64,000 bases of DNA from an uncultured Alphaproteobacteria bacterium (GTDB lineage Bacteria > Pseudomonadota > Alphaproteobacteria > Acetobacterales > Acetobacteraceae). Each line of letters begins with the position of its first letter. The stretch's first letter is position 1. Shown in pieces: positions 1 through 64,000 of the stretch. The position numbers and the translations under genes are program-made. Where the stretch lies: positions 21,993 through 85,992 of the forward strand of contig CAVXNH010000073.1 of assembly GCA_963762885.1 (NCBI GenBank). Reading direction: 5' to 3'. Below the pieces are notes generated by a model, which had not been told where the DNA came from, ran no database searches, and worked only from the letters and a program-made list of their open reading frames with translations.

Positions 1-1155
1 TGCGCCGTCAGCAGCCCCTTCGCCACAGACCTTAGATCCGTGGTCGGCGCCAGGTCGCGGTTCTCGTAGAGCTTGCCCTCGCCCAGGCCGGGCCAGGTGC
101 CGGCGACGCGGCCTCCGGCCACTGCGCCGCCGAGGACGAACGCGACCGTGGCGGTGCCGTGGTCTGTGCCCTTGGTGCCGTTCGATCGGGCGGTGCGGCC
201 GAACTCGGTCATCACCAGGACCGCGGTCTGCCGCCACGCCGGGCCGAGGCCTTCCTTGAGGCCGGCCAATCCGGCGTCAAGTTGCTTCAGCACCCCAGCG
301 AGGCGCGACACTTGCGCCTGATGGGTGTCCCAGCCGCCGATCTCCAGCGCGGCGACACGCGGGCCGTCCGGCGGCGCGCAGCATCTCACCGGCGGCACGT
401 GCCAGCGCCGGGAAGGCGTAGCGCTCCTTTGCGGGCTGTGACGGATCGTCACTGCTGGCCATCACCGCGGTGGTGAAGCCTCGCTCCTTAAGTCCTTCGG
501 CGACGGCCGGGCCGATGATGTGGTCGGTGCTGCTTAGCGCGGCGATCTGGGTGTAGAGGTCGGGCGGTGGGGTCAGCACACCGTGCGGCGCCCAGCTTCC
601 CACCGTGGCGGGCCCTCGGAGCAGTAGCGGCACGGACACGCCGATGGCCAGCGCGTCACCCTCCGGCCGGCCATGCGCAGCGCCCGGCAGAGCCACAACG
701 GCGCGGTTCAGCCAGCCGCTGGTCATGCGGTGGTCGGCACCGCTTTCCAGGCAGTCCTGCGCCTCGAAATGGCTGCGCACGCGGGTCGGTCCGACGACGG
801 CGTGGATCGGCAGCAGTTCGCCGGCCTGGAACATGGTGTGAAGGTTCGCCAGCGAGGGGTGCAGGCCGTAGAAGCCGCCGAGATCGAGCAGACCGTTCGC
901 CTGGCCGGGGCCGGCGGGCACCAACTCGGCGCGGAGGGATACGAGGCCGGGATCGCCGTACGGCACGACGGCCGCCATGCCGTCCAGCGCGCCGCGCAAG
1001 ATCACCACGACGCAGCGCTTGTCGCCAGGCGCGGCGGCGACGGCGAGGGAGGCTCGGCCGAGGGTGACGGCGGCGGTCAGGCCGAGCAGGGCGGAGCGGC
1101 GGGTGAGGGCTATCCGAGGTGCCGCGCCCAGTGACGCGCGGACGGCACCTTTCAC
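1..1155 (-). pseudogene. DUF1501-family protein (Tat signal); 3' end off window; frameshifted as assembled
   Basis: From GTG 1155: VKGAVRASLGAAPRIALTRRSALLGL (twin-arginine signal), then VVILRGALDGMAAVVPYGDPG. The frame breaks near 361-375. The conserved core (PRVAALEIGGWDTHQAQ ... VMTEFGRTARSN) continues in another frame to the window edge. Confidence 0.8.
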
Positions 1156-1240
1156 GTCATGCCGACGGAGGTCGGCATCCACGACTTTCCTTGGTGCAGC
1201 GGTGGAAGTCGTGGATGGCGGGCCTTCGCCCGCCATGACG
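1155..1240. repeat. REP family A copy (twin-hairpin, ~86 bp)
   Basis: cgtcatgccgac-ggag-gtcggcatccacgac ... gtcgtggatggcgggccttcgcccgccatgacg. The same unit recurs at 5015-5103, 29555-29641 and 35422-35507. Confidence 0.85.
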
Positions 1241-1319
1241 GTGAGTTCGGGGCCTTCGTCCGCCTTGACGGGGTGGGCGCGGCCTTCGCCTGCAATGGCG
1301 GTAGGGACGATTGTCATGG

Positions 1320-2625
1320 TCAGCGCCTCTGGTATTCGGGGGCGGTCAGCAGGAGGGTCATCGCGTCGCGGCGGGAGCCGGCGCGGCGCACCGCTTGCAG
1401 CGTGTCGGCGGTGAGCAGCGGGCCGAGCGTGGCCTCGGCGAGGTCCGCAGCGTCGCGGCCGCCTTGCGGTCCGGCGACCCGGCCGGACACACCATAGGCC
1501 CAGTCGATGCGGCGCATCATCGCCTCCGGTGAGGCCCAGTCGCTGGCGCGGTCGCCCCAGCCATTCGGTTGCGGCGAGTTCCAGAACGGCTGGCCCAGGT
1601 TGCCGATGATGCCCGGCAGGTTCATGCCGGCACGTTTGTCCGGCGGCAGGTCCAGCGCACGCAGGCAGGCAACCACGTAATCCTGCGGCGCGCGCAGCTT
1701 CGCTCCGGGCTGCCAGGCGGCATCCAGCGTGATCAGCGACGCCGCCGCGGCACCGAGATCGCCTCGCGTGTCGCGCAAGCACGCCCTCGATGTGGCGCAC
1801 CGCATCCGGCGGCGGGTCGTCGGCGACAAAGTGCCGCGCCAGCTTGGTGGCGAGGAAGCGGTGCGTGGACGGATGGTTGGCCAGGAAGTGCAGGACGGCC
1901 ATGCCGCCCTCCTCCCCCGGCGGGAAGCGGTGCCCCATGACGATCTGTTCGCCCGGTTCGTGCGCCGCCGGGCGGAAGCGGAAGCCGGGCGGACCCTCGC
2001 GCAGGTCGATCGACCAGCCGGTCAGCACTTTGGCGAAGCTGGTGACGTCGGCCTGGGTGTATCCGGCGGCCGGGCTGACCGTGTGCAGCTCCATGCACTC
2101 GCGGGCGAGGTTCTCGTTCAGGCCGCGATGGGTGCGTTCGCCGGCGGGGCTGTCGGGGCCGACCGACTGGGCGTTGTTCAGGTAGATCAGCATGGCGGGG
2201 TGGTGCATCACCGCCATCAGCATGGTCTCGAACCGTCCGGTGACGTTCGGGCGGATCGCTTCCTCGACGAAGGCGCCGGCGACCGCGGACGTGCCGCCGC
2301 GCACCGAGACGGTGAAGTGGTTGGTCCAGAACCACACCAGGCGTTCGCGGAACGGCGCGGTCGTGGTCAGGGCGTTTTCCAGTTCGGCGGCGGACTCGGC
2401 CTGGAACAGCGGGCGGACGCGGCGTTCCTCTGGCGGCGGCTTGGTCTCGCGGTCGAAGCGCAACGCCGCCAGGCCGGTCGCGGTGCTGGGGCGCGGGTCG
2501 ATACGGGCCGGGTCGGGGCGGCGCAACTGGTCGTTCAGCCAGGCGGCGGGGTCGGCGGGGAGCGGTTCCTCGCCGCGGCGGCCTAGTCCGAAGCGGATCA
2601 ATGCCTGTGCGGTGCGTGGGTCCAT
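1320..2625 (-). pseudogene. DUF1800-family protein; frameshifted as assembled
   Basis: MDPRTAQALIRFGLGRRG...WFWTNHFTVS...MLIYLNNAQS...LARECMELHTVS in one frame. The C-terminal part (LRDTRGDLGAAAASL...LLLTAPEYQRR) is in another frame, with the shift near 1775-1790. This is the usual partner gene immediately upstream of DUF1501. Confidence 0.8.
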
Positions 2626-2896
2626 GAGGTGGAACCTAGCCCCGGGCTGCGTGTCCGACAGTGACAAAGAGTGAGTGCACGAAGGCGCGGCGGGGCTGCA
2701 TGCGTGCCTTGCGATGCCATTTCGCACTTGCAAAACGGGCCTGGGTACCGCATTTCACGGCCAGACATAGCCGGCTGCGGAATCCCCGCCCTCGGGGAAT
2801 GCTGTCCCGGCCGGACCAGGACGCGGGCGCGCCGGGACAGGGTCCCGGGGATCCGAACAGGATCACGCGCCCGCTGCCGCTTCAGGAGGTTTCACC

Positions 2897-4984
2897 GTGC
2901 CCGCCACGCCGCTCGACAAGATTCGTAACATCGGGATCACCGCGCACATCGATGCCGGGAAGACGACGACAACGGAGCGCATCCTCTATTACACGGGCGT
3001 GTCGCATCGGATCGGCGAGGTGCACGACGGCAACACCACGACCGATTACATGGAGCAGGAGCGGGAGCGGGGGATCACGATCACCTCCGCGGCGGTGACG
3101 TGCGAGTGGAAGGACCACCGCATCAACATCATCGACACGCCCGGCCATATCGACTTCAACATCGAGGTGAACCGCAGCCTGCGCGTGCTGGACGGCGCGA
3201 TCTTCATCATCGAGGGCGTCGCCGGCGTGCAGCCGCAGTCGGAGACCAACTGGCGGCTGGCCGACCGGTACAACGTGCCGCGCATCATCTTCATCAACAA
3301 GCTGGACCGCACCGGGGCCGACTTCTTCCGCGCGTTCGCCACGCTGAAGGAGAAGCTCGACATCGTCGCCCTGCCGCTGCAACTGCCGATCGGCATCGAG
3401 GACAAGTTCATCGGCGTGGTGGACCTGCTCGAGATGCACGCGGTGATCTGGGACGGCAGCGAGTTGGGCGCGAGCTTCCATATCGAACCGATCCCGGCCG
3501 ACCTGATCGAACAGGCGAAGGAATACCGCCAGCTTCTGCTGGACACCGCGCTGTCGGTCGATGACGCGGGCATGGAAGAGTATTTCGAGCATGGCGACGT
3601 CGCGGTCGAGACGCTGAAGCGCTGCATCAAGACCGGCACCATCTCCGGCGCGTTCCGCCCGGTGCTGTGCGGCACCGCATTCAAGAACAAGGGCGTCCAG
3701 CCGCTGCTGGACGCGGTGGTGGACTACCTGCCCTCGCCGATCGACGTGCCGGGCATCAGCATCGCCGCGGCCGAGGGCGAGGAGGATGGCGAGCATTCCG
3801 ATCGCCGGCGCATCAAGGCTGACCCGAACGCACCATTCGCTGGGCTGGCGTTCAAGATCATCAACGACAAGTACGGCACGCTGACCTTCGTGCGGGTCTA
3901 TGCCGGCACGCTGAAGTCTGGCGACACGGTGCTGAACACCACGCGCGACCATCGCGAGCGCATCGGCCGGATGTTCCAGATGCACGCCGACAAGCGCGCC
4001 GAGATCAAGGAAGTGCATGCCGGCGACATCGCCGCCTTCGTCGGGCTGAAGGATACCGGCACGGGCGACACGCTGGCGAGCCGCAGGACCCGGTGGTGCT
4101 GGAGCGGATGGCCTTCCCGGTGCCGGTGATCGACATCTCGGTCGAGCCGCGCACGAAGGAAGCGGTGGAGAAGATGTCGCTGGGCCTGCAGAAGCTGGCG
4201 GGCGAGGACCCCTCGCTGCGGCTGCGGACCGACCAGGAGACCGGGCAGACCATCCTGTCCGGCATGGGCGAGCTGCACCTGGAGATCATCATCGACCGGC
4301 TGCGCCGCGAGTACGGCGTGGACGCGAATATCGGCGCTCCGCAGGTGGCATATCGCGAGACGATCACGCGGCCGCACACCGAGACCTACACCCACAAGAA
4401 GCAGACCGGTGGGTCGGGCCAGTACGCCGAGGTGAAGATCGTGTTCGAGCCGCAGGCGCGCAACGCCGGCGTGCTGTTCGAGAACAAGGTGGTCGGCGGC
4501 ACGGTGCCGAAGGAATACATCCCGGCGGTGGAGAAGGGGATCAAGGTGCAGGCGGAGACCGGCGTGCTGGCCGGCTTCCCGACGGTGGACTTCAAATACA
4601 CGCTGATCGACGGCAAATACCACGACGTCGACTCGTCGGCGCTGGCGTTCGAGATCGCCGCCAAGGCGTGCTTCCGCGACGGCATGAAGAAGGCGTCGCC
4701 GATCATCCTGGAGCCGATCATGGACGTGGAAGTGACCACGCCGCAGGATCACGTGGGCGACGTGGTGGGCGACCTGAACCGGCGGCGCGGGGATGATCCA
4801 GAACCAGGAGAGCTCCGGGTCCACGATTATCGTCCGGGCGCATGTTCCTCTTAAGGAAATGTTTGGATATATTTCCGATCTTAGGAGCATGACCAAGGGG
4901 CGGGCGTCGTTCACCATGCAGTTCCACCACTACGACCCGGTGCCTCGGAACATCGCGGACGAGATCATGGCGAAGACCGCATGA
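2897..4984 (+). pseudogene. fusA: Elongation factor G paralogue; two frameshifts as assembled
   Basis: AGGAGG 7 nt before GTG 2897. GTPase motifs [14 protein letters not shown] and NKLD are present. Three ORF pieces (2897-4129, 4093-4854, 4793-4984) join into one EF-G. The shifts lie at CC 4081-4082 and G4 4789-4792. No rpsG or tuf neighbours. Confidence 0.85.
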
Positions 4985-5014
4985 GGGTAGCGGGGCGCCG
5001 GCACGGACCAACCG

Positions 5015-5103
5015 CGTCATGGCGGGCGAAGGCCCGCCATCCACGACCTACGATGCTGCATGGCACGAGCAAGTCGTGGATGCCGACCTCCGTCGGCATG
5101 ACG
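5015..5103. repeat. REP family A copy (inverted orientation)
   Basis: cgtcatggcgggcgaaggcccgccatccacgac ... gtcgtggatgccgacctccgtcggcatgacg. Confidence 0.85.
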
Positions 5104-5142
5104 GGATTCCCCACGGAGTGCGCCTGATGGGGTGCGATTAGG

Positions 5143-5463
5143 ATGCAGCCCCGTCTCCGGTGGATGCGGGGTAGGCGTGAGGAGGGTGTCGGGGTTCCCC
5201 GCACTCTGGAGTGGATCGGGTTAGACGACGCGGGCGAGGCAATCGCCCGCGTTGTTCGCGTACAGGGACCGTTGTGCACGGGGTGGCGGCGGTTCCAGGC
5301 GGTGGCGCTGGACGCGGACGCCAAGGTGGTTGAACTGCGCCCCAGCGAGCCGCCGGACGGCGAGGGCTGGCTGGGCTGCGTCGGGGGCAAAGTGGTCGGG
5401 CGCGGCGCGGTGCCGCTGGCGGCGGTGCGGGCAGTGGAGGCGGCGCTGGGCGGCGGGGATTAG
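5143..5463 (+). CDS. Hypothetical protein (start uncertain)
   Basis: Open frame with strongly G/C-biased third positions. The first ~16 codons overlap a repeat that also occurs at 6089-6135, so the true start is probably internal. No recognisable domain. Confidence 0.3.
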   Translation: MQPRLRWMRGRREEGVGVPRTLEWIGLDDAGEAIARVVRVQGPLCTGWRRFQAVALDADAKVVELRPSEPPDGEGWLGCVGGKVVGRGAVPLAAVRAVEAALGGGD

Positions 5464-5577
5464 GGGCGGTGCGGTGGGGTGTCGCGGGTGGTCAGCGCTC
5501 CGGCATGTGTCGTGAGAGCCAAACGCCGCCAACGCCGACAATCAGGGCGACCAACCCTGGTATGATCAGCCAAGATA

Positions 5578-5802
5578 CTATCTGATCCCAAGACATTGCC
5601 GCAGCCTTCCGAGGACGACGAGCGGCGCAATGTGTAGCGCGAAGCCAAAGCCGACCCAAGCCAGCGTTACCAGCCCTTCGGCGGCGCTCCGGAGGTGTCC
5701 TGTCACGAGCGGTGCGACAAAGCCTGCCACTACGAATGCCAGGGCAACGTTGTGCAACGTCGTCGCGAGCAACTGAATCCGGGCATTGACGATTGTGTGC
5801 AT
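5578..5802 (-). CDS. Small membrane protein (2 predicted TM segments)
   Basis: ATG 5802: MHTIVNARIQLLATTLHNVALAFVVAGFVAPLVTG...LVTLAWVGFGFALHIAPLVVLG. Hydrophobic pattern only. Confidence 0.4.
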   Translation of the reverse strand: MHTIVNARIQLLATTLHNVALAFVVAGFVAPLVTGHLRSAAEGLVTLAWVGFGFALHIAPLVVLGRLRQCLGIR

Positions 5803-6019
5803 ATGCCCACCCTGCCTGCGTCGCGCTTGCTGCGGCAGGACGAAACGTTCCAGCCGTGACCGGGCTGCCGTCGTTTCCTCGCCGGCCCCCCTTGGTGCTT
5901 CAATCCTCCTCATTCGACCCTGACAAAACGATAATTGCTGCGGGCGAAAGTAACTTCACGGGGTTCCTGGGCCGCCGCTCGGCGCGTGCGCGAACCGCCC
6001 ACGACCATGGCAGCCGAGA

Positions 6020-6086
6020 CCGGCCATGACGGTCAGGGCGGTCCGTGCGAAGCGGTCGAGAGTCAATCGTTCGGCGGGTTGGTATA
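6020..6086. repeat. 67-bp intergenic repeat, copy 1
   Basis: ccggccatgacggtcagggcggtccgtgcgaagcggtcgagagtcaatcgttcggcgggttggtata. A near-identical direct copy lies at 7103-7169. Confidence 0.8.
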
Positions 6087-6241
6087 AGATGCAACGCCGC
6101 CTCCGATGGATGCGGGTTCGGCCTGAGGAGGACGGCGATCTGCGGATAATAGCGTGCCGATCCGATCACCCCCATCCTCGGGTCAAGTGCCCGGGGTCAG
6201 GCTCTCTCTCCCGCTCCCGCGGGAGAGGTTGATTGGTGCCG

Positions 6242-7001
6242 TTAATGCGACAGGATCTGGCCGAGGAACAACCGCGCGCGCTCGTTGCGCGGGTTGGCAA
6301 AGAACTCTTCCGGCGGCGCCTGTTCGACAATTTCGCCCTGGTCCATGAACACCACGCGATGCGCGACGCGGCGGGCGAAGCCCATCTCGTGCGTGACGCA
6401 CAGCATCGTCATGCCGTCCTCCGCCAGGCCGATCATGGTCTCCAGCACTTCCTTGACCATCTCGGGATCGAGCGCCGAGGTCGGCTCGTCGAACAGCATT
6501 ACCTTCGGGTGCATGCACAGCGCACGGGCGATCGCCACCCGCTGTTGCTGGCCGCCGGAAAGCTGTGCCGGATACTTCTCGGCTTGCTCCGGAATGCGCA
6601 CGCGCTGCAGCAATTCGCGGGCAAGAGTTCTCGGCTTCGTCCCGCGCCATGCCGCGCACCCTGATCGGCGCCAGCACGCAGTTCTGCAACACCGTCAAAT
6701 GCGGAAACAGATTGAACGACTGGAACACCATGCCGATCTCGCGCCTGACACGATCGAGTCCCCTGGTGCGCGGGCCGACCTCCATGCCGTCGAAGGTGAT
6801 GTGTCCGGCCTGATGGTGCTCAAGCTGGTTGATGCAGCGGATCAGCGTGGACTTGCCGGAGCCGGACGGGCCGCACAACACGATGCGCTCGCCCCGGCGC
6901 ACGCGCAGCGAGATGTCGTGCAGCGCACGGAAGGCGCCGAAATATTTTTCGACGCCATCCATCGTGACGATGCAGTCATCCGCCGCGGGCACTTCGTTCA
7001 T
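6242..7001 (-). pseudogene. Polar amino-acid ABC transporter ATP-binding protein (GlnQ/HisP type); frameshifted as assembled
   Basis: N-terminal frame has Walker A GPSGSGKST and [16 protein letters not shown]-terminal frame (6242-6613) has [15 protein letters not shown], Walker [12 protein letters not shown] and VTHEMGFA. The shift is near 6625-6640. Confidence 0.85.
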
Positions 7002-7026
7002 GCGGAAATCTGATCCTTTTACCAAA

Positions 7027-7124
7027 CCGCCCCAACCGTCATGGCCGGGCTTGACCCGGCCATCCATGTAGCACGGTGCCGCGATGGATGGCCGGGTCAA
7101 GCCCGGCCATGACGGTTGGGGCGG
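7027..7124. repeat. Palindromic REP (family B core: cgtcatggccgg...ccggccatgacg)
   Basis: ccgccccaaccgtcatggccgggcttgacccggccatccatg ... catggatggccgggtcaagcccggccatgacggttggggcgg. This is a nested near-perfect palindrome. Confidence 0.8.
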
Positions 7125-7169
7125 TCCGTGCGAAGCGGCCGAGAGTTCAATCGTTCGGCGGGTTGGTAT
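7103..7169. repeat. 67-bp intergenic repeat, copy 2
   Basis: Direct repeat of 6020-6086, differing at a few positions and by one extra t. Confidence 0.8.
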
Positions 7170-7178
7170 TATGGGCCG

Positions 7179-8001
7179 TTAGAACACCGGCAGTTCCGGC
7201 AACGGGACGCCGAGCCACTTCTGACAGATCGCGTCCAGCTCGCCGTTGTTCTTGATGAAGTAGACGAACGTGTTCACCCATTGATGCAGATCGGTCTGGC
7301 CGCGGCGCAGCGTGATGCCGTTCGGTTGGTGCCGCAGCGTAAATTTGGTCTCGTAGCCGGCGCCTGGATTCATCGTCTGAATCTGTTTGCCGGTGATGGT
7401 GTTCACCCCGATTGCATCGATCTGGCCGGACAGCAGCGCCTGCGCTGTCGTGGCGTCGTCGTCGAAGCGCATGATCCGCGTGCCCTGCGGCGCGGCGGCG
7501 GTGATCGCGGTGTCCTGCGTGCTGGCCCGCGCGACGCCGACCTTCAGTGGCTTGAGATCGCCGGCGTTGGCGATCGTACAGGGTCTTCGGCGCCATCAGC
7601 ACGATGTCGATGCTGCTATAGGGGATGGCGAACTGCACCTGCCGCGCGCGCTCCGGCGTGATGCCGAACGTCGCCACCAGCACGTCCACCTTGTTGGTGA
7701 GCAAATAGGGGATGCGGTTCGGACCGGTGACAGGCACCAGTTCCAGCTCGACGCCGAGGTATTTCGCCATCAGCGTGGCGACATCGACGTCATAGCCTTC
7801 GTAACCGCCCGATGCGTTGACCACGCCGAACGGCGGCAGGTCCACCAGGATGCCGACCTGCAGCTTCTTCTTGCCCAGGATGTCATCGACGCCCTGCGCC
7901 GCGGCCGGCTGGCTGGCGCCGAACGCGGCGATGGCCAATCCGGTCAGTCCCAGCGCGGCCAGCGGCCGGCGGGCGAACCCTGGTGAAGCTTCCGAAGCCA
8001 T
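7179..8001 (-). pseudogene. Amino-acid ABC transporter substrate-binding protein; frameshifted as assembled
   Basis: ATG 8001: MASEASPGFARRPLAALGLTGLAIAAFGASQPAAAQG (signal peptide), then KLQVGILVDLPPFG...GYDVDVA. Continues after a shift near 7572-7580 as IANAGDLKPLKVGVARAS...QKWLGVPLPELPVF. Confidence 0.8.
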
Positions 8002-8075
8002 CGAACGTCTCCCTGCGGCCGAGAAAGATGCATGCCCTCGCGGTCGGCTGCCTGCCCGCGAATGCGATGCGGTGT

Positions 8076-8726
8076 TCAGCGCGGCACGGTGCCGAACCGT
8101 TGTTCCAGCCGCTGGCTGAGCAATGACAGCGGCCAGCACAGCGCGAAGTAGATCGCGGCGACGATGCCGAACACCAGGAACGGCCGGAACGTCACGTTGT
8201 TGATGATCTGCCCGGCCCGGGTCACCTCGACAAAGCCGATGATCGAGGCGAGCGACGTGCTCTTCAGCAGCAGCACCAGGAAGCCGACGGTGGGCGCGAT
8301 GGCGAGCTTGCCGGCCTGCGGCAGGATCACGTAGCGCATGCGCGCCAGGTGCCGCATGCCCAGCGCCGTTGCGGCCTCCCATTGTCCGGTCGGGATCGCC
8401 TGGATGCAGCCGCGCCAGATCTCGCCGAGGAACGCCGCGCCGTTCAGGGTCAGCGCGATGGCGGCCGAGGTCAGCGGGGCGACGTCGGCGCCGAACAGGT
8501 TGGCGCCGAAGAACACCAGGAAGAGCTGCATCAGCAGCGGCGTGCCCTGGAACACCTGGATGTAGCCGGCCGCCACGCGGCGCAGCCACGCCGGAGGCGC
8601 GGTGCGGGCCAACGCTATCAACAGCCCGACGATGCCGCCGCCGGTGAACGCCAGCAGCGACAGCAGCAGCGTCCAGCGCACCGCCGCGACGATGAATTCC
8701 GCTTCGTGGATGCCGAATGCGCGCAT
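8076..8726 (-). CDS. Amino-acid ABC transporter permease
   Basis: 216 aa, multi-TM. HisM/GlnP-type EAA-like segment: EAATALGMRHLARMRYVILPQA. Confidence 0.9.
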   Translation of the reverse strand: MRAFGIHEAEFIVAAVRWTLLLSLLAFTGGGIVGLLIALARTAPPAWLRRVAAGYIQVFQGTPLLMQLFLVFFGANLFGADVAPLTSAAIALTLNGAAFLGEIWRGCIQAIPTGQWEAATALGMRHLARMRYVILPQAGKLAIAPTVGFLVLLLKSTSLASIIGFVEVTRAGQIINNVTFRPFLVFGIVAAIYFALCWPLSLLSQRLEQRFGTVPR

Positions 8727-8741
8727 CGTGTGCCGTTCGCC

Positions 8742-9413
8742 TCAGCGCTGACCGGGGCGGGCGAACACCGCCCGGTTGATGCCGCCGAACGCGCTGGAGA
8801 ACAGCATCGACAACGCCAGGTAGATGCCTGTCACGACGATGTAGATCTCGAAACTGCGGAAGGTGCGCGATTGCAGGTCGTTGGCGGTCGCCGTCAGTTC
8901 CTGCGCCGAGATCGTCGAGACCACGCTCGAATTGAGCATCAGCAGGATGAACTGGCTGGACAGCGCCGGATAGACGGTGGCCAGTGCGGGGAACAGCACG
9001 ACGTAGCGGAACACTTGCAGCGGGCGCAGGCCCAGTGCCAGGCCGGCCTCGATCTGGCCGCGGCCGATGCTTTCGATGCCGGCGCGCACGATCTCCGTGG
9101 CATAGGCGCCGACATTCACCACCATCGCCAGCAGCGCGGCCTGGTTCGAACTCAGCATGATGCCGGCGCGCGGCAGGCCGAAGAAGATGATGAAAATCTG
9201 CACCAGGAACGGCGTGTTGCGGATGACTTCGACATAGGCGTCCACCAGCCAGCGCACCGGCTTCGGCCCCATGGTCTTGCCCAGCGCGCCGAACACGGCG
9301 ACCACCAGTCCGAGCACCATGGAGACGGCCGAAAGCTGGATGGTGAGCCAGCATCCCCAGAGCAAATCGGGCCATGCCGCCCACACGTCGCCGAACTGGA
9401 AGACGTAGTTCAT
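8742..9413 (-). CDS. Amino-acid ABC transporter permease
   Basis: ATG 9413: MNYVFQFGDVWAAWPDLLWGCWLTIQLS... with EAGLALGLRPLQVFRYVVLFPA. The ORF-track extension upstream of 9413 reads through a hairpin repeat. Confidence 0.85.
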   Translation of the reverse strand: MNYVFQFGDVWAAWPDLLWGCWLTIQLSAVSMVLGLVVAVFGALGKTMGPKPVRWLVDAYVEVIRNTPFLVQIFIIFFGLPRAGIMLSSNQAALLAMVVNVGAYATEIVRAGIESIGRGQIEAGLALGLRPLQVFRYVVLFPALATVYPALSSQFILLMLNSSVVSTISAQELTATANDLQSRTFRSFEIYIVVTGIYLALSMLFSSAFGGINRAVFARPGQR

Positions 9414-9470
9414 GCTGTCCTTGGGACTCGCGGGGGCATCATCGAATTCAACTGCCAGTCGATCGCTGCT

Positions 9471-9510
9471 CCTTGTGTCGTGGCCGGCGAAGGCCGGCCA
9501 CGACACAAGG
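9471..9510. repeat. Perfect 17-bp-stem hairpin (REP family B-like)
   Basis: ccttgtgtcgtggccggc-gaag-gccggccacgacacaagg. Confidence 0.8.
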
Positions 9511-9605
9511 AGCGGTGATCCGCATCCCCCGCACTGTCGCGCCGACAACGTCTCCCGCGCCGCAGGCGAGGTGTCATTGACGCAGATCAAGCCGCCGGCG
9601 TCGCC

Positions 9606-10490
9606 CTACTCCCCCAGCCGCGCGGTGAGGAACGCAATGAAACTGTGCACCTTTTGCGCGGCCCCCCGGTTGGCGGCGCACACCGCATCGAGGCTCCCCG
9701 ACGGCGGCCGGTAGGCCGGCAGCAGTTGTACCAGCGCACCGGAGGCGATGTCCGCCTCGACCAGGAACTCCGGCGCCAGCAGCACGCCGGCCCCAGTGCA
9801 CGCGGCTCCGCGGCGCAGCATGCCGCAGTCCGCCCTCAACTGGCCGCTCACCGTCACCTCGGTATCGCCGTCCGGGCCGGCAAAGCGCCAGATGTCGCCC
9901 GGATGGCGGAGTTCGGTCAGGCACACATGCCGCTCCAGGTCGGCCGGCACCTCCGGCCTGCCATGCGCCGCCAGATAGATGGGGGCGGCACAGATGACGA
10001 AACGCAGCGGCCGGAACCGGTGCAGGGTCAGCCTGGTGTCGTTGCACGGACCGGCGCCGAAGCGGATCGCCAGGTCATAGCCTTCCTCGATCACATCCAC
10101 CGCGCGGTCGCACAGGGTGACGGTCAGCAGCAGGTCCGGGTTCTCGGCCATGAACTCAGCCAGCAGCGGCGCCAGCCGCACCATGCCGAATCCCACCGGT
10201 GCGGTGATCCGCAGGTTGCCGCGCAGGTTCTCGCCCGCCCGCCCGGTCTGCCGCGCTGCTTCCATCTCTTCCAGGATGTGCGTGGACTGCGAAAAGAAGC
10301 TTGCCCCGGCGTCGGTCAGGGCGACGCGTCGGGTCGTGCGCTGCAACAGCCGCGTGCCGAGCCACCCTTCCAGCGTCTGAACGTGCTTGCTGGCCGTCGC
10401 CTGGGAAATGCCGAGTTCTCGTGCGGCGGCCGAAAAGCTGCGCGCCGCGGCTACCCGAACGAACACCGTCATACTGGTCAATCGGTCCAC
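9606..10490 (-). CDS. LysR-family transcriptional regulator
   Basis: VDRLTSMTVFVRVAAARSFSAAARELGISQATASKHVQTLE (wHTH) followed by a LysR substrate-binding domain. The start is GTG 10490 or ATG 10472. Confidence 0.9.
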   Translation of the reverse strand: MDRLTSMTVFVRVAAARSFSAAARELGISQATASKHVQTLEGWLGTRLLQRTTRRVALTDAGASFFSQSTHILEEMEAARQTGRAGENLRGNLRITAPVGFGMVRLAPLLAEFMAENPDLLLTVTLCDRAVDVIEEGYDLAIRFGAGPCNDTRLTLHRFRPLRFVICAAPIYLAAHGRPEVPADLERHVCLTELRHPGDIWRFAGPDGDTEVTVSGQLRADCGMLRRGAACTGAGVLLAPEFLVEADIASGALVQLLPAYRPPSGSLDAVCAANRGAAQKVHSFIAFLTARLGE

Positions 10491-10741
10491 GGCCTCGGCC
10501 CCCGCGTGGTCATGCCGCGCATCTATGACCCATCGTACATCAATTGGATGGCCTTGCCACCCATCCAGCGGAATCGTTGCCCGTCCCGCGTGTATTAATT
10601 CTGCGAAAATCGTGGCTGAGGCGAAGCCCACCGCGCATGACCTCGCGTCGCGGTCTTCATTCGGGATTGGCGCTCGCGAACACACGCGGCCGGCTTCGTC
10701 GGGCGCACCATGTTCGGGCCCCGCCAGCGCGGCGGCGCCCG

Positions 10742-11164
10742 CTACGCCCCAGCGTTGGCGCCGCCGGCCGTCCCGCCCGCCAGCTCGTCCAGGATCGGGC
10801 ACTCCGGCCGCGAGTCCCCGTGACAGCGTGCCGCCAGATCCGCCAGCGCCGCCCGCACCGTTCGCAACTCCTCCAGCTTGCGATCGATCCGCCCGATATG
10901 CTCCAGCGCCAGCGCCTTCACGTCGCCGCTGGCCCGCCCGCGGTCCCGGTACAACGCCACAAGCTGCTTCAGGTCCTGCACCGAGAACCCCAGCCGCCGA
11001 GCCCGCCCGATGAAGCGCAGCATCTCTACATCGGCATCCCGATAACTGCGGTACTGGTTGTCCCCCCGCTCCGCCACCCCAATCAGCCCGATTTGCTCAT
11101 AATACCGGATGGTCTTCGCCGGCACGCCGGAGCGCGACGCCGCCTCGCCGATGGTAATGCTCAT
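10742..11164 (-). CDS. cueR: MerR-family Cu(I)-responsive regulator (CueR/HmrR type)
   Basis: [28 protein letters not shown]...; C-terminal metal loop [10 protein letters not shown]. The start overlaps the copA stop by 4 nt (ATGA). Confidence 0.85.
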
Positions 11165-13602
11165 GGCCGGCCCTCCATTCCCGGCTGCGCCGGCCGCCAG
11201 CGGCGCAACAGCAGCGCGTTCGACACCACGCTGACCGAGGAGAACGCCATCGCCGCCCCGGCAATCATCGGCGAGAGCAGCCCGAACCCGGCCAGGGGAA
11301 TGCCCACCACGTTGTAGGCGAACGCCCAGAACAGGTTCTGCCGGATTTTTTTGCCCGTCGCCCGGCTGATGGCGATGGCGTCGGCGATCAGCATCGGGTC
11401 GGAGCGCATTAACGTAATCCCGGCCGCCTGCACGGCGACATCCGCGCCGCTGCCCATGGCGATCCCGAGGTCGGCCTGCACCAGCGCCGGAGCGTCGTTC
11501 ACCCCGTCCCCGACCATCGCAGTGCACTTTCCACCGTGTTGCAGCCTGGCGATCTCGGCTGCCTTCCCGGCTGGCAGCACCTCCGCGCGGACCTCGGCGA
11601 TCCCGAGTTCAGCCGCAACCGCTGCCGCGGTCCTGTGATTGTCGCCGGTCAGCAGCACGGTGGCGATGCCCAACGCCTCCAGCCGGCGCAGCGCAGCCGC
11701 AGCGGTGGGCCGTACCGGGTCGGTCACCGCGATGGCGCCCAGCAGCATGGGAGGCTGCGCCAGCGCGGCGACGAACATGACGGAGCGGCCTCGCGCCTCC
11801 AGCGCCCCGGCCGCCGCGTCCAGCGTCAGCGCGACCTCGTGTTCTCGCATCAGCGCCCGGTTGCCGATGGCGATACGCCGCCCGCCGACCGTCGCGGTCA
11901 GACCCAGTCCCGCGTGGCTCTGGAAGTCGCCCAGGGGTGGCAATGTCAGCCCGGCCGCGCGAGCCAGGACGGCGCGGGACAGGGGATGCTCGCTTCCGGT
12001 CTGCGCCGCCGCCGCGAGCGCAAGGAGGCTTGCCTCGTCCGCCGCCGCCGCTAGCAACACCTCCGTCACCACCGGCCGCCCCTCGGTAAGCGTGCCGGTC
12101 TTGTCCAGCACCACCGTGTCGATACGTCTGGCACGTTCCAGCACCTCCGCATCGCGGATCAGGATGCCGGCCCGCGCCGCCGCGCCGGTCCCGGCCATCA
12201 GCGCGGCCGGCGTCGCCAGCCCCAGCGCGCACGGACAGGCGATCACCAGCACCGACACCGCGGCGATCAGCCCCGCCGCGAAGTTTCCCCCGATCACCCA
12301 CCAGCCGCCCAACGCAACCAAAGCGCAGACCAACACGACCGGCACGAACACTGCCGCCACCCGATCCACCATCCGCTGCACCGGGGCCCTGTGCGTCTGC
12401 GCTGCCTCGACCAGCGCGATGATGCGGGCGAGCGTCGTGTCGGCCCCTACCGCCGTGGTCCGCACCCGCAGCAGGCCGCTGCCGTTGATCGATCCGCCGG
12501 CGACGCCGTCGCCCGGCCGCTTGTCCACCGGCAGGCTCTCGCCGGTCAGCAGGCTCTCGTCGGCCTGGGACGAGCCACCCAGGATGCAGCCATCGGTCGG
12601 GATTTGCTCTCCCGGACGCACCACCACGACGTCGCCCTGCCGCACCGCCCCGACCGGCACCCGTTGCTCCACCCCATTGCGCTCGACGCACGCGGTGTCC
12701 GGGCGCAGCGCGCGCAGGGCGCGGATCGCATCACCGGTGGCGCGCCGCGTCCGCGTCTCCAGCCAGCGGCCGAACAGCACCAGGGTGATGACCACCGAAG
12801 CGGCCTCGAAATAGGTCGGTCGGCCCCCGCCAACCGCCACCTGGACCACGCTGTAGAGATATGCCGCGGAGGTACCCAGCGCGACCAGCAGGTCCATGTT
12901 CCCCGTGCGCGCCCGTAGCGCCTTCCAGGCCGCGACATAGAACCGTGCTCCGATGCCGAACTGCACCGGCGTCGCCAGCATCAGCTCGACCCAGCCGGGC
13001 AGCGCCACCCCGGTCATCGGCAGCAGCAGCGGCACGCTCAGCACCGCGGCGGCGGCGACGCTCCATAGCAGGCGCCGCTGCCGGGCGGCGTCGGCATCCT
13101 CCGCGGCGCGCTGCTGCGCGGCGTCGCCCGTCAGCAGCGTGGCGTCGTAGCCGGCATCCTGCACCGCCTCGATCAGCGCGGCCGGGCGCAGCAGGCCGCC
13201 CAGCCCCTCCACCATCGCTCGCTGCGTCGCCAGGTTGACCTCGGCGCGCAGCACGCCCGGCACGGCGGCAAGGGCATGCTCTACCCGGCCAACGCAGGTG
13301 GCGCAGGTCATGCCCGAGATTGCGAGGTCCCGCCGGGCCGGCCGGATGTCGTAGCCGGCGGCCTCGACGGCGTCGGCGATGCGGGCCGGCGTGGCCTGGT
13401 CCGGATCGAACCGAAGGTCGGCCTGTTCGTCGGCCAGGTTCACCGTGGCGGCGACCCCCGGAACAGCGTTCAGCGCGGCCTCCACCCGGCCAGCGCAGGT
13501 AGCGCAGGTCATGCCCGCGATCGGCACCCGCACGTGCTGCCGGCGGTCCTTCGCCGGAGGTGCGGAAGCCGGAGCGGCCGGTGCGGCGATGAGACTGTCC
13601 AT
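11161..13602 (-). CDS. copA: Copper-translocating P1B-type ATPase
   Basis: 813 aa. Two N-terminal HMA domains ([24 protein letters not shown]), a CPC motif ([11 protein letters not shown]), DKTGTLT and [10 protein letters not shown]. Confidence 0.95.
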
Positions 13603-13615
13603 CGGTGGCCCTGCC

Positions 13616-13846
13616 CTAGGAGGCGACCAGCTCCGCGCCGTACCCAGCCTTGCGCACAGCCGCGAGCAATGCGTCCGGGGCGGCGCTGCCGGCCACGTCC
13701 GCTCGGCCGGTTTCCAGCGTCACCCGGACATCGGCTGCGCCCGGCACCCGGGCCAGCACGCGGGTGACGGCGTTGACGCACCCAGCGCAGGTCATGCCGC
13801 TGACGGCGAGGTGTTGCAGGGCAGCGGGCGAGGCGGCGGCAGTCAT
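13616..13846 (-). CDS. copZ: Copper chaperone (HMA domain)
   Basis: 76 aa with [11 protein letters not shown]. Lies directly upstream of copA. Confidence 0.85.
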
Positions 13847-13883
13847 GGTGGCGGGCTCTGCGTCTGTTCGATGTGCAGATGGG

Positions 13884-13907
13884 GGTTACCAGCACTGGAA
13901 GGTCAAG
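13884..13907 (-). promoter_or_regulatory. Candidate MerR-type (CueR) operator/promoter upstream of copZ
   Basis: The minus strand reads CTTGACCTTCCAGTGCTGGTAACC: a TTGACC -35 box followed by the palindrome CCAG-TG-CTGG, resembling the 5' half of known CueR boxes. The second half-site and the -10 are poor. Confidence 0.35.
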
Positions 13908-14040
13908 GGGCCGTGCGCGCAGGGCTACCGCATTTGCCGGGAAGGGTATTCCGCCAAAGCCCGGATCGCCGGTGCCCACGGGCAACGCGGCTTGCTTGCG
14001 TCAGGCAATTGCCAGATGCGACAGCCCGCTTCACGCGGCT

Positions 14041-14149
14041 CGGTGCATCGGTGGTTCCACTACCTTGAGCGGTTTCATCGGCGGCGTGCCAGGCAAGGGC
14101 TGGAACCACCGATGCACACCGATGAACCGAGCCGCGTGAGGGTAAATTG
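14041..14149. repeat. Long imperfect inverted repeat (29-nt arms)
   Basis: tcacgcggctcggtgcatcggtggttcca ... tggaaccaccgatgcac[accgatgaac]cgagccgcgtga. Confidence 0.7.
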
Positions 14150-14380
14150 GCAATTCGCTGGATTTCGAAGTCGCGGTTTGCCGAAATCGCGCAGCGGGCA
14201 GACACGCTGAGGCGCTATGCAGCCAATCAAGTGCAGAGCATGGGAGTGGGCTTGCTGCAATTGTCGGCAGCCGGACCTTTCTCAAGAGGACGCCGGAGGA
14301 CAACAAGATTGTTTGTTGCTATTTCGATATCAGGCTTTCACGCGGTCTGCCTGAGCTACGCAATGCGATAAGTTCTCGGG

Positions 14381-14599
14381 ATGGATGCCCTCACGCTCTT
14401 CGGTCTCTTTGCCGTGTCGGCAATGCTGGTGTGCTACGCATTCGAAGCCCGGAGTCACTGGTTCGTGCTGTGCTTCGCTGGCTCGTGTGCCCTCGGCTCT
14501 GCCTATGGCTTCCTCCAGGGGGCCTGGCCGTTTGGCCTGGTCGAGGCGGTCTGGTCAGCCGTTGCTCTTCGACGCTGGCTCTTGGTGCGAAAATCTTGA
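14381..14599 (+). CDS. Small conserved-looking membrane protein (72 aa, 2 TM)
   Basis: MDALTLFGLFAVSAMLVCYAFEARSHWFVLCFAGSCALGSAYGFLQGAWPFGLVEAVWSAVALRRW. The codon bias looks typical of coding sequence. Confidence 0.55.
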   Translation: MDALTLFGLFAVSAMLVCYAFEARSHWFVLCFAGSCALGSAYGFLQGAWPFGLVEAVWSAVALRRWLLVRKS

Positions 14600-14673
14600 A
14601 CGATGTTATGCATCTGCCGCGATCTGGGCGCTGCGAAAACCCTGAACCGCAGACGCGCCGGCAACACCGCAAA

Positions 14674-14805
14674 ACTTTTAACCCGGAGACAGAACGAGGG
14701 CCACGGGAGACCACGGAGGCCAGCGTGCCGGCCCCCGCTGCCCCGGCCGGGCACGCAGCCTCCGTGGTTCTCCGTGGCCCTCGTTCTGTCTCCGTGTTAA
14801 AAGCT
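14674..14805. repeat. REP/MITE-like family E (TTTTAACxCGGAG termini)
   Basis: About 45-nt arms: ttttaacccggagacagaacgagggccacgggagaccacggagg ... cctccgtggttctccgtggccctcgttctgtctccgtgttaaaa. A related copy lies at 43917-44060. Confidence 0.8.
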
Positions 14806-15211
14806 TTCTTGCTATCGCGAGGCTGCCGCCAAATGCGATAGCCTTGGGTTATCCCCGGTTCACACGCAGCGTAATCCAAACAGGTACAGCATTTGACATC
14901 CCGCGCGGCGATGCACGCCTTTCTGCAAGCTGCGGCCCAAGCGCAACGCATACCAAGCGGCTTACGGATTGACGCTCCGGCACCGTGCCACGCCGAATGA
15001 GATGGCGGGTGCGGACCATTCGTGGGTCGGTCTTTGGCGTTTGCAATCAAATCTCGGTCGCGAACCGAAGCTCCACTGCACCTGGACGAATTGTTTCCGG
15101 CGGCGGGCATTCCTTGAGCAGGGGTTCGGCGGCAGCGTAGCATGGCGATAGCGCCGCCAATCGGCGATGGACGGGGACAGCCGCGGCGCTCGCAACCAAC
15201 CGGAAACTCCG

Positions 15212-17149
15212 ATGCCAGCGCCCTTGATCCCGCGCGCCCGACTGTTCGGCAACCCCAACCGGTTGGCCGGCACCATCAGCCCGGACGGCAGCCGCCTCGC
15301 CTGGGTTGCCCCGCTCGACGGCGTCCTCAACATCTGGACCGTATTGCTCCACCAGCCGGCGGATGCGCGGCCGCTCACGCGCGACACTAAACGCGGCGTG
15401 CGCGACTACTACTGGGCCTATGACGGCCGGCACTTGCTGTTCCTCCAGGATCGCGACGGCGACGAGAACTGGCGCCTGCACGCTGTGGATGTCGGCAGCG
15501 GCGAGATCCGGCCGCTGACGCCGGAGGGCGCGCGTGCCACGCCGGCCGGCGCCAGCCGTCACGTGCGCGGCGCGGTGCTGGTCACCCACAACCAGCGCGA
15601 CCCGAGATACCCCGATCTCTACCGGGTCGAGATCGCCACCGGCGAAACCACGCTGGTCGCCGAGAACCCAGGCTTCGCCGGCTTCCTGTCGGATGATCGC
15701 TTCGTCCCCCGCCTGGCGCTGCGGTCCACCCCGGACGGCGGCATGGACATGGTGCGCCCCGCCCCGGACGGTACTGGGCGGAATGGAGCCATGTCCCCCC
15801 CGAGGACGTCTTCGCCACCGATGTCAGCCACCTCGGCGCCGACGGCAATACGCTCTATCTGCGCGACAGCCGAGGCCGCGACACCGCGGCGCTGCTGGCC
15901 ATCGACCTCACCACCGGCGCGCAGCGCGTGCTGGCGGAACACGCGGAGGCCGACATCGGCGGCCTGATCACCGACCGCGACACCTACGCCCCGCTGGCCT
16001 ACGCGGTGACGGTGGAGCGCATGGCCTACGTTGCGCTCGACCCCGCCGTGCAAGCGGACCTGGAGTTCCTGGGCGCGCAGGGGCTTGGCGACTGGTGGAT
16101 CATGAGCCGCACCGAGGACGATCGGACGTGGATCGTCGGCGCGCGGTCCGACATCAGGCCTGGAGTCGCCTATCTGTACGACCGCGCGGCAGGCACGATT
16201 GACAAGCTTTACGAGACGCGCCCCGACCTTCACGGCGCGCCGCTCGCCAGCATGCACCCGGTCACCATCCCGGCCCGCGACGGCAGCAAGCTGGTCTCCT
16301 ATCTGACGCTGCCACGCCGCCTCGACCCCAACGGTACCGGGCGGCCAACCGAGCCGGCGCCCATGGTGTTGCTGGTGCATGGCGGACCCTGGGCGCGCGA
16401 TACGTTCGGCTACAACTCCTACGCCCAGTGGCTCGCCGACCGAGGCTACGCCGTGCTCAGCGTCAACTTCCGCGGGTCTACCGGCCTGGGCAAGCGCTTC
16501 ATCAACGCCGGCAACCGGGAGTGGGGCCGGCGCATGGACGACGATCTGCTGGACACGGTCGCCTGGGCGCTGCGGGTCGGCATCGCGGACGCGTCCCGGC
16601 TCGCCATCTTCGGCGCCAGTTATGGCGGCTACGCCGTGCTCGCCGCCATGACGCGCAATCCGGAGTTCTATGCCTGCGGGGTCGATATCGTCGGGCCGTC
16701 AAATCTGGAGACGCTGATGGCGACCGTCCCGCCCTATTGGGCGTCGTTTCGCGCCCAGCTCATCGGCGCCCTTGGCGACCCGAACACCGAGGAAGGCCGC
16801 GCGTTGCTGCGTGAACGTTCGCCGCTGCACAGCGCAGGCAACATCCGCCGGCCGCTATTAGTCGCGCAGGGCGCCAACGATCCGCGCGTGAAGCAGTCGG
16901 AGTCGGACCAGATGGTCGCGGCGATGCAAGCCAACGGCGTCCCCGTCACGTATCTGCTGTATCCCGACGAAGGCCACGGTTTCGTCCGGCCGGAAAACCA
17001 GCTCGCATTCGTTGCGGTGGCGGAGAACTTTCTTGCCGAGTGCCTTGGCGGCGACGCCGCTCCGGTTACCCCGGAGGAACTCCAGGCCACCACGATGCAA
17101 GTACCTCGAAGGCGCCCCGACCTATCTCGACGCGGCGAGGGATGGGTAG
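15212..17149 (+). pseudogene. S9-family serine peptidase (prolyl oligopeptidase / dipeptidyl aminopeptidase type); two frameshifts as assembled
   Basis: N-terminal beta-propeller region (ISPDGSRLAWVAP...) and an alpha/beta-hydrolase domain with GASYGGY (Ser), ANDPRV (Asp) and DEGHGF (His). Shifts near 15770-15775 and 17100-17106. The likely true end is ...LEGAPTYLDAARDG with TAG at 17147-17149. Confidence 0.8.
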
Positions 17150-17164
17150 CGGAGACGAATACTG

Positions 17165-17196
17165 CCCCTCCCCCTGAGCGAGGGGGAGGGCTTTTT
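17165..17196 (+). terminator. Rho-independent terminator-like hairpin after the S9 peptidase gene
   Basis: cccctcccc-ctgagcga-gggggaggg followed by cttttt. Confidence 0.55.
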
Positions 17197-17197
17197 A

Positions 17198-17357
17198 GGC
17201 GACGTCCAACAAAAGATGCGTCACTTGGCGCCTGGACCACGCGTCCCCGTCATGGCCGGCACAAGCCCCGGGACAAGCGCCCGGGGCCATGGGCGGGCCA
17301 TGACGGGAGAACGGATCAGCGTGCCACCAGCCAACTCGTTCATTGTTGGGCGTCGCC
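17198..17357. mobile_element. MITE (160 bp) with terminal inverted repeats GGCGACGYCCAACAA and a 3-bp TSD (TTA)
   Basis: Left end tta|ggcgacgtccaacaaaag, right end cattgttgggcgtcgcc|tta. The interior contains the cgtcatggccgg...ccatgacgg hairpin. A second copy at 39946-40164 has identical 16-nt termini. Confidence 0.8.
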
Positions 17358-17403
17358 TTACTGCGTTGCGCGCTTACCCTGACAGCTATTGGGCTCGACC
17401 AAA

Positions 17404-17865
17404 CTACTTCCCCTCCGCCAGCGCCTTCACCTCATCCATCGCTTCCACGAAGCGCTGGTTGATCAGCGCCAGCGCCTCGGCGTTGGACTGCTGGATCAGG
17501 TCGCGCATCTCCTGCATGTTCGCAACCGCGCGCTCATAGGCCAGCTTCAGCATCTCGGCCTGCTTCGCCGCTTTCGCCTGCGGACCTTCCACCGACGCCA
17601 GCGCCTTCATGCCGTCGGTCAACTCCGCCATGCTTTGCTGCATGATCTCCATGTTGCGCCGTGCGATCGCCTGCGCGCCTTCCATCGCGACGCGGTTGGC
17701 CGCGGTGAAGGTTTCGATATTGCGCCTGTTGGCGGCGATGAACGCTTCCATGTCTGGCATCGCCGGCAGCTTCAGCTCGCTGAACAGCTTGGTGAAATCT
17801 CCGGAGAACCCGGCGCCCGACGAGGCTTTCGTCGCCCCCGGCTTGGATTGTGGACCGCTGGCCAT
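17404..17865 (-). CDS. phaP: Phasin-family protein (PHA granule-associated)
   Basis: 153 aa, alanine/glutamine-rich helical sequence: ...FIAANRRNIETFTAANRVAMEGAQAIARRNMEIMQQSMAE..., typical of alphaproteobacterial phasins. Confidence 0.8.
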   Translation of the reverse strand: MASGPQSKPGATKASSGAGFSGDFTKLFSELKLPAMPDMEAFIAANRRNIETFTAANRVAMEGAQAIARRNMEIMQQSMAELTDGMKALASVEGPQAKAAKQAEMLKLAYERAVANMQEMRDLIQQSNAEALALINQRFVEAMDEVKALAEGK

Positions 17866-17984
17866 GGCTCGGCTCCTTTGCTCGCCTGAGTTTCGCTGCC
17901 GATATTACGTCGGGTTGTGCATGCCCGCCAGCGTAGCTCGGCCGGACCCAATTCAGGATCGAGCGAGCGCGCGGGGCAAACCGT

Positions 17985-18656
17985 TCAGGCGATCGGACCA
18001 TCGGGCGCCGGACCGTTCGGCTCGGCGTCCGGCTCGGCAGCCGAGGCGTCCGCCTCGCCCGCGTCGGGCGCCTCCTCCGGCACAGCGTCGCGGCCGCTGC
18101 CGCCCAGCCAGCCGGCCAGCCGCTCGGCTCGCCGCAGCGCCGCATCCAGCGCCGCCATCGTGCCCGAAAGGTCTGCGCTCTCGTCACGTTCCCACGCCCG
18201 CAGCGTCCACACCCAGACCGCAACCAGGCCGCGCACCCGAAGCTCGCCGCGCAGGCCGGCGGTGGACACGCCCGCCGCCTCCAGCATCCACCGCATGCTG
18301 CGCTTTGTCGCACAGGCCAGCAGCAGCGCCGTCGGCGGCTCGGTCGGCAACGCGCGCAGCAGCGCGGCGACACCGGCGCGGTGCGCCTGCAACGCATCGA
18401 ACCGCCGCATCAGCAGGTCGAACAGCTTGTCGCGAACCGTGCCCTCGGTCGGCGTTTCGGCGAGCGCCGCCCGATCCGCCATCCGGCCGAACTGCCGCAG
18501 CACGGCGCCATGCCCGGGGAACCGCACCCGAGCTTCCGCCAGCGGCAGCGCCGCCGCCCGCGCCGCCTCGGCCACGCTCGTTCTGGTCCAGCCACGCTCC
18601 GCCGCCAGGCGGAAGAACGAAGCGATCAGCGCGCTGTCGAAGTCTGTGTCGCTCAT
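17985..18656 (-). CDS. TetR-like transcriptional regulator
   Basis: N-terminal LIASFFRLAAERGWTRTSVAEAARAAALPLAEARVRF resembles a TetR HTH. Acidic low-complexity C-terminal tail. Confidence 0.55.
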   Translation of the reverse strand: MSDTDFDSALIASFFRLAAERGWTRTSVAEAARAAALPLAEARVRFPGHGAVLRQFGRMADRAALAETPTEGTVRDKLFDLLMRRFDALQAHRAGVAALLRALPTEPPTALLLACATKRSMRWMLEAAGVSTAGLRGELRVRGLVAVWVWTLRAWERDESADLSGTMAALDAALRRAERLAGWLGGSGRDAVPEEAPDAGEADASAAEPDAEPNGPAPDGPIA

Positions 18657-18760
18657 GCCGATAACATGGCGTCAAACCGGCGCGCTGTCAGCCCTGCGAT
18701 TGCCTTCGCCTTCGAGCGCCGATCCCGACAGCCCCGCACCGGGATCGGCGGGCCCCGCGA

Positions 18761-19765
18761 TCATGCCGCCGAACGCTGCGCCGCCCGTGCCGGAGGCGCC
18801 ATGAACTGCGGCCCGGCGGGGTCGGTGACATGGCGCCGCACGATCGCCTCGATCTCCAACATCGCAGCTTCGTCCAGCGACCATCCCATTGCGTCCGCCA
18901 CCGGATCGAGCTGATCCGGCCGCCGCGCACCCCACAGCGCGATCGTCGGCCCGCGATCCAGAATCCAGCGCACCGCCAATGCCAGCACGCTGCGCCCGTA
19001 ACGCTCCCGCGCGAACGCCGCCAGCGCATCCACCGCCGCCAGGTATTGCGCATAACGAGGCGCCCGGAACTTCGGATCGACCCGCCGCAGGTCGTCGCCG
19101 GTGAACTGCGTATCGGCCCGCATCCGCCCGGTCAGCAGTCCGCGGCACAGCGCGCCATAAGCCAGCACCGTCAGGCCATTGCGCTGCGCGTAAGTCAGCA
19201 CGTCGGCCTCGGCGTCGCGTTCGAACAGATTGTATGGCGGCTGCACCGCGTGCAGCGGCGCCACCGCGCGGAATTGCTCCATCTGCGCAGCGGAAAAATT
19301 GCTGACGCCAACAGCGTTGATCTTGCCGGCGCGAAACAGCCGCTCGAGTTCGCGGGCGGTCTCCTCGATCGGCACGGCCGGATCCGGCCAGTGGACCTGG
19401 TACAGATCGATGACGTCGGTGCGCAGCCGGCGCAGCGAGTCCTCGACCTCCTGGCGCACCCGTGCCGCGCCGGCATCACGGAACACCTGCCCGTCGTGCC
19501 AGTTGAGCCCCACCTTGGTCGCGATCAGCACGCGGTCGCGCCGTCCGCCGGCCGCCAGCGCCTGGCCGACGATCTCCTCGGAGCGGCCGAAACCATAGGC
19601 CGGCGCGGTGTCGATCATCGTGATGCCGCGATCGAGAGCGGCGTGGATCGTCGCGATCGCCTCGCGCTCGTCGGTGCCGCCCCACATCCAGCCGCCGATC
19701 GCCCAGGTGCCGAGCGCAATGCGCGACGATGTCATACCCGTGCCATCAATCTCGATCTGTTCCAT
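18761..19765 (-). CDS. Aldo/keto reductase
   Basis: MEQIEIDGTGMTSSRIALGTWAIGG...IDTAPAYGFGRSEEIVG...LIATKVG...DLYQVHWPD...GVSNF. Confidence 0.9.
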   Translation of the reverse strand: MEQIEIDGTGMTSSRIALGTWAIGGWMWGGTDEREAIATIHAALDRGITMIDTAPAYGFGRSEEIVGQALAAGGRRDRVLIATKVGLNWHDGQVFRDAGAARVRQEVEDSLRRLRTDVIDLYQVHWPDPAVPIEETARELERLFRAGKINAVGVSNFSAAQMEQFRAVAPLHAVQPPYNLFERDAEADVLTYAQRNGLTVLAYGALCRGLLTGRMRADTQFTGDDLRRVDPKFRAPRYAQYLAAVDALAAFARERYGRSVLALAVRWILDRGPTIALWGARRPDQLDPVADAMGWSLDEAAMLEIEAIVRRHVTDPAGPQFMAPPARAAQRSAA

Positions 19766-20006
19766 TCCCGGCTCTCCATCTGCCGGCTGGCAGGTGGGAT
19801 GCCGTGGCGCGATGCGTTCCACCGCACGAGGACAGACTGCTATGCACGATGCGCACTTGGCGGATCGGAGGGTCGCGCCATATGCCCCGGTCTCGCGGTG
19901 TCACGGAAACGCGAGGAATTGAGTGGCGGCCGCGTCCGGTGCGTCCCGCGCGGCAGCACGATGGTTCGAAATCCATACCGTGTTCGTTACGCCGGCGACG
20001 CCGCCC

Positions 20007-20522
20007 TCAGGCCACTGGCTCGAATGTCGTCTGTTGGATCAATTCGGGCGCCTTATCGAACACCATAACCAAACTCAGCGCCGCCCCATCCGGCTTGTTC
20101 CGTCCCTGCTCCCAATTCTGCAGCGTATCGATGTCGATGCCGAGCACCTCGGCAAATTCGCGCTGCGACAATCCGTGACGAGCCCGCACCGCGACGATAA
20201 TCCCGGGATCGGGCTGGCGACGGCGATAGGTGTGCACGTTCATTGCCACCAGGTCGGCGGCGAGCGCGGGGATATCCGCACCCTCGGCGATCCGACAGGT
20301 TGCTAACCGCGTCTCGGCCAACCGATTGATCACCGCATGCGCAGCACGCAACGTCAGACCAGCGGCGTAGAATCGCTTGGCAACCGAAATCGGCTTATCA
20401 AGTGGACCGACCAGCCGCAGCACCAGGCTAACGACATCGCCGGAAAACGAGGGGGGCGGGTCGGCGTCCCGGGCCGGCCCCAGACGTGCGAACCGCGCCC
20501 TCAATTCGGAGTTCGTCGACAT
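20007..20522 (-). CDS. Two-domain protein with a C-terminal XRE/COG2944-like HTH (putative antitoxin)
   Basis: The C-terminus IVAVRARHGLSQREFAEVLGIDIDTLQNWEQGRNKPDGAALSLVMV is a typical antitoxin-type HTH. The N-terminal ~100 aa are uncharacterised. ATG at 20522. Confidence 0.65.
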   Translation of the reverse strand: MSTNSELRARFARLGPARDADPPPSFSGDVVSLVLRLVGPLDKPISVAKRFYAAGLTLRAAHAVINRLAETRLATCRIAEGADIPALAADLVAMNVHTYRRRQPDPGIIVAVRARHGLSQREFAEVLGIDIDTLQNWEQGRNKPDGAALSLVMVFDKAPELIQQTTFEPVA

Positions 20523-20682
20523 CCAGAACCTCCATTGCCTGCTGAGCCAGGTGGCGCAACTCTGTCCAACCGAGGACATTCGGCCCAGCGCCTTGAATGT
20601 CCAGCCTTCGCAGCCCGATCATCCGGTCGTGCAACTCGGCGTAGAACATGATCTCCAGTTCCGCAGCCCCGTCCGAAAGCAC
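20428..20682 (-). CDS. Hypothetical protein, candidate partner of the HTH protein (start uncertain; the frame is open up to 20748)
   Basis: Open frame ...KWEIGDFGYAVLSDGAAELEIMFYAELHDRMIGLRRLDIQG...VDELRIEGAVRTSGAGPGRRPAPLVF. It overlaps the downstream gene by ~95 nt in another frame. No recognised domain. Confidence 0.35.
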   Translation of the reverse strand: MLSDGAAELEIMFYAELHDRMIGLRRLDIQGAGPNVLGWTELRHLAQQAMEVLDVDELRIEGAVRTSGAGPGRRPAPLVFRRCR

Positions 20683-21069
20683 GGCGTAGCCAAAGTCGCC
20701 TATCTCCCACTTCAGTGCGACGAGGTGCCAAACTCTTGGCGACAGCTCCTACGAGGGCATGGGCAGCTCCATCGATCGACGTGGATTTGCCCGGCCAGCT
20801 TGGTCCGGTGCGGTCTCATGGCATGGCAATAGCTTATACGCGCGCCACGTATAGTCGTCAACCTACTCAGTCATTGGCCGCTCGGTAGTGGGCCAGCGCA
20901 GTTACCTTTGGCTTCCGTATCGACTGCCGTTGGAGATGGCGGGATTGCGGAGTAAAACGAACGGACGCAGATGGCGCGGGCGGCGGACAATGCCAACACG
21001 CGCACGATGCAACTCTCCGACCGGCGACGCGTGAAGCGAAACGGCCGACAGTGGGGATAACGACGCCGC

Positions 21070-24000
21070 ATGACCGAGACGACCACCGTGACAGTGTTGT
21101 TCACCGATGTCGTCGGTTCGGTCGGCATGCGTCAGCACCAGGGTGAAGCAGCCGCCCACGCGATCATGAACACGCACAACGATCTGGTGCGGCAGCAACT
21201 CGCGCAACATGCCGGCCGCGAGGTCAAGACGATCGGCGACAGTTTCATGGTGGCGTTCGACTCCGCGCGCAAGGCCGTCGAGTGCGCCATCGGCATTCAA
21301 CGCGCGCTGCACGACTACAATCACCAGCATCCGGTCCATGCCGTGAAAGTGCGTATCGGAATTCACACCGGCGAAGCGATCCTCGTCGGCGACGATCTGT
21401 TCGGCACCAGCGTTGACGCCGCGGCGCGCATTATGGCCCGGGCCGAGGGCGAGCAAATCCTGGTCTCGGACGTGGTGAAAACCGTCCTTGGCGCGTCGAA
21501 GGATGTCGTATTTGGCGCTCAGACGCGGGTCCGCCTGAAGGGATTTCCCGAGCGCTGGCGCCTGTGGGAGGTGGCATGGCGCCCTGAGCCCGTACCGATC
21601 CAGCCGACCATCCCCGAGATCCCCACCGCCATCCCCAGCGCCGCCGCGACCACCACCGGCAACGTCAGCGGCATCGAAGCGCCGTTCGGCATGGGCCGCA
21701 CGCCCTACATCGGCCGCTCGGAGGAAAGGTCGCTGTTGCGCCAGGCGGTGGACCGCGCCATCGCCGGTAGCGGCGGCGTCGCGCTGATCGCCGGTGAGGC
21801 CGGTCTCGGCAAGACGCGGCTGGTTGACGAGATCGCCGCCGAAGCGAAAGCCCGCGGCATGTTTGTCGTCCGCGGGCAGTGCTACGACATGGAAGGCGCG
21901 CCGCCCTACGTCCCGTTCGTGGAGGCCATCGAGTACGGCCTCACCGTGACGTCCCGCGACGTCTTCCGCACCGCGATGGGCGTTGCCGGACCCGAGATCG
22001 CCCGCTTCGTTCCGAAAGTGCATCTCGCCTTTCCCGACCTTCCCCCGCCTTTGGCGCTGCCGACCGATCAGGCCCGGCACTACATGTTCGAGAGCGTGTG
22101 CGATTTCTGCCAGCGTGCGGCGGCAATTTAACCCATGCTCATGGTGCTGGAAGACCTGCACTGGGCGGACGAGTCCACGACGCAACTGCTTGAAAGTGTA
22201 GCGCGCCGGGCCGGGCGCGCGGCAATGCTGGTGGTCGGAACATATCGCGATGTCGACCTCGGACCAAAGGATCCGTTCACGCGGGGTATCGAGCATCTGT
22301 CCCGGCTCCAGGCGGTATCGCGCATCACGCTCAAGCGTCTGAGCGCCGTCGACGTCGCCGCCATGCTGCGTGCGCTGTCCGGCCAGGAACCGCCCGAACG
22401 CCTGGTCCGCCTGATCTACAGCGAGACCGAAGGCGTGCCGTTCTTCGTGGAGGAGGTCTATCGCCACCTCGCCGAAGAGCAAAGATTGACCGATGCAGAG
22501 GGCAAATGGCTGCCGCAGGTCGAGATCGGCGAAATCGAGGTGCCGGAAACGATCCGGCTCGTACTCGGACGCCGCATCGACCGCACCAGCGATGTTGCGC
22601 AACGCATCCTGACAACGGCCGCATGCGTCGGCCGGACCTTCACGTTCGAATTCCTGTCAGCTCTTGCGCAGGAGACCGAGGACGATTTGCTCGACGCCCT
22701 GGACGAAGCCGAACGCGCGCGGCTGTTGATCGCCGAAAGCGGACGGCATCCCCGCTTCGTTTTCGCCCACGAACAGATCCGCCAGACATTGCTCGGCCGG
22801 ATGTCGTTCGTGCGGCGGCAACGCCTGCACCGCCGTGTCGCCGACACGATCGAAGCGCAGCATTCCGGACATCTCGATGAGTATGTCAGCGATCTTGCCT
22901 ATCACCTGGCGCAGGCCGGCGCGCGCGAGCGGGCGGCGAACTACCTGAACCAGGCCGGCGCCGCGGCAGCGTCCCGCCTCGCGACGCCCGAAGCCCTGAC
23001 GCTGTTCGCACGCGCGGCCGAATTGGCAGATGCAGGGCCCACCCGGCGTGGCGCATTGCGCGCGCGCGGCGAACTGTTGCTCGGATTGTTCCGCGGCCGC
23101 GAGGCTGCGTCCGACCTGGAAGCCGCGGTCAGCGAGGCGGCGAAGGAGGGCGCCACCGCCGAGGAGATGGAGGCTCTGCTGCGGCTCGGACGCGCCTATT
23201 ACGTGGTGGGATTGGACCACCGCCCGGCGATCGCCCAATCGCTGGAAGTGCTTGAACGGGCGCTCCGGCTCGCCGTCCAGCTCGGCGACCGGCACGGCGA
23301 GGCGCGCGCGCTGATCCCGATGCACCGATTTGTCGATTTCAACCCTGATTTACGGGCACGCGCGACCGAAAGCGCCAATCGAGCCTTGTCGATCGCCCGC
23401 GATCTGGGCGACGAGGACCTGGAGGTCGACGCATTGCGGGCCACGTCGCGGATGGCAACGGCCGCGGTCCGCCGCGACAGTGCAGAGCATATCGCGAACG
23501 CTTTGGAGCGTCGCGGCGACCTGATCGCGCTCAACGAACATCTGTTTGATTCGATGTGGGCCTACTGGCGCGCGGCGGACTTCAATGACTGTGTCGCGTG
23601 CAGCGAACGCGCGACGGCCCTGGCCGTCCGGCTCGGCATTCCGCCGGTGCAGTATGGCACCATCCGGTCGTTCGCCCTGGTTGATCAAGGCCGCTTCGAC
23701 GCGGCATGGCAGGCGCTGGAACAGGAAGTGGCGGACGAAGATCATCCGTTCGGCCAGGCTTTCCAACGGCTCGGGCAGACGTTCTGGCATGCGGCGGCCG
23801 GCGACTTCGACCGCGTCTTGCACGAAGTTCCTCGCATCTACGCCGAAGCCAAAGCGTTGCAGCGGACCTGGATGATTCCGTGGGCCGATAATCTGCTGGC
23901 GTTCGCGATCATGGCCACCCATCCCGCAGGAACCAGCGAGGCGACGCTTCGTCAGGCGATCGAGGCTGCCGGCGGACGTCTGGTAGATGAGGCGCCGATG

Positions 24001-24390
24001 GCCGCGCTGCTCCTCGCCGGCAACGCTGACGCGGCGCTCGCAGCATGTGTGCGGCGGCTTCCACAGCTTGAGGCTGAGGGACTGACACGCGCGTATTGGA
24101 TCACCGAGGAACTGCGGGTCCGCGCATTGCTCGCCCTCGGCCGGTTCGCCGAAGTCCGTGAGGCGGCCGACGCGGCACTCACCGTTGTAGAAAGCTTCGG
24201 CTGGGGCTCGCTTGCGTGGCGGCTGCGTGCCTCGCTGGTGGCCGCATTGGATGAGCTTGGCGACGAGCGGGCCGTGACGGAACGCCGGATGGCGATCGAC
24301 CGGCTGATGGCGGTCGCCGATACTTTGAATGGCACCCCGGCCCGCTCCCGTTTCCTGTCGCAGCGTGAAGCGGCCGACCTGCTCGAGTGA
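21070..24390 (+). pseudogene. Class III adenylate/guanylate cyclase + P-loop NTPase (AAA_16-like) + TPR-like protein, interrupted by an in-frame TAA
   Basis: Cyclase domain: VTVLFTDVVGS...KTIGDSFMVAF...RIGIHTGEA. Walker A GEAGLGKTRL. TAA at 22129-22131 in the same frame, followed by Walker B-like MLMVLEDLHWADEST and a ~700-aa helical repeat region. Confidence 0.85.
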
Positions 24391-24400
24391 GGGGACGCAA

Positions 24401-25636
24401 ATGCCTGACCACGTTTTGCGCGAGGGGACGCCCGAAGACGCCGGCATGGACCCGGCCCGGATCCAGCGGTTGCGCGAACTGGCCGCCGGCTGGGTCGCGT
24501 GCGGCGACACCCCAAGCGTGTCGGTCCTTGTGGCCCGCCGCGGTGTTGTCGTGCTGCGTGAAGCCTTTGGTGTGCGCTGCCATGGAGATACCACGCCGAC
24601 ATTGCGGCCCAATTCGATCTTTCCGATCTCGTCGTGCTCGAAGTCGATTACCGCGGCGGCGGTGCTGTGCCTTGTCGAGGACGGACTGATCGGATTGAAC
24701 CGCCCGTTCATCGACTACATCCCCGAGTGGGATGTGCCTGGCGTGGAAGGGCTCGCGGAGGCCCGGGTCGCCGACCTGTTGTGCCACACATCGGGGATCG
24801 ACGATCTCAAGCTGGCCCCCCGTTTCGCAGGAGCAGCCGCCTGGTCGTCCGAGTTGCCACCGCCGGCAACTGGGCAGGACCCGAAGCTCAACACGCTCAT
24901 CCGCCTGGCCGCGGGCGCTCCGCTGGGATGCCGTCCAGGCGCGGCGATGCTTTATTCAAGTATCGGGTACTATCTGCTCGGCGACATCGTCCGCCGGGTG
25001 AGCGGTCAGCCCTTCTGGCAATTTGTCCGCTCGCGCATCTTCGAACCGCTTGGCATGCACGACAGCAACTTCGTGCTGTCGGCGGCGCTGCGTGAGCGGC
25101 GCGTGTACCGCGCGCCGGGAATGCCCGCCACCGAAGCAGGAGCCTGGTTTCGGGGGATCGACGATCCTGAGCGCGATGCCGCGGACTGGGGAGGTTCCCA
25201 TGTCACGACAACGGCCGGAGACCTCGCAGCGTTCTTGCAGATGCTGCTCAATCGAGGCTCGTACGGCGGCCGGCGGATTCTCAGTCCCGCGAGCGTGGCC
25301 GCGATGACCCGTCATCAGGTCGACACCGCAATTCCGCGGATCTACACCCGGTTCGAGCCCAGGACTGGCGAGCGGGTGGATAACGAGATGTCGGGTGGAG
25401 GCTACGGCTACGGTTTGTTTATTTTCGGGGCAGGTGACCGGTTTCGGCACAATGGTGCGCTCGCCTCGCTGTCGGCCTTTGGCCATATCGGCTATGGTGG
25501 CGCCTTCATCTGGGCGGATCCTGAGTGCGACCTGGTCGGTGTCTATCTTAGCGTGTCGCCGCGGCAGCACCGGGACCTGGCAGTTGTGAATGCAGACCTG
25601 TTCCAGAACGCCGTTCACGCCGCGGTCGTCGATTAG
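24401..25636 (+). CDS. Serine hydrolase (beta-lactamase/transpeptidase-like), paralogue 1
   Basis: S-x-x-K motif SCSKSITAAAV. Starts 11 nt after the upstream stop. Confidence 0.85.
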   Translation: MPDHVLREGTPEDAGMDPARIQRLRELAAGWVACGDTPSVSVLVARRGVVVLREAFGVRCHGDTTPTLRPNSIFPISSCSKSITAAAVLCLVEDGLIGLNRPFIDYIPEWDVPGVEGLAEARVADLLCHTSGIDDLKLAPRFAGAAAWSSELPPPATGQDPKLNTLIRLAAGAPLGCRPGAAMLYSSIGYYLLGDIVRRVSGQPFWQFVRSRIFEPLGMHDSNFVLSAALRERRVYRAPGMPATEAGAWFRGIDDPERDAADWGGSHVTTTAGDLAAFLQMLLNRGSYGGRRILSPASVAAMTRHQVDTAIPRIYTRFEPRTGERVDNEMSGGGYGYGLFIFGAGDRFRHNGALASLSAFGHIGYGGAFIWADPECDLVGVYLSVSPRQHRDLAVVNADLFQNAVHAAVVD

Positions 25637-25731
25637 TACCCGGACATCGGTGGAATGCGAGCGGAGCCGCGGATCACAACGACACTGTCGTGGGGGCTCG
25701 CGGCCAAACTGCCCGCGTGAGGAGGACGTCG

Positions 25732-26967
25732 ATGCCAGATCACGTTTTGCGCAAGGGAACGCCCGAAGACGCCGGCATGGACCCCGCCCGGATCGAGCGA
25801 TTGCGCGAACTGGCCGCCGGCTGGGTCGCGAACGGCGACACCCCGAGTCTCGTGGTGCTGGTGGCCCGCCGCGGTGTTGTTGTGCTGCATGAAGCCTTTG
25901 GCGTGCGTTGCCACGGCGACGCCGCGCCGACACTGCGGACCAATTCCATCTTTCCGATGGCGTCGTGTTCGAAACCGATCACCTCGGCGGCTGTCATGTG
26001 CCTCGTCGAGGACGGGCTGATCGGATTGAACCGCCCCTTCATCGATTATCTCCCGGAATGGGACGTGCCCGAGGTGCAATGGCTGGCCGAATCCCGGGTC
26101 GCGGACCTGTTATGCCATACCTCCGGGATTGACGATCTCAAACTGCAGCCGGCTTTCCGGGCCGCGTCCGACGGGTCGCGGGAAATACCACCGCCCGCGC
26201 CTGGGCAGGACCCGACAACCAACAAGATGATCCACCTGGCCGGCGGCTCTCCGCTGGCCTCCCGCCCAGGGAAGGAGATGAATTATTCGAGCGTCGGGTA
26301 CCACTTGCTCGGTGACATCGTCCGCAGGGTGAGCGGTCAACCGTTCTGGCAATTCGTCCGGTCGCGTCTCTTTCACCCTTTAGGCATGCGCGACAGCAAC
26401 TTCGTGTTCCCGCCGGCGTTGGGTGAGCGGCGGGTCTATCGCGCTCCGGGAGCGCCCGGCACCGAAACCGGCCCCTGGTTTCGCGGCATGGATTCGCCTG
26501 AGTTCGACGCGGCGGACCTGGCGGGTAGCGGGGTTACGTCAACCGCCGGAGACCTCGGGATATTCTTGCAGATGCTGCTCAATCGCGGTTCGTATGGCGG
26601 ACGGCGAATCCTGAGTCGCGCGAGCGTCGCCGCCATGACCCGAAATCAGGTCGACACCACGATTCCGTGGATCGCCCCACAATTCAACCCCGCTCCCGGC
26701 GAGCCGGCGCAGGTGGAGGTCAAGGGCGGAGGCTACGGCTATGGCCTGTTCATTTTTGGCGAGGGCGACCGGTTTATGTCCAATGGCGCTCTCACCTCGC
26801 TGTCGGCCTTTGGTCATATCGGCTATGGCGGAACCTGCGTCTGGGCGGACCCGGTGAGTGAAGTAGTCGGCGTCTACCTCAGCGTGTCGCCACGGACGCA
26901 CCGAGGGATCGCTACCAGGAACCCGGACCTGTTCCAGAACGCCGTCCACGCCGCGATCGTCGAGTAG
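25732..26967 (+). CDS. Serine hydrolase (beta-lactamase/transpeptidase-like), paralogue 2
   Basis: SCSKPITSAAV. Collinear with paralogue 1 along its whole length, and both start MPDHVLR(E/K)GTPEDAGMDPARI. Confidence 0.85.
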   Translation: MPDHVLRKGTPEDAGMDPARIERLRELAAGWVANGDTPSLVVLVARRGVVVLHEAFGVRCHGDAAPTLRTNSIFPMASCSKPITSAAVMCLVEDGLIGLNRPFIDYLPEWDVPEVQWLAESRVADLLCHTSGIDDLKLQPAFRAASDGSREIPPPAPGQDPTTNKMIHLAGGSPLASRPGKEMNYSSVGYHLLGDIVRRVSGQPFWQFVRSRLFHPLGMRDSNFVFPPALGERRVYRAPGAPGTETGPWFRGMDSPEFDAADLAGSGVTSTAGDLGIFLQMLLNRGSYGGRRILSRASVAAMTRNQVDTTIPWIAPQFNPAPGEPAQVEVKGGGYGYGLFIFGEGDRFMSNGALTSLSAFGHIGYGGTCVWADPVSEVVGVYLSVSPRTHRGIATRNPDLFQNAVHAAIVE

Positions 26968-27006
26968 TACGAGCTATCGGTGGAGCGCAAGTGACGCCGG
27001 CCCTAC

Positions 27007-27065
27007 TGTCATTGCGAGGCGCCAAGCGGTCCCGGGCTTGTCCCGGGGAAGCAATCTCCCGCCTG
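27007..27065. repeat. REP family C copy (tgtcattgcgagg...)
   Basis: tgtcattgcgaggcgccaagcggtcccgggcttgtcccggggaagcaatctcccgcc. Related copies at 42721-42797, 35315-35650 and 32255-32283. Confidence 0.7.
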
Positions 27066-27450
27066 ACGACCCGCAGCCTCGGCATAGTGTGGCCGGCGAT
27101 CGGAAAAGTAAGGCGACATCTGACGGTATTTCACGGTCGCGCTGGACGGGGCGTCCTGGGTCGGAACCGGGGTGCGCCAGAGACGGGCCGCAGCGCCGCC
27201 GGGTGCCGCAGCCGCGAACAGAATATTGCGTCATTCCGCGGTCCAACTCGACAGGCCATTCCGTAGCGCAATTTGATCTGGATCAATGCGATCGCGGTCA
27301 GCCCCGTAGTCAAATAAAGTATGGACCGTCCATGAAATCGCTATGAGGGAAATTGATATGCCTCCCGATCGAGTGCTGGGCTCGGCGGCCAGCGGCGCTA
27401 TGTTGCCCGGCGCTTTTCGGGCAAATTCCAAAACCGTGACCTCTGCATTG

Positions 27451-28386
27451 ATGCGTACGCTTTTCACCGCGAGCATCTTTGTCGCATCGCTGTGGTTTTG
27501 CCAGAACGCTGCGGCGGGCCCAACCCCACTCATAGAACCGGAGTATGATGCGGATGAGGGCGTTTACGTCCCCGGCAACCCGAACCCGGTGAATTTTGGA
27601 ACCCTCGCGACAACGAACGTACCCGGTTTTGCGGGCTGCGGCTGCGGCCCCGTCGCCACCGTTAATAGTTTTGTCTATTTAGAAAATACCTACCCAAAGG
27701 TTTATGGAACTAAACTAACCGGAGCACTATCGCAACAGAACCTGATAAATACGGCGGAGACATTGGGAACCTACATGAATCTTATCAAAACCGGACCAGA
27801 CAAGGGAACAAATATCGCTAATCTGGTGAGTGGCAAATATAATTACATCAATAAAGTTGCTCCTGGAACCACAACCGTGGGCGGTGAAATCAGTCCAACC
27901 TTCTATCCGGCCGGCGGAACTCCCACCGGTCCAGCCTTCTCGAATGTTTCTTTTGTGCAGCCTACGCCGCTTTATCTTTACAATGAGCTTAAGGCCGGTG
28001 AAGACGTTGAGCTGTTGATCACTGCCTATAACCCAGCCGGAACTGCAATTTTTGGCCACCTCGTTACCGCGTATGCGATCGACTACGCCCCCTCAACCGG
28101 CGATGGTTCGATACAATTCATCAATTCACGCAACGGCAGTTTCCAGACGCGAAGTTTTTCGGAGACCGATGGGGCGCTAACCTTGATAAGCACGATCGAT
28201 ACCACAAACAAATTCGTAGTCACGGGGATTGTCACTGAGAGCCCAATTCCTGAACCTGGCAGCATCATGCTCTTGGTTGGCGGTCTTGGCGCGCTGGTCA
28301 GTTTCCGCGTTCGCAAATTCATCGGGATATGCAGGAAGGTCCTGCCCAGGCGCGTGGGGCCAGGGCGATGCTCCCTGGCGACGTAG
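27451..28386 (+). CDS. Secreted PEP-CTERM-anchored protein (possible papain-like Cys/His fold)
   Basis: Signal peptide MRTLFTASIFVASLWFCQNAAA. C-terminal PEPGSIMLLVGGLGALVSFRVRK (PEP motif, TM segment, basic cluster). Markedly lower GC than its surroundings. Confidence 0.75.
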   Translation: MRTLFTASIFVASLWFCQNAAAGPTPLIEPEYDADEGVYVPGNPNPVNFGTLATTNVPGFAGCGCGPVATVNSFVYLENTYPKVYGTKLTGALSQQNLINTAETLGTYMNLIKTGPDKGTNIANLVSGKYNYINKVAPGTTTVGGEISPTFYPAGGTPTGPAFSNVSFVQPTPLYLYNELKAGEDVELLITAYNPAGTAIFGHLVTAYAIDYAPSTGDGSIQFINSRNGSFQTRSFSETDGALTLISTIDTTNKFVVTGIVTESPIPEPGSIMLLVGGLGALVSFRVRKFIGICRKVLPRRVGPGRCSLAT

Positions 28387-28569
28387 ATCGCTGTGTCAGG
28401 GCACGATGGCCAACAGGGTGGCGGTTCGCTTGTCGTTCAAGCGGCCGAGACTTCCCGTAGCTGCACCGGACTGCGACCGTCTGCTCTCCATCCACGGCGC
28501 GACACCGGCGTTCGCTGACACCAATCGCCGTATCCGCCGGGTCGCACCCATTCGATAGAACGCATCACC

Positions 28570-29505
28570 TCACGCCCGCCCCAGCGACGCCATCAGCTCC
28601 CCCCACTCGCGGCGGTTCAGCCCGCTATCCGGCTGCGTCACGGTCTCGCCGCCCAGCATCCGCCGCACCACCGCAAGCATCTGCGCCGACAGCGTGACCG
28701 CGCCCAGCCGGTAGTCGCGGAATGCCTGGCAGGCCAGCGGCACCCAGGCCTCGACCGACGCCAGCATCGCATCGGCGTAAACGCGGATTTCGTATTGCGC
28801 ATGCGCATCGGCGCGCAGCGACAGGAAGTGGAACAGGTTGTGCAGATCGATCTTCCAGTACCACTGCGTATATGTATTCAGCGTCAAATTCATCCGCGCC
28901 AGTTCGCGCGCCAAGCCCTGCCGCGCAGGATCGGCCGGCGCGCCGCTGGCATCCTCGTTCAGCATGTCGGCGTAGTGGTCGTAGCAGCGCGTCGCATCGC
29001 TCCGCAGCAGGTCCAACACCTGCGCCGCCTCGTCGCCGGTCAGCACGTCCCCGCGGCCCTGGCGATTGACCGAGGACTGCGCTGCCAAATGCTCGGGCGC
29101 CGGGATGTAGAACTCGCGGTCCAGGATGGAGTAGCGCGCGGAATACTCGTTCACGTTTGCGGTGCGGTGGCGGATCCACTGCCGCGCCACGAAGATCGGC
29201 AGCTTCACGTGGTACTTGATCTCGCACATCTCGAACGGCGTGGAGTGACGGTGCCGCATCAGGTAACGGATCAGCCCGGCATCCTCCGACACCCGCCTGG
29301 TGCCGCGGCCATACGACACCCGCGCCGCCTGCACGATGGCCGAGTCGTCGCCCATGTAGTCGATCACCCGGACGAAGCCGTGATCCAGCACCGGCATCGG
29401 CTGATAGAGCAGGGCTTCGAGGGCCGGCACGGTGGGGCGGAGGGTGGCGGTGGTGGCGGCACGCGAGGCGGCGATTTCCGCCGTCTGCTGATCGGTCAGG
29501 GCCAT
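28570..29505 (-). CDS. thyX: FAD-dependent thymidylate synthase
   Basis: ThyX signature [12 protein letters not shown] ... [17 protein letters not shown]. 311 aa. Confidence 0.9.
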
Positions 29506-29554
29506 GCGGAACTCCCAGGCAGGGGCGGTGTCGTATCACTGGCGCCGTCTTCTC

Positions 29555-29641
29555 CGTCATGGCGGGCGAAGGCCCGCCATCCACGACTTCGCCCTGCACA
29601 ACGAAGGAAAGTCGTGGATGCCGACCTTCGTCGGCATGACG
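29555..29641. repeat. REP family A copy
   Basis: cgtcatggcgggcgaaggcccgccatccacgac ... gtcgtggatgccgaccttcgtcggcatgacg. Confidence 0.85.
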
Positions 29642-29703
29642 GTGCAGCGTCGGTACGTGCGTCAGTCACAAGGGCGCTTGGTATCAGACGGCGTGCAGGA
29701 GGG

Positions 29704-30432
29704 CTACGCTCTGCCTTCATCCGCTTCGGTGCGCGCCCCTGCCGAAGGCGAGGGAGAATTGCGCGGCAGCGCATCTGGCAGCATCGCCAGACTGTCCAGC
29801 CGCAGGTGGGCCTGCGCTATGTCGGGAAGTTCCGCGTGCATGAAACCCCACGGCCCGCGCCGCAGGAACACCGCGAGCATGCCCGCGGCTCGCGCTGGCA
29901 ACACGTCGTTGTCCAGGCGGTCGCCGACATAGGCGATGCGGTGCGCCGGCTCGCCGGCCACCTCGATCACCTTGGCGAAGAATGCCGCGCTCGGCTTGGC
30001 GACGCCCCAGCCGGCCGAGCTGGCAATAACGTCGGCCGGTAGCCCAAGCCGGATCAGCGCGTCCTCCGCCTCGATCGGCTGATTGCCGGCGACCACCACC
30101 TTGATGCCGCGCTTGCGCAACGCGGTCAGGCAGGGCACCGCATCCGGGTACAGATCCGCATGGTTGAAACCGTAGCGCCAGCCTTGCGCGCGGCGCTGCT
30201 TGATCGCGGTGGAGAAATCGAGATCGGGCCGGAATATCTCGAACACCCGGCGATGCGGCTCGCCGCGCCACATGGTCATGCCGAGCGTCGCGAACAACGT
30301 CAAACGCGGCACGCCGAGGAAATCCGCCCACTCGCCCCATTGCCGCGTTTCGTCGATCAGCGTCTCGCCGATATCGAAACAGACCGCGCCGATTGGCCCA
30401 AATTCATTGTTCGCAGCGTCATCGCTCATCAT
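29704..30432 (-). CDS. HAD-superfamily hydrolase
   Basis: Motif I-like VCFDIGETL; VVVAGNQ; motif IV VGDRLDNDV. Confidence 0.75.
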   Translation of the reverse strand: MMSDDAANNEFGPIGAVCFDIGETLIDETRQWGEWADFLGVPRLTLFATLGMTMWRGEPHRRVFEIFRPDLDFSTAIKQRRAQGWRYGFNHADLYPDAVPCLTALRKRGIKVVVAGNQPIEAEDALIRLGLPADVIASSAGWGVAKPSAAFFAKVIEVAGEPAHRIAYVGDRLDNDVLPARAAGMLAVFLRRGPWGFMHAELPDIAQAHLRLDSLAMLPDALPRNSPSPSAGARTEADEGRA

Positions 30433-30453
30433 CGTCCTCGCCGTTGCGTGCCT

Positions 30454-31350
30454 CTAGCGTGCCGTCTCGCCGGCGCGTTCCGCCAGAATACCGCCCGGCA
30501 GCACACGCAACACCGTCAGCAGCAGTCCGCTGATCAGCAACTCGCGCATGGCCGCGAATTGCGCCGGCGCCAGAAACGCCAGCAGCGGCGCGGCGAAGCG
30601 CGTGCCTTCCAGCAACGCGACGATCAGCGCCGCACCAAGCACGGCGCCGGCGTTGTTGCCAAGCCCCCCCGCCACCAGCGCCAGGATCACGTTCAGTGTC
30701 AGCAACGGAGCGAAGATGTCGGGTGCGACATAGGATGTGTCGTGCGCGTACAGCGCTCCAGCCACGCCCAGGACCGCGGCCCCGAGCGCAAACGCCCGCA
30801 GCTTGAACGCGAGCACGTGCTTGCCGGCGACCGCGGCGACGTCCTCATCGTCGCGGATCGCCCGCAACACGCGGCCGAACGGCGCGCGCGACAGGCGTTG
30901 CAGCAGCACGAACACCACCCCCAGCACCACCAGCACGATGCCGAGGAAGCGCAGGTTGAATTGCAGCGGCGAGACAAGGCCTCGCCATGGGCCGGGAATG
31001 CCGGCAATCCCGTCGGAACCGTTGGTCAGCCAGATCTCGTTCGACGCCGCGATTCGCACCGATTCCGAAAAGCCGAGCGTAACGATCGCGAGATAGTCGC
31101 TGCGCAGCCGCGCGGTGATCAGCGCGACCACAGCGCCGGTGGCGGCAGCCGTGAGCGCGGCGGCGCCGATGCCAAGCGGGATGGGGCAGCCGGCCTTGGT
31201 CAGCAAGGCCGTCGTGTAGGCGCCAACCGCGAAGAACCCCGCAAGGCCGAGATTGATCATCCCCGCCAGTCCCCAGGTCAGGTTCACCCCGAGCGCCATC
31301 AGCGCATAGATGCCGGCCGTCACCGACATCGCCAGAAGATAGGTGACCAC
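30454..31350 (-). CDS. livM: Branched-chain amino-acid ABC transporter permease (LivM type)
   Basis: GTG 31350 preceded by GGGAGAGG, which lies inside a REP-D arm. IYALMALGVNLTWGLAGMINLGLAGFFAVGAY...LRAIRDDEDVA... Confidence 0.85.
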   Translation of the reverse strand: MVTYLLAMSVTAGIYALMALGVNLTWGLAGMINLGLAGFFAVGAYTTALLTKAGCPIPLGIGAAALTAAATGAVVALITARLRSDYLAIVTLGFSESVRIAASNEIWLTNGSDGIAGIPGPWRGLVSPLQFNLRFLGIVLVVLGVVFVLLQRLSRAPFGRVLRAIRDDEDVAAVAGKHVLAFKLRAFALGAAVLGVAGALYAHDTSYVAPDIFAPLLTLNVILALVAGGLGNNAGAVLGAALIVALLEGTRFAAPLLAFLAPAQFAAMRELLISGLLLTVLRVLPGGILAERAGETAR

Positions 31351-31354
31351 TAAA

Positions 31355-31523
31355 CCTCTCCCGCGGGAGCGGGAGAGGTCGAGATGCGAAGCATCGAGGG
31401 TGAGGGTGATCGGGTCGGCACACTGCCTACCTTCTTTGCGGCACGCTTCAAATTCGGCGCCCCCCGCGGCACCCTCACCCTCGGCGCTCCCGCGCCTCGA
31501 CCTCTCCCACTCCATGGGAGAGG
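31355..31523. repeat. REP family D composite inverted repeat
   Basis: cctctcccgcgggagcgggagaggtcgag...gagggtgagggtg // caccctcaccctcggcgctcccgcgcctcgacctctcccactccatgggagagg. Related copies at 37613-37732, 40258-40340 and 6203-6228. Confidence 0.8.
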
Positions 31524-32233
31524 TTTTGTCCAGTCATCACCTCCGCCAGTTCGGTCATGCTTGGCACAATCATATCGGGCTGGTGCGGCGTCGCGCCGAA
31601 CGGACGCCGGCGCCGGTCGATGAACGCCGTGCGCATGCCCGTCGCCTTGGCGCCAATGCAGTCGAAGGCGTGGTTGGCGACGAACAGCACTTCCTCCGGC
31701 TGCACCCCGGCCAGTTCCGCGGCCTTTTCGTAAGTCGCGTGATGTGGCTTGAAAGCGCCCGCCACCGCAACGGAGATGATCTGGTCGAAGGCGACGCCGT
31801 GATATTGCCGCGCCGTCTCCAGCATGTCCGGATCGCCGTTTGATAGCACCACCAGCTTGTAGCGCATCCGCAACCGGTCCAGTGCGGCGGGGACCTCGGG
31901 AAACGGCCGCAACCGTTCGATGGCGGCGACCAGCGCGCGGACTTCGTCGGCGGTGTAGGCGATGCCGGCGCGATCCATCACAAACGCCACGGCGCGTTCG
32001 CCGATCTCGCGATATGGCGTATGATCGCGTCCCAGCAACGCGTCGATCATCGAGTTCTCGAAGTGCGTGCGCCGCCACCAGGTGACGAAGGCGTTCGGGC
32101 TGCCGGGCCAGCCCTTCGATTTCAAGAACGGCGTGGCGACCTCCACCAAACCAGACTGCATGTCCACCACAGTGCCATACTGGTCGAACATGCAAACCTT
32201 GATGGTGGATTTGAGAAGCTCGGGGTCAGTCAT
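31475..32233 (-). CDS. Haloacid dehalogenase type II-like hydrolase
   Basis: FDQYGTVVD (D-x-Y-G-T), VLSNGDPDML, AFKPHHATYE, FVANHAFDCIGA. The last 10 codons and the stop lie inside REP-D. Confidence 0.75.
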   Translation of the reverse strand: MTDPELLKSTIKVCMFDQYGTVVDMQSGLVEVATPFLKSKGWPGSPNAFVTWWRRTHFENSMIDALLGRDHTPYREIGERAVAFVMDRAGIAYTADEVRALVAAIERLRPFPEVPAALDRLRMRYKLVVLSNGDPDMLETARQYHGVAFDQIISVAVAGAFKPHHATYEKAAELAGVQPEEVLFVANHAFDCIGAKATGMRTAFIDRRRRPFGATPHQPDMIVPSMTELAEVMTGQNLSHGVGEVEARERRG

Positions 32234-32308
32234 GGCAGAGAGCACCCTGTCATTGCGAAGACCGCTACGCTCCTCGCAAAGACAGCCAGGGACAAGGGGG
32301 GCGTCGCG

Positions 32309-33415
32309 TCACGGATGCAAGGTCAGCTTCTGCACGCGCCAGTTCAGCAGCTCCGCCACGAACAGCGTGTTCTCCGATGGGCAGGCCATCTCGTGCACCC
32401 AGCCGAACTGCTTCGGCAGCTTGCCCGCCATGCCCAGCACGCCAAGCACCTTGCCGTCCAGCGTCAGCTTATAGATCCGTCCGGGATAGGCGTCCGCGCT
32501 GTAGAGCACCTGGTTCGGGCCCGGCGTGATGCAGATCGCCCAGGGCGAGCCCGGCGCCATCGTTTGCGGCGTACCCGGAGGAAATGGCAGGTTGGGCTTG
32601 TTGCCGATCGCGGGTTTGGCGTTCGGATCGTACGGCACGTCGATGGTGATCACGCGTTGCAGCGCGCCCTGCGTATCGAACACCTGGATGCGCCGATTGC
32701 CGCGATCGGCGACGTAGACGTTGTTCTTCGCATCCACCGCGATGCTGTGCGGCGTCATGAATTGTCCGGGCTCGCTGCCCGGCGTCCCCCAGGAGCCGAG
32801 CCATTCGCCATCGCGGCTGACGCGGGCGACTCGGGAATTGATGTAGCCGTCGCTGATGTACCCGTTGCCCGCCGAATCCCAGGCGATGTCGGTGACCTGG
32901 CGGAACATGCCATCGACTGGTGGCAGCGGCGGCTTGGGATGCTTCAGCGGCGCGGTGTCCTCGTCCGACGCCTCCTGCTTGCGGCCGAACACCATGACAA
33001 CGCGTCCCGCCTGGTCGAACTTCACAACCTGGTCGGAACCTTTGTCGGTGACCCAAATATTGTCCTGCGGGTCGATCTTCACGGTATGCGCGAACGACCA
33101 GGCGTACAGGTTGTGGCCGATCTCGCGCAGGAATTTTCCGTCAGGGGAGAATTCGAGCAATTGCGCGGCGGCAGCGCCATAAGCCGGGCCGGTGTTGTTG
33201 CCGCGGGAGAATGCGAAGATGTGGCCCTTGGAATTCACCGCCACGCCGGACACTTCGCCGAGATACATATTGGTTGGCAGCTTCAGCAAATCGGGAACGG
33301 AGTTGAAAGCGATCTGCGGAACGGTCTGAGCGGCGGCGGATACCATGCAGGCTGCGACCATCGCCAGCGCGCCGATTATTTTCCCCGCATCCAGGCCTCC
33401 CTCGCTGCGCTGCAT
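32309..33415 (-). CDS. NHL-repeat beta-propeller protein (secreted)
   Basis: Signal-like IIGALAMVAACMVSAAAQ. NHL repeats, e.g. IAVDAKNNVYVADRGNRRIQVFD and NIWVTDKGSDQVVKFD. Confidence 0.8.
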   Translation of the reverse strand: MQRSEGGLDAGKIIGALAMVAACMVSAAAQTVPQIAFNSVPDLLKLPTNMYLGEVSGVAVNSKGHIFAFSRGNNTGPAYGAAAAQLLEFSPDGKFLREIGHNLYAWSFAHTVKIDPQDNIWVTDKGSDQVVKFDQAGRVVMVFGRKQEASDEDTAPLKHPKPPLPPVDGMFRQVTDIAWDSAGNGYISDGYINSRVARVSRDGEWLGSWGTPGSEPGQFMTPHSIAVDAKNNVYVADRGNRRIQVFDTQGALQRVITIDVPYDPNAKPAIGNKPNLPFPPGTPQTMAPGSPWAICITPGPNQVLYSADAYPGRIYKLTLDGKVLGVLGMAGKLPKQFGWVHEMACPSENTLFVAELLNWRVQKLTLHP

Positions 33416-33505
33416 TGGGTGGCTCGCGTGCGTGCGTGTCAATGGCAAGACATGACAGACGCGACCCTGCCCAGCATAGTCGGATGCGGATCCAGGGAGA
33501 CAACG

Positions 33506-34027
33506 ATGCGCTTGATGGTGGCACTGCTGTCCGTTGCGTTCGGATCGGCCGCCGTCGCACAGACGGAGGCTCCGGCCGGACAAACTATTGCCGACGCGGC
33601 GACGTTCGGCGCCGTCGCCACGCTGGCTCCACTGTGCGGCTTGCGCGATGAGACCTGGGCGTTCGACCTGCGGCGTGCAGCGATGCAGACAGCGACAGGT
33701 AGCACTGCCACCGACGACGCCGCACTGTCGCAGGCCCCGGGCAGCGATCAGGTTGCCGCCGCGCTGGGCTACGGCGACATGGAGGCGTTGGAGGATTTCG
33801 CCGCCGACACCCCGGCCGAAACCTGCGCGTCGTTGCGGCAAAATCCCGCGTTGACCAGAGCGGATGCCGCGGTCGATGCGTTTCGCCGCCGCCGCAACGG
33901 GAAGCCCGTCGGCCAGGTAACGACGCCCGGGACAATCCGCACGCGATATGCGATGCTGCACGCGTCGCGCCCTTGGGATTCGCTGTGCGGCATCTGCATC
34001 CGCCTGGTTGGCAAGGAGCCATCATGA
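33506..34027 (+). CDS. Hypothetical secreted protein
   Basis: AGGGAGA then ATG 33506. MRLMVALLSVAFGSAAVAQ is a signal peptide. No recognised domain. The C-terminal part is of doubtful quality. Confidence 0.45.
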   Translation: MRLMVALLSVAFGSAAVAQTEAPAGQTIADAATFGAVATLAPLCGLRDETWAFDLRRAAMQTATGSTATDDAALSQAPGSDQVAAALGYGDMEALEDFAADTPAETCASLRQNPALTRADAAVDAFRRRRNGKPVGQVTTPGTIRTRYAMLHASRPWDSLCGICIRLVGKEPS

Positions 34028-34324
34028 AGTTGACGGACATCGACCGGGTGAACCACCTGGTTGCTGAACTTGCCGGGGTGAAGGAGCTCATTGCGCTGGC
34101 CGATCGCGCCGATCCCAGCGATGTCAAACTGTTCATCCAGGGCCCCGGCGATGCGTCGATCGAGATGTCGGCGGAGGGTGTTGAATTCGACGCACTACCG
34201 CGGCTTTTCCGCGACGCCGGATTTCCTCACCCAGCTCAAGCGCCTGGCGCTGGAGGAGATCGCGGCGCGCCAGAAGGCGATCATCGGCGAACTCGCCGGG
34301 CTCGGCGTCGAAGCGGACGAATAG
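34024..34324 (+). pseudogene. Small hypothetical protein (~100 aa); frameshifted as assembled
   Basis: ATG 34024 overlaps the upstream stop (ATGA). MKLTDIDRVNHLVAELAGVKELIAL...EFDALPRLFRDAG, then a shift at T3 34222-34224, then FLTQLKRLALEEIAARQKAIIGELAGLGVEADE. Confidence 0.45.
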
Positions 34325-34350
34325 GACGGCATCAAGTCGCGCCGCAATCT

Positions 34351-34388
34351 CCCGTGTCATGGCCGGCCTTCGCCGGCCATGACACGGG
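34351..34388. terminator. Perfect 17-bp-stem hairpin between convergent genes (bidirectional terminator candidate / REP B-like)
   Basis: cccgtgtcatggccggc-cttc-gccggccatgacacggg. Confidence 0.5.
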
Positions 34389-34434
34389 GAGCCGTGGTCC
34401 GCCGGCAGCCGATTTGATTATTCCTCCGCGCGTC

Positions 34435-35304
34435 CTAAAACGCGCGCGCGCCCAGGATGCCGCGTGGCCGCAACGTCAGCACCAGCAGGATCGCGAGGAA
34501 GCCGACCACCGTCCGATAGTCAGGTGGCAGCACGAGCAATGACAGTTCCTCGGCGATACCGACGGCAAGCGCGCCGACGACGGCGCCGGGTATGCTACCC
34601 AGGCCGCCCACCACCGCAGCGGCGAAGATCGCCAGCAGCGCGCGAAAGCCGGTCAGCGGATCGATCGACGTGTCCAGACCAAGCAGCATGCCGCCCAGGC
34701 CGGCGAGGCCCATCGCGGTAAAGTTGACGATCTGGGCGATCAGGTTGGCGTCGATGCCTTTGATGGCAGCGAGCGTCGGATTGTCGGCGACGGCGCGCAT
34801 CGCCTTGCCGATACGGGTGAAGCGCAGGAAGGCAAACAGCGCCAGCACCGCGACGGCGGAGATGACAAGGTCCTCGAGTTGCTGAGGTCCGAGCCGCAAT
34901 CCGGCGAAGCGCCAGTCGCGTTGGATCGGCAGGTCGTAGTCTCGCAGGTTATTGCCGAAGCTCAGCCGGACGACGTTTTCCAAAGCGATGGTCAGGGCGA
35001 CCGAGGCGATGGTCGCGGTCACCAGGCTGTTGCGACGCAGCGGTCGCAGCACCAGCGCGTCGCTGCCCAGTCCGCACACGCCCGCGACGAGAAACGCGCA
35101 GGCAGCGGCTGGCACCAGCGGAAAGTGCAGCGTGGCGTTGGCGACGTAGCCGGCGAACGCGCCGATCGTCGCGTGCGACGCGACGGCGAAATTCGGGAAG
35201 CGGAGCACGGCGTAGATCGCGGTGAAGCCGATCGCCGGCGCGGTTAAAATGGCGCCGGCCATCAGGCCGTTCAGAACGAGCTGAAGCACGGCGATGGTGT
35301 TCAT
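34435..35304 (-). CDS. livH: Branched-chain amino-acid ABC transporter permease (LivH type)
   Basis: 289 aa. MNTIAVLQLVLNGLMAGAILTAPAIGFTAIYAV...GKAMRAVADNPTLAAIKGID... Confidence 0.9.
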   Translation of the reverse strand: MNTIAVLQLVLNGLMAGAILTAPAIGFTAIYAVLRFPNFAVASHATIGAFAGYVANATLHFPLVPAAACAFLVAGVCGLGSDALVLRPLRRNSLVTATIASVALTIALENVVRLSFGNNLRDYDLPIQRDWRFAGLRLGPQQLEDLVISAVAVLALFAFLRFTRIGKAMRAVADNPTLAAIKGIDANLIAQIVNFTAMGLAGLGGMLLGLDTSIDPLTGFRALLAIFAAAVVGGLGSIPGAVVGALAVGIAEELSLLVLPPDYRTVVGFLAILLVLTLRPRGILGARAF

Positions 35305-35314
35305 CGTCAGCTCA

Positions 35315-35650
35315 TGTCACTGCGAGGAGCACAGCGACTTATAATATGTCATTGCGAATTGGCCACCGTCCGGCGGTGGCCGACCCGCCCTGAATGAAAC
35401 TGCGGTGGTGGCCGCCCCCCACGTCATGCCGACGTAGGTCGGCATCCACGACTTTTCTCGCGGCACGCAGCAAAGTCGTGGATGGCGGGCCTTCGCCCGC
35501 CATGACGTGGGAGCCGGGCAACACGGGTTGTTTCTTGCCAGGAGCGAAGCGGTCCCTGGGCTTGACCCGGGAAGCAATCTCCGCCTGCCGAGCCGTCGGC
35601 GGTTCGTCAGGCAGGAGATTGCCGCGTCGCTTACGCTCCTCGCAATGACA
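35315..35650. repeat. Nested REP cluster (family C arms enclosing a family A copy at 35422-35507)
   Basis: tgtcactgcgaggagcacagcgac ... [family A twin hairpin] ... ccgggcttgacccgggaagcaatctccgcc ... cgcttacgctcctcgcaatgaca. Confidence 0.75.
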
Positions 35651-35671
35651 AGGAACAGCAGTGACGCCCAC

Positions 35672-36862
35672 CTACCCAACCTCAAGAAACCTGAACTCTC
35701 CATTCTCCACCCGGTTATATCGGAACTTGCAGTCGGTGATGTCGCCGATATCGGTAAAGGTGCACGGCCCGGAAGCGCCGCTGTACTTCACTTCCGTGCC
35801 CGCCTTGATCAGCGGCAAGCCTTCCACCGCGGTGAAAACCTTCTGCCCGTCGCTGTTGGTAATCTTGCGCACGGTGTCGCGGATCGCAGTGCCGTCGGCC
35901 TGCCCTGCCTTGGCGATCGTCAGCGCCACGATGCTGATCCAGTCCGTGGCCTGCGCTTCGTAGGCGTCGGGGGCGGCAATACCCAACCGCTTAACGCACG
36001 CCGCATAGGCAGGCGAGTTGAGATCCGCCGAGGGCTGCACGGTAACTACCCCCTGAGTCACTTCCTTCGGCAGTTGCTGCACCGACTTCTCCGTCAGCGC
36101 ATAGGATTGACAGAACTTCGTCCCCTCGAAGCCGGCGCGGTACAGGTCGCGCAGGATCACCGCGACATCCGGCGCATAGCCGTTCAGGTAGATGAAATCG
36201 GGCTTGGCGGCTAACGCCTGATCGACCTCGGACCGATAGCTGGTCTTGTCCTTGTCGTAGACCAGCGAGCCCACCACGGCCACGCCCTCCGGCGTCAACG
36301 TGTCCGTCAGATAGTGCCGCGTCGGCTCGGCGAACGGCGCTTGGATCGCCATGATGAACACGCGCTTGGCGCCGTGGCGGATGATGAACTCGGCGTGCTT
36401 CGTCGCCTGCAACTGGTTGTTCGGCTGGGTGCGAATCAGATAGCCCTGATGCGGCAGGTGCGTGATGCTGTCGGCGCCAGAGACCGTGGTGAGGAACGTC
36501 TTGCTCTCCCAACACACCGGCGCCACCGCGGTCGTGACCGCGGACGCCCAGGTGCCCATGATCACCGGCACCTTGTCCACGTCGATCAGCTTGTGCGCGG
36601 CGCGCACCGCGGCTTCGGGATTGGTCTCGTCGTCTTCCACCACCAGCCTGATCGGCTGTCCCGCCACGCCGCCGGCGTGGTTGATCTCGTCCGCCACCGC
36701 CTGCATTGCCTTCAACATACGCGGTCCATCGAAGCTGCCCGCGCCGGTCAGCGGGGTCAGCACGCCGAGGTCCATCGTGCTGGCCTGCGCGCGGCCGATC
36801 GCCGGCGCGGCAAGACCGGCCGCAGCCGCGGCAATTAGATGGCGGCGGGTCAGACGGATCAT
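35672..36862 (-). CDS. ABC transporter substrate-binding protein (Leu/Ile/Val-binding type)
   Basis: Tat-like signal MIRLTRRHLIAAAAAGLAAPAIGRAQA; LGVLTPLTGAGSFDG...; 396 aa. Confidence 0.9.
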   Translation of the reverse strand: MIRLTRRHLIAAAAAGLAAPAIGRAQASTMDLGVLTPLTGAGSFDGPRMLKAMQAVADEINHAGGVAGQPIRLVVEDDETNPEAAVRAAHKLIDVDKVPVIMGTWASAVTTAVAPVCWESKTFLTTVSGADSITHLPHQGYLIRTQPNNQLQATKHAEFIIRHGAKRVFIMAIQAPFAEPTRHYLTDTLTPEGVAVVGSLVYDKDKTSYRSEVDQALAAKPDFIYLNGYAPDVAVILRDLYRAGFEGTKFCQSYALTEKSVQQLPKEVTQGVVTVQPSADLNSPAYAACVKRLGIAAPDAYEAQATDWISIVALTIAKAGQADGTAIRDTVRKITNSDGQKVFTAVEGLPLIKAGTEVKYSGASGPCTFTDIGDITDCKFRYNRVENGEFRFLEVG

Positions 36863-36873
36863 ACAACTCTCCC

Positions 36874-37602
36874 CTACAGTTGTTCGGTCGGATGCGCGCC
36901 GAGGAAGATCCGCCGGATCTCCGGATCGGCCCGCAGCGCCGCCGCATCACCATCGCGGTTGTTGCGTCCATCGACAAGGATCGTCGCCCAATGTGCGATC
37001 TCCAGCGCCTCCCCAGCATTTTGCTCCACCATGGCGATGGCGATGCCCTCGCGATTGATCTCGCAGATGGTCGCGAACAACTGTGCTGCCGCGATCGGCG
37101 ACAATCCGGCGGAGGGTTCGTCGAGCAATAGCAACGCCGGCTGCACCATCAGCGCCATCGCCATGGCCAGCACCTGGCGCTGCCCGCCCGACAGCGTGCG
37201 CGCGGCACGATGGCGCTTCTCTGCCAGCATGGGGAAGCGCGCGAACGCAGCGTCGATGCGCGCAGCGGTGTGAGTCGGATCGATGTAGCCGCCCATCTCC
37301 AGGTTCTCGCGCACCGACAGGGTCGGGAACACGTTAGCCTCCTGCGGCACGAACGCCACGCCGCGCCGGGCGATGGCGCGCGGGGTAAGCCCGTGGATCG
37401 GCGCATCGCGCAGGTGTATCGTACCACGCGCTGGATGCAACAGGCCAGCGATGGTCTTCAGCAGCGTGGATTTGCCGGCGCCGTTCGGACCGATGATGGC
37501 GACGATTTCACCGTCATTCACAGTGAGCGAGACGCCTTTCAGAATTTCGTCGCCGCGTCCATAGCCTGCGACGATGTCATGGGCAGCGAGAAGGGGAGTC
37601 AT
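36874..37602 (-). CDS. livF: Branched-chain amino-acid ABC transporter ATP-binding protein (LivF type)
   Basis: GPNGAGKSTLLKTIAG, LSGGQRQVLAMAMAL, LLLDEPSAGLSP. Confidence 0.9.
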   Translation of the reverse strand: MTPLLAAHDIVAGYGRGDEILKGVSLTVNDGEIVAIIGPNGAGKSTLLKTIAGLLHPARGTIHLRDAPIHGLTPRAIARRGVAFVPQEANVFPTLSVRENLEMGGYIDPTHTAARIDAAFARFPMLAEKRHRAARTLSGGQRQVLAMAMALMVQPALLLLDEPSAGLSPIAAAQLFATICEINREGIAIAMVEQNAGEALEIAHWATILVDGRNNRDGDAAALRADPEIRRIFLGAHPTEQL

Positions 37603-37612
37603 GGCGACGAAA

Positions 37613-37732
37613 TCCTCTCCCGCGCTTGCGCGCGGGAGGGGGCGCCGCGAAGCGGCGGGTGAGGGTGTTGCGGCCCCCTCACCCTCGGCGCTCTCGTGCC
37701 TCGACCTCTCCCGCGCGTAGCGCGGGAGAGGT
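37613..37732. repeat. REP family D composite copy
   Basis: cctctcccgcgcttgcgcgcgggaggg...gggtgagggtg...ccctcaccctcggcgctctcgtgcctcgacctctcccgcgcgtagcgcgggagagg. Confidence 0.8.
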
Positions 37733-38488
37733 TTTACGCCCCATATAAGCCTCTTGCACAAGCGGATCGTTCGCCACCTCGTCGAACGTGCCTTCGCGCA
37801 AATACTGCCCCTCCGCCATGACGATCACCGGATCGCAGAGCGCGGCGATCGTGTCCAGGTGGTGCTCGATCAGCAGCACGGAGATGCCCTCGGTGCGCAG
37901 GCTGCGCAGGTGCTCGCCGATTTCCTGTGCCAGTGTGGGGTTGACGCCGGCCACCGGCTCATCGAGCAGGAGAAGGGTGGGTTCCGCCATCAAGGCGCGA
38001 CCGATCTCCAGCAGTTTTTTCTGACCCCCGGACAGTTCCGCTGCGCGATGGTGCAGCACGCGCGTCAGGTTCAGCCGTTGCGCGATCCCGTGGGCACGCT
38101 CGCGCAGAACGGCTTCGCGGCGGCGGGCGGCCGCGGTGCGCAACAGCGCGGGAACGATATGCTCACCTGGCTGGAGTGGGCCGTAGAGTAACAGGTTCTC
38201 CAGCACGGTGAGGCGCGGAAAGCCGCGCGCGATCTGGAAGCTGCGGACGAGGCCGGCGCCGGTCACCCGATCCGGCCGCCAGCCGGCAATGCTCTCGCCG
38301 TTGAAGCGGATGCTGCCGGAATCCGGCGGCACCATGCCGGAGATGCAGTTGAACAGCGTGGTTTTGCCGGCCCCGTTGGGACCGATCAGGCCGGTGATGA
38401 GGCCCGCCTGCACGCTCATGCTCACGCCACGCAGAGCATGCACGCCGTAGTAGCTACGGGTCAGGTCGCTGATCTCGAGCAAGGGCAT
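37679..38488 (-). CDS. livG: Branched-chain amino-acid ABC transporter ATP-binding protein (LivG type)
   Basis: GPNGAGKTTLFNCISG, LSGGQKKLLEIGRAL, LLLDEPVAGVNP. The last 10 codons and the stop lie inside REP-D. Confidence 0.9.
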   Translation of the reverse strand: MPLLEISDLTRSYYGVHALRGVSMSVQAGLITGLIGPNGAGKTTLFNCISGMVPPDSGSIRFNGESIAGWRPDRVTGAGLVRSFQIARGFPRLTVLENLLLYGPLQPGEHIVPALLRTAAARRREAVLRERAHGIAQRLNLTRVLHHRAAELSGGQKKLLEIGRALMAEPTLLLLDEPVAGVNPTLAQEIGEHLRSLRTEGISVLLIEHHLDTIAALCDPVIVMAEGQYLREGTFDEVANDPLVQEAYMGRKTSPALRAGEVEARERRG

Positions 38489-38639
38489 GCGGCGCCATCG
38501 CGTTGGGGTTGAGCTGGTACGGCAAGGATGCACCGGCCCGCGTCATTCTCCCATGGATCGACGGATTTTGCGCGGTCGAAACACCGCAGTGTTGCCTGCC
38601 CGCCGGACCGGTAACCGACAGAGGCGGCGAACGCTGCCG

Positions 38640-38804
38640 TCAGACTTCGGCCTGGGGTTCGCCTCGCTTGCTCAACAGCTCCGTACCGCGCGCGAGCAAT
38701 TGATAGCCTGCTGCGAGGTTGCGGTACGCTTCGACCAGATCGGGATCGGTGGCGCGCGCGGCAAGCTCTTCGTATTTCTTTGCGGTCGCAGCGTAGTCCG
38801 GCAT
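38640..38804 (-). CDS. Small hypothetical helical protein (54 aa)
   Basis: MPDYAATAKKYEELAARATDPDLVEAYRNLAAGYQLLARGTELLSKRGEPQAEV. ORF and composition only. Confidence 0.35.
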   Translation of the reverse strand: MPDYAATAKKYEELAARATDPDLVEAYRNLAAGYQLLARGTELLSKRGEPQAEV

Positions 38805-39184
38805 GTGTTGCCACGCCTCCCCGTTCGTCAGCGGCGAACCGGTCGCACCAAATGCGTGGGAATGCACAATCAATTCTTGATGAAGATATAAATGGGCGAG
38901 AAAGAAATCGGATTTGCAGCTATTCCGGCAGGCGCCCGTCGGCGTTGCGCGCGGGCTCTCAAAAAGAGGCCCCGAGGCGAACAGGCCCCGGGGCCAGGGA
39001 TCGTCTGGGTCGCCGGAACCGGGGAGGTTTCCGACCGAACCTATTCTAATATCCAAACCTTCCCACTGATTTCACAAACGCACGTACTCTGCTCCGCCGG
39101 GCGATGGAATCGTAACAATTGCGTGATCATGCGGCCGCCGCGCATGCCGATCACCCGGTCGGAGGCTGCCGGAAACTGCGCCAG

Positions 39185-39240
39185 CGGTTCATCCCGCGCA
39201 CCGCGTCGCACGCCGCCCTTGTCACTTCGACCGTCGTCGC
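39185..39240 (-). repeat. Duplicated copy of the 3' end of the tartrate-dehydrogenase-like gene
   Basis: cggttcatcccgcgcaccgcgtcgcacGccgcccTTgtcacttcgaccgtcgtcgc matches 40353-40408 with 3 mismatches. It translates to ...TTVEVTRAACDAVRGMNR, against the TTVEVTRAVCDAVRGMNR of the real gene. Confidence 0.85.
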
Positions 39241-39313
39241 AATCCGCCGATCCGGCAGTGACGAAAACGGCTGATTGACCCGGGTTCGCTGATAGCGAAT
39301 ATTGCCTCGTGGC

Positions 39314-39507
39314 ATGGCGCTCATCATTCCTCCGGACGTCCTGCGGCAGTTGGCGGCAATCCCACGGCGCGGTCGCGAACGGCTGCTGGAGGCGCTCGAA
39401 TTGATGGCCGCCGAACCCGCCACACGGTTCTCGTTCGTAACCGAGATGGTCGGGCAGCCGATGTGGTCATGGACCGCCTGGGCAATCGAAGGGATGTCTA
39501 TCGATGA
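39314..39507 (+). pseudogene. Degenerate RelE/ParE-family toxin
   Basis: N-terminus MALIIPPDVLRQLAAIPRRGRERLLEALELMAAEPATRF. A different frame ends DVVMDRLGNRRDVYR-stop, the typical RelE/ParE C-terminus. The central strands are missing. The stop overlaps the antitoxin ATG (ATGA). Confidence 0.55.
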
Positions 39508-39923
39508 GCGCGATCAAGCCATTGGCCGAGACGCCGGAAACCGTGACCCTGACGCGGGCTGATTTCGATGCGCTGTTGCGCGCGGCCGAGGACGCCGCAG
39601 ACCTGGCGTCAGTTGAGGCTCATCGGGCCTACGAGGACCGCGTTGGGAGGGAGACTGCGCGGCGCAACTATCTTACCTCAGAGGAAGCTCGCCGGTTACT
39701 GGACGGGGCCAGCGCGGTCCGTGTCTGGCGCGAGAAGCGCGAAACCACGCAACGGGCCCTGGCAGAGGCGGCAGAGGTTGCCGTGGGGTATCTCGCGGAG
39801 ATTGAGGGCGGCAAGAAGCCCGGCAGTGCCAGCGCATTGCGCCGAATCGCGAGGGTCCTGGATGTGCCGATGGAGCATTTGGTTGTGGAAGGCGTCTCCG
39901 CCCGGTCGTTCGGCGGTGCGTAG
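39504..39923 (+). CDS. XRE-family HTH antitoxin
   Basis: TQRALAEAAEVAVGYLAEIEGGKKPGSASALRRIARVLDVPMEHL. Confidence 0.7.
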   Translation: MSAIKPLAETPETVTLTRADFDALLRAAEDAADLASVEAHRAYEDRVGRETARRNYLTSEEARRLLDGASAVRVWREKRETTQRALAEAAEVAVGYLAEIEGGKKPGSASALRRIARVLDVPMEHLVVEGVSARSFGGA

Positions 39924-39945
39924 CGCGGTACGTGACGCAAGGTAA

Positions 39946-40164
39946 GGCGACGCCCAACAATAGACGCATCATTTGCCACCAGGACTACGCGTCCCCGTCA
40001 TGGCCGGCCCATGGCCCCGGGCGCTTGTCCCGGGGCTTGTGCCGGCCATCCACGCCTTTGTTCGCATCAGCATTGCAAGGCGTGGATGGCCGGCACAAGG
40101 CCGGCCATGACGGGGGAACGCATCAGCGTGCCACCAGCCGACTCGTTCATTGTTGGGCGTCGCC
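39946..40164. mobile_element. MITE (219 bp), same family as 17198-17357, 3-bp TSD (TAA)
   Basis: taa|ggcgacgcccaacaatag ... cattgttgggcgtcgcc|taa. The interior carries two cgtcatggccgg/ccggccatgacg hairpins. Confidence 0.8.
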
Positions 40165-40348
40165 TAAAGGCGCGTTGAGGCCGAATGTCGGCCCATCAGA
40201 GGCGGCCGGCAAACCCGCAAGGCGAAGAGCCACGAGAAGGCGCAGTATGCTGACCCGATCACCCTCCCTCGCGTCGCTTCGCGCCTCGACCCCCGGGTCA
40301 AGCGCCCGGGAGCAGGCTCTCTCCTGCGCAACGGGAAAGGTGCAGTAA

Positions 40349-41425
40349 CTACCGGTTCATCCCGCGCACCGCGTCGCACACCGCCCGCGTCACTTCGACC
40401 GTCGTCGCCTTCCCCCCAAGATCCGGCGTCACCACCCCATCCGCGCACACTTGCTCTACCGCCCGCATCAGCAAAGCCGCGGCCTCCGCCTCGCCGAGGT
40501 GCTCCAGCATCATGGCCCCGGTCCAGAACGTCGCCACCGGGTTGGCGATGCCCTTGCCGGTGATGTCAAATGCGCTGCCATGGATCGGCTCGAACATCGA
40601 CGGCGAGCGCCGTTCCGGGTCGATATTCCCGGTCGGAGCAATGCCCAAGGAGCCGGCCAGAGCCGCGGCCAGGTCGGACAGAATATCAGCGTGCAGGTTG
40701 GTCGCCACGACCGTGTCGATCGACCGCGGCTTGCGCACCATGCGCGTGGTCATCGCGTCCACCAGCTCGCGCTCCCACGCCACGTTGGGGAAGTCGCGCG
40801 ACACCAGCAATGCCATCTCGTCCCAGAACACCATGCCATGCCGCTGCGCATTGGACTTGGTAACCACGGTCAGGTGCTTTGCCGGACGTGCGTCGGCGAG
40901 CGCAAAGGCGTAGCGCATGATCCGCTCGACGCCGCGGCGGGTGAAGATGGCGACCTCGGTCGCCACTTCCTCGGGAAAGCCGCGATGCGAGCGGCCGCCC
41001 TGGCCGGCGTACTCGCCCTCGGAGTTCTCCCGCACGATCACCCAGTCCAGGTCGCCGGGGCCGACGTCGCGCAACGGACTGGTGACGCCCGGCAGGATGC
41101 GCGTGGGACGCACGTTGGCATACTGGTCGAGGCCCTGGCAGATCGGCAGCCGCAACCCCCACAGCGTGACGTGGTCAGGGATGTCGGGGTCGCCGACGGC
41201 GCCGAAATAGATCGCGTCGGCGGTGCGCAGCGAGGCCAGCGCGTCCTCCGGCATGAAGCGGCCGTGCTTGCGGTAGTAGTCGGACCCCCAGTCGTAGTGG
41301 TCCACTTTCAGCGCGAAGCCGCCGTCGCGTGCGGCGACAGCGTCCAGCACTTCCAGGCCGGCGGCGATGACCTCCGGGCCGATGCCGTCGGCGGGGATGG
41401 CGGCGATGCGGTGCTCGCGAGGCAT
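40349..41425 (-). CDS. Tartrate dehydrogenase / D-malate dehydrogenase-like (isocitrate/isopropylmalate dehydrogenase family)
   Basis: MPREHRIAAIPADGIGPEVI...VRENSEGEYAG...NLHADILSDLAAALAGSLGIAPTGNI. Confidence 0.85.
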   Translation of the reverse strand: MPREHRIAAIPADGIGPEVIAAGLEVLDAVAARDGGFALKVDHYDWGSDYYRKHGRFMPEDALASLRTADAIYFGAVGDPDIPDHVTLWGLRLPICQGLDQYANVRPTRILPGVTSPLRDVGPGDLDWVIVRENSEGEYAGQGGRSHRGFPEEVATEVAIFTRRGVERIMRYAFALADARPAKHLTVVTKSNAQRHGMVFWDEMALLVSRDFPNVAWERELVDAMTTRMVRKPRSIDTVVATNLHADILSDLAAALAGSLGIAPTGNIDPERRSPSMFEPIHGSAFDITGKGIANPVATFWTGAMMLEHLGEAEAAALLMRAVEQVCADGVVTPDLGGKATTVEVTRAVCDAVRGMNR

Positions 41426-41483
41426 GGCGCTGGTCCTTGGCTGGTGCGGTGCGTGACGTTCGTAGCGCCGGTTGTCCCAGGCG

Positions 41484-42692
41484 TCACGACCCACCCGCGG
41501 CAATCTTCTCGATCTCGGCATCCGCGAACCCGGCTTCGCGCAGCACTTCCTGCGTGTGCTGCCCGAGCGTCGGCCATAGTCGGCGTACCTCCGGTGGGCT
41601 GGCGGAGAACTCCGGCGCAATCGCCGGCACGGTGACGCGGCCCTCCACCGGATGCTGCGCATGCTGGAAAAACCCGGTGTCGCGCAAGTACTCGTCGTCG
41701 AACAGGTCGGCCAAACTGTTCGCCTTGCCGCAGGGAATGTCGGCCGCGGTGAGGATGGTCAGCCATTCGTCGGTGGTGCGCGCGCGCAGACCATCGGTCA
41801 GCACCGCCAGCACCGCATCGACGTTGATGGCGCGTGCGGCGATGCTGGTGAAACGCGGGTCGCTGATCAACTCCGGGCGGCCCAGGGCGGTCAATAGCCG
41901 GGCATACTGCGCATCGCTGGACGCGATCACGCTGATGAAGCCGTCCTTGGTCGGATAGGGGCGGCGATGCGGCGTCATCATGCGCGGATAGCCGACGCCA
42001 CGTTCGGTTTCTCCCAGCGTGGCCCACCACAAATGCTCGATCAGCAGAAACGACAGCGTGGTTTCGAGCATCGGCACGTGGACCTCCTGGCCCTGGCCGG
42101 TGCGCTCGCGGTGGAACAGCGCCATGCCGATCATCGAGCCCAGCATGTGGCCGGTCAGCTTGTCCACCAATACGGTCGGCGCGTAGCGCGGCGCGCCATC
42201 CGGCCCGGCGTTCAGCGACGGCAGACCGCTGAGCCCCTGGATCAGGTCGTCGAACGCCGGCGCGTCCTCGCGCGCGCTGCCCTTGCGAAATCCCGAGGCG
42301 CTGGCGTGGATCAGCCGCGGGTTGCGTGCCGACAACGTGGCGTAGTCCAGTCCCAGTCGCTTCGCCGCGCTGCGCCGCATGTTGTGCACGAACACGTCGG
42401 CGCCATCGATCAGCCGCAGCAGCGCGTCCTTCGCCGCCGGCTGCTTCAGGTCCAGCACCACGCTGCGCTTGTTGCGGTTGAGGTTGGCGAAGTAGCTGCC
42501 CATGCCCTGCGTGCGCGACGGACCGATCCAGCGGGTGTCGTCGCCGCGCGGACTTTCCACCTTGATCACGTCGGCGCCGAGGTCGCCCAGCATCTGCGTG
42601 GCATATGGCCCCAGCACGACGCTGGTAACGTCGATGACCCGAACACCCGCGAGCGGTCCGGTGGCGGGCTTTTCATCCATGTGCCGCATCAT
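41484..42692 (-). CDS. Family III CoA-transferase (CaiB/BaiF type)
   Basis: GPLAGVRVIDVTSVVLGPYATQMLGDLGADVIKVE... Confidence 0.85.
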   Translation of the reverse strand: MMRHMDEKPATGPLAGVRVIDVTSVVLGPYATQMLGDLGADVIKVESPRGDDTRWIGPSRTQGMGSYFANLNRNKRSVVLDLKQPAAKDALLRLIDGADVFVHNMRRSAAKRLGLDYATLSARNPRLIHASASGFRKGSAREDAPAFDDLIQGLSGLPSLNAGPDGAPRYAPTVLVDKLTGHMLGSMIGMALFHRERTGQGQEVHVPMLETTLSFLLIEHLWWATLGETERGVGYPRMMTPHRRPYPTKDGFISVIASSDAQYARLLTALGRPELISDPRFTSIAARAINVDAVLAVLTDGLRARTTDEWLTILTAADIPCGKANSLADLFDDEYLRDTGFFQHAQHPVEGRVTVPAIAPEFSASPPEVRRLWPTLGQHTQEVLREAGFADAEIEKIAAGGS

Positions 42693-42720
42693 AATCCCCT
42701 GGACGTGGTCTCGTTCTGCC

Positions 42721-42797
42721 TGTCATTGCGAGGAGCGCAGCGACAACGCAAACTCCCGCGGGAGATTGCTTTGTCGCTGCGCTCCTCGCAATGACAG
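42721..42797. repeat. REP family C copy (palindrome)
   Basis: tgtcattgcgaggagcgcagcgacaacgcaaactcccgcgggagattgctttgtcgctgcgctcctcgcaatgaca. Confidence 0.85.
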
Positions 42798-42828
42798 GAA
42801 ACTCCGACACGGTAGGAAACCCGACACC

Positions 42829-43869
42829 ATGCCCAGCTTGATCCTCACCGGCGACGTCAACCTGATGAACGTGGACGATCCCTCGGTGCCGTTCGCCCGC
42901 GTGCGTGACGCATTCCGCGATGCCGAACTGGTGTTCTCCAACCTGGAATGCTGCCTCTACCAGCCACCACGTGGCCACTCGTTTCATAACGAGGGCTTCT
43001 TCGCCGATCCGTCAATCGGCGGCGAGGCGTTGCGCATGGCAGGCATCGGTGCGGTCGGCATCGCCAACAACGTGAACTATGGCGAGGCGGCGATCCTGGC
43101 TTCGGTCGCGCGGCTTGATGCGATCGGCATGCCGCATACCGGCGCCGGGGCGAACCTCGCGGCGGCACGCGCGCCCGTGCTGTTGCAACGCGGCGGCCTG
43201 CGCTTCGGGTTTCTGCAACGCAGTTCGGTGTATTGGCCGACCAACCACGAGGCCGGACCTGATGATCCAGGCATCGCGGTGATCCGCGGCCACACCGCCT
43301 ATCAGGTGCCGATGCACAAGATACGCCCGGAGATTCCACCGATGAACCGGCCGGGCATTCCTCCTGTTGTCGTCACCTGGGCCGATGCGGACTACCTGCG
43401 CGCCTTCACCGAAGAGGTCGCCGCGTTGCGCGCGCAAGCCGATGTGGTTGTGGCGTCGTGCCATTGGGGTCTGGGCAAGGACGTGCTGGCCTATATGCGG
43501 GAGATCGCGCACGCCGCGATCGACGCCGGCGCCGACATCGTGATCGGGCACGGTCCGCATTACTCGCTGCCTGTGGAGGCGTATCGTGGCAAGCCGATCT
43601 TTTACGGCCTGGGCAGTTTCTCCTTCCACACCGGGCATGGCGGGCGTCAGCACGGAGATTGGATCGGCATGATGGCACGCGCACGCTTCGACGGCGCGCG
43701 ATTGGCAGAAGCCGGTTTCCGCTTCGTCCGTCACAACGAACGCAACGAAACCGTGCCATGCGCACTGGCCGCGGAACAAGCGGAATTCGCGGATATCAGA
43801 CAGCGGAGCGAGGCGTTCGGAACGCGGTTGATCGCCGCCGGCGACGATGTGCGCGTGGAGCTTGGATAG
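42829..43869 (+). CDS. CapA-family (PGA_cap metallophosphatase-like) protein
   Basis: MPSLILTGDVNL...VFSNLEC...GIANNVNYG...VASCHWGLG...VIGHGPH. Confidence 0.65.
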   Translation: MPSLILTGDVNLMNVDDPSVPFARVRDAFRDAELVFSNLECCLYQPPRGHSFHNEGFFADPSIGGEALRMAGIGAVGIANNVNYGEAAILASVARLDAIGMPHTGAGANLAAARAPVLLQRGGLRFGFLQRSSVYWPTNHEAGPDDPGIAVIRGHTAYQVPMHKIRPEIPPMNRPGIPPVVVTWADADYLRAFTEEVAALRAQADVVVASCHWGLGKDVLAYMREIAHAAIDAGADIVIGHGPHYSLPVEAYRGKPIFYGLGSFSFHTGHGGRQHGDWIGMMARARFDGARLAEAGFRFVRHNERNETVPCALAAEQAEFADIRQRSEAFGTRLIAAGDDVRVELG

Positions 43870-43916
43870 ACGCCGCACATCGCGCGGCGCTTCGGCAGCG
43901 ACTGCTGGGCCCGTAA

Positions 43917-44060
43917 GCTTTTAACACGGAGGCAGATCGAGAGCCGCGGAGAGCCGCGGAGGCAATTTGACTGCACACCGAAATGAGTGAGGCACGGGCG
44001 ATGCGGCACGCACGGCTCCGTGGCGCTTCGTGGCACTCGCGCTTCCTCCGTGTTAAAAAC
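43917..44060. repeat. REP/MITE-like family E copy
   Basis: cttttaacacggaggcagatcgagagccgcggag ... cgcgcttcctccgtgttaaaaac. Confidence 0.75.
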
Positions 44061-44181
44061 GTTGTCGCGGTGCCGCCGACCCACAAGACCATCCGCGGTC
44101 CTGGCAAACTGCGACCGCTCCCCGCGTTGACATCGCGCACCGCCCGTTCGGTAATCCCTGCATCATGGCACGGAACGTCCG

Positions 44182-45352
44182 ATGAATGTCCTCACCAGGC
44201 CGGACCCGGTCGCGCGGGCGCGTGATCTGGCCGCCTCCATCTCCTCCGCCGCGGACGAGATCGAACGCACCCAGAAAATTCCCGAGCCCCTGCTCAGCGA
44301 ACTGCACGCATCCCGCCTGTGCCGCATGTTCCTGCCGCGCGCGGTGGACGGCGACGAGGTCGAACCCTGGGTGTATTTCCGCGCCCTCGAGGAAGTCAGC
44401 CGGCACGATGGCTCGTTCGGCTGGAACCTGTTCGTCTGCAACAGCATGTCGCTGATCGCGCCGTTCCTCGATCCCGAAACGATGCATACGATCTTCGACG
44501 ATCCCCGTACCATCGTCACCTGGGGTCCGCCCAACGCAAGCAAGGCGATCGCCGTCCCCGGCGGCTATCGCATCAGCGGCGAATGGAACTTCGCCAGCGG
44601 CTGCCGCCAAGCCAACTGGATGGGTGCGCACGCGAACGTCGTTGAGCCGGACGGATCGCTCCGGTTGAACGCCGCGGGCCGCCCGATCGTGCGTACAGCT
44701 GCTGTTCCCCGCAGAGCACGCGACGCATGTCCTCAACTGGAATACCATCGGCATGCGTGGCACAGCATCCGAGGGCTACTCGCTGGACAACCTGTTCGTG
44801 CCGGAAGCGTTCAGCTCGACCCGCGAGGATCAGACGCTACGGCGGCTCCCCGGCCGGCTCTACGCGTTTCCCCAGCAAGGCCTGTATCCGGTCGGCGTAG
44901 CCGGCGTGGCATGCGGTATCGCGCGTGCCATGCTCGATGCATTTGTCGAGCTGGCAACACGCAAGTCGCCGCGCGGCCTGGAACGGCTGGCAGACAACGC
45001 GGTGGTACAGAGCAATGTCGCGCGCATGCAGGGACGGCTCGGTGCCGGCCGCGCCTATCTGGTGGAAACGCTGATGGACGTCTGGGCCACGGCGGACGAC
45101 ACCGGCGTGATCGACATTCCGCAGCGGGCGCGGGTTCGGTTGGCCTGCGCGCACGCGATCCACGAAGCGATTGCCGTGGCGGACTTTACCTACAAAGCGG
45201 CCGGCACCGACGCGATCTTCCCCGGCACGCCATTCGAACGCCGCTTCCGCGACATGCACACGCTATCGCAGCAGATCCAGTCTCGCGACGCACATTTCGA
45301 AGCCGTCGGCCGCATATTGTGCGGTATCGAGCCGGAGGGAACGTTCTTTTAG
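44182..45352 (+). pseudogene. Acyl-CoA dehydrogenase-fold flavoprotein (monooxygenase-like); frameshifted as assembled
   Basis: The N-terminal frame (to ~44700) and ORF 44753-45352 join as ...GRPIVRT/LLFPAEHATHVLNWNTIGMRGTASEGYSL... The C-terminus ...ERRFRDMHTLSQQIQ is typical of this fold. Confidence 0.65.
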
Positions 45353-45428
45353 ATTGCTGCGCTCGGATGAGCCATAACGCCAAGCGGCACGAGCACACGT
45401 CTCGGGGCCGCCCGTCCCTCAACCGATT

Positions 45429-45743
45429 TTATTGGGCGGCGTTTGACAGTGGACGCATTTGTATCGCGAATTCAACCGTGCTCAGCTTGCCATCCCAATA
45501 GGCGATCAGTGCTGCCCGGTTCTCGATGATCCATTGAGAAACCAGTGCGAAGTCGCGCTGCGGCAACGCGCCGCCGACAACCCGTGGCGCCGGACGAATT
45601 GCCACCACCGCGGTGTTGGTGGAGTCCATGCGGTCGCCCGGCGTGAGACAGACCTTTACACGCGCATCGTGCCGCGCGCGCCCGCGCGGACTGACCCAAA
45701 CCGTCATGGGAAGGCCGGTATCACGGGGGTAAAGGTTTGCCAT
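45429..45743 (-). CDS. DUF4160-domain protein
   Basis: MANLYPRDTGLPMTVWVSPRGRARHDARVKVCL...; 104 aa. No DUF2442-like partner downstream. Confidence 0.6.
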   Translation of the reverse strand: MANLYPRDTGLPMTVWVSPRGRARHDARVKVCLTPGDRMDSTNTAVVAIRPAPRVVGGALPQRDFALVSQWIIENRAALIAYWDGKLSTVEFAIQMRPLSNAAQ

Positions 45744-45978
45744 CTCGATATCGTCTTGCTCGTTAGCGCGCCGAGCCTTAACGATCCGTTGCGAACCTCC
45801 GCTATTCTTCAAGGCAAGCCTGGGTTCCGACATGGCAGCTTTTCTCCGGAGCGCAACATAGCAGGATGCGATGAGACAAGCCACTTTCCTGACGTGGCAC
45901 AGGCAGCCGAGAAACGCCGATTGACGCGCAGCTACCGCTCGGTATCGTCTTGCCCCGAAGGGTAAGGAGACTGCCGCG

Positions 45979-47280
45979 ATGTCCGAACTGAAGCCGATCA
46001 CCGTCATCTACCCGGTCATGCCAGCGAAGGACGAGGCCGAACGCGCCGCGCTGCGCCCGATCGGCCGCAACCGGCAACTTTACCAGAACGCGATCCACGG
46101 CGCGTCCGACATCGTGCGCGCCGCCGACGAATTGGGGCTGTGGGGCATCGCCACGATAGAGCACCACTTCTGGTCGGAAGGCTATGAAGTCGCGCCGGCG
46201 CCCAGCGTCGTCCAGGCCTATTGGGCGGCGATCACCAAGCGCATCAATGTCGGCGTGATCGGCTATGTGATGGCGACGCACAATCCGATCCGCGTCGCGG
46301 AAGAAACCGCGGTGATCGATCAGCTCGCGCAGGGCCGCAGCTTCGTCGGGCTGGCGCGCGGTTACCAATCGCGCTGGACCAACGTGCTCGGCCAGCATTT
46401 CGGCACCCGCGCGACCAAGTCGCCCTCCGCCGCGGTGTACAATGCGCAGACCCAACTCGCCGGGTTCTCTCAGGCCACCACGCTGGAGAAAGACCTCGCC
46501 GACGATGCGAAGAACCGTCGCATCTTCGAGGACCATGTCGAGCTGATGCTCAAGGCCTGGACCCAGGAAAGCTTCGACCACAAGAGCGATAACTGGCAGA
46601 TCCCCTATCCCTACGACACTGGCGTCGACGACTGGCCGCTGGCGCGTGCCGGCGTGACGCAGAAATTCGGCGCGCCGGGCGAGATCGACGCGCAGGGCCA
46701 TACAAGGCGCGTGGCGGTGTGCCCGGCGCCGTGGACGCAACCGCACCCGCCGGTGTTCATCTCCGGCAGCGGCAGTCCGGAAACCATTGCCTTCTGCGGC
46801 AAGCACGGTTTCGTGCCGACGTACTTTACCAACATCCAATCCGCCGGCCCGCTGGCGGAGACCTATCGCAAGGCCGCTGCGGCGCAGGGGCGCTCGTTCC
46901 TGCCGGGTCAGAACCAGTGCATGGTGCGCTGGATCCAGATCGGCAAGACGCGCGAGGATGCACTGGACCGCATTCGAAACTATGACCTCGATATCTGGAA
47001 GAATTTCTATGCCGCGATGGGCCGGCGGAAGGTGGAGAACGACGACTATTTCGGCTCGCTGGTGAGCTCGGGACTGTTCGTGTTCGGCTCGGTGGACGAA
47101 GTGCGCCACGAGCTGCTGGAGCAATGGCGGGTGTTCCCGGCGGAATACATCACGCTGATCAACCACTACGCCCAGACGCCGAAGGATGTTGTGATCGAGA
47201 CGCTGGATACGTTCCAGCGCCACGTGAAGCCGGCGCTGGACGAGGTGATCTACAACGCGACCCGGCAGGCGGCGGAGTAG
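45979..47280 (+). CDS. Luciferase-like (LLM class) flavin-dependent oxidoreductase
   Basis: AAGGAGA then ATG 45979. ...GLWGIATIEHHFWSEGYEV...GRSFVGLARGYQSRW... Confidence 0.8.
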   Translation: MSELKPITVIYPVMPAKDEAERAALRPIGRNRQLYQNAIHGASDIVRAADELGLWGIATIEHHFWSEGYEVAPAPSVVQAYWAAITKRINVGVIGYVMATHNPIRVAEETAVIDQLAQGRSFVGLARGYQSRWTNVLGQHFGTRATKSPSAAVYNAQTQLAGFSQATTLEKDLADDAKNRRIFEDHVELMLKAWTQESFDHKSDNWQIPYPYDTGVDDWPLARAGVTQKFGAPGEIDAQGHTRRVAVCPAPWTQPHPPVFISGSGSPETIAFCGKHGFVPTYFTNIQSAGPLAETYRKAAAAQGRSFLPGQNQCMVRWIQIGKTREDALDRIRNYDLDIWKNFYAAMGRRKVENDDYFGSLVSSGLFVFGSVDEVRHELLEQWRVFPAEYITLINHYAQTPKDVVIETLDTFQRHVKPALDEVIYNATRQAAE

Positions 47281-47330
47281 CGGCGGAGGCTGCTATACCA
47301 AGCGCCACCGAGACTGTCCTACGGCAGGAC

Positions 47331-47663
47331 GCCACCCGCGCCATCGTCACGGCGACCCGCCCCCTCGTCACGGCGACCACCCCCCCATCGTCATGGCCGG
47401 CCTTGTGCCGGCCATCCACGCCTTTGCTGCGGAGGCCACGGAAAGGCGTGGATGGCCGGCACAAGGCCGGCCATGACGATGGGGTGGGAGGGAGGCCATG
47501 ACGATGGGGTGGGAGGCCATGACGATGGGGTGGGGAGGCCGTGACGATGGGGTAGGAGGCCGTGACGATGAGGTGGGAGGCCATGACGATGAGGTGGGAG
47601 GCCGTGACAATGGGGTGGGAGGCCGTGACGATGGGGTGGGTGGCCATGACGAGGGGGCGGGTG
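47331..47663. repeat. Asymmetric palindrome: 3 inverted + 9 direct copies of a 21-bp unit around a REP-B hairpin
   Basis: Right arm 47471-47663: nine tandem units of cc(a/g)tgacgatg(g/a)ggtgggagg. Left arm 47331-47395: three reverse-complement units. Centre 47388-47478: cgtcatggccggccttgtgccggccatccacgcc ... ggcgtggatggccggcacaaggccggccatgacg. Confidence 0.85.
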
Positions 47664-47723
47664 GCACCGTCGGCAGGTCAGTCTCAAGGGCGCTTCGTAT
47701 AAGAGCGCCGGGCCGCTGCCCGG

Positions 47724-50700
47724 TCAGGCAACACGGCGCTCGGCAGCGTCGGCCAGGTAGCTGGTTCTGCCGCCGACGTGCAGCACCAGCTCCATCGCTC
47801 CATCGAAGCCATCGAACAAAGTTGGCGACAGGGTCGCGTTGCCATCGGTCCAGCGCAAGCCGTCCGCCACCTCGAACGCATGGAACCCCTCGATCAGCCG
47901 CGCGTCCTCCGCCTCCACCACGCGGAACCGTGCTCCCTGGCGCAGCGCGATGCACCGCAGTGCCACCCCGAGTGAACGCGGATCGCGCGCCATACCCAGT
48001 TCCGCCGGCGTGCCAGCCCGCGACATCACGCTCACGCAGCCATGTGCATCCGGCAGAGCGAAGACCTGTGCCGTGCCATGGCGCGAAGACGCATCGATCC
48101 GCTCGCCGTCCACCAGCAGATGCAGATCGGGATCCTCGGTAAGCGATTGTCCGGGTCGAGGGCCGGCACGGTCCATCAGGTGCGTCCAGGCCGCATCGAC
48201 GATCGGCCCACCGGTCAGCACCGGCGCGCACGTCGCCTGCGGCGGCTGGTCCCAGGCGCTATTGGCGTTCTGGAACAACCAGCGATTGCCATCGTCGCGG
48301 TAGCTCTCTGCCGGCGCCCCGTTCGCCACCATCACGTCGTGGCGGTCCAACTCGACATGGTACAGCGAGACCTCCTGCGCGCGGTCGTCCCACAGGATCG
48401 AGCGGTGATTGACCAGGAACTCCACCGGGATCAGCACGCCGTCCAGATACAGCGAGTGTCCCTTGGTCACGTGCAGGTCGCGCGCCGGCACGTTGTCCGC
48501 CAGTGCGTTCTTGCGCACGATGACCGGCGTCGCCGCGCTGCGCCGGCCGCGCGTCGCCAGCACCCTGCCGACACCGATCCAGGTGATCGGGCGCGTGCCG
48601 CCATCCCAGGTCAGCACCGTATCGCCAACGGCCAAACGCTCGACCGGCACTTCGCCGCCGGGCGTGCGGATCAGCGAACCCGCGCAGAAACACAGCTCGT
48701 TGGTGTCCACGAAGTCCGCCGTCGTCAGTGTCGTACCCGCGGCGACATCGACCGTCAGCGTGCCCACGGTGTTGCCGTTCTGGATCACCGACACGATCGA
48801 GCCGTCGATGCTGAACGTCGCCGCCCCGTCGGTGTCCACCGCGATCCTGTCGCCGGCCGTGAAGTTCGCGATCACCCCGTTGAAATTGTCGATCGACGGA
48901 GTGCCGTAATTGGTGTTCGTGCTCGTGACGAAGCTGGTCCCGCTGTCCGGCGTGTCGATCGTCTGCAACGCGTCGATGCCGATCGTCAGCTTGTCGTCGC
49001 TGCCCAGCGTGAAGGTCTGCCCGCTGACCGTGCCGGCGTTCAGGGTCAGGCTGTCGTTGGAGCCGAGGCTGAACGAGCCGCCGCCGGAGATGATCGGCGT
49101 ATCGAAGGTCAGCGTATGGCTGTTGGGAATGACCAACTCGCCGGAGTTGAACAGATACGCGGCGAGTTGATCGACGCCGGTGGCGCCGATCGGCAGCGGG
49201 TTGCTGTCGGCGTTGCTGAGAAAGGGCGACGGATCGGCGAAGCTGTTGATGGCGCCGGAGGAGTCGGGGCCGAAACTGATGCCGCCGTTGTTCTGGATGT
49301 AGTCGACGCCGTAGCCGATATTGAGCACGCCGAAGCCGTTGAAGCCGACCCAGATGTTGCCGTCGAAGGTGATGGTGCCGGTGGTGTCCTCGATGTCGAC
49401 GTTGCCGGTGCCGCTGCCGGCGTTGGCGATGTTGAGGTCGCCGCCGATGGTGACGTTGGCGCCGTTGAGGATGGAGAGCTCGCCGGAGCCTGAGTTGCCG
49501 ACCGAGACGGTGCCGGTCGTGGTGAGATCGGCGTTGGGGCCAGAGACGGTGACGATGCCGGCGCCGGTCGCGCCGACGCCGTCGTCGAGCGTGGCGGCGG
49601 AGACCGTGGCGCCGCTGGTGATCGCAAGCAATCCGGTGGCGGCGTTCCCGACGTCCAGCGCGCCGGTGACGTCCCACGCGGAGGACTCCCCGCTGACATT
49701 GACCGAGGACCCGTCGGAGCCGACCTGGTTGGCGATGACGGCGCCCGGCAGCCCGGTGGTGCCCGGATCGGTCTCGACCGCCGCACCGGACTGGATAGCG
49801 AGGCTGCCGAGCCCGGCATCGCCCACGACGAACTGGCCGGTGTTGGACAGCAACGAGAGGCCGCTGACCGTGGCATCGCCCTCGCTGCCGGCGGCTACGG
49901 CAATATCGAAACCCTGAGACGGTGGCGCCGTGTTGCCGCCGGTAAACACCGTGGCCTGGTCTTCGATGCGCAGATGACCGTCACCGCCGTCGCCGACCTC
50001 GATGCCGCCGCCCGCGTTGACGACCGACGCCGCACCCGTCACCGTCAACGAGCCGTCGCCGCCGGCGTCGACACCCAGGATATCGACCGCGGCATCAGTC
50101 ACGGTTGCCCCGTCGGCGACGGTCATTTCGCCCGTGCCGCCGCCGCCGATCTGTAGCGAACCGTCGGCGCCGGTATTCTGGATCACCGTATCGCCGCCAG
50201 CTTCCCACAGGTATCCGCTGTCGCCGGTTACTGCTCCGACCGACACGCCCTCGGCATTGATCGTCGCTCCGCTCTCGACGAGCATGGTCGCGTCGGAGGT
50301 CGAATCGACGTCGATGCTGCCGGACGCATCGATCGTTGAAGCGATGACGGTCAGGTTGCCGGAGTCGGTGATCGCCAGCGGATCGCCCTCACCGGCGAGC
50401 GTCAGCACCGCGCCGTTTTGCAGCACCCACTCGCCCGTTCCGCTGAACACGGCGTTCATGCCGGTGGCGGCGCCGGTCATGATGCCGGCGGTTGGCAGGT
50501 TGAATGTCAGTGTCTCGTGCGCATCGGGCACCGTGACCGGCTGCCAGTCGCCAGAGGTGCCGAGGCCCGTGCCGTCCGCGCCGGTCCAGGTCAGGTCCGT
50601 GATGGCTGCGCCGCCGAGCAGAACGCCGTCTTCGAACCCGTCGCCGCTGGTGCTCGTCACCAAGGTCTGGGTGACGGACACCCGCTCCCCGTTGGTTCCG

Positions 50701-53700
50701 GCGCCCAGGTCCAGTACCCGGTTCTGGAAGTAGTCCTGCGCCGCACTCAGTGTGGTGAACGTCGGGGGGGCGGCCATCTGCGTGCCGCCGACAGTCACGG
50801 TAAAGGTCAGCGAGGTGAACCCGCCGCCATAAGCATTGTTGCCTACAAGGCCGAGGAGCAGGTCTGCGGTCGGGCCATTCAGCGTGAAGCTGTCGGTGCT
50901 GGTCAGGGTCTCCTGCCCGCTCGCGCCGGTGGTCGCGTAGCCGCCTTGCATGCCGTAGCCCAGGATCGTCGCATTCGGCACCCCGAGCTGCGCCTCGATC
51001 GCCGGGTCGGGCTCGCCGGAGAAGACACCGGTGCCGTTCAGGATGCTGCCGAGCTGGCCGCTGTTCGACGCCAACACCCCCACGGCTGCGTAGACGCTGT
51101 TTTGCGCCTCATTGGAGCCAGGTTCCCCCCAGAAATCGGCACTGAGGCTGTTGATGTTGGCGCTGCTGACCGCCGTCACATAGCTGCCCGCGGTCGCGTC
51201 GGCCGTTGCCTCGTCCCCGCTCACCCCGCCGGTGCCGCCCGACGTGCTCGCCGTCGACTTTGCCTCGTTGTCGATTTCGGTACCGCCGGAGGCAATCGAC
51301 GTCGCCGTGGCCTGCTGCCCCGCCGCCGTGATGGCCGTGGATGTGGCATCCGCCTTGCCCTTCGCCGCACCCGAGCCGCCGCCGATGGCGTCCGAGACGG
51401 CGGTGGCGGCGCCAGTGGCGATGGCGTCCGTGCCGGAGGTCGCTGTGCCCGTGGCGATGGCCGTGGCATTTCCGTTCTCGCCGGTGGTCAAGCCCGCGCC
51501 GCCGGCGCCGCCGAACGCGGTCGCCTTGGAGGTCACCGCCGTCGCACCCGTCATGTCGCTGGTGGCTTTGCCGTCGGCGCCGTTCGCGCCCGCGGAGCCG
51601 GCGACGAGGGCGCCGCCCACGTACGAGTTGCCGCCGGCGCCTGCATCACCGATGGCGTAACCGGTCAACGAGCTGGCCTGCGTCGGATTGTTGTCGTCAT
51701 TGAAGTCAAGAATTGAGGTGGCTTTCCCACCGGTCCCGCCAGCGCCGGTTGTGCTGCCGCCACCCGCGCCGCCGTTCGCCCTCTGCGTGAGCGTCAGGGA
51801 GCCTCCGTACGGAGCATCATTGACCGTATGCGTTCTGCCGGTCGCGTCATCCTTCAGGTAACTGTACGCGCCGCTGCCGCCGCTCGCGCTCTTGTTCGTG
51901 CCGTCCACGTTTGAGCCGATGCCGCCGGCACCGCCGTACTGGAGGACGCGGGCATAGGCCGAATAGCCGCTCGCGTAAGCGGTGGTGAGACCAGCCCCAT
52001 CGATCCCGCCGGCGTTACCGAACCCGCCGCCGGCGCCGGCCTGCTGCCCGTACGTGTTGGAATTCCCGCCGGTACCGCCGAATGCCTCGCCACGAGCAAC
52101 CGTCCTGCCGCCGGCTCCCTGTCCCGTCGCGATTGCCGAGGCGGTGGCCTGGGTCGCTGCTCCGCCCTGGCTGCCGCTCGTGCCAAGCGCGGCCGTGTTG
52201 CTGCCGCCCATACCGCCGTTCGCGGCGGCCCCGCTCACGACATAGTCGCTCCCCGTCGTTGTGCTGGTCGCCTTCGAGGTCGCGATCGCGGCGCCGCCGG
52301 CAGCGGTTGGACCCGTGCCGTTGCCGGTGGAGCCGCCCGCTCCGCCGGTGGCGGTGGCCGAAAGATCGACGGCGAGATTGCCGGTCAGGTTCAGGTAAGC
52401 CGATGCGGCGCCGCCCACCACGCCGGCGGTTGCGCCGCCGACGCCGTCGACGCCGCCGCCAGCCCCACCCGTGGCGGTGACGGTGCCGGTTACCTGGCTC
52501 GCGTCCGTATATGTGAAGGGTCCGAGATATGAACTCGCGGTTCCCGCGGCTCCGGCGGTGCCGCCATCGCTGTTGCCGCCCGCGCCGCCGATTGCGGTCT
52601 GCGACAGGGTTAGATTTCCGCCATACGTCCGGCCGACGACCTGGTCGTTCAGCGTGCTGCTCGCACCTTTGCCGGCGGTGCCGTAATCGCCGGCACCGTT
52701 GCCGCTGGTCCCGCCCGCGCCGCCTAGCTGCATGATGCTCGCGCTGGCCGAATACCCGATCGCCGTCGCCTTCTCGATGCCACCGAACGTGCCACCCGCG
52801 CCGCCATGCGTGCTGCTGCCGCCGTTGACGTCACCGCCCCCCGCCCCGCTGTTCACATCCACGGCCGCGTTCGCCAGGCCGCCGATCCTCGGGTTGGTCT
52901 GGGTCGCCACCGCGGTCGCGCCGGTGACCGCGCCGCCCGCCCCTCCGTTGCCGTTCGCGCTGGAGCCACCGCCGTTCGCGGCGTACACGGTGGTGCCGGC
53001 GGTCACGCCGTCGCCCGCGGTCGTCGTGCTGGTCGCCGAGCTGGTCGCGTAAACCGTGCCGGCCGCCGCCCCGTTGCCGCTACCGAACGCACTGCCGCCG
53101 GCTCCGCCGTGGTCGGTCGCCCCCGCGTACGCCTCGGCTTTGACCGCATGGGGGCCGGTCACATTGACCGTCGCATAGGCATTCGCGCCGATGGCGGCAA
53201 TGCCGGTGCCGCCGGAGGAGCCGCCAGACCCGCCGACCGCGGTGCTGCTGCCCCTTACGTACACGGTACCCGGAGTGGTGGTGCTAAACGTAAGATACGA
53301 TTTGCCGTAGCCGGCCGCCCCGCCCGAACCGTCGCTACCGCCGCCGCCGTTGCCGCCGTCCGCCGCCTGGCCGAGATAAAGGTTTCCGTCGGTGGCCGAG
53401 CCGGTGACCCCGTTAACCAGCTTGCTGTGAGCGCCTGCGCCACCCGCGGCCCCTACCCCACTGCCACCGCCGCCCGAGCCGCCGTATTGAAATGCCGAAG
53501 CAAAGGCGGACAAGCCGATCGCATCGACCGCTTGCTCGGTTGGCTGGCCGACAGTCAGCGACTGCGTGCCGATGGTCGCGTAACCGCCGTTGCCGCCCTT
53601 TTGGCCGGCGCCATAGCCGCCGCCGCCGACGCCACCCGTGGCAGTGGCTTTGGCCCGCGCCTGGCCCGACGGATTATTCGCATAGGCCGATGCGACACCG

Positions 53701-54344
53701 CTGCCGCCCGCGCCGCCGCTGTCCCCCTTACCGACGCTGCTCGTGCCAGTGCTTCCGGGAAGGCCTGCCTCACCGCTGTACCCGCCAGTGCCGGCCGCAT
53801 AGGCAAAAGCGATGGGCGGAGGCGGGGTGACCGTCGTGGGGACTGTGGTGTTCGTATAGGCGTAGCCCGCGCCACCTTGCCCGCTGGCGCCCCCGGCGCC
53901 GCCGGTTCCTCCATGCGGCGGGGTATAACCCTCACCGCCGCCGTTGCCGATGCCGCCGGTCACGTTGGTGGCGTTGTTGAAATCGCCGGGGAACGTCGCG
54001 GTGTCGCCGGTGTTCCTGAAGCTCGCGAGAGCGCCTGGCCCGCCTGGCCCCCCATTTGGATTGGCGCCCGTCGTCGCGTTGAACGGAGCCGTGCCCGTGG
54101 CACCGGTGACCGTTACGGTATAGTGACGTGGCGCCTGCTGATTTTTGTGTGCCGGACAATGGATCCTCCAATGAAGCAGCGCGGCCGCGCCCTCTGGAGG
54201 GGTTCGCGTCGAACGTCTTCTCTTGAGACAACGATAGCGGCGCCGCGACGCCTCTGCGTGGCGGTCATCGACTTCAATCGATGCACCAGATACGCCTGAT
54301 TTTATGCGATGGAAACTAAAAAATAATCTTTCGGCCAAAAGCAC
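47724..54344 (-). CDS. Giant (2206 aa) glycine-rich / beta-helix-repeat protein with a C-terminal Hint (bacterial intein-like) domain
   Basis: Uninterrupted 6.6-kb ORF. Residues ~90-1040 are Gly/Ala/Thr/Ser-rich modules. Residues ~1250-1880 are passenger-like repeats (GxLxIxxGAxV...VG..G.G). Hint begins at Cys1885 (CFCAGSLIRTPGGEVPVERLAVGDTVLT...VTKGHSLYLDG...VMVANGAPAES). The start is uncertain (GTG 54344 / TTG 54338) and there is no signal peptide. Confidence 0.85.
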   Translation of the reverse strand: MLLAERLFFSFHRIKSGVSGASIEVDDRHAEASRRRYRCLKRRRSTRTPPEGAAALLHWRIHCPAHKNQQAPRHYTVTVTGATGTAPFNATTGANPNGGPGGPGALASFRNTGDTATFPGDFNNATNVTGGIGNGGGEGYTPPHGGTGGAGGASGQGGAGYAYTNTTVPTTVTPPPPIAFAYAAGTGGYSGEAGLPGSTGTSSVGKGDSGGAGGSGVASAYANNPSGQARAKATATGGVGGGGYGAGQKGGNGGYATIGTQSLTVGQPTEQAVDAIGLSAFASAFQYGGSGGGGSGVGAAGGAGAHSKLVNGVTGSATDGNLYLGQAADGGNGGGGSDGSGGAAGYGKSYLTFSTTTPGTVYVRGSSTAVGGSGGSSGGTGIAAIGANAYATVNVTGPHAVKAEAYAGATDHGGAGGSAFGSGNGAAAGTVYATSSATSTTTAGDGVTAGTTVYAANGGGSSANGNGGAGGAVTGATAVATQTNPRIGGLANAAVDVNSGAGGGDVNGGSSTHGGAGGTFGGIEKATAIGYSASASIMQLGGAGGTSGNGAGDYGTAGKGASSTLNDQVVGRTYGGNLTLSQTAIGGAGGNSDGGTAGAAGTASSYLGPFTYTDASQVTGTVTATGGAGGGVDGVGGATAGVVGGAASAYLNLTGNLAVDLSATATGGAGGSTGNGTGPTAAGGAAIATSKATSTTTGSDYVVSGAAANGGMGGSNTAALGTSGSQGGAATQATASAIATGQGAGGRTVARGEAFGGTGGNSNTYGQQAGAGGGFGNAGGIDGAGLTTAYASGYSAYARVLQYGGAGGIGSNVDGTNKSASGGSGAYSYLKDDATGRTHTVNDAPYGGSLTLTQRANGGAGGGSTTGAGGTGGKATSILDFNDDNNPTQASSLTGYAIGDAGAGGNSYVGGALVAGSAGANGADGKATSDMTGATAVTSKATAFGGAGGAGLTTGENGNATAIATGTATSGTDAIATGAATAVSDAIGGGSGAAKGKADATSTAITAAGQQATATSIASGGTEIDNEAKSTASTSGGTGGVSGDEATADATAGSYVTAVSSANINSLSADFWGEPGSNEAQNSVYAAVGVLASNSGQLGSILNGTGVFSGEPDPAIEAQLGVPNATILGYGMQGGYATTGASGQETLTSTDSFTLNGPTADLLLGLVGNNAYGGGFTSLTFTVTVGGTQMAAPPTFTTLSAAQDYFQNRVLDLGAGTNGERVSVTQTLVTSTSGDGFEDGVLLGGAAITDLTWTGADGTGLGTSGDWQPVTVPDAHETLTFNLPTAGIMTGAATGMNAVFSGTGEWVLQNGAVLTLAGEGDPLAITDSGNLTVIASTIDASGSIDVDSTSDATMLVESGATINAEGVSVGAVTGDSGYLWEAGGDTVIQNTGADGSLQIGGGGTGEMTVADGATVTDAAVDILGVDAGGDGSLTVTGAASVVNAGGGIEVGDGGDGHLRIEDQATVFTGGNTAPPSQGFDIAVAAGSEGDATVSGLSLLSNTGQFVVGDAGLGSLAIQSGAAVETDPGTTGLPGAVIANQVGSDGSSVNVSGESSAWDVTGALDVGNAATGLLAITSGATVSAATLDDGVGATGAGIVTVSGPNADLTTTGTVSVGNSGSGELSILNGANVTIGGDLNIANAGSGTGNVDIEDTTGTITFDGNIWVGFNGFGVLNIGYGVDYIQNNGGISFGPDSSGAINSFADPSPFLSNADSNPLPIGATGVDQLAAYLFNSGELVIPNSHTLTFDTPIISGGGSFSLGSNDSLTLNAGTVSGQTFTLGSDDKLTIGIDALQTIDTPDSGTSFVTSTNTNYGTPSIDNFNGVIANFTAGDRIAVDTDGAATFSIDGSIVSVIQNGNTVGTLTVDVAAGTTLTTADFVDTNELCFCAGSLIRTPGGEVPVERLAVGDTVLTWDGGTRPITWIGVGRVLATRGRRSAATPVIVRKNALADNVPARDLHVTKGHSLYLDGVLIPVEFLVNHRSILWDDRAQEVSLYHVELDRHDVMVANGAPAESYRDDGNRWLFQNANSAWDQPPQATCAPVLTGGPIVDAAWTHLMDRAGPRPGQSLTEDPDLHLLVDGERIDASSRHGTAQVFALPDAHGCVSVMSRAGTPAELGMARDPRSLGVALRCIALRQGARFRVVEAEDARLIEGFHAFEVADGLRWTDGNATLSPTLFDGFDGAMELVLHVGGRTSYLADAAERRVA
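48303..48692 (-). other. Hint / bacterial intein-like (BIL) domain of the giant protein (residues ~1885-2014)
   Basis: The N-terminal nucleophile Cys codon lies at 48690-48692. The block pattern C-F-x-x-G-[ST]-x-I-x-T-x-x-G-x-x-x-V-E-x-L-x-x-G-D-x-V-x-T is typical of Hint_2-type domains. Confidence 0.7.
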
Positions 54345-54362
54345 ACGCTTTTATTTTGGGAC

Positions 54363-54377
54363 TGGCAATTATTTGGC
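54363..54377 (+). promoter_or_regulatory. Weak sigma-54-like -24/-12 element
   Basis: TGGCAATTATTTGGC, compared with the consensus TGGCAC-N5-TTGC (GG and GC at the correct spacing). It lies ~290 nt upstream of the sulfotransferase start inside the AT-rich spacer. It could be a chance match. Confidence 0.2.
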
Positions 54378-54664
54378 TGATTTTCGCCGCAATATTTTGG
54401 CCCAACGCATACATTTTCTGCAATGTATTTGGTGTTTTCGGTCGATTTACGGCAGTTTAACATGTTGATATTTATAGTGGATTATACCGTCACCACAACG
54501 GGCGTGCCACGCGGTCCGAAAGCCGTGATGGCCCCAGCCCTCTTGCCCGAAGGCAGTACATCGGCCGCACGTCCGAACAGCCGTGTCCGCCACCCCCGGC
54601 GGCGCTTGCGCGGCCGGCGGCATCCATGCGAAGGGCCAACCCTCCCTCAACGGGTCAGGATATA

Positions 54665-55492
54665 ATGGACAACGGCGTACACTTCATTTCCGGCCTGCCA
54701 CGCTCCGGCAGTACGCTGCTGGCTGGCATCTTGCGGCAGAATCCCCGGTTCCATGCCGGTATGACCAGCCCGGTCGGCTCGATGTACATGGCTCTCGAAA
54801 CCGCGATGAGCCGACGCAACGAGGCCGCGGTGTTTATCGACGACGTCCAGCGGCGCGCCGTGCTGAAGGGGCTATTTTCTAACTATTACGCAACGATCCA
54901 CCCGGAAAAGCTGGTGTTCGACACCAACCGCGCCTGGTGCACCAAATTGCCCGCCCTGGTGCAGCTTTTCCCCGCCGCCCGCATCATCTGCTGCGTGCGC
55001 AACATCGGCTGGATCATGGACTCGATCGAACGCCTGGTGCGCCGCAATGCTTTCGAACTGTCCGGGATGTTCGGCTTCGAGGCGGGCTTCACCGTCTATT
55101 CCCGCGTCAACCGCCTGGCCAGCAGCGACGGTCTGGTGGGGTATGCGCTGGATGCGCTGCGGGAGGCGTTCTTTGGCGAGCAAGCGCCCCGGCTGATCCT
55201 GGTGGAATACCAGGCGTTGACGCGCGCCCCGCGGGACACGATGCGTCACCTCTACGCCATGCTCGAAGAGCAGAATTTCGAGCATGATTTCGAAAATGTG
55301 GATTACCAGGCGGAGGATTTCGATAGTGCTCTGGGTGCCCGAGGTCTGCACACTGTCCGTCGCCGCGTAGAGTGGGTAGAACGGCAGAGCGTGCTACCGC
55401 CCGGTTTGTTCGAGCGTTTCTCGCAGGACATGTTCTGGCGGGTGCCCGACGCGAATATCCGCAACTTACCGATCATCCAGTTCGGCGGCTGA
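54665..55492 (+). CDS. Sulfotransferase-family protein (NodH-like)
   Basis: PAPS 5'-phosphosulfate-binding loop ISGLPRSGSTLL near the N-terminus; 275 aa. Confidence 0.7.
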   Translation: MDNGVHFISGLPRSGSTLLAGILRQNPRFHAGMTSPVGSMYMALETAMSRRNEAAVFIDDVQRRAVLKGLFSNYYATIHPEKLVFDTNRAWCTKLPALVQLFPAARIICCVRNIGWIMDSIERLVRRNAFELSGMFGFEAGFTVYSRVNRLASSDGLVGYALDALREAFFGEQAPRLILVEYQALTRAPRDTMRHLYAMLEEQNFEHDFENVDYQAEDFDSALGARGLHTVRRRVEWVERQSVLPPGLFERFSQDMFWRVPDANIRNLPIIQFGG

Positions 55493-55497
55493 AGGAT

Positions 55498-55524
55498 CTC
55501 CCCCTCCCACAAGGAGAGGGGGAG
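55498..55524. terminator. Hairpin between convergent sulfotransferase and DsbA-like genes
   Basis: ctccccctc-ccacaagga-gagggggag followed by aattcttc. Confidence 0.45.
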
Positions 55525-55566
55525 AATTCTTCGGTTCTTCTCTAGTCCTCGACCGCCCCGCTGCCG

Positions 55567-56307
55567 CTACTTCTTCGCCGCGGCCCGCGCGTCGGCGACC
55601 TCCTTCTTCAACTCCGCCAGGTCAAGTGCGCCGGGCACCATCGTGTCGCCGATGACCAGGGCCGGCGTGCCCTCGATCTCCAGCGTGTGCGCCAGCTTGA
55701 TGTTGGCGTCGATTCGCTGCTGCACCGCCGGTGAATCGATGTCGTGCGACAGCCTCGGCCAATCGAGCCCAAGCTTCTCCGCCGCGGCCTGGATCATCGG
55801 CAGCGTGGTATCCGACGGCAGTTGCATCACGGCATCGCGCAGCTTTTCGTAGCCGCCCTGCTGCTGCGCCGCGAGCAATGCCTTGGACCCCAGCGTGCTG
55901 GACGGTCCCAGGATCGGCAGATCCTTGTAGACCAGCTTCACGCCGTGGTCCTGCGCCAGGAACTTCCCCATCACCGGCTCCAACCGCCGGCAATAAGGGC
56001 AGCGCGTATCGAAGAACTCGACGATGGTGACGTCGCCGTGCGGGTTGCCGGTGACCGGATCGGCCGGCGTCACCAGCGCGTCGCGATTTGCCTCCAACGC
56101 CGCCTGCTGGCGCGCTCCATCGTCGGTCTGCAATGCCGCGACGGCATCCCGCAGGATGGATGGGTCGCTCTTCAATGCGTTGCGCATGATGGCGACGATT
56201 TCGGCGCGCTGCGCCGGGGTGAACAAGTCCGCGGCGGCGGCGCGTGGCGATGCGGGCAGGCAGGCCAACGCAAGCAGCAGGACGGAAGCACGGAACAGCC
56301 TGGTCAT
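55567..56307 (-). CDS. DsbA-family thiol:disulfide oxidoreductase (periplasmic)
   Basis: Signal peptide MTRLFRASVLLLALACLPASPRAAAA. Active site FFDTRCPYCRR. Confidence 0.85.
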   Translation of the reverse strand: MTRLFRASVLLLALACLPASPRAAAADLFTPAQRAEIVAIMRNALKSDPSILRDAVAALQTDDGARQQAALEANRDALVTPADPVTGNPHGDVTIVEFFDTRCPYCRRLEPVMGKFLAQDHGVKLVYKDLPILGPSSTLGSKALLAAQQQGGYEKLRDAVMQLPSDTTLPMIQAAAEKLGLDWPRLSHDIDSPAVQQRIDANIKLAHTLEIEGTPALVIGDTMVPGALDLAELKKEVADARAAAKK

Positions 56308-56469
56308 GGGTAATCCTCTCTGGGGCAGCGCCGGCAGTTGCCGGTGGTGACGAACGCGTTTATGGCACGGTCCCCCACCATGGCGATGCGGTCCTGCCAA
56401 ACCACGGCCGGCCGCCCGGAACAAGGATCGGCAAACTTGCGGAGCAGGCTATCGGTCCCGGCGCGGGGC

Positions 56470-57911
56470 ATGCGCGCTAGTCTAGCGGTTTGGCGCGCGT
56501 TCGTCCTGTCGGCACTCACGCTGGGTAACGCGGCCTGCGGCTCGATGCCGAATCTGAACCCGTTCGCCGGCCCGACGGCGCCGCCGGAGGGTCAGCAGGG
56601 GCACGTCCAGGGCTTCCTGGGCGGGGTGGTCGCCGACGAGCCACGCGCCGCGCTGACGGGGCGGGAGGCGCTGTCGGCCGGCGGCAACGCGGCGGACGCC
56701 GCGGTGGCCATGGGGTTCGCGCTCTCGGTTACGCTCCCCTCGCGCGCCGGCCTGGGTGCCGGCGGTGCCTGTCTGGCCTATGCCGCCGACAAGAAGTCGA
56801 TCAATGGCGGCGTGCCGGAGGCGGTGCTGTTCACGCCGACCGCCCCCCCAGTGCCGGGCCGAACGCCGACCGGCCGGCAGCGATGCCGATGCTGCCGCGC
56901 GGCCTTTACCTTCTCAGCGCGCGCTATGGCCACCGGCCGTTCGAGAGCCTGGTGGTGCCGGCGGAGCGGTTTGCCCGGTTCGGTGTGGCGACGTCGCGCG
57001 CGCTGGCGACGGACCTGGCCGTGGTCGCCGGCCCGTTGATGGCCGATCCGGGTGCTGCCGCGGTGTTCAGCCATAATGGCGTGCCGTTGCGCGACGGCGA
57101 CCCGCTGGTGCAACTCGACCTCGCCGCGACCCTGTCGCAGCTTCGGGTGGCGGGAGTCGGAGACTTGTACCAGGGCTCGCTGGCCCGGCGGCTGGAGCAG
57201 CAGTCGCCACTGGTGGGAGGGCCGCTGTCGCTGAGCGACCTGCGGGGCGCGCTGCCGTCGCTAGCGCCGGCGCTGATCGTGCCGTGGCGCAGCGACCAGG
57301 TGGCGTTCCTGCCGCCGCCCGCGGATGGCGGGCTGGCGGCCGCGGCGGCGTTCGACACTTTGCAGCGGAGTCCGGGTGACTACAGCGGCGCCACGGCACG
57401 AGCCCTGTCAGTCGCGGCGCTCTGGCGGGCGGGTGGCGCGACGCCGGACTCATTGCTGAAGGACACCGCATTGCCTGCGGCCGGGCTGCCGCTGCTGCCG
57501 GCCTCCACGACCTGGGCGGCGCTGGATAAGGACGGCAATGCCGTCGTGTGTTCGGCTAGTCTGGACAATCTGTTCGGTACCGGACGCATCGTTCCCGGGC
57601 TGGGGTTCTTGCTCGCCGCCTCGCCGGCCAGCGTGCCGCTGCCGTTATTTTCCGCGGCGCTGGCCTGGAATGAGCACTTGAAGGCGTTCCGTGCCGCGGT
57701 CGGCGGCTCCGGCCAGGCGGGCGCGGCGGTGGCCACCGCCGCGGGGATGTTCAATACGCTGGTCACCGGCTTTGCGATGTCGACTCCGGTGCCCGACCCG
57801 GGCCGCGCCAACGTCATCGAGTGCGCCAGCTACCTGCCGGACCAGACCTCGAGCTGCCGCTGGGCGACCGACCCGCGCGGAGCCGGCCTGGCGGTGGGCA
57901 GCAGCAACTGA
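56470..57911 (+). pseudogene. ggt: Gamma-glutamyltransferase-family lipoprotein; frameshifted as assembled
   Basis: Lipobox [36 protein letters not shown]. The shift is inside the C7 run at 56843-56849. Continues ...[24 protein letters not shown]...LFGTGRIVPGLGFLL. Confidence 0.75.
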
Positions 57912-57924
57912 GCAGCGGGTCCGC

Positions 57925-64000: not shown

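What the first reader, a model, noticed from the sequence alone, without database searches (positions are those of the whole stretch)
47724..54344. Intact 2206-aa glycine-rich / beta-helix protein ending in a Hint (bacterial intein-like) autoprocessing domain
Seen in the sequence: one uninterrupted 6.6-kb ORF in four parts. (1) An odd, basic N-terminus without a signal peptide. (2) Residues ~90-1040: Gly/Ala/Thr/Ser-rich modules. (3) Residues ~1250-1880: repeats of the autotransporter-passenger / parallel beta-helix type (e.g. GSLTVTGAASVVNAGGGIEVGDGGDGHLRIEDQATV, GLLAITSGATVSAATLDDGVGATGAGIVTVSG, GELSILNGANVTIGGDLNIANAGSG). (4) At Cys1885 a Hint block, CFCAGSLIRTPGGEVPVERLAVGDTVLTWDGGTRPITWIG ... 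VTKGHSLYLDG ... VMVANGAPAES, followed by ~190 further residues. Established knowledge: Hint/BIL domains catalyse N-S acyl shift and peptide-bond cleavage, and in polymorphic toxin and surface proteins they release or ligate the flanking segments. Inference: this is a surface or secreted filament processed at Leu1884|Cys1885. No secretion system, chaperone or immunity gene is adjacent, so how it is exported and what it does are both open. I did not see RTX nonapeptides.
Basis: partly seen in the sequence, partly recalled or inferred. Interest (0 to 1): 0.8.

Follow-up and report, generated by a model that had tools for sequence, protein, structure and literature searches.

The report
Giant surface-type protein with self-cleaving Hint tail
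This is a real, very large gene for a glycine-rich, beta-helical, probably exported protein that ends in a self-cleaving Hint domain plus an uncharacterised C-terminal domain. It belongs to a large, shuffled and little-studied gene family of acid-soil Acetobacteraceae, so it is not a one-off oddity.

Summary
The 6.6-kb ORF (47724-54344, minus strand) is real. Residues 1885-2017 match Pfam Hint_2 (E 9.5e-39), with conserved Cys1885 and T1960-x-x-H1963, and the predicted fold matches BIL and intein structures.

- **C-terminal cassette.** The Hint domain and the ~190-aa domain after it form one conserved cassette. It always sits at the extreme C-terminus, in >2000 representative proteins, with many copies per genome (17 of the 80 best loci are from Acidisphaera sp. 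S103).
- **Passengers vary.** They are 137 to >2000 aa long and lack signal peptides.
- **Beta-helix part (1251-1884).** It consists of TIGR04393 "T5SS/PEP-CTERM-associated" repeats. Other proteins with these repeats end in an autotransporter barrel or a PEP-CTERM tag, so the Hint cassette occupies the position of a sorting module.
- **Recombination.** A 450-aa tract spanning stalk and Hint is 449/450 identical to another protein.
- **Not a polymorphic toxin.** The C-terminal domain is the conserved part.
- **N-terminus.** The "odd basic N-terminus" is probably translated leader. A conserved SD-TTG start lies one frame off, next to an A5 run.
- **Neighbour.** A sulfotransferase gene is a conserved neighbour.

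Cleavage, export route and function remain inferred.

The parts
47724..54344 (-). Whole ORF as it stands in the assembly (2206 codons plus stop)
   Evidence: GC3 is 0.83. The exact protein is in the public collection as a singleton cluster, P0001.
54160..54344 (-). Codons 1-61: the 'odd basic N-terminus', probably translated 5' leader and not protein
   Evidence: There is no Shine-Dalgarno sequence before GTG 54344, and no other in-frame start before codon 128. The homologue P0122 starts at a position aligning to about residue 76.
54481..54510 (-). Sigma-70-like promoter match (GTGGCA-18-TATAAT) in the AT-rich divergent intergenic region
   Evidence: This is a consensus match only.
54157..54169 (-). 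GGAGG Shine-Dalgarno (54169-54165) followed by TTG (54159-54157): the probable true start codon, in the +2 frame relative to the long ORF
   Evidence: The same TGGAG-N7-TTG arrangement is the start of the homologous gene in L001.
54142..54146 (-). A5 homopolymer, the candidate site of a 1-nt insertion. Removing one A joins the TTG start to the long frame and gives a 2144-aa protein starting MSGTQNQQAPRHYTVTV
   Evidence: The window contains other disrupted genes.
51225..54125 (-). Glycine/alanine/threonine-rich head (aa 74-1040): GGxGG motifs about every 41-43 aa and three ~260-aa super-repeats. This part is rare in the databases
   Evidence: Only 16 database relatives were found, and only P0122 is close. 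There is no Pfam, PHROGs or PDB match.
50595..51224 (-). Connector (aa 1041-1250), conserved with P0122
48693..50594 (-). Beta-helix-type stalk (aa 1251-1884) made of TIGR04393 T5SS/PEP-CTERM-associated repeats. It is very acidic (70 D+E against 3 K+R) and has no Cys
   Evidence: It is shared at 37-53% identity with other cassette proteins.
48267..49616 (-). Tract of aa 1577-2026 that is 449/450 identical to P0285 while both flanks diverge: a recent recombination or gene-conversion tract spanning the stalk and the Hint domain
48690..48692 (-). Codon of Cys1885, the predicted nucleophile. The predicted scissile bond is Leu1884|Cys1885
   Evidence: The -1 residue is L, V or I in 45 of 50 cassette ORFs.
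48294..48692 (-). Hint_2 domain (aa 1885-2017), including block B T1960-x-x-H1963 (48456-48467)
   Evidence: The AlphaFold model has a HINT fold that matches BIL and intein structures.
48273..48308 (-). ESYRDDGNRWLF (aa 2013-2024), the most conserved stretch of the cassette. It lies at the Hint/CTD junction and just inside the downstream edge (aa 2026) of the identical tract
47727..48293 (-). Conserved C-terminal domain (aa 2018-2206): a helix plus a beta-rich domain (about ten strands) with no recognisable relative among solved structures. In most of the 54 family tails listed the last residues are VA or AA
54626..55492 (+). Divergently transcribed Sulfotransfer_3 gene, a conserved neighbour of glycine-rich Hint proteins

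Best explanation
The gene encodes a Sec-independent, exported or surface-displayed fibre protein. It is a member of a large, multi-copy and recombining family found in Acetobacteraceae and more widely in Alphaproteobacteria.

The architecture is: rare glycine-rich head, then a beta-helical stalk of T5SS/PEP-CTERM-type repeats, then a conserved C-terminal cassette made of Hint_2 plus a ~190-aa beta-rich (probably beta-sandwich) domain.

The cassette is the family's common handling module. It stands where related passengers carry an autotransporter barrel or a PEP-CTERM tag, so it probably carries the export or sorting determinant.

Once folded, the Hint domain performs an N-to-S acyl shift at Leu1884|Cys1885, assisted by Thr1960 and His1963. 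The resulting thioester is resolved, most simply by hydrolysis. This detaches the ~1820-aa passenger from the ~320-aa cassette.

The most likely export route is a type I-like, C-terminal-signal pathway encoded elsewhere in the genome.

The neighbouring cytoplasmic sulfotransferase probably modifies the glycine-rich passenger, or a glycan on it, before export.

Shown: the anatomy, the conservation, the family structure and the recombination. Inferred: the cleavage, the export route, the modification and the adhesin-like role.
For: **Hint domain**
- Hint_2 matches at E 9.5e-39.
- The HINT fold is recovered in the model, and Foldseek hits BIL2 6y75, the C. thermocellum BIL 2lwy and class 3 inteins.
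- Cys1 is >=90% conserved and present in every junction inspected. His of TxxH is invariant and Thr is >=90% conserved.
- B-type BILs are reported to self-cleave at their N-terminus and to sit in hypervariable, non-conserved bacterial proteins (PMC7765530).

**Cassette**
- The top hits are 63-72% identical over ~97-100% of the 326-aa cassette, in >1249 proteins with unrelated N-termini.
- The CTD lies at the extreme C-terminus in all of the top 150 of 2296 representative hits, in proteins of 182-4131 aa.
- 261 cassette stretches were found among species-representative genomes. All 80 best loci have titles naming Acetobacteraceae genera or unclassified (alpha)proteobacterial MAGs, and 17 of them are from Acidisphaera sp. 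S103.
- Distant versions (31-41% identity, near full length among those listed) occur on 216 alphaproteobacterial plasmids.

**Position of a sorting module**
- TIGR04393 repeats are present.
- Relatives with the same repeats end in an autotransporter barrel (P0326) or a PEP-CTERM tag (P0316) and have signal peptides.
- 104 cassette proteins show no signal-peptide-like N-terminus: the median maximal hydropathy is 0.99, against 2.2-3.0 in the Sec-dependent relatives.
- The passenger is acidic and Cys-free, as is typical of one-step-secreted proteins (my own knowledge).

**Modularity**
- P0122 carries the same passenger type on a different, shorter Hint_2 tail.
- A 449/450-identical tract is shared with P0285.

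**Sulfotransferase**
- The orthologue in L001 is 86% identical, in the same divergent position, with no other synteny.
- A 51%-identical copy lies directly upstream of a glycine-rich cassette gene in L015.
- A glycine-rich relative, P0123, lies beside type I secretion genes and a sulfotransferase.
Against: - No cleavage, secretion or expression data exist for any member.
- There is no T1SS, TolC or other secretion gene in the window, and no conserved neighbour across 80 cassette loci.
- There are no RTX repeats.
- A type I substrate must stay unfolded in the cytoplasm. How premature Hint cleavage would be prevented is unexplained.
- The CTD has no recognisable fold relative, so its role as a sorting signal is argued from its position only.
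- As assembled, the conserved start codon is out of frame with the ORF. The window also holds genes with an in-frame stop and split ORFs, so this copy could be a recent pseudogene.
- The sulfotransferase link rests on three loci, and its substrate is unknown. The nearest solved relative is human TPST1 at only E 2.5e-4.
Confidence: 0.55

Rival explanations
1. Hedgehog-like ligation. The thioester formed at Leu1884 is not hydrolysed. It is attacked by a nucleophile selected by the conserved C-terminal domain, which would act as an 'adduct recognition region'. This would link the passenger's new C-terminus covalently to an envelope molecule (a lipid such as a hopanoid polyol, LPS or a polysaccharide), anchoring the fibre without a barrel or a sortase.
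For: - The architecture (Hint followed by a conserved C-terminal region) parallels the Hog domain, which is Hint plus a sterol-recognition region (PMC7765530).
- The CTD always accompanies this Hint subtype and has invariant charged residues: E2115, R2120, D2121, R2123 and E2158.
- The cassette replaces anchoring modules, namely the autotransporter barrel and PEP-CTERM.
- The residue at -1 is conserved and hydrophobic.
Against: - No structural or sequence similarity links the CTD to any lipid- or glycan-binding domain.
- The Hog catalytic Asp/His for nucleophile activation was not looked for.
- Other Hint_2 tails, such as that of P0122, lack this CTD yet carry the same passenger.
- No biochemical data exist.
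Confidence: 0.07
2. Polymorphic toxin. The filamentous N-terminal part delivers a C-terminal toxin domain (aa 2018-2206) that is released by the HINT peptidase.
For: HINT domains placed just before a C-terminal domain of 100-200 aa are the standard releasing peptidases of polymorphic toxins (PMC3482391).
Against: - The C-terminal domain is conserved, at ~55-65% identity, in thousands of proteins and in many paralogues per genome, while the N-terminal part is the variable one.
- There is no small immunity-like gene downstream and no conserved neighbour.
- N-terminal Hint cleavage would leave Hint attached to the CTD.
- There is no N-terminal trafficking domain and no signal peptide.
Confidence: 0.04
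3. This copy is a recently inactivated pseudogene. The 1-nt frame offset between the conserved SD-TTG start and the long ORF is real, so the protein is not made, or is made only at trace level from GTG 54344.
For: - The conserved start is out of frame.
- GTG 54344 has no ribosome-binding site.
- The window contains other broken genes: an in-frame TAA in a cyclase/AAA gene, a split EF-G-like gene and gamma-glutamyltranspeptidase fragments. An IS element is nearby.
Against: - 2144 codons downstream remain open with strong coding bias, GC3 0.83.
- The offset sits beside an A5 homopolymer, a classic consensus-error site.
- Many related genomes are long-read MAGs.
- A 450-aa tract is 449/450 identical to another gene, which argues against long decay.
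Confidence: 0.15
4. The Hint_2 domain no longer cleaves. It serves only as a folded structural or recognition module of the C-terminal cassette, for example as a plug or a docking domain.
For: No member has been assayed. There is no canonical C-terminal His-Asn motif.
Against: The nucleophile Cys and the TxxH motif are kept across highly divergent paralogues. That is hard to explain without catalysis. B-type BILs that also lack the C-terminal motif do cleave (PMC7765530).
Confidence: 0.1

Closest known systems
B-type bacterial intein-like (BIL) domains / Pfam Hint_2 proteins of Alphaproteobacteria (Amitai et al. 2003; Dassa et al. 2004, as summarised in PMC7765530)
   Same: - The domain family is the same (PF13403).
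- It has an N-terminal Cys and a TxxH block.
- It has no intein-type C-terminal His-Asn plus nucleophile.
- It sits in hypervariable, non-conserved, apparently extracellular proteins.
- N-terminal self-cleavage is expected.
   Different: - Here the Hint is fused to a conserved ~190-aa C-terminal beta-rich (probably beta-sandwich) domain that has no Pfam or NCBIfam model.
- The cassette is massively amplified (many copies per genome) in the Rhodopila/Acidisphaera lineage.
- This member carries an unusually large glycine-rich head.
- I could not compare it directly with the original B-type set.
Autotransporters and PEP-CTERM proteins with TIGR04393 repeats (e.g. P0326 from Hoeflea olei, P0316)
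   Same: The stalk (aa 1251-1884) is built of the same repeat (E 7.5e-35) and shows detectable homology.
   Different: Those proteins have Sec signal peptides and end in a beta-barrel or a PEP-CTERM tag. This one has no signal peptide and ends in Hint_2 plus the CTD.
Hedgehog C-terminal (Hog) autoprocessing domain
   Same: Both have a Hint module followed by a conserved C-terminal region. The N-terminal 'cargo' is released through a thioester at a Cys.
   Different: The CTD shows no similarity to the sterol-recognition region. This is a bacterial protein. Transfer to a nucleophile is not shown here.
HINT-containing polymorphic toxins (e.g. MafB, Rhs/CdiA-type; PMC3482391)
   Same: Both are long filamentous proteins with a HINT domain near the C-terminus.
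   Different: The polarity of variation is reversed: here the tail is conserved and the head is variable. There is no immunity gene and no recognised trafficking domain.
Type IX secretion C-terminal domains (a functional analogy only, from my own knowledge)
   Same: A conserved beta-sandwich at the extreme C-terminus is shared by many unrelated cargo proteins in one genome and is removed after export.
   Different: The phylum is different, there is no sequence or structure match, and removal here would be autocatalytic and not by a sortase-like PorU.

Membership tests
HINT superfamily / Pfam Hint_2 (PF13403) | Significant match to the family profile over its full length | tested here: met
   E 9.5e-39, 133.5 bits against a cut-off of 28.4; profile positions 2-145 of 147
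HINT superfamily / Pfam Hint_2 (PF13403) | Nucleophilic Cys/Ser as the first residue of the domain, conserved in homologues | tested here: met
   Cys1885. Cys is >=90% conserved in alignment A1. It is present in all 50 locus-encoded cassettes where the motif was found, and in 3 more by eye.
HINT superfamily / Pfam Hint_2 (PF13403) | Block B Thr-x-x-His | tested here: met
   T1960-K-G-H1963. His is invariant and Thr is >=90% conserved.
HINT superfamily / Pfam Hint_2 (PF13403) | HINT fold | tested here: met
   AlphaFold model of aa 1841-2206, with pLDDT mostly 71-96 (lowest 10-residue block 66) over the Hint part. Foldseek finds BIL2 6y75, BIL 2lwy and inteins at E 1e-4 to 1e-3, probability 1.00.
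HINT superfamily / Pfam Hint_2 (PF13403) | Autocatalytic N-S acyl shift and cleavage | not testable with these tools
   This needs biochemistry: wild type against C1885A.
B-type BIL domains | Intein motifs present except the C-terminal His-Asn plus downstream nucleophile | tested here: met
   The domain ends ...VANGAPAESYRD. The Asn of 'ANG' is replaced by Asp in P0004 and P0096, and there is no His-Asn. Description from PMC7765530.
B-type BIL domains | Location in variable regions of non-conserved, secreted-type bacterial proteins | tested here: met
   The passengers are unrelated and range from 137 to >2000 aa.
B-type BIL domains | Sequence clustering with the originally defined B-type set (Rhodobacter etc.) | not tested
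   The original sequences and papers are not held. The equivalence of Hint_2 and B-type BIL rests on my own knowledge.
Canonical inteins | C-terminal Asn plus a +1 Cys/Ser/Thr, insertion in a conserved host protein, and ligation of the exteins | tested here: not met
   There is no His-Asn and no conserved +1 nucleophile. The 'C-extein' is a conserved domain that travels with the Hint, and the 'N-extein' is hypervariable.
Polymorphic toxin systems | Variable C-terminal toxin domain on a conserved N-terminal part | tested here: not met
   The polarity is reversed.
Polymorphic toxin systems | Adjacent immunity gene | tested here: not met
   The sequence downstream is non-coding or a convergent monooxygenase gene. 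No recurrent neighbour was found in 80 loci.
Type V autotransporters | C-terminal outer-membrane beta-barrel and an N-terminal signal peptide | tested here: not met
   There is no PF03797 or TIGR01414 match and no signal peptide. Only the passenger repeat type is shared.
Type I secretion (RTX-type) substrates | GGxGxDxUx nonapeptide repeats | tested here: not met
   The pattern gave 0 matches, and there is no HemolysinCabind hit.
Type I secretion (RTX-type) substrates | Linked ABC transporter, membrane-fusion protein and TolC genes | tested here: not met
   None is in the window. They are present only beside the distant glycine-rich relative P0123.
Type I secretion (RTX-type) substrates | No signal peptide, an acidic Cys-free body and an uncleaved C-terminal signal | tested here: inconclusive
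   The first two features are met. A C-terminal signal cannot be recognised from sequence. Most of the 54 family tails listed end in VA or AA.
Hedgehog-type Hog domain | Transfer of the thioester to a small-molecule nucleophile recruited by the region C-terminal to Hint | not testable with these tools
   Only the architecture is parallel. The CTD fold has no informative match.

The most novel reading that the evidence does not exclude
The conserved Hint_2 plus C-terminal-domain cassette is a bacterial counterpart of the Hedgehog autoprocessing unit, used as a general, self-contained surface-anchoring device. After Sec-independent export, the C-terminal domain would recruit an envelope nucleophile such as a hopanoid polyol, a lipid or an LPS/EPS sugar. 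The Hint thioester at Leu1884 would then be resolved by that nucleophile. Any of the many different passengers per cell would thereby be tethered covalently, without a sortase, a barrel or an exosortase.
Probability: 0.07. Interest if true: 0.85.

Novelty: new variant of a known kind. Interest (0 to 1): 0.45.

Why it matters
The biological purpose of bacterial intein-like domains has been open since they were described. They are known to self-cleave in vitro, but why extracellular proteins carry them is unclear.

This locus belongs to a very large family in which the Hint domain and an unannotated C-terminal domain form one invariant cassette. The cassette is attached to many different signal-peptide-less passengers per genome. 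It stands where related passengers carry an autotransporter barrel or a PEP-CTERM tag.

That makes a concrete hypothesis testable in a cultured organism, Acidisphaera sp. S103, and in Gluconobacter, Acetobacter and Rhizobium plasmids. The hypothesis is that Hint plus CTD is an export or sorting-and-release (or anchoring) module.

The family also shows segmental recombination between paralogues and a repeated link to sulfo- and glycosyltransferase genes. Together these suggest a variable, post-translationally decorated cell surface in acid-soil and peat Acetobacteraceae.

For this particular gene, users of the annotation should know that the first ~61 residues are probably an artefact.

Tried and rejected
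- **NCBIfam on the full-length protein** gave nothing. The TIGR04393 repeats appeared only when aa 1251-1884 were scanned alone.
- **Sequence search of PDB** found no hit.
- **PHROGs on four passenger pieces** found no hit, so there is no evidence for a phage tail-fibre origin of the glycine-rich head.
- **Foldseek of the CTD alone** gave nothing significant: best E 0.018, TM <= 0.25.
- **Self-BLAST for internal repeats** was weak because of composition correction. The repeats were shown instead by motif spacing, autocorrelation and alignment of super-modules. The lag-43 autocorrelation of 0.154 is just below the 99th percentile (0.160) of the maxima from shuffled sequences.
- **Clustering of all flanking ORFs of 80 cassette loci** found no shared secretion or partner gene. 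The most frequent neighbours were an SDR-like protein (9 loci, not scanned), an ABC exporter (7), TPR-glycosyltransferase (5) and tail-collar proteins (4).
- **'Cassette-only' genes as silent donor cassettes.** I rejected this idea for P0041 and P0081. One is truncated by an IS, and the other follows fragmented upstream ORFs in a metagenome assembly.
- **C-terminal cleavage at the invariant Asn2020.** I considered this and did not adopt it, because other Hint_2 tails lack that Asn.
- **Exact-protein look-ups** of P0001, P0285 and P0096 returned nothing. The source record, and whether P0285 is from the same genome, could not be established.
- **Literature search for 'Hint_2'** returned only papers on the human HINT2 protein. 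The original BIL papers are not held.
- **tRNA and Rfam scans** of the window found nothing.

Full report
**1.

A 2206-codon ORF runs from 54344 to 47724 on the minus strand. Its third-position GC is 0.83 against 0.61 at second positions, which is the coding signature of this ~66% GC DNA. The identical protein is already in the public collection as a singleton cluster from a 108,305-bp contig.

Composition confirms the four parts:
- a basic 73-aa N-terminus;
- a head of G 27%, A 18%, T 13%, S 9% (aa 74-1040) with no Cys;
- a very acidic, Cys-free region (aa 1251-1884; 70 D+E against 3 K+R);
- a C-terminal ~320 aa of ordinary composition.

Pfam finds exactly one domain: Hint_2, aa 1885-2017, E 9.5e-39. 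Cys1885 is the first Cys of LCFCAGS. There is no RTX nonapeptide.

**2. The Hint domain looks catalytically competent**

In a 51-sequence alignment the Cys is >=90% conserved, the His of T1960-K-G-H1963 is invariant and the Thr is >=90% conserved. Among cassette ORFs recovered from 80 genomic loci, all 50 in which the junction motif was found have Cys, and three more that missed the search pattern also read CF or CY at the junction. The preceding residue is Leu, Val or Ile in 45 of the 50.

An AlphaFold model of aa 1841-2206 has mean pLDDT 78 and is mostly 71-96 (lowest 10-residue block 66) over the Hint part. By Foldseek it matches the Tetrahymena BIL2 domain, the C. thermocellum BIL and class 3 inteins at E 1e-4 to 1e-3.

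The domain has no intein-type C-terminal His-Asn. That fits the published description of B-type BILs: all intein motifs except the C-terminal one, N-terminal self-cleavage, and a location in hypervariable non-conserved proteins (PMC7765530). The equivalence of Hint_2 and B-type BIL is my own knowledge. I could not test it, because the original papers are not held.

**3. The last 326 residues are a cassette**

Searching aa 1881-2206 returned more than 1249 proteins. The listed top hits are 63-72% identical over ~97-100% of the query, and their N-terminal parts are unrelated (Calx-beta, Big, collagen-like, autotransporter-type strands).

The ~190 residues after Hint are therefore a conserved domain. 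A model of it alone (pLDDT 78) shows a helix followed by about ten strands. It has no significant structural relative in PDB: best E 0.018, TM <= 0.25. It has no Pfam or NCBIfam model.

A filter-free phmmer search of aa 2039-2206 against 1.84 billion representatives gave 2296 hits at E <= 1e-3. All of the 150 best carry the domain at their extreme C-terminus, in proteins of 182 to 4131 aa.

In species-representative genomes there are 261 confirmed cassette stretches. All 80 best loci have titles naming Acetobacteraceae genera (Acidisphaera, Rhodopila) or unclassified (alpha)proteobacterial MAGs, many from soil and peat. Seventeen of the 80 are from the isolate Acidisphaera sp. S103.

More distant versions, 31-41% identical and near full length among those listed, occur on 216 plasmids of Rhizobium, Sinorhizobium, Acetobacter, Gluconobacter, Paracoccus, Phaeobacter and others. 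The annotated ones listed are named 'Hint domain-containing protein', or in one case 'outer membrane protein'.

**4. The passenger**

Scanned on its own, aa 1251-1884 matches NCBIfam TIGR04393, the T5SS/PEP-CTERM-associated repeat, at E 7.5e-35 in six stretches.

Homologues of this stalk end in three alternative ways: Hint_2, an autotransporter barrel (P0326, Hoeflea olei) or a PEP-CTERM tag (P0316). The latter two kinds have classical signal peptides.

Cassette proteins do not. Among 104 of them, the maximal 12-residue hydropathy in the first 40 residues has a median of 0.99, against 2.2-3.0 for the Sec-dependent relatives. None looks like a signal peptide by eye.

This contrast is the strongest indirect argument that the Hint cassette stands in for a C-terminal sorting or translocation module and is tied to a Sec-independent route.

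The glycine-rich head is rare. It has only 16 database relatives, and the only close one is P0122 (1973 aa). The head carries GGxGG motifs about every 41-43 aa, and three ~260-aa super-repeats align convincingly. The lag-43 autocorrelation of 0.154 is just below the 99th percentile (0.160) of the maxima from shuffled sequences, so the periodicity rests mainly on the motif spacing and the alignment. The head matched nothing in Pfam, PHROGs or PDB.

**5. The family is mosaic**

P0122 has the same head, connector and stalk (44% identity overall, much higher from aa 1060 to 1465). It ends in a different, shorter Hint_2 tail that lacks the 190-aa domain.

Conversely, P0285 (808 aa) has an unrelated N-terminus but is 449/450 identical to the window protein from aa 1577 to 2026. 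That tract runs through the end of the stalk and the whole Hint domain. Beyond it, identity drops to ~65% in the C-terminal domain. The downstream breakpoint lies just after ESYRDDGNRWLF, the most conserved motif of the cassette.

This is a recent recombination or gene-conversion tract. Other cassette proteins share the stalk at 37-53% identity.

**6. The start of the gene**

There is no in-frame start codon between codons 3 and 128, and GTG 54344 has no ribosome-binding site. P0122 begins at a position that aligns to about residue 76. Its start is TGGAG-N7-TTG.

The window has the same arrangement, GGAGG at 54169-54165 and TTG at 54159-54157, but in the +2 frame. It is followed by an A5 run at 54146-54142. 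Deleting one A joins this start to the long frame and gives a 2144-aa protein beginning MSGTQNQQAPRHYTVTV.

So the 'odd, basic N-terminus' is most likely translated leader.

Whether the extra base is an assembly error or a real, very recent frameshift cannot be decided here. The window also contains:
- an EF-G-like gene split into overlapping ORFs;
- gamma-glutamyltranspeptidase fragments;
- a cyclase/AAA_16 gene with an in-frame TAA.

**7. Surroundings**

No secretion, chaperone or immunity gene lies within the 64 kb. Clustering of all flanking ORFs of the 80 cassette loci found no shared partner.

One neighbour is conserved, however. The divergent Sulfotransfer_3 gene at 54626-55492 has an 86%-identical orthologue in the same position next to P0122, while nothing else around the two genes is syntenic. 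That locus also holds a second TPR and sulfotransferase pair.

A 51%-identical copy sits directly upstream of another glycine-rich cassette gene in L015. A distant glycine-rich relative without Hint (P0123) lies beside type I secretion genes and a sulfotransferase.

Elsewhere, glycosyltransferases are adjacent to Hint proteins (G. oxydans H24 plasmid; TPR-GT genes) or fused to them (P0126).

The sulfotransferase's nearest solved relative is human tyrosylprotein sulfotransferase, but only at E 2.5e-4. Its substrate is therefore open.

**8. Most likely mechanism (inferred)**

The protein is made without a signal peptide. It may be sulfated or glycosylated in the cytoplasm. It is exported by a pathway that recognises the C-terminal cassette; type I-like secretion is the best guess, given the acidic Cys-free passenger and the absence of a signal peptide.

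Once the cassette folds, Cys1885 attacks the Leu1884 carbonyl. The thioester is resolved, and the ~1820-aa glycine-rich, beta-helical fibre is freed from the cassette.

Hydrolysis is the simplest outcome. A Hedgehog-like transfer to an envelope nucleophile chosen by the C-terminal domain is not excluded, and would be the most interesting outcome.

The polymorphic-toxin reading (PMC3482391) is disfavoured because the polarity of variation is reversed and no immunity gene exists.

**9. Verdict**

This is a new variant of a known kind: a Hint_2/BIL protein. The cassette, the family expansion, the mosaicism and the sulfotransferase link had not, as far as the held literature shows, been described.

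Interest is moderate. The finding sharpens an old open question, what BIL domains are for, into experiments that can be done in cultured strains. Every functional step is still inference.

Noticed in passing
window 54626-55492 (+); L001 6842-7669 and 16459-19067; L015 3174-3989: A Sulfotransfer_3 gene is a conserved neighbour of glycine-rich Hint proteins. It is 86% identical next to P0122 with no other synteny, and 51% identical directly upstream of a glycine-rich cassette gene in L015. L001 has an additional TPR and sulfotransferase pair. The substrate is unknown; the nearest PDB relative is human TPST1 at E 2.5e-4.
   Followed up: partly
window 2897-4129 and 4093-4854 (+): An EF-G-like gene is split into two overlapping ORFs. 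The first carries GTP_EFTU and domain 2. The second carries domains III and IV and only the first 30 positions of EFG_C. This suggests frameshifts, from either assembly indels or a pseudogene.
   Followed up: no
window 22129-22131 (+), between ORFs 21070-22131 and 22135-24390: An in-frame TAA interrupts a large adenylate/guanylate-cyclase and AAA_16 gene. The reading frame continues ...PMLMVLEDL directly after the stop.
   Followed up: partly
window 56338-57911 (+): Gamma-glutamyltranspeptidase is present only as fragments in two frames (profile positions 2-47 and 84-246 of 512). It overlaps the start of an aminotransferase ORF at 57691-59181.
   Followed up: no
window 59572-60684 (+) and 60000-64000: There is an IS-type DDE transposase (DDE_Tnp_1 with DDE_Tnp_1_assoc). 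GC content falls to 0.56-0.59 at the right end of the window.
   Followed up: no
L001 20779-24410 (+): A second Hint protein lies in the P0122 locus. It is called as an 1110-aa AIDA-like ORF plus a separate 109-aa Hint_2 ORF that overlap, so it is apparently another split gene.
   Followed up: no
L015 1079-2883 (-); L020 534-1088 (-): Tandem phage-tail-collar-domain (PF07484) genes lie next to cassette genes: ten members in four loci. In L015 three of them precede the sulfotransferase and the glycine-rich Hint gene.
   Followed up: partly
L087 5330-9041 (+) (Gluconobacter oxydans H24 plasmid); P0126: A glycosyltransferase gene ends 4 nt before a Hint-cassette gene that is annotated 'outer membrane protein'. 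P0126 is a 1887-aa protein that has both Glyco_trans_1_4 and Hint_2 domains. TPR-GT9/GT41 genes recur near cassette genes (L068, L035).
   Followed up: partly
L002 1-2858 (-) and 18008-18880 (+): Type I secretion genes (a C39-peptidase ABC transporter in fragments, and an AprE/HlyD-type adaptor) and a sulfotransferase flank giant glycine-rich proteins that lack a Hint domain (P0123).
   Followed up: no
C-terminal tails of cassette proteins (window 47727-47770 and loci L004-L083): After a conserved Tyr, most family members have a ~10-residue variable tail that ends in -VA or -AA. The meaning is unknown; it could be a secretion signal or a protease-recognition tail.
   Followed up: no
L085 4311-5456 (-); L084 2919-5730 (+): Apparent 'cassette-only' genes (P0041 and P0081, which start 1-2 residues before the Cys) are remnants. 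One is cut by an IS transposase. The other follows fragmented upstream ORFs.
   Followed up: yes
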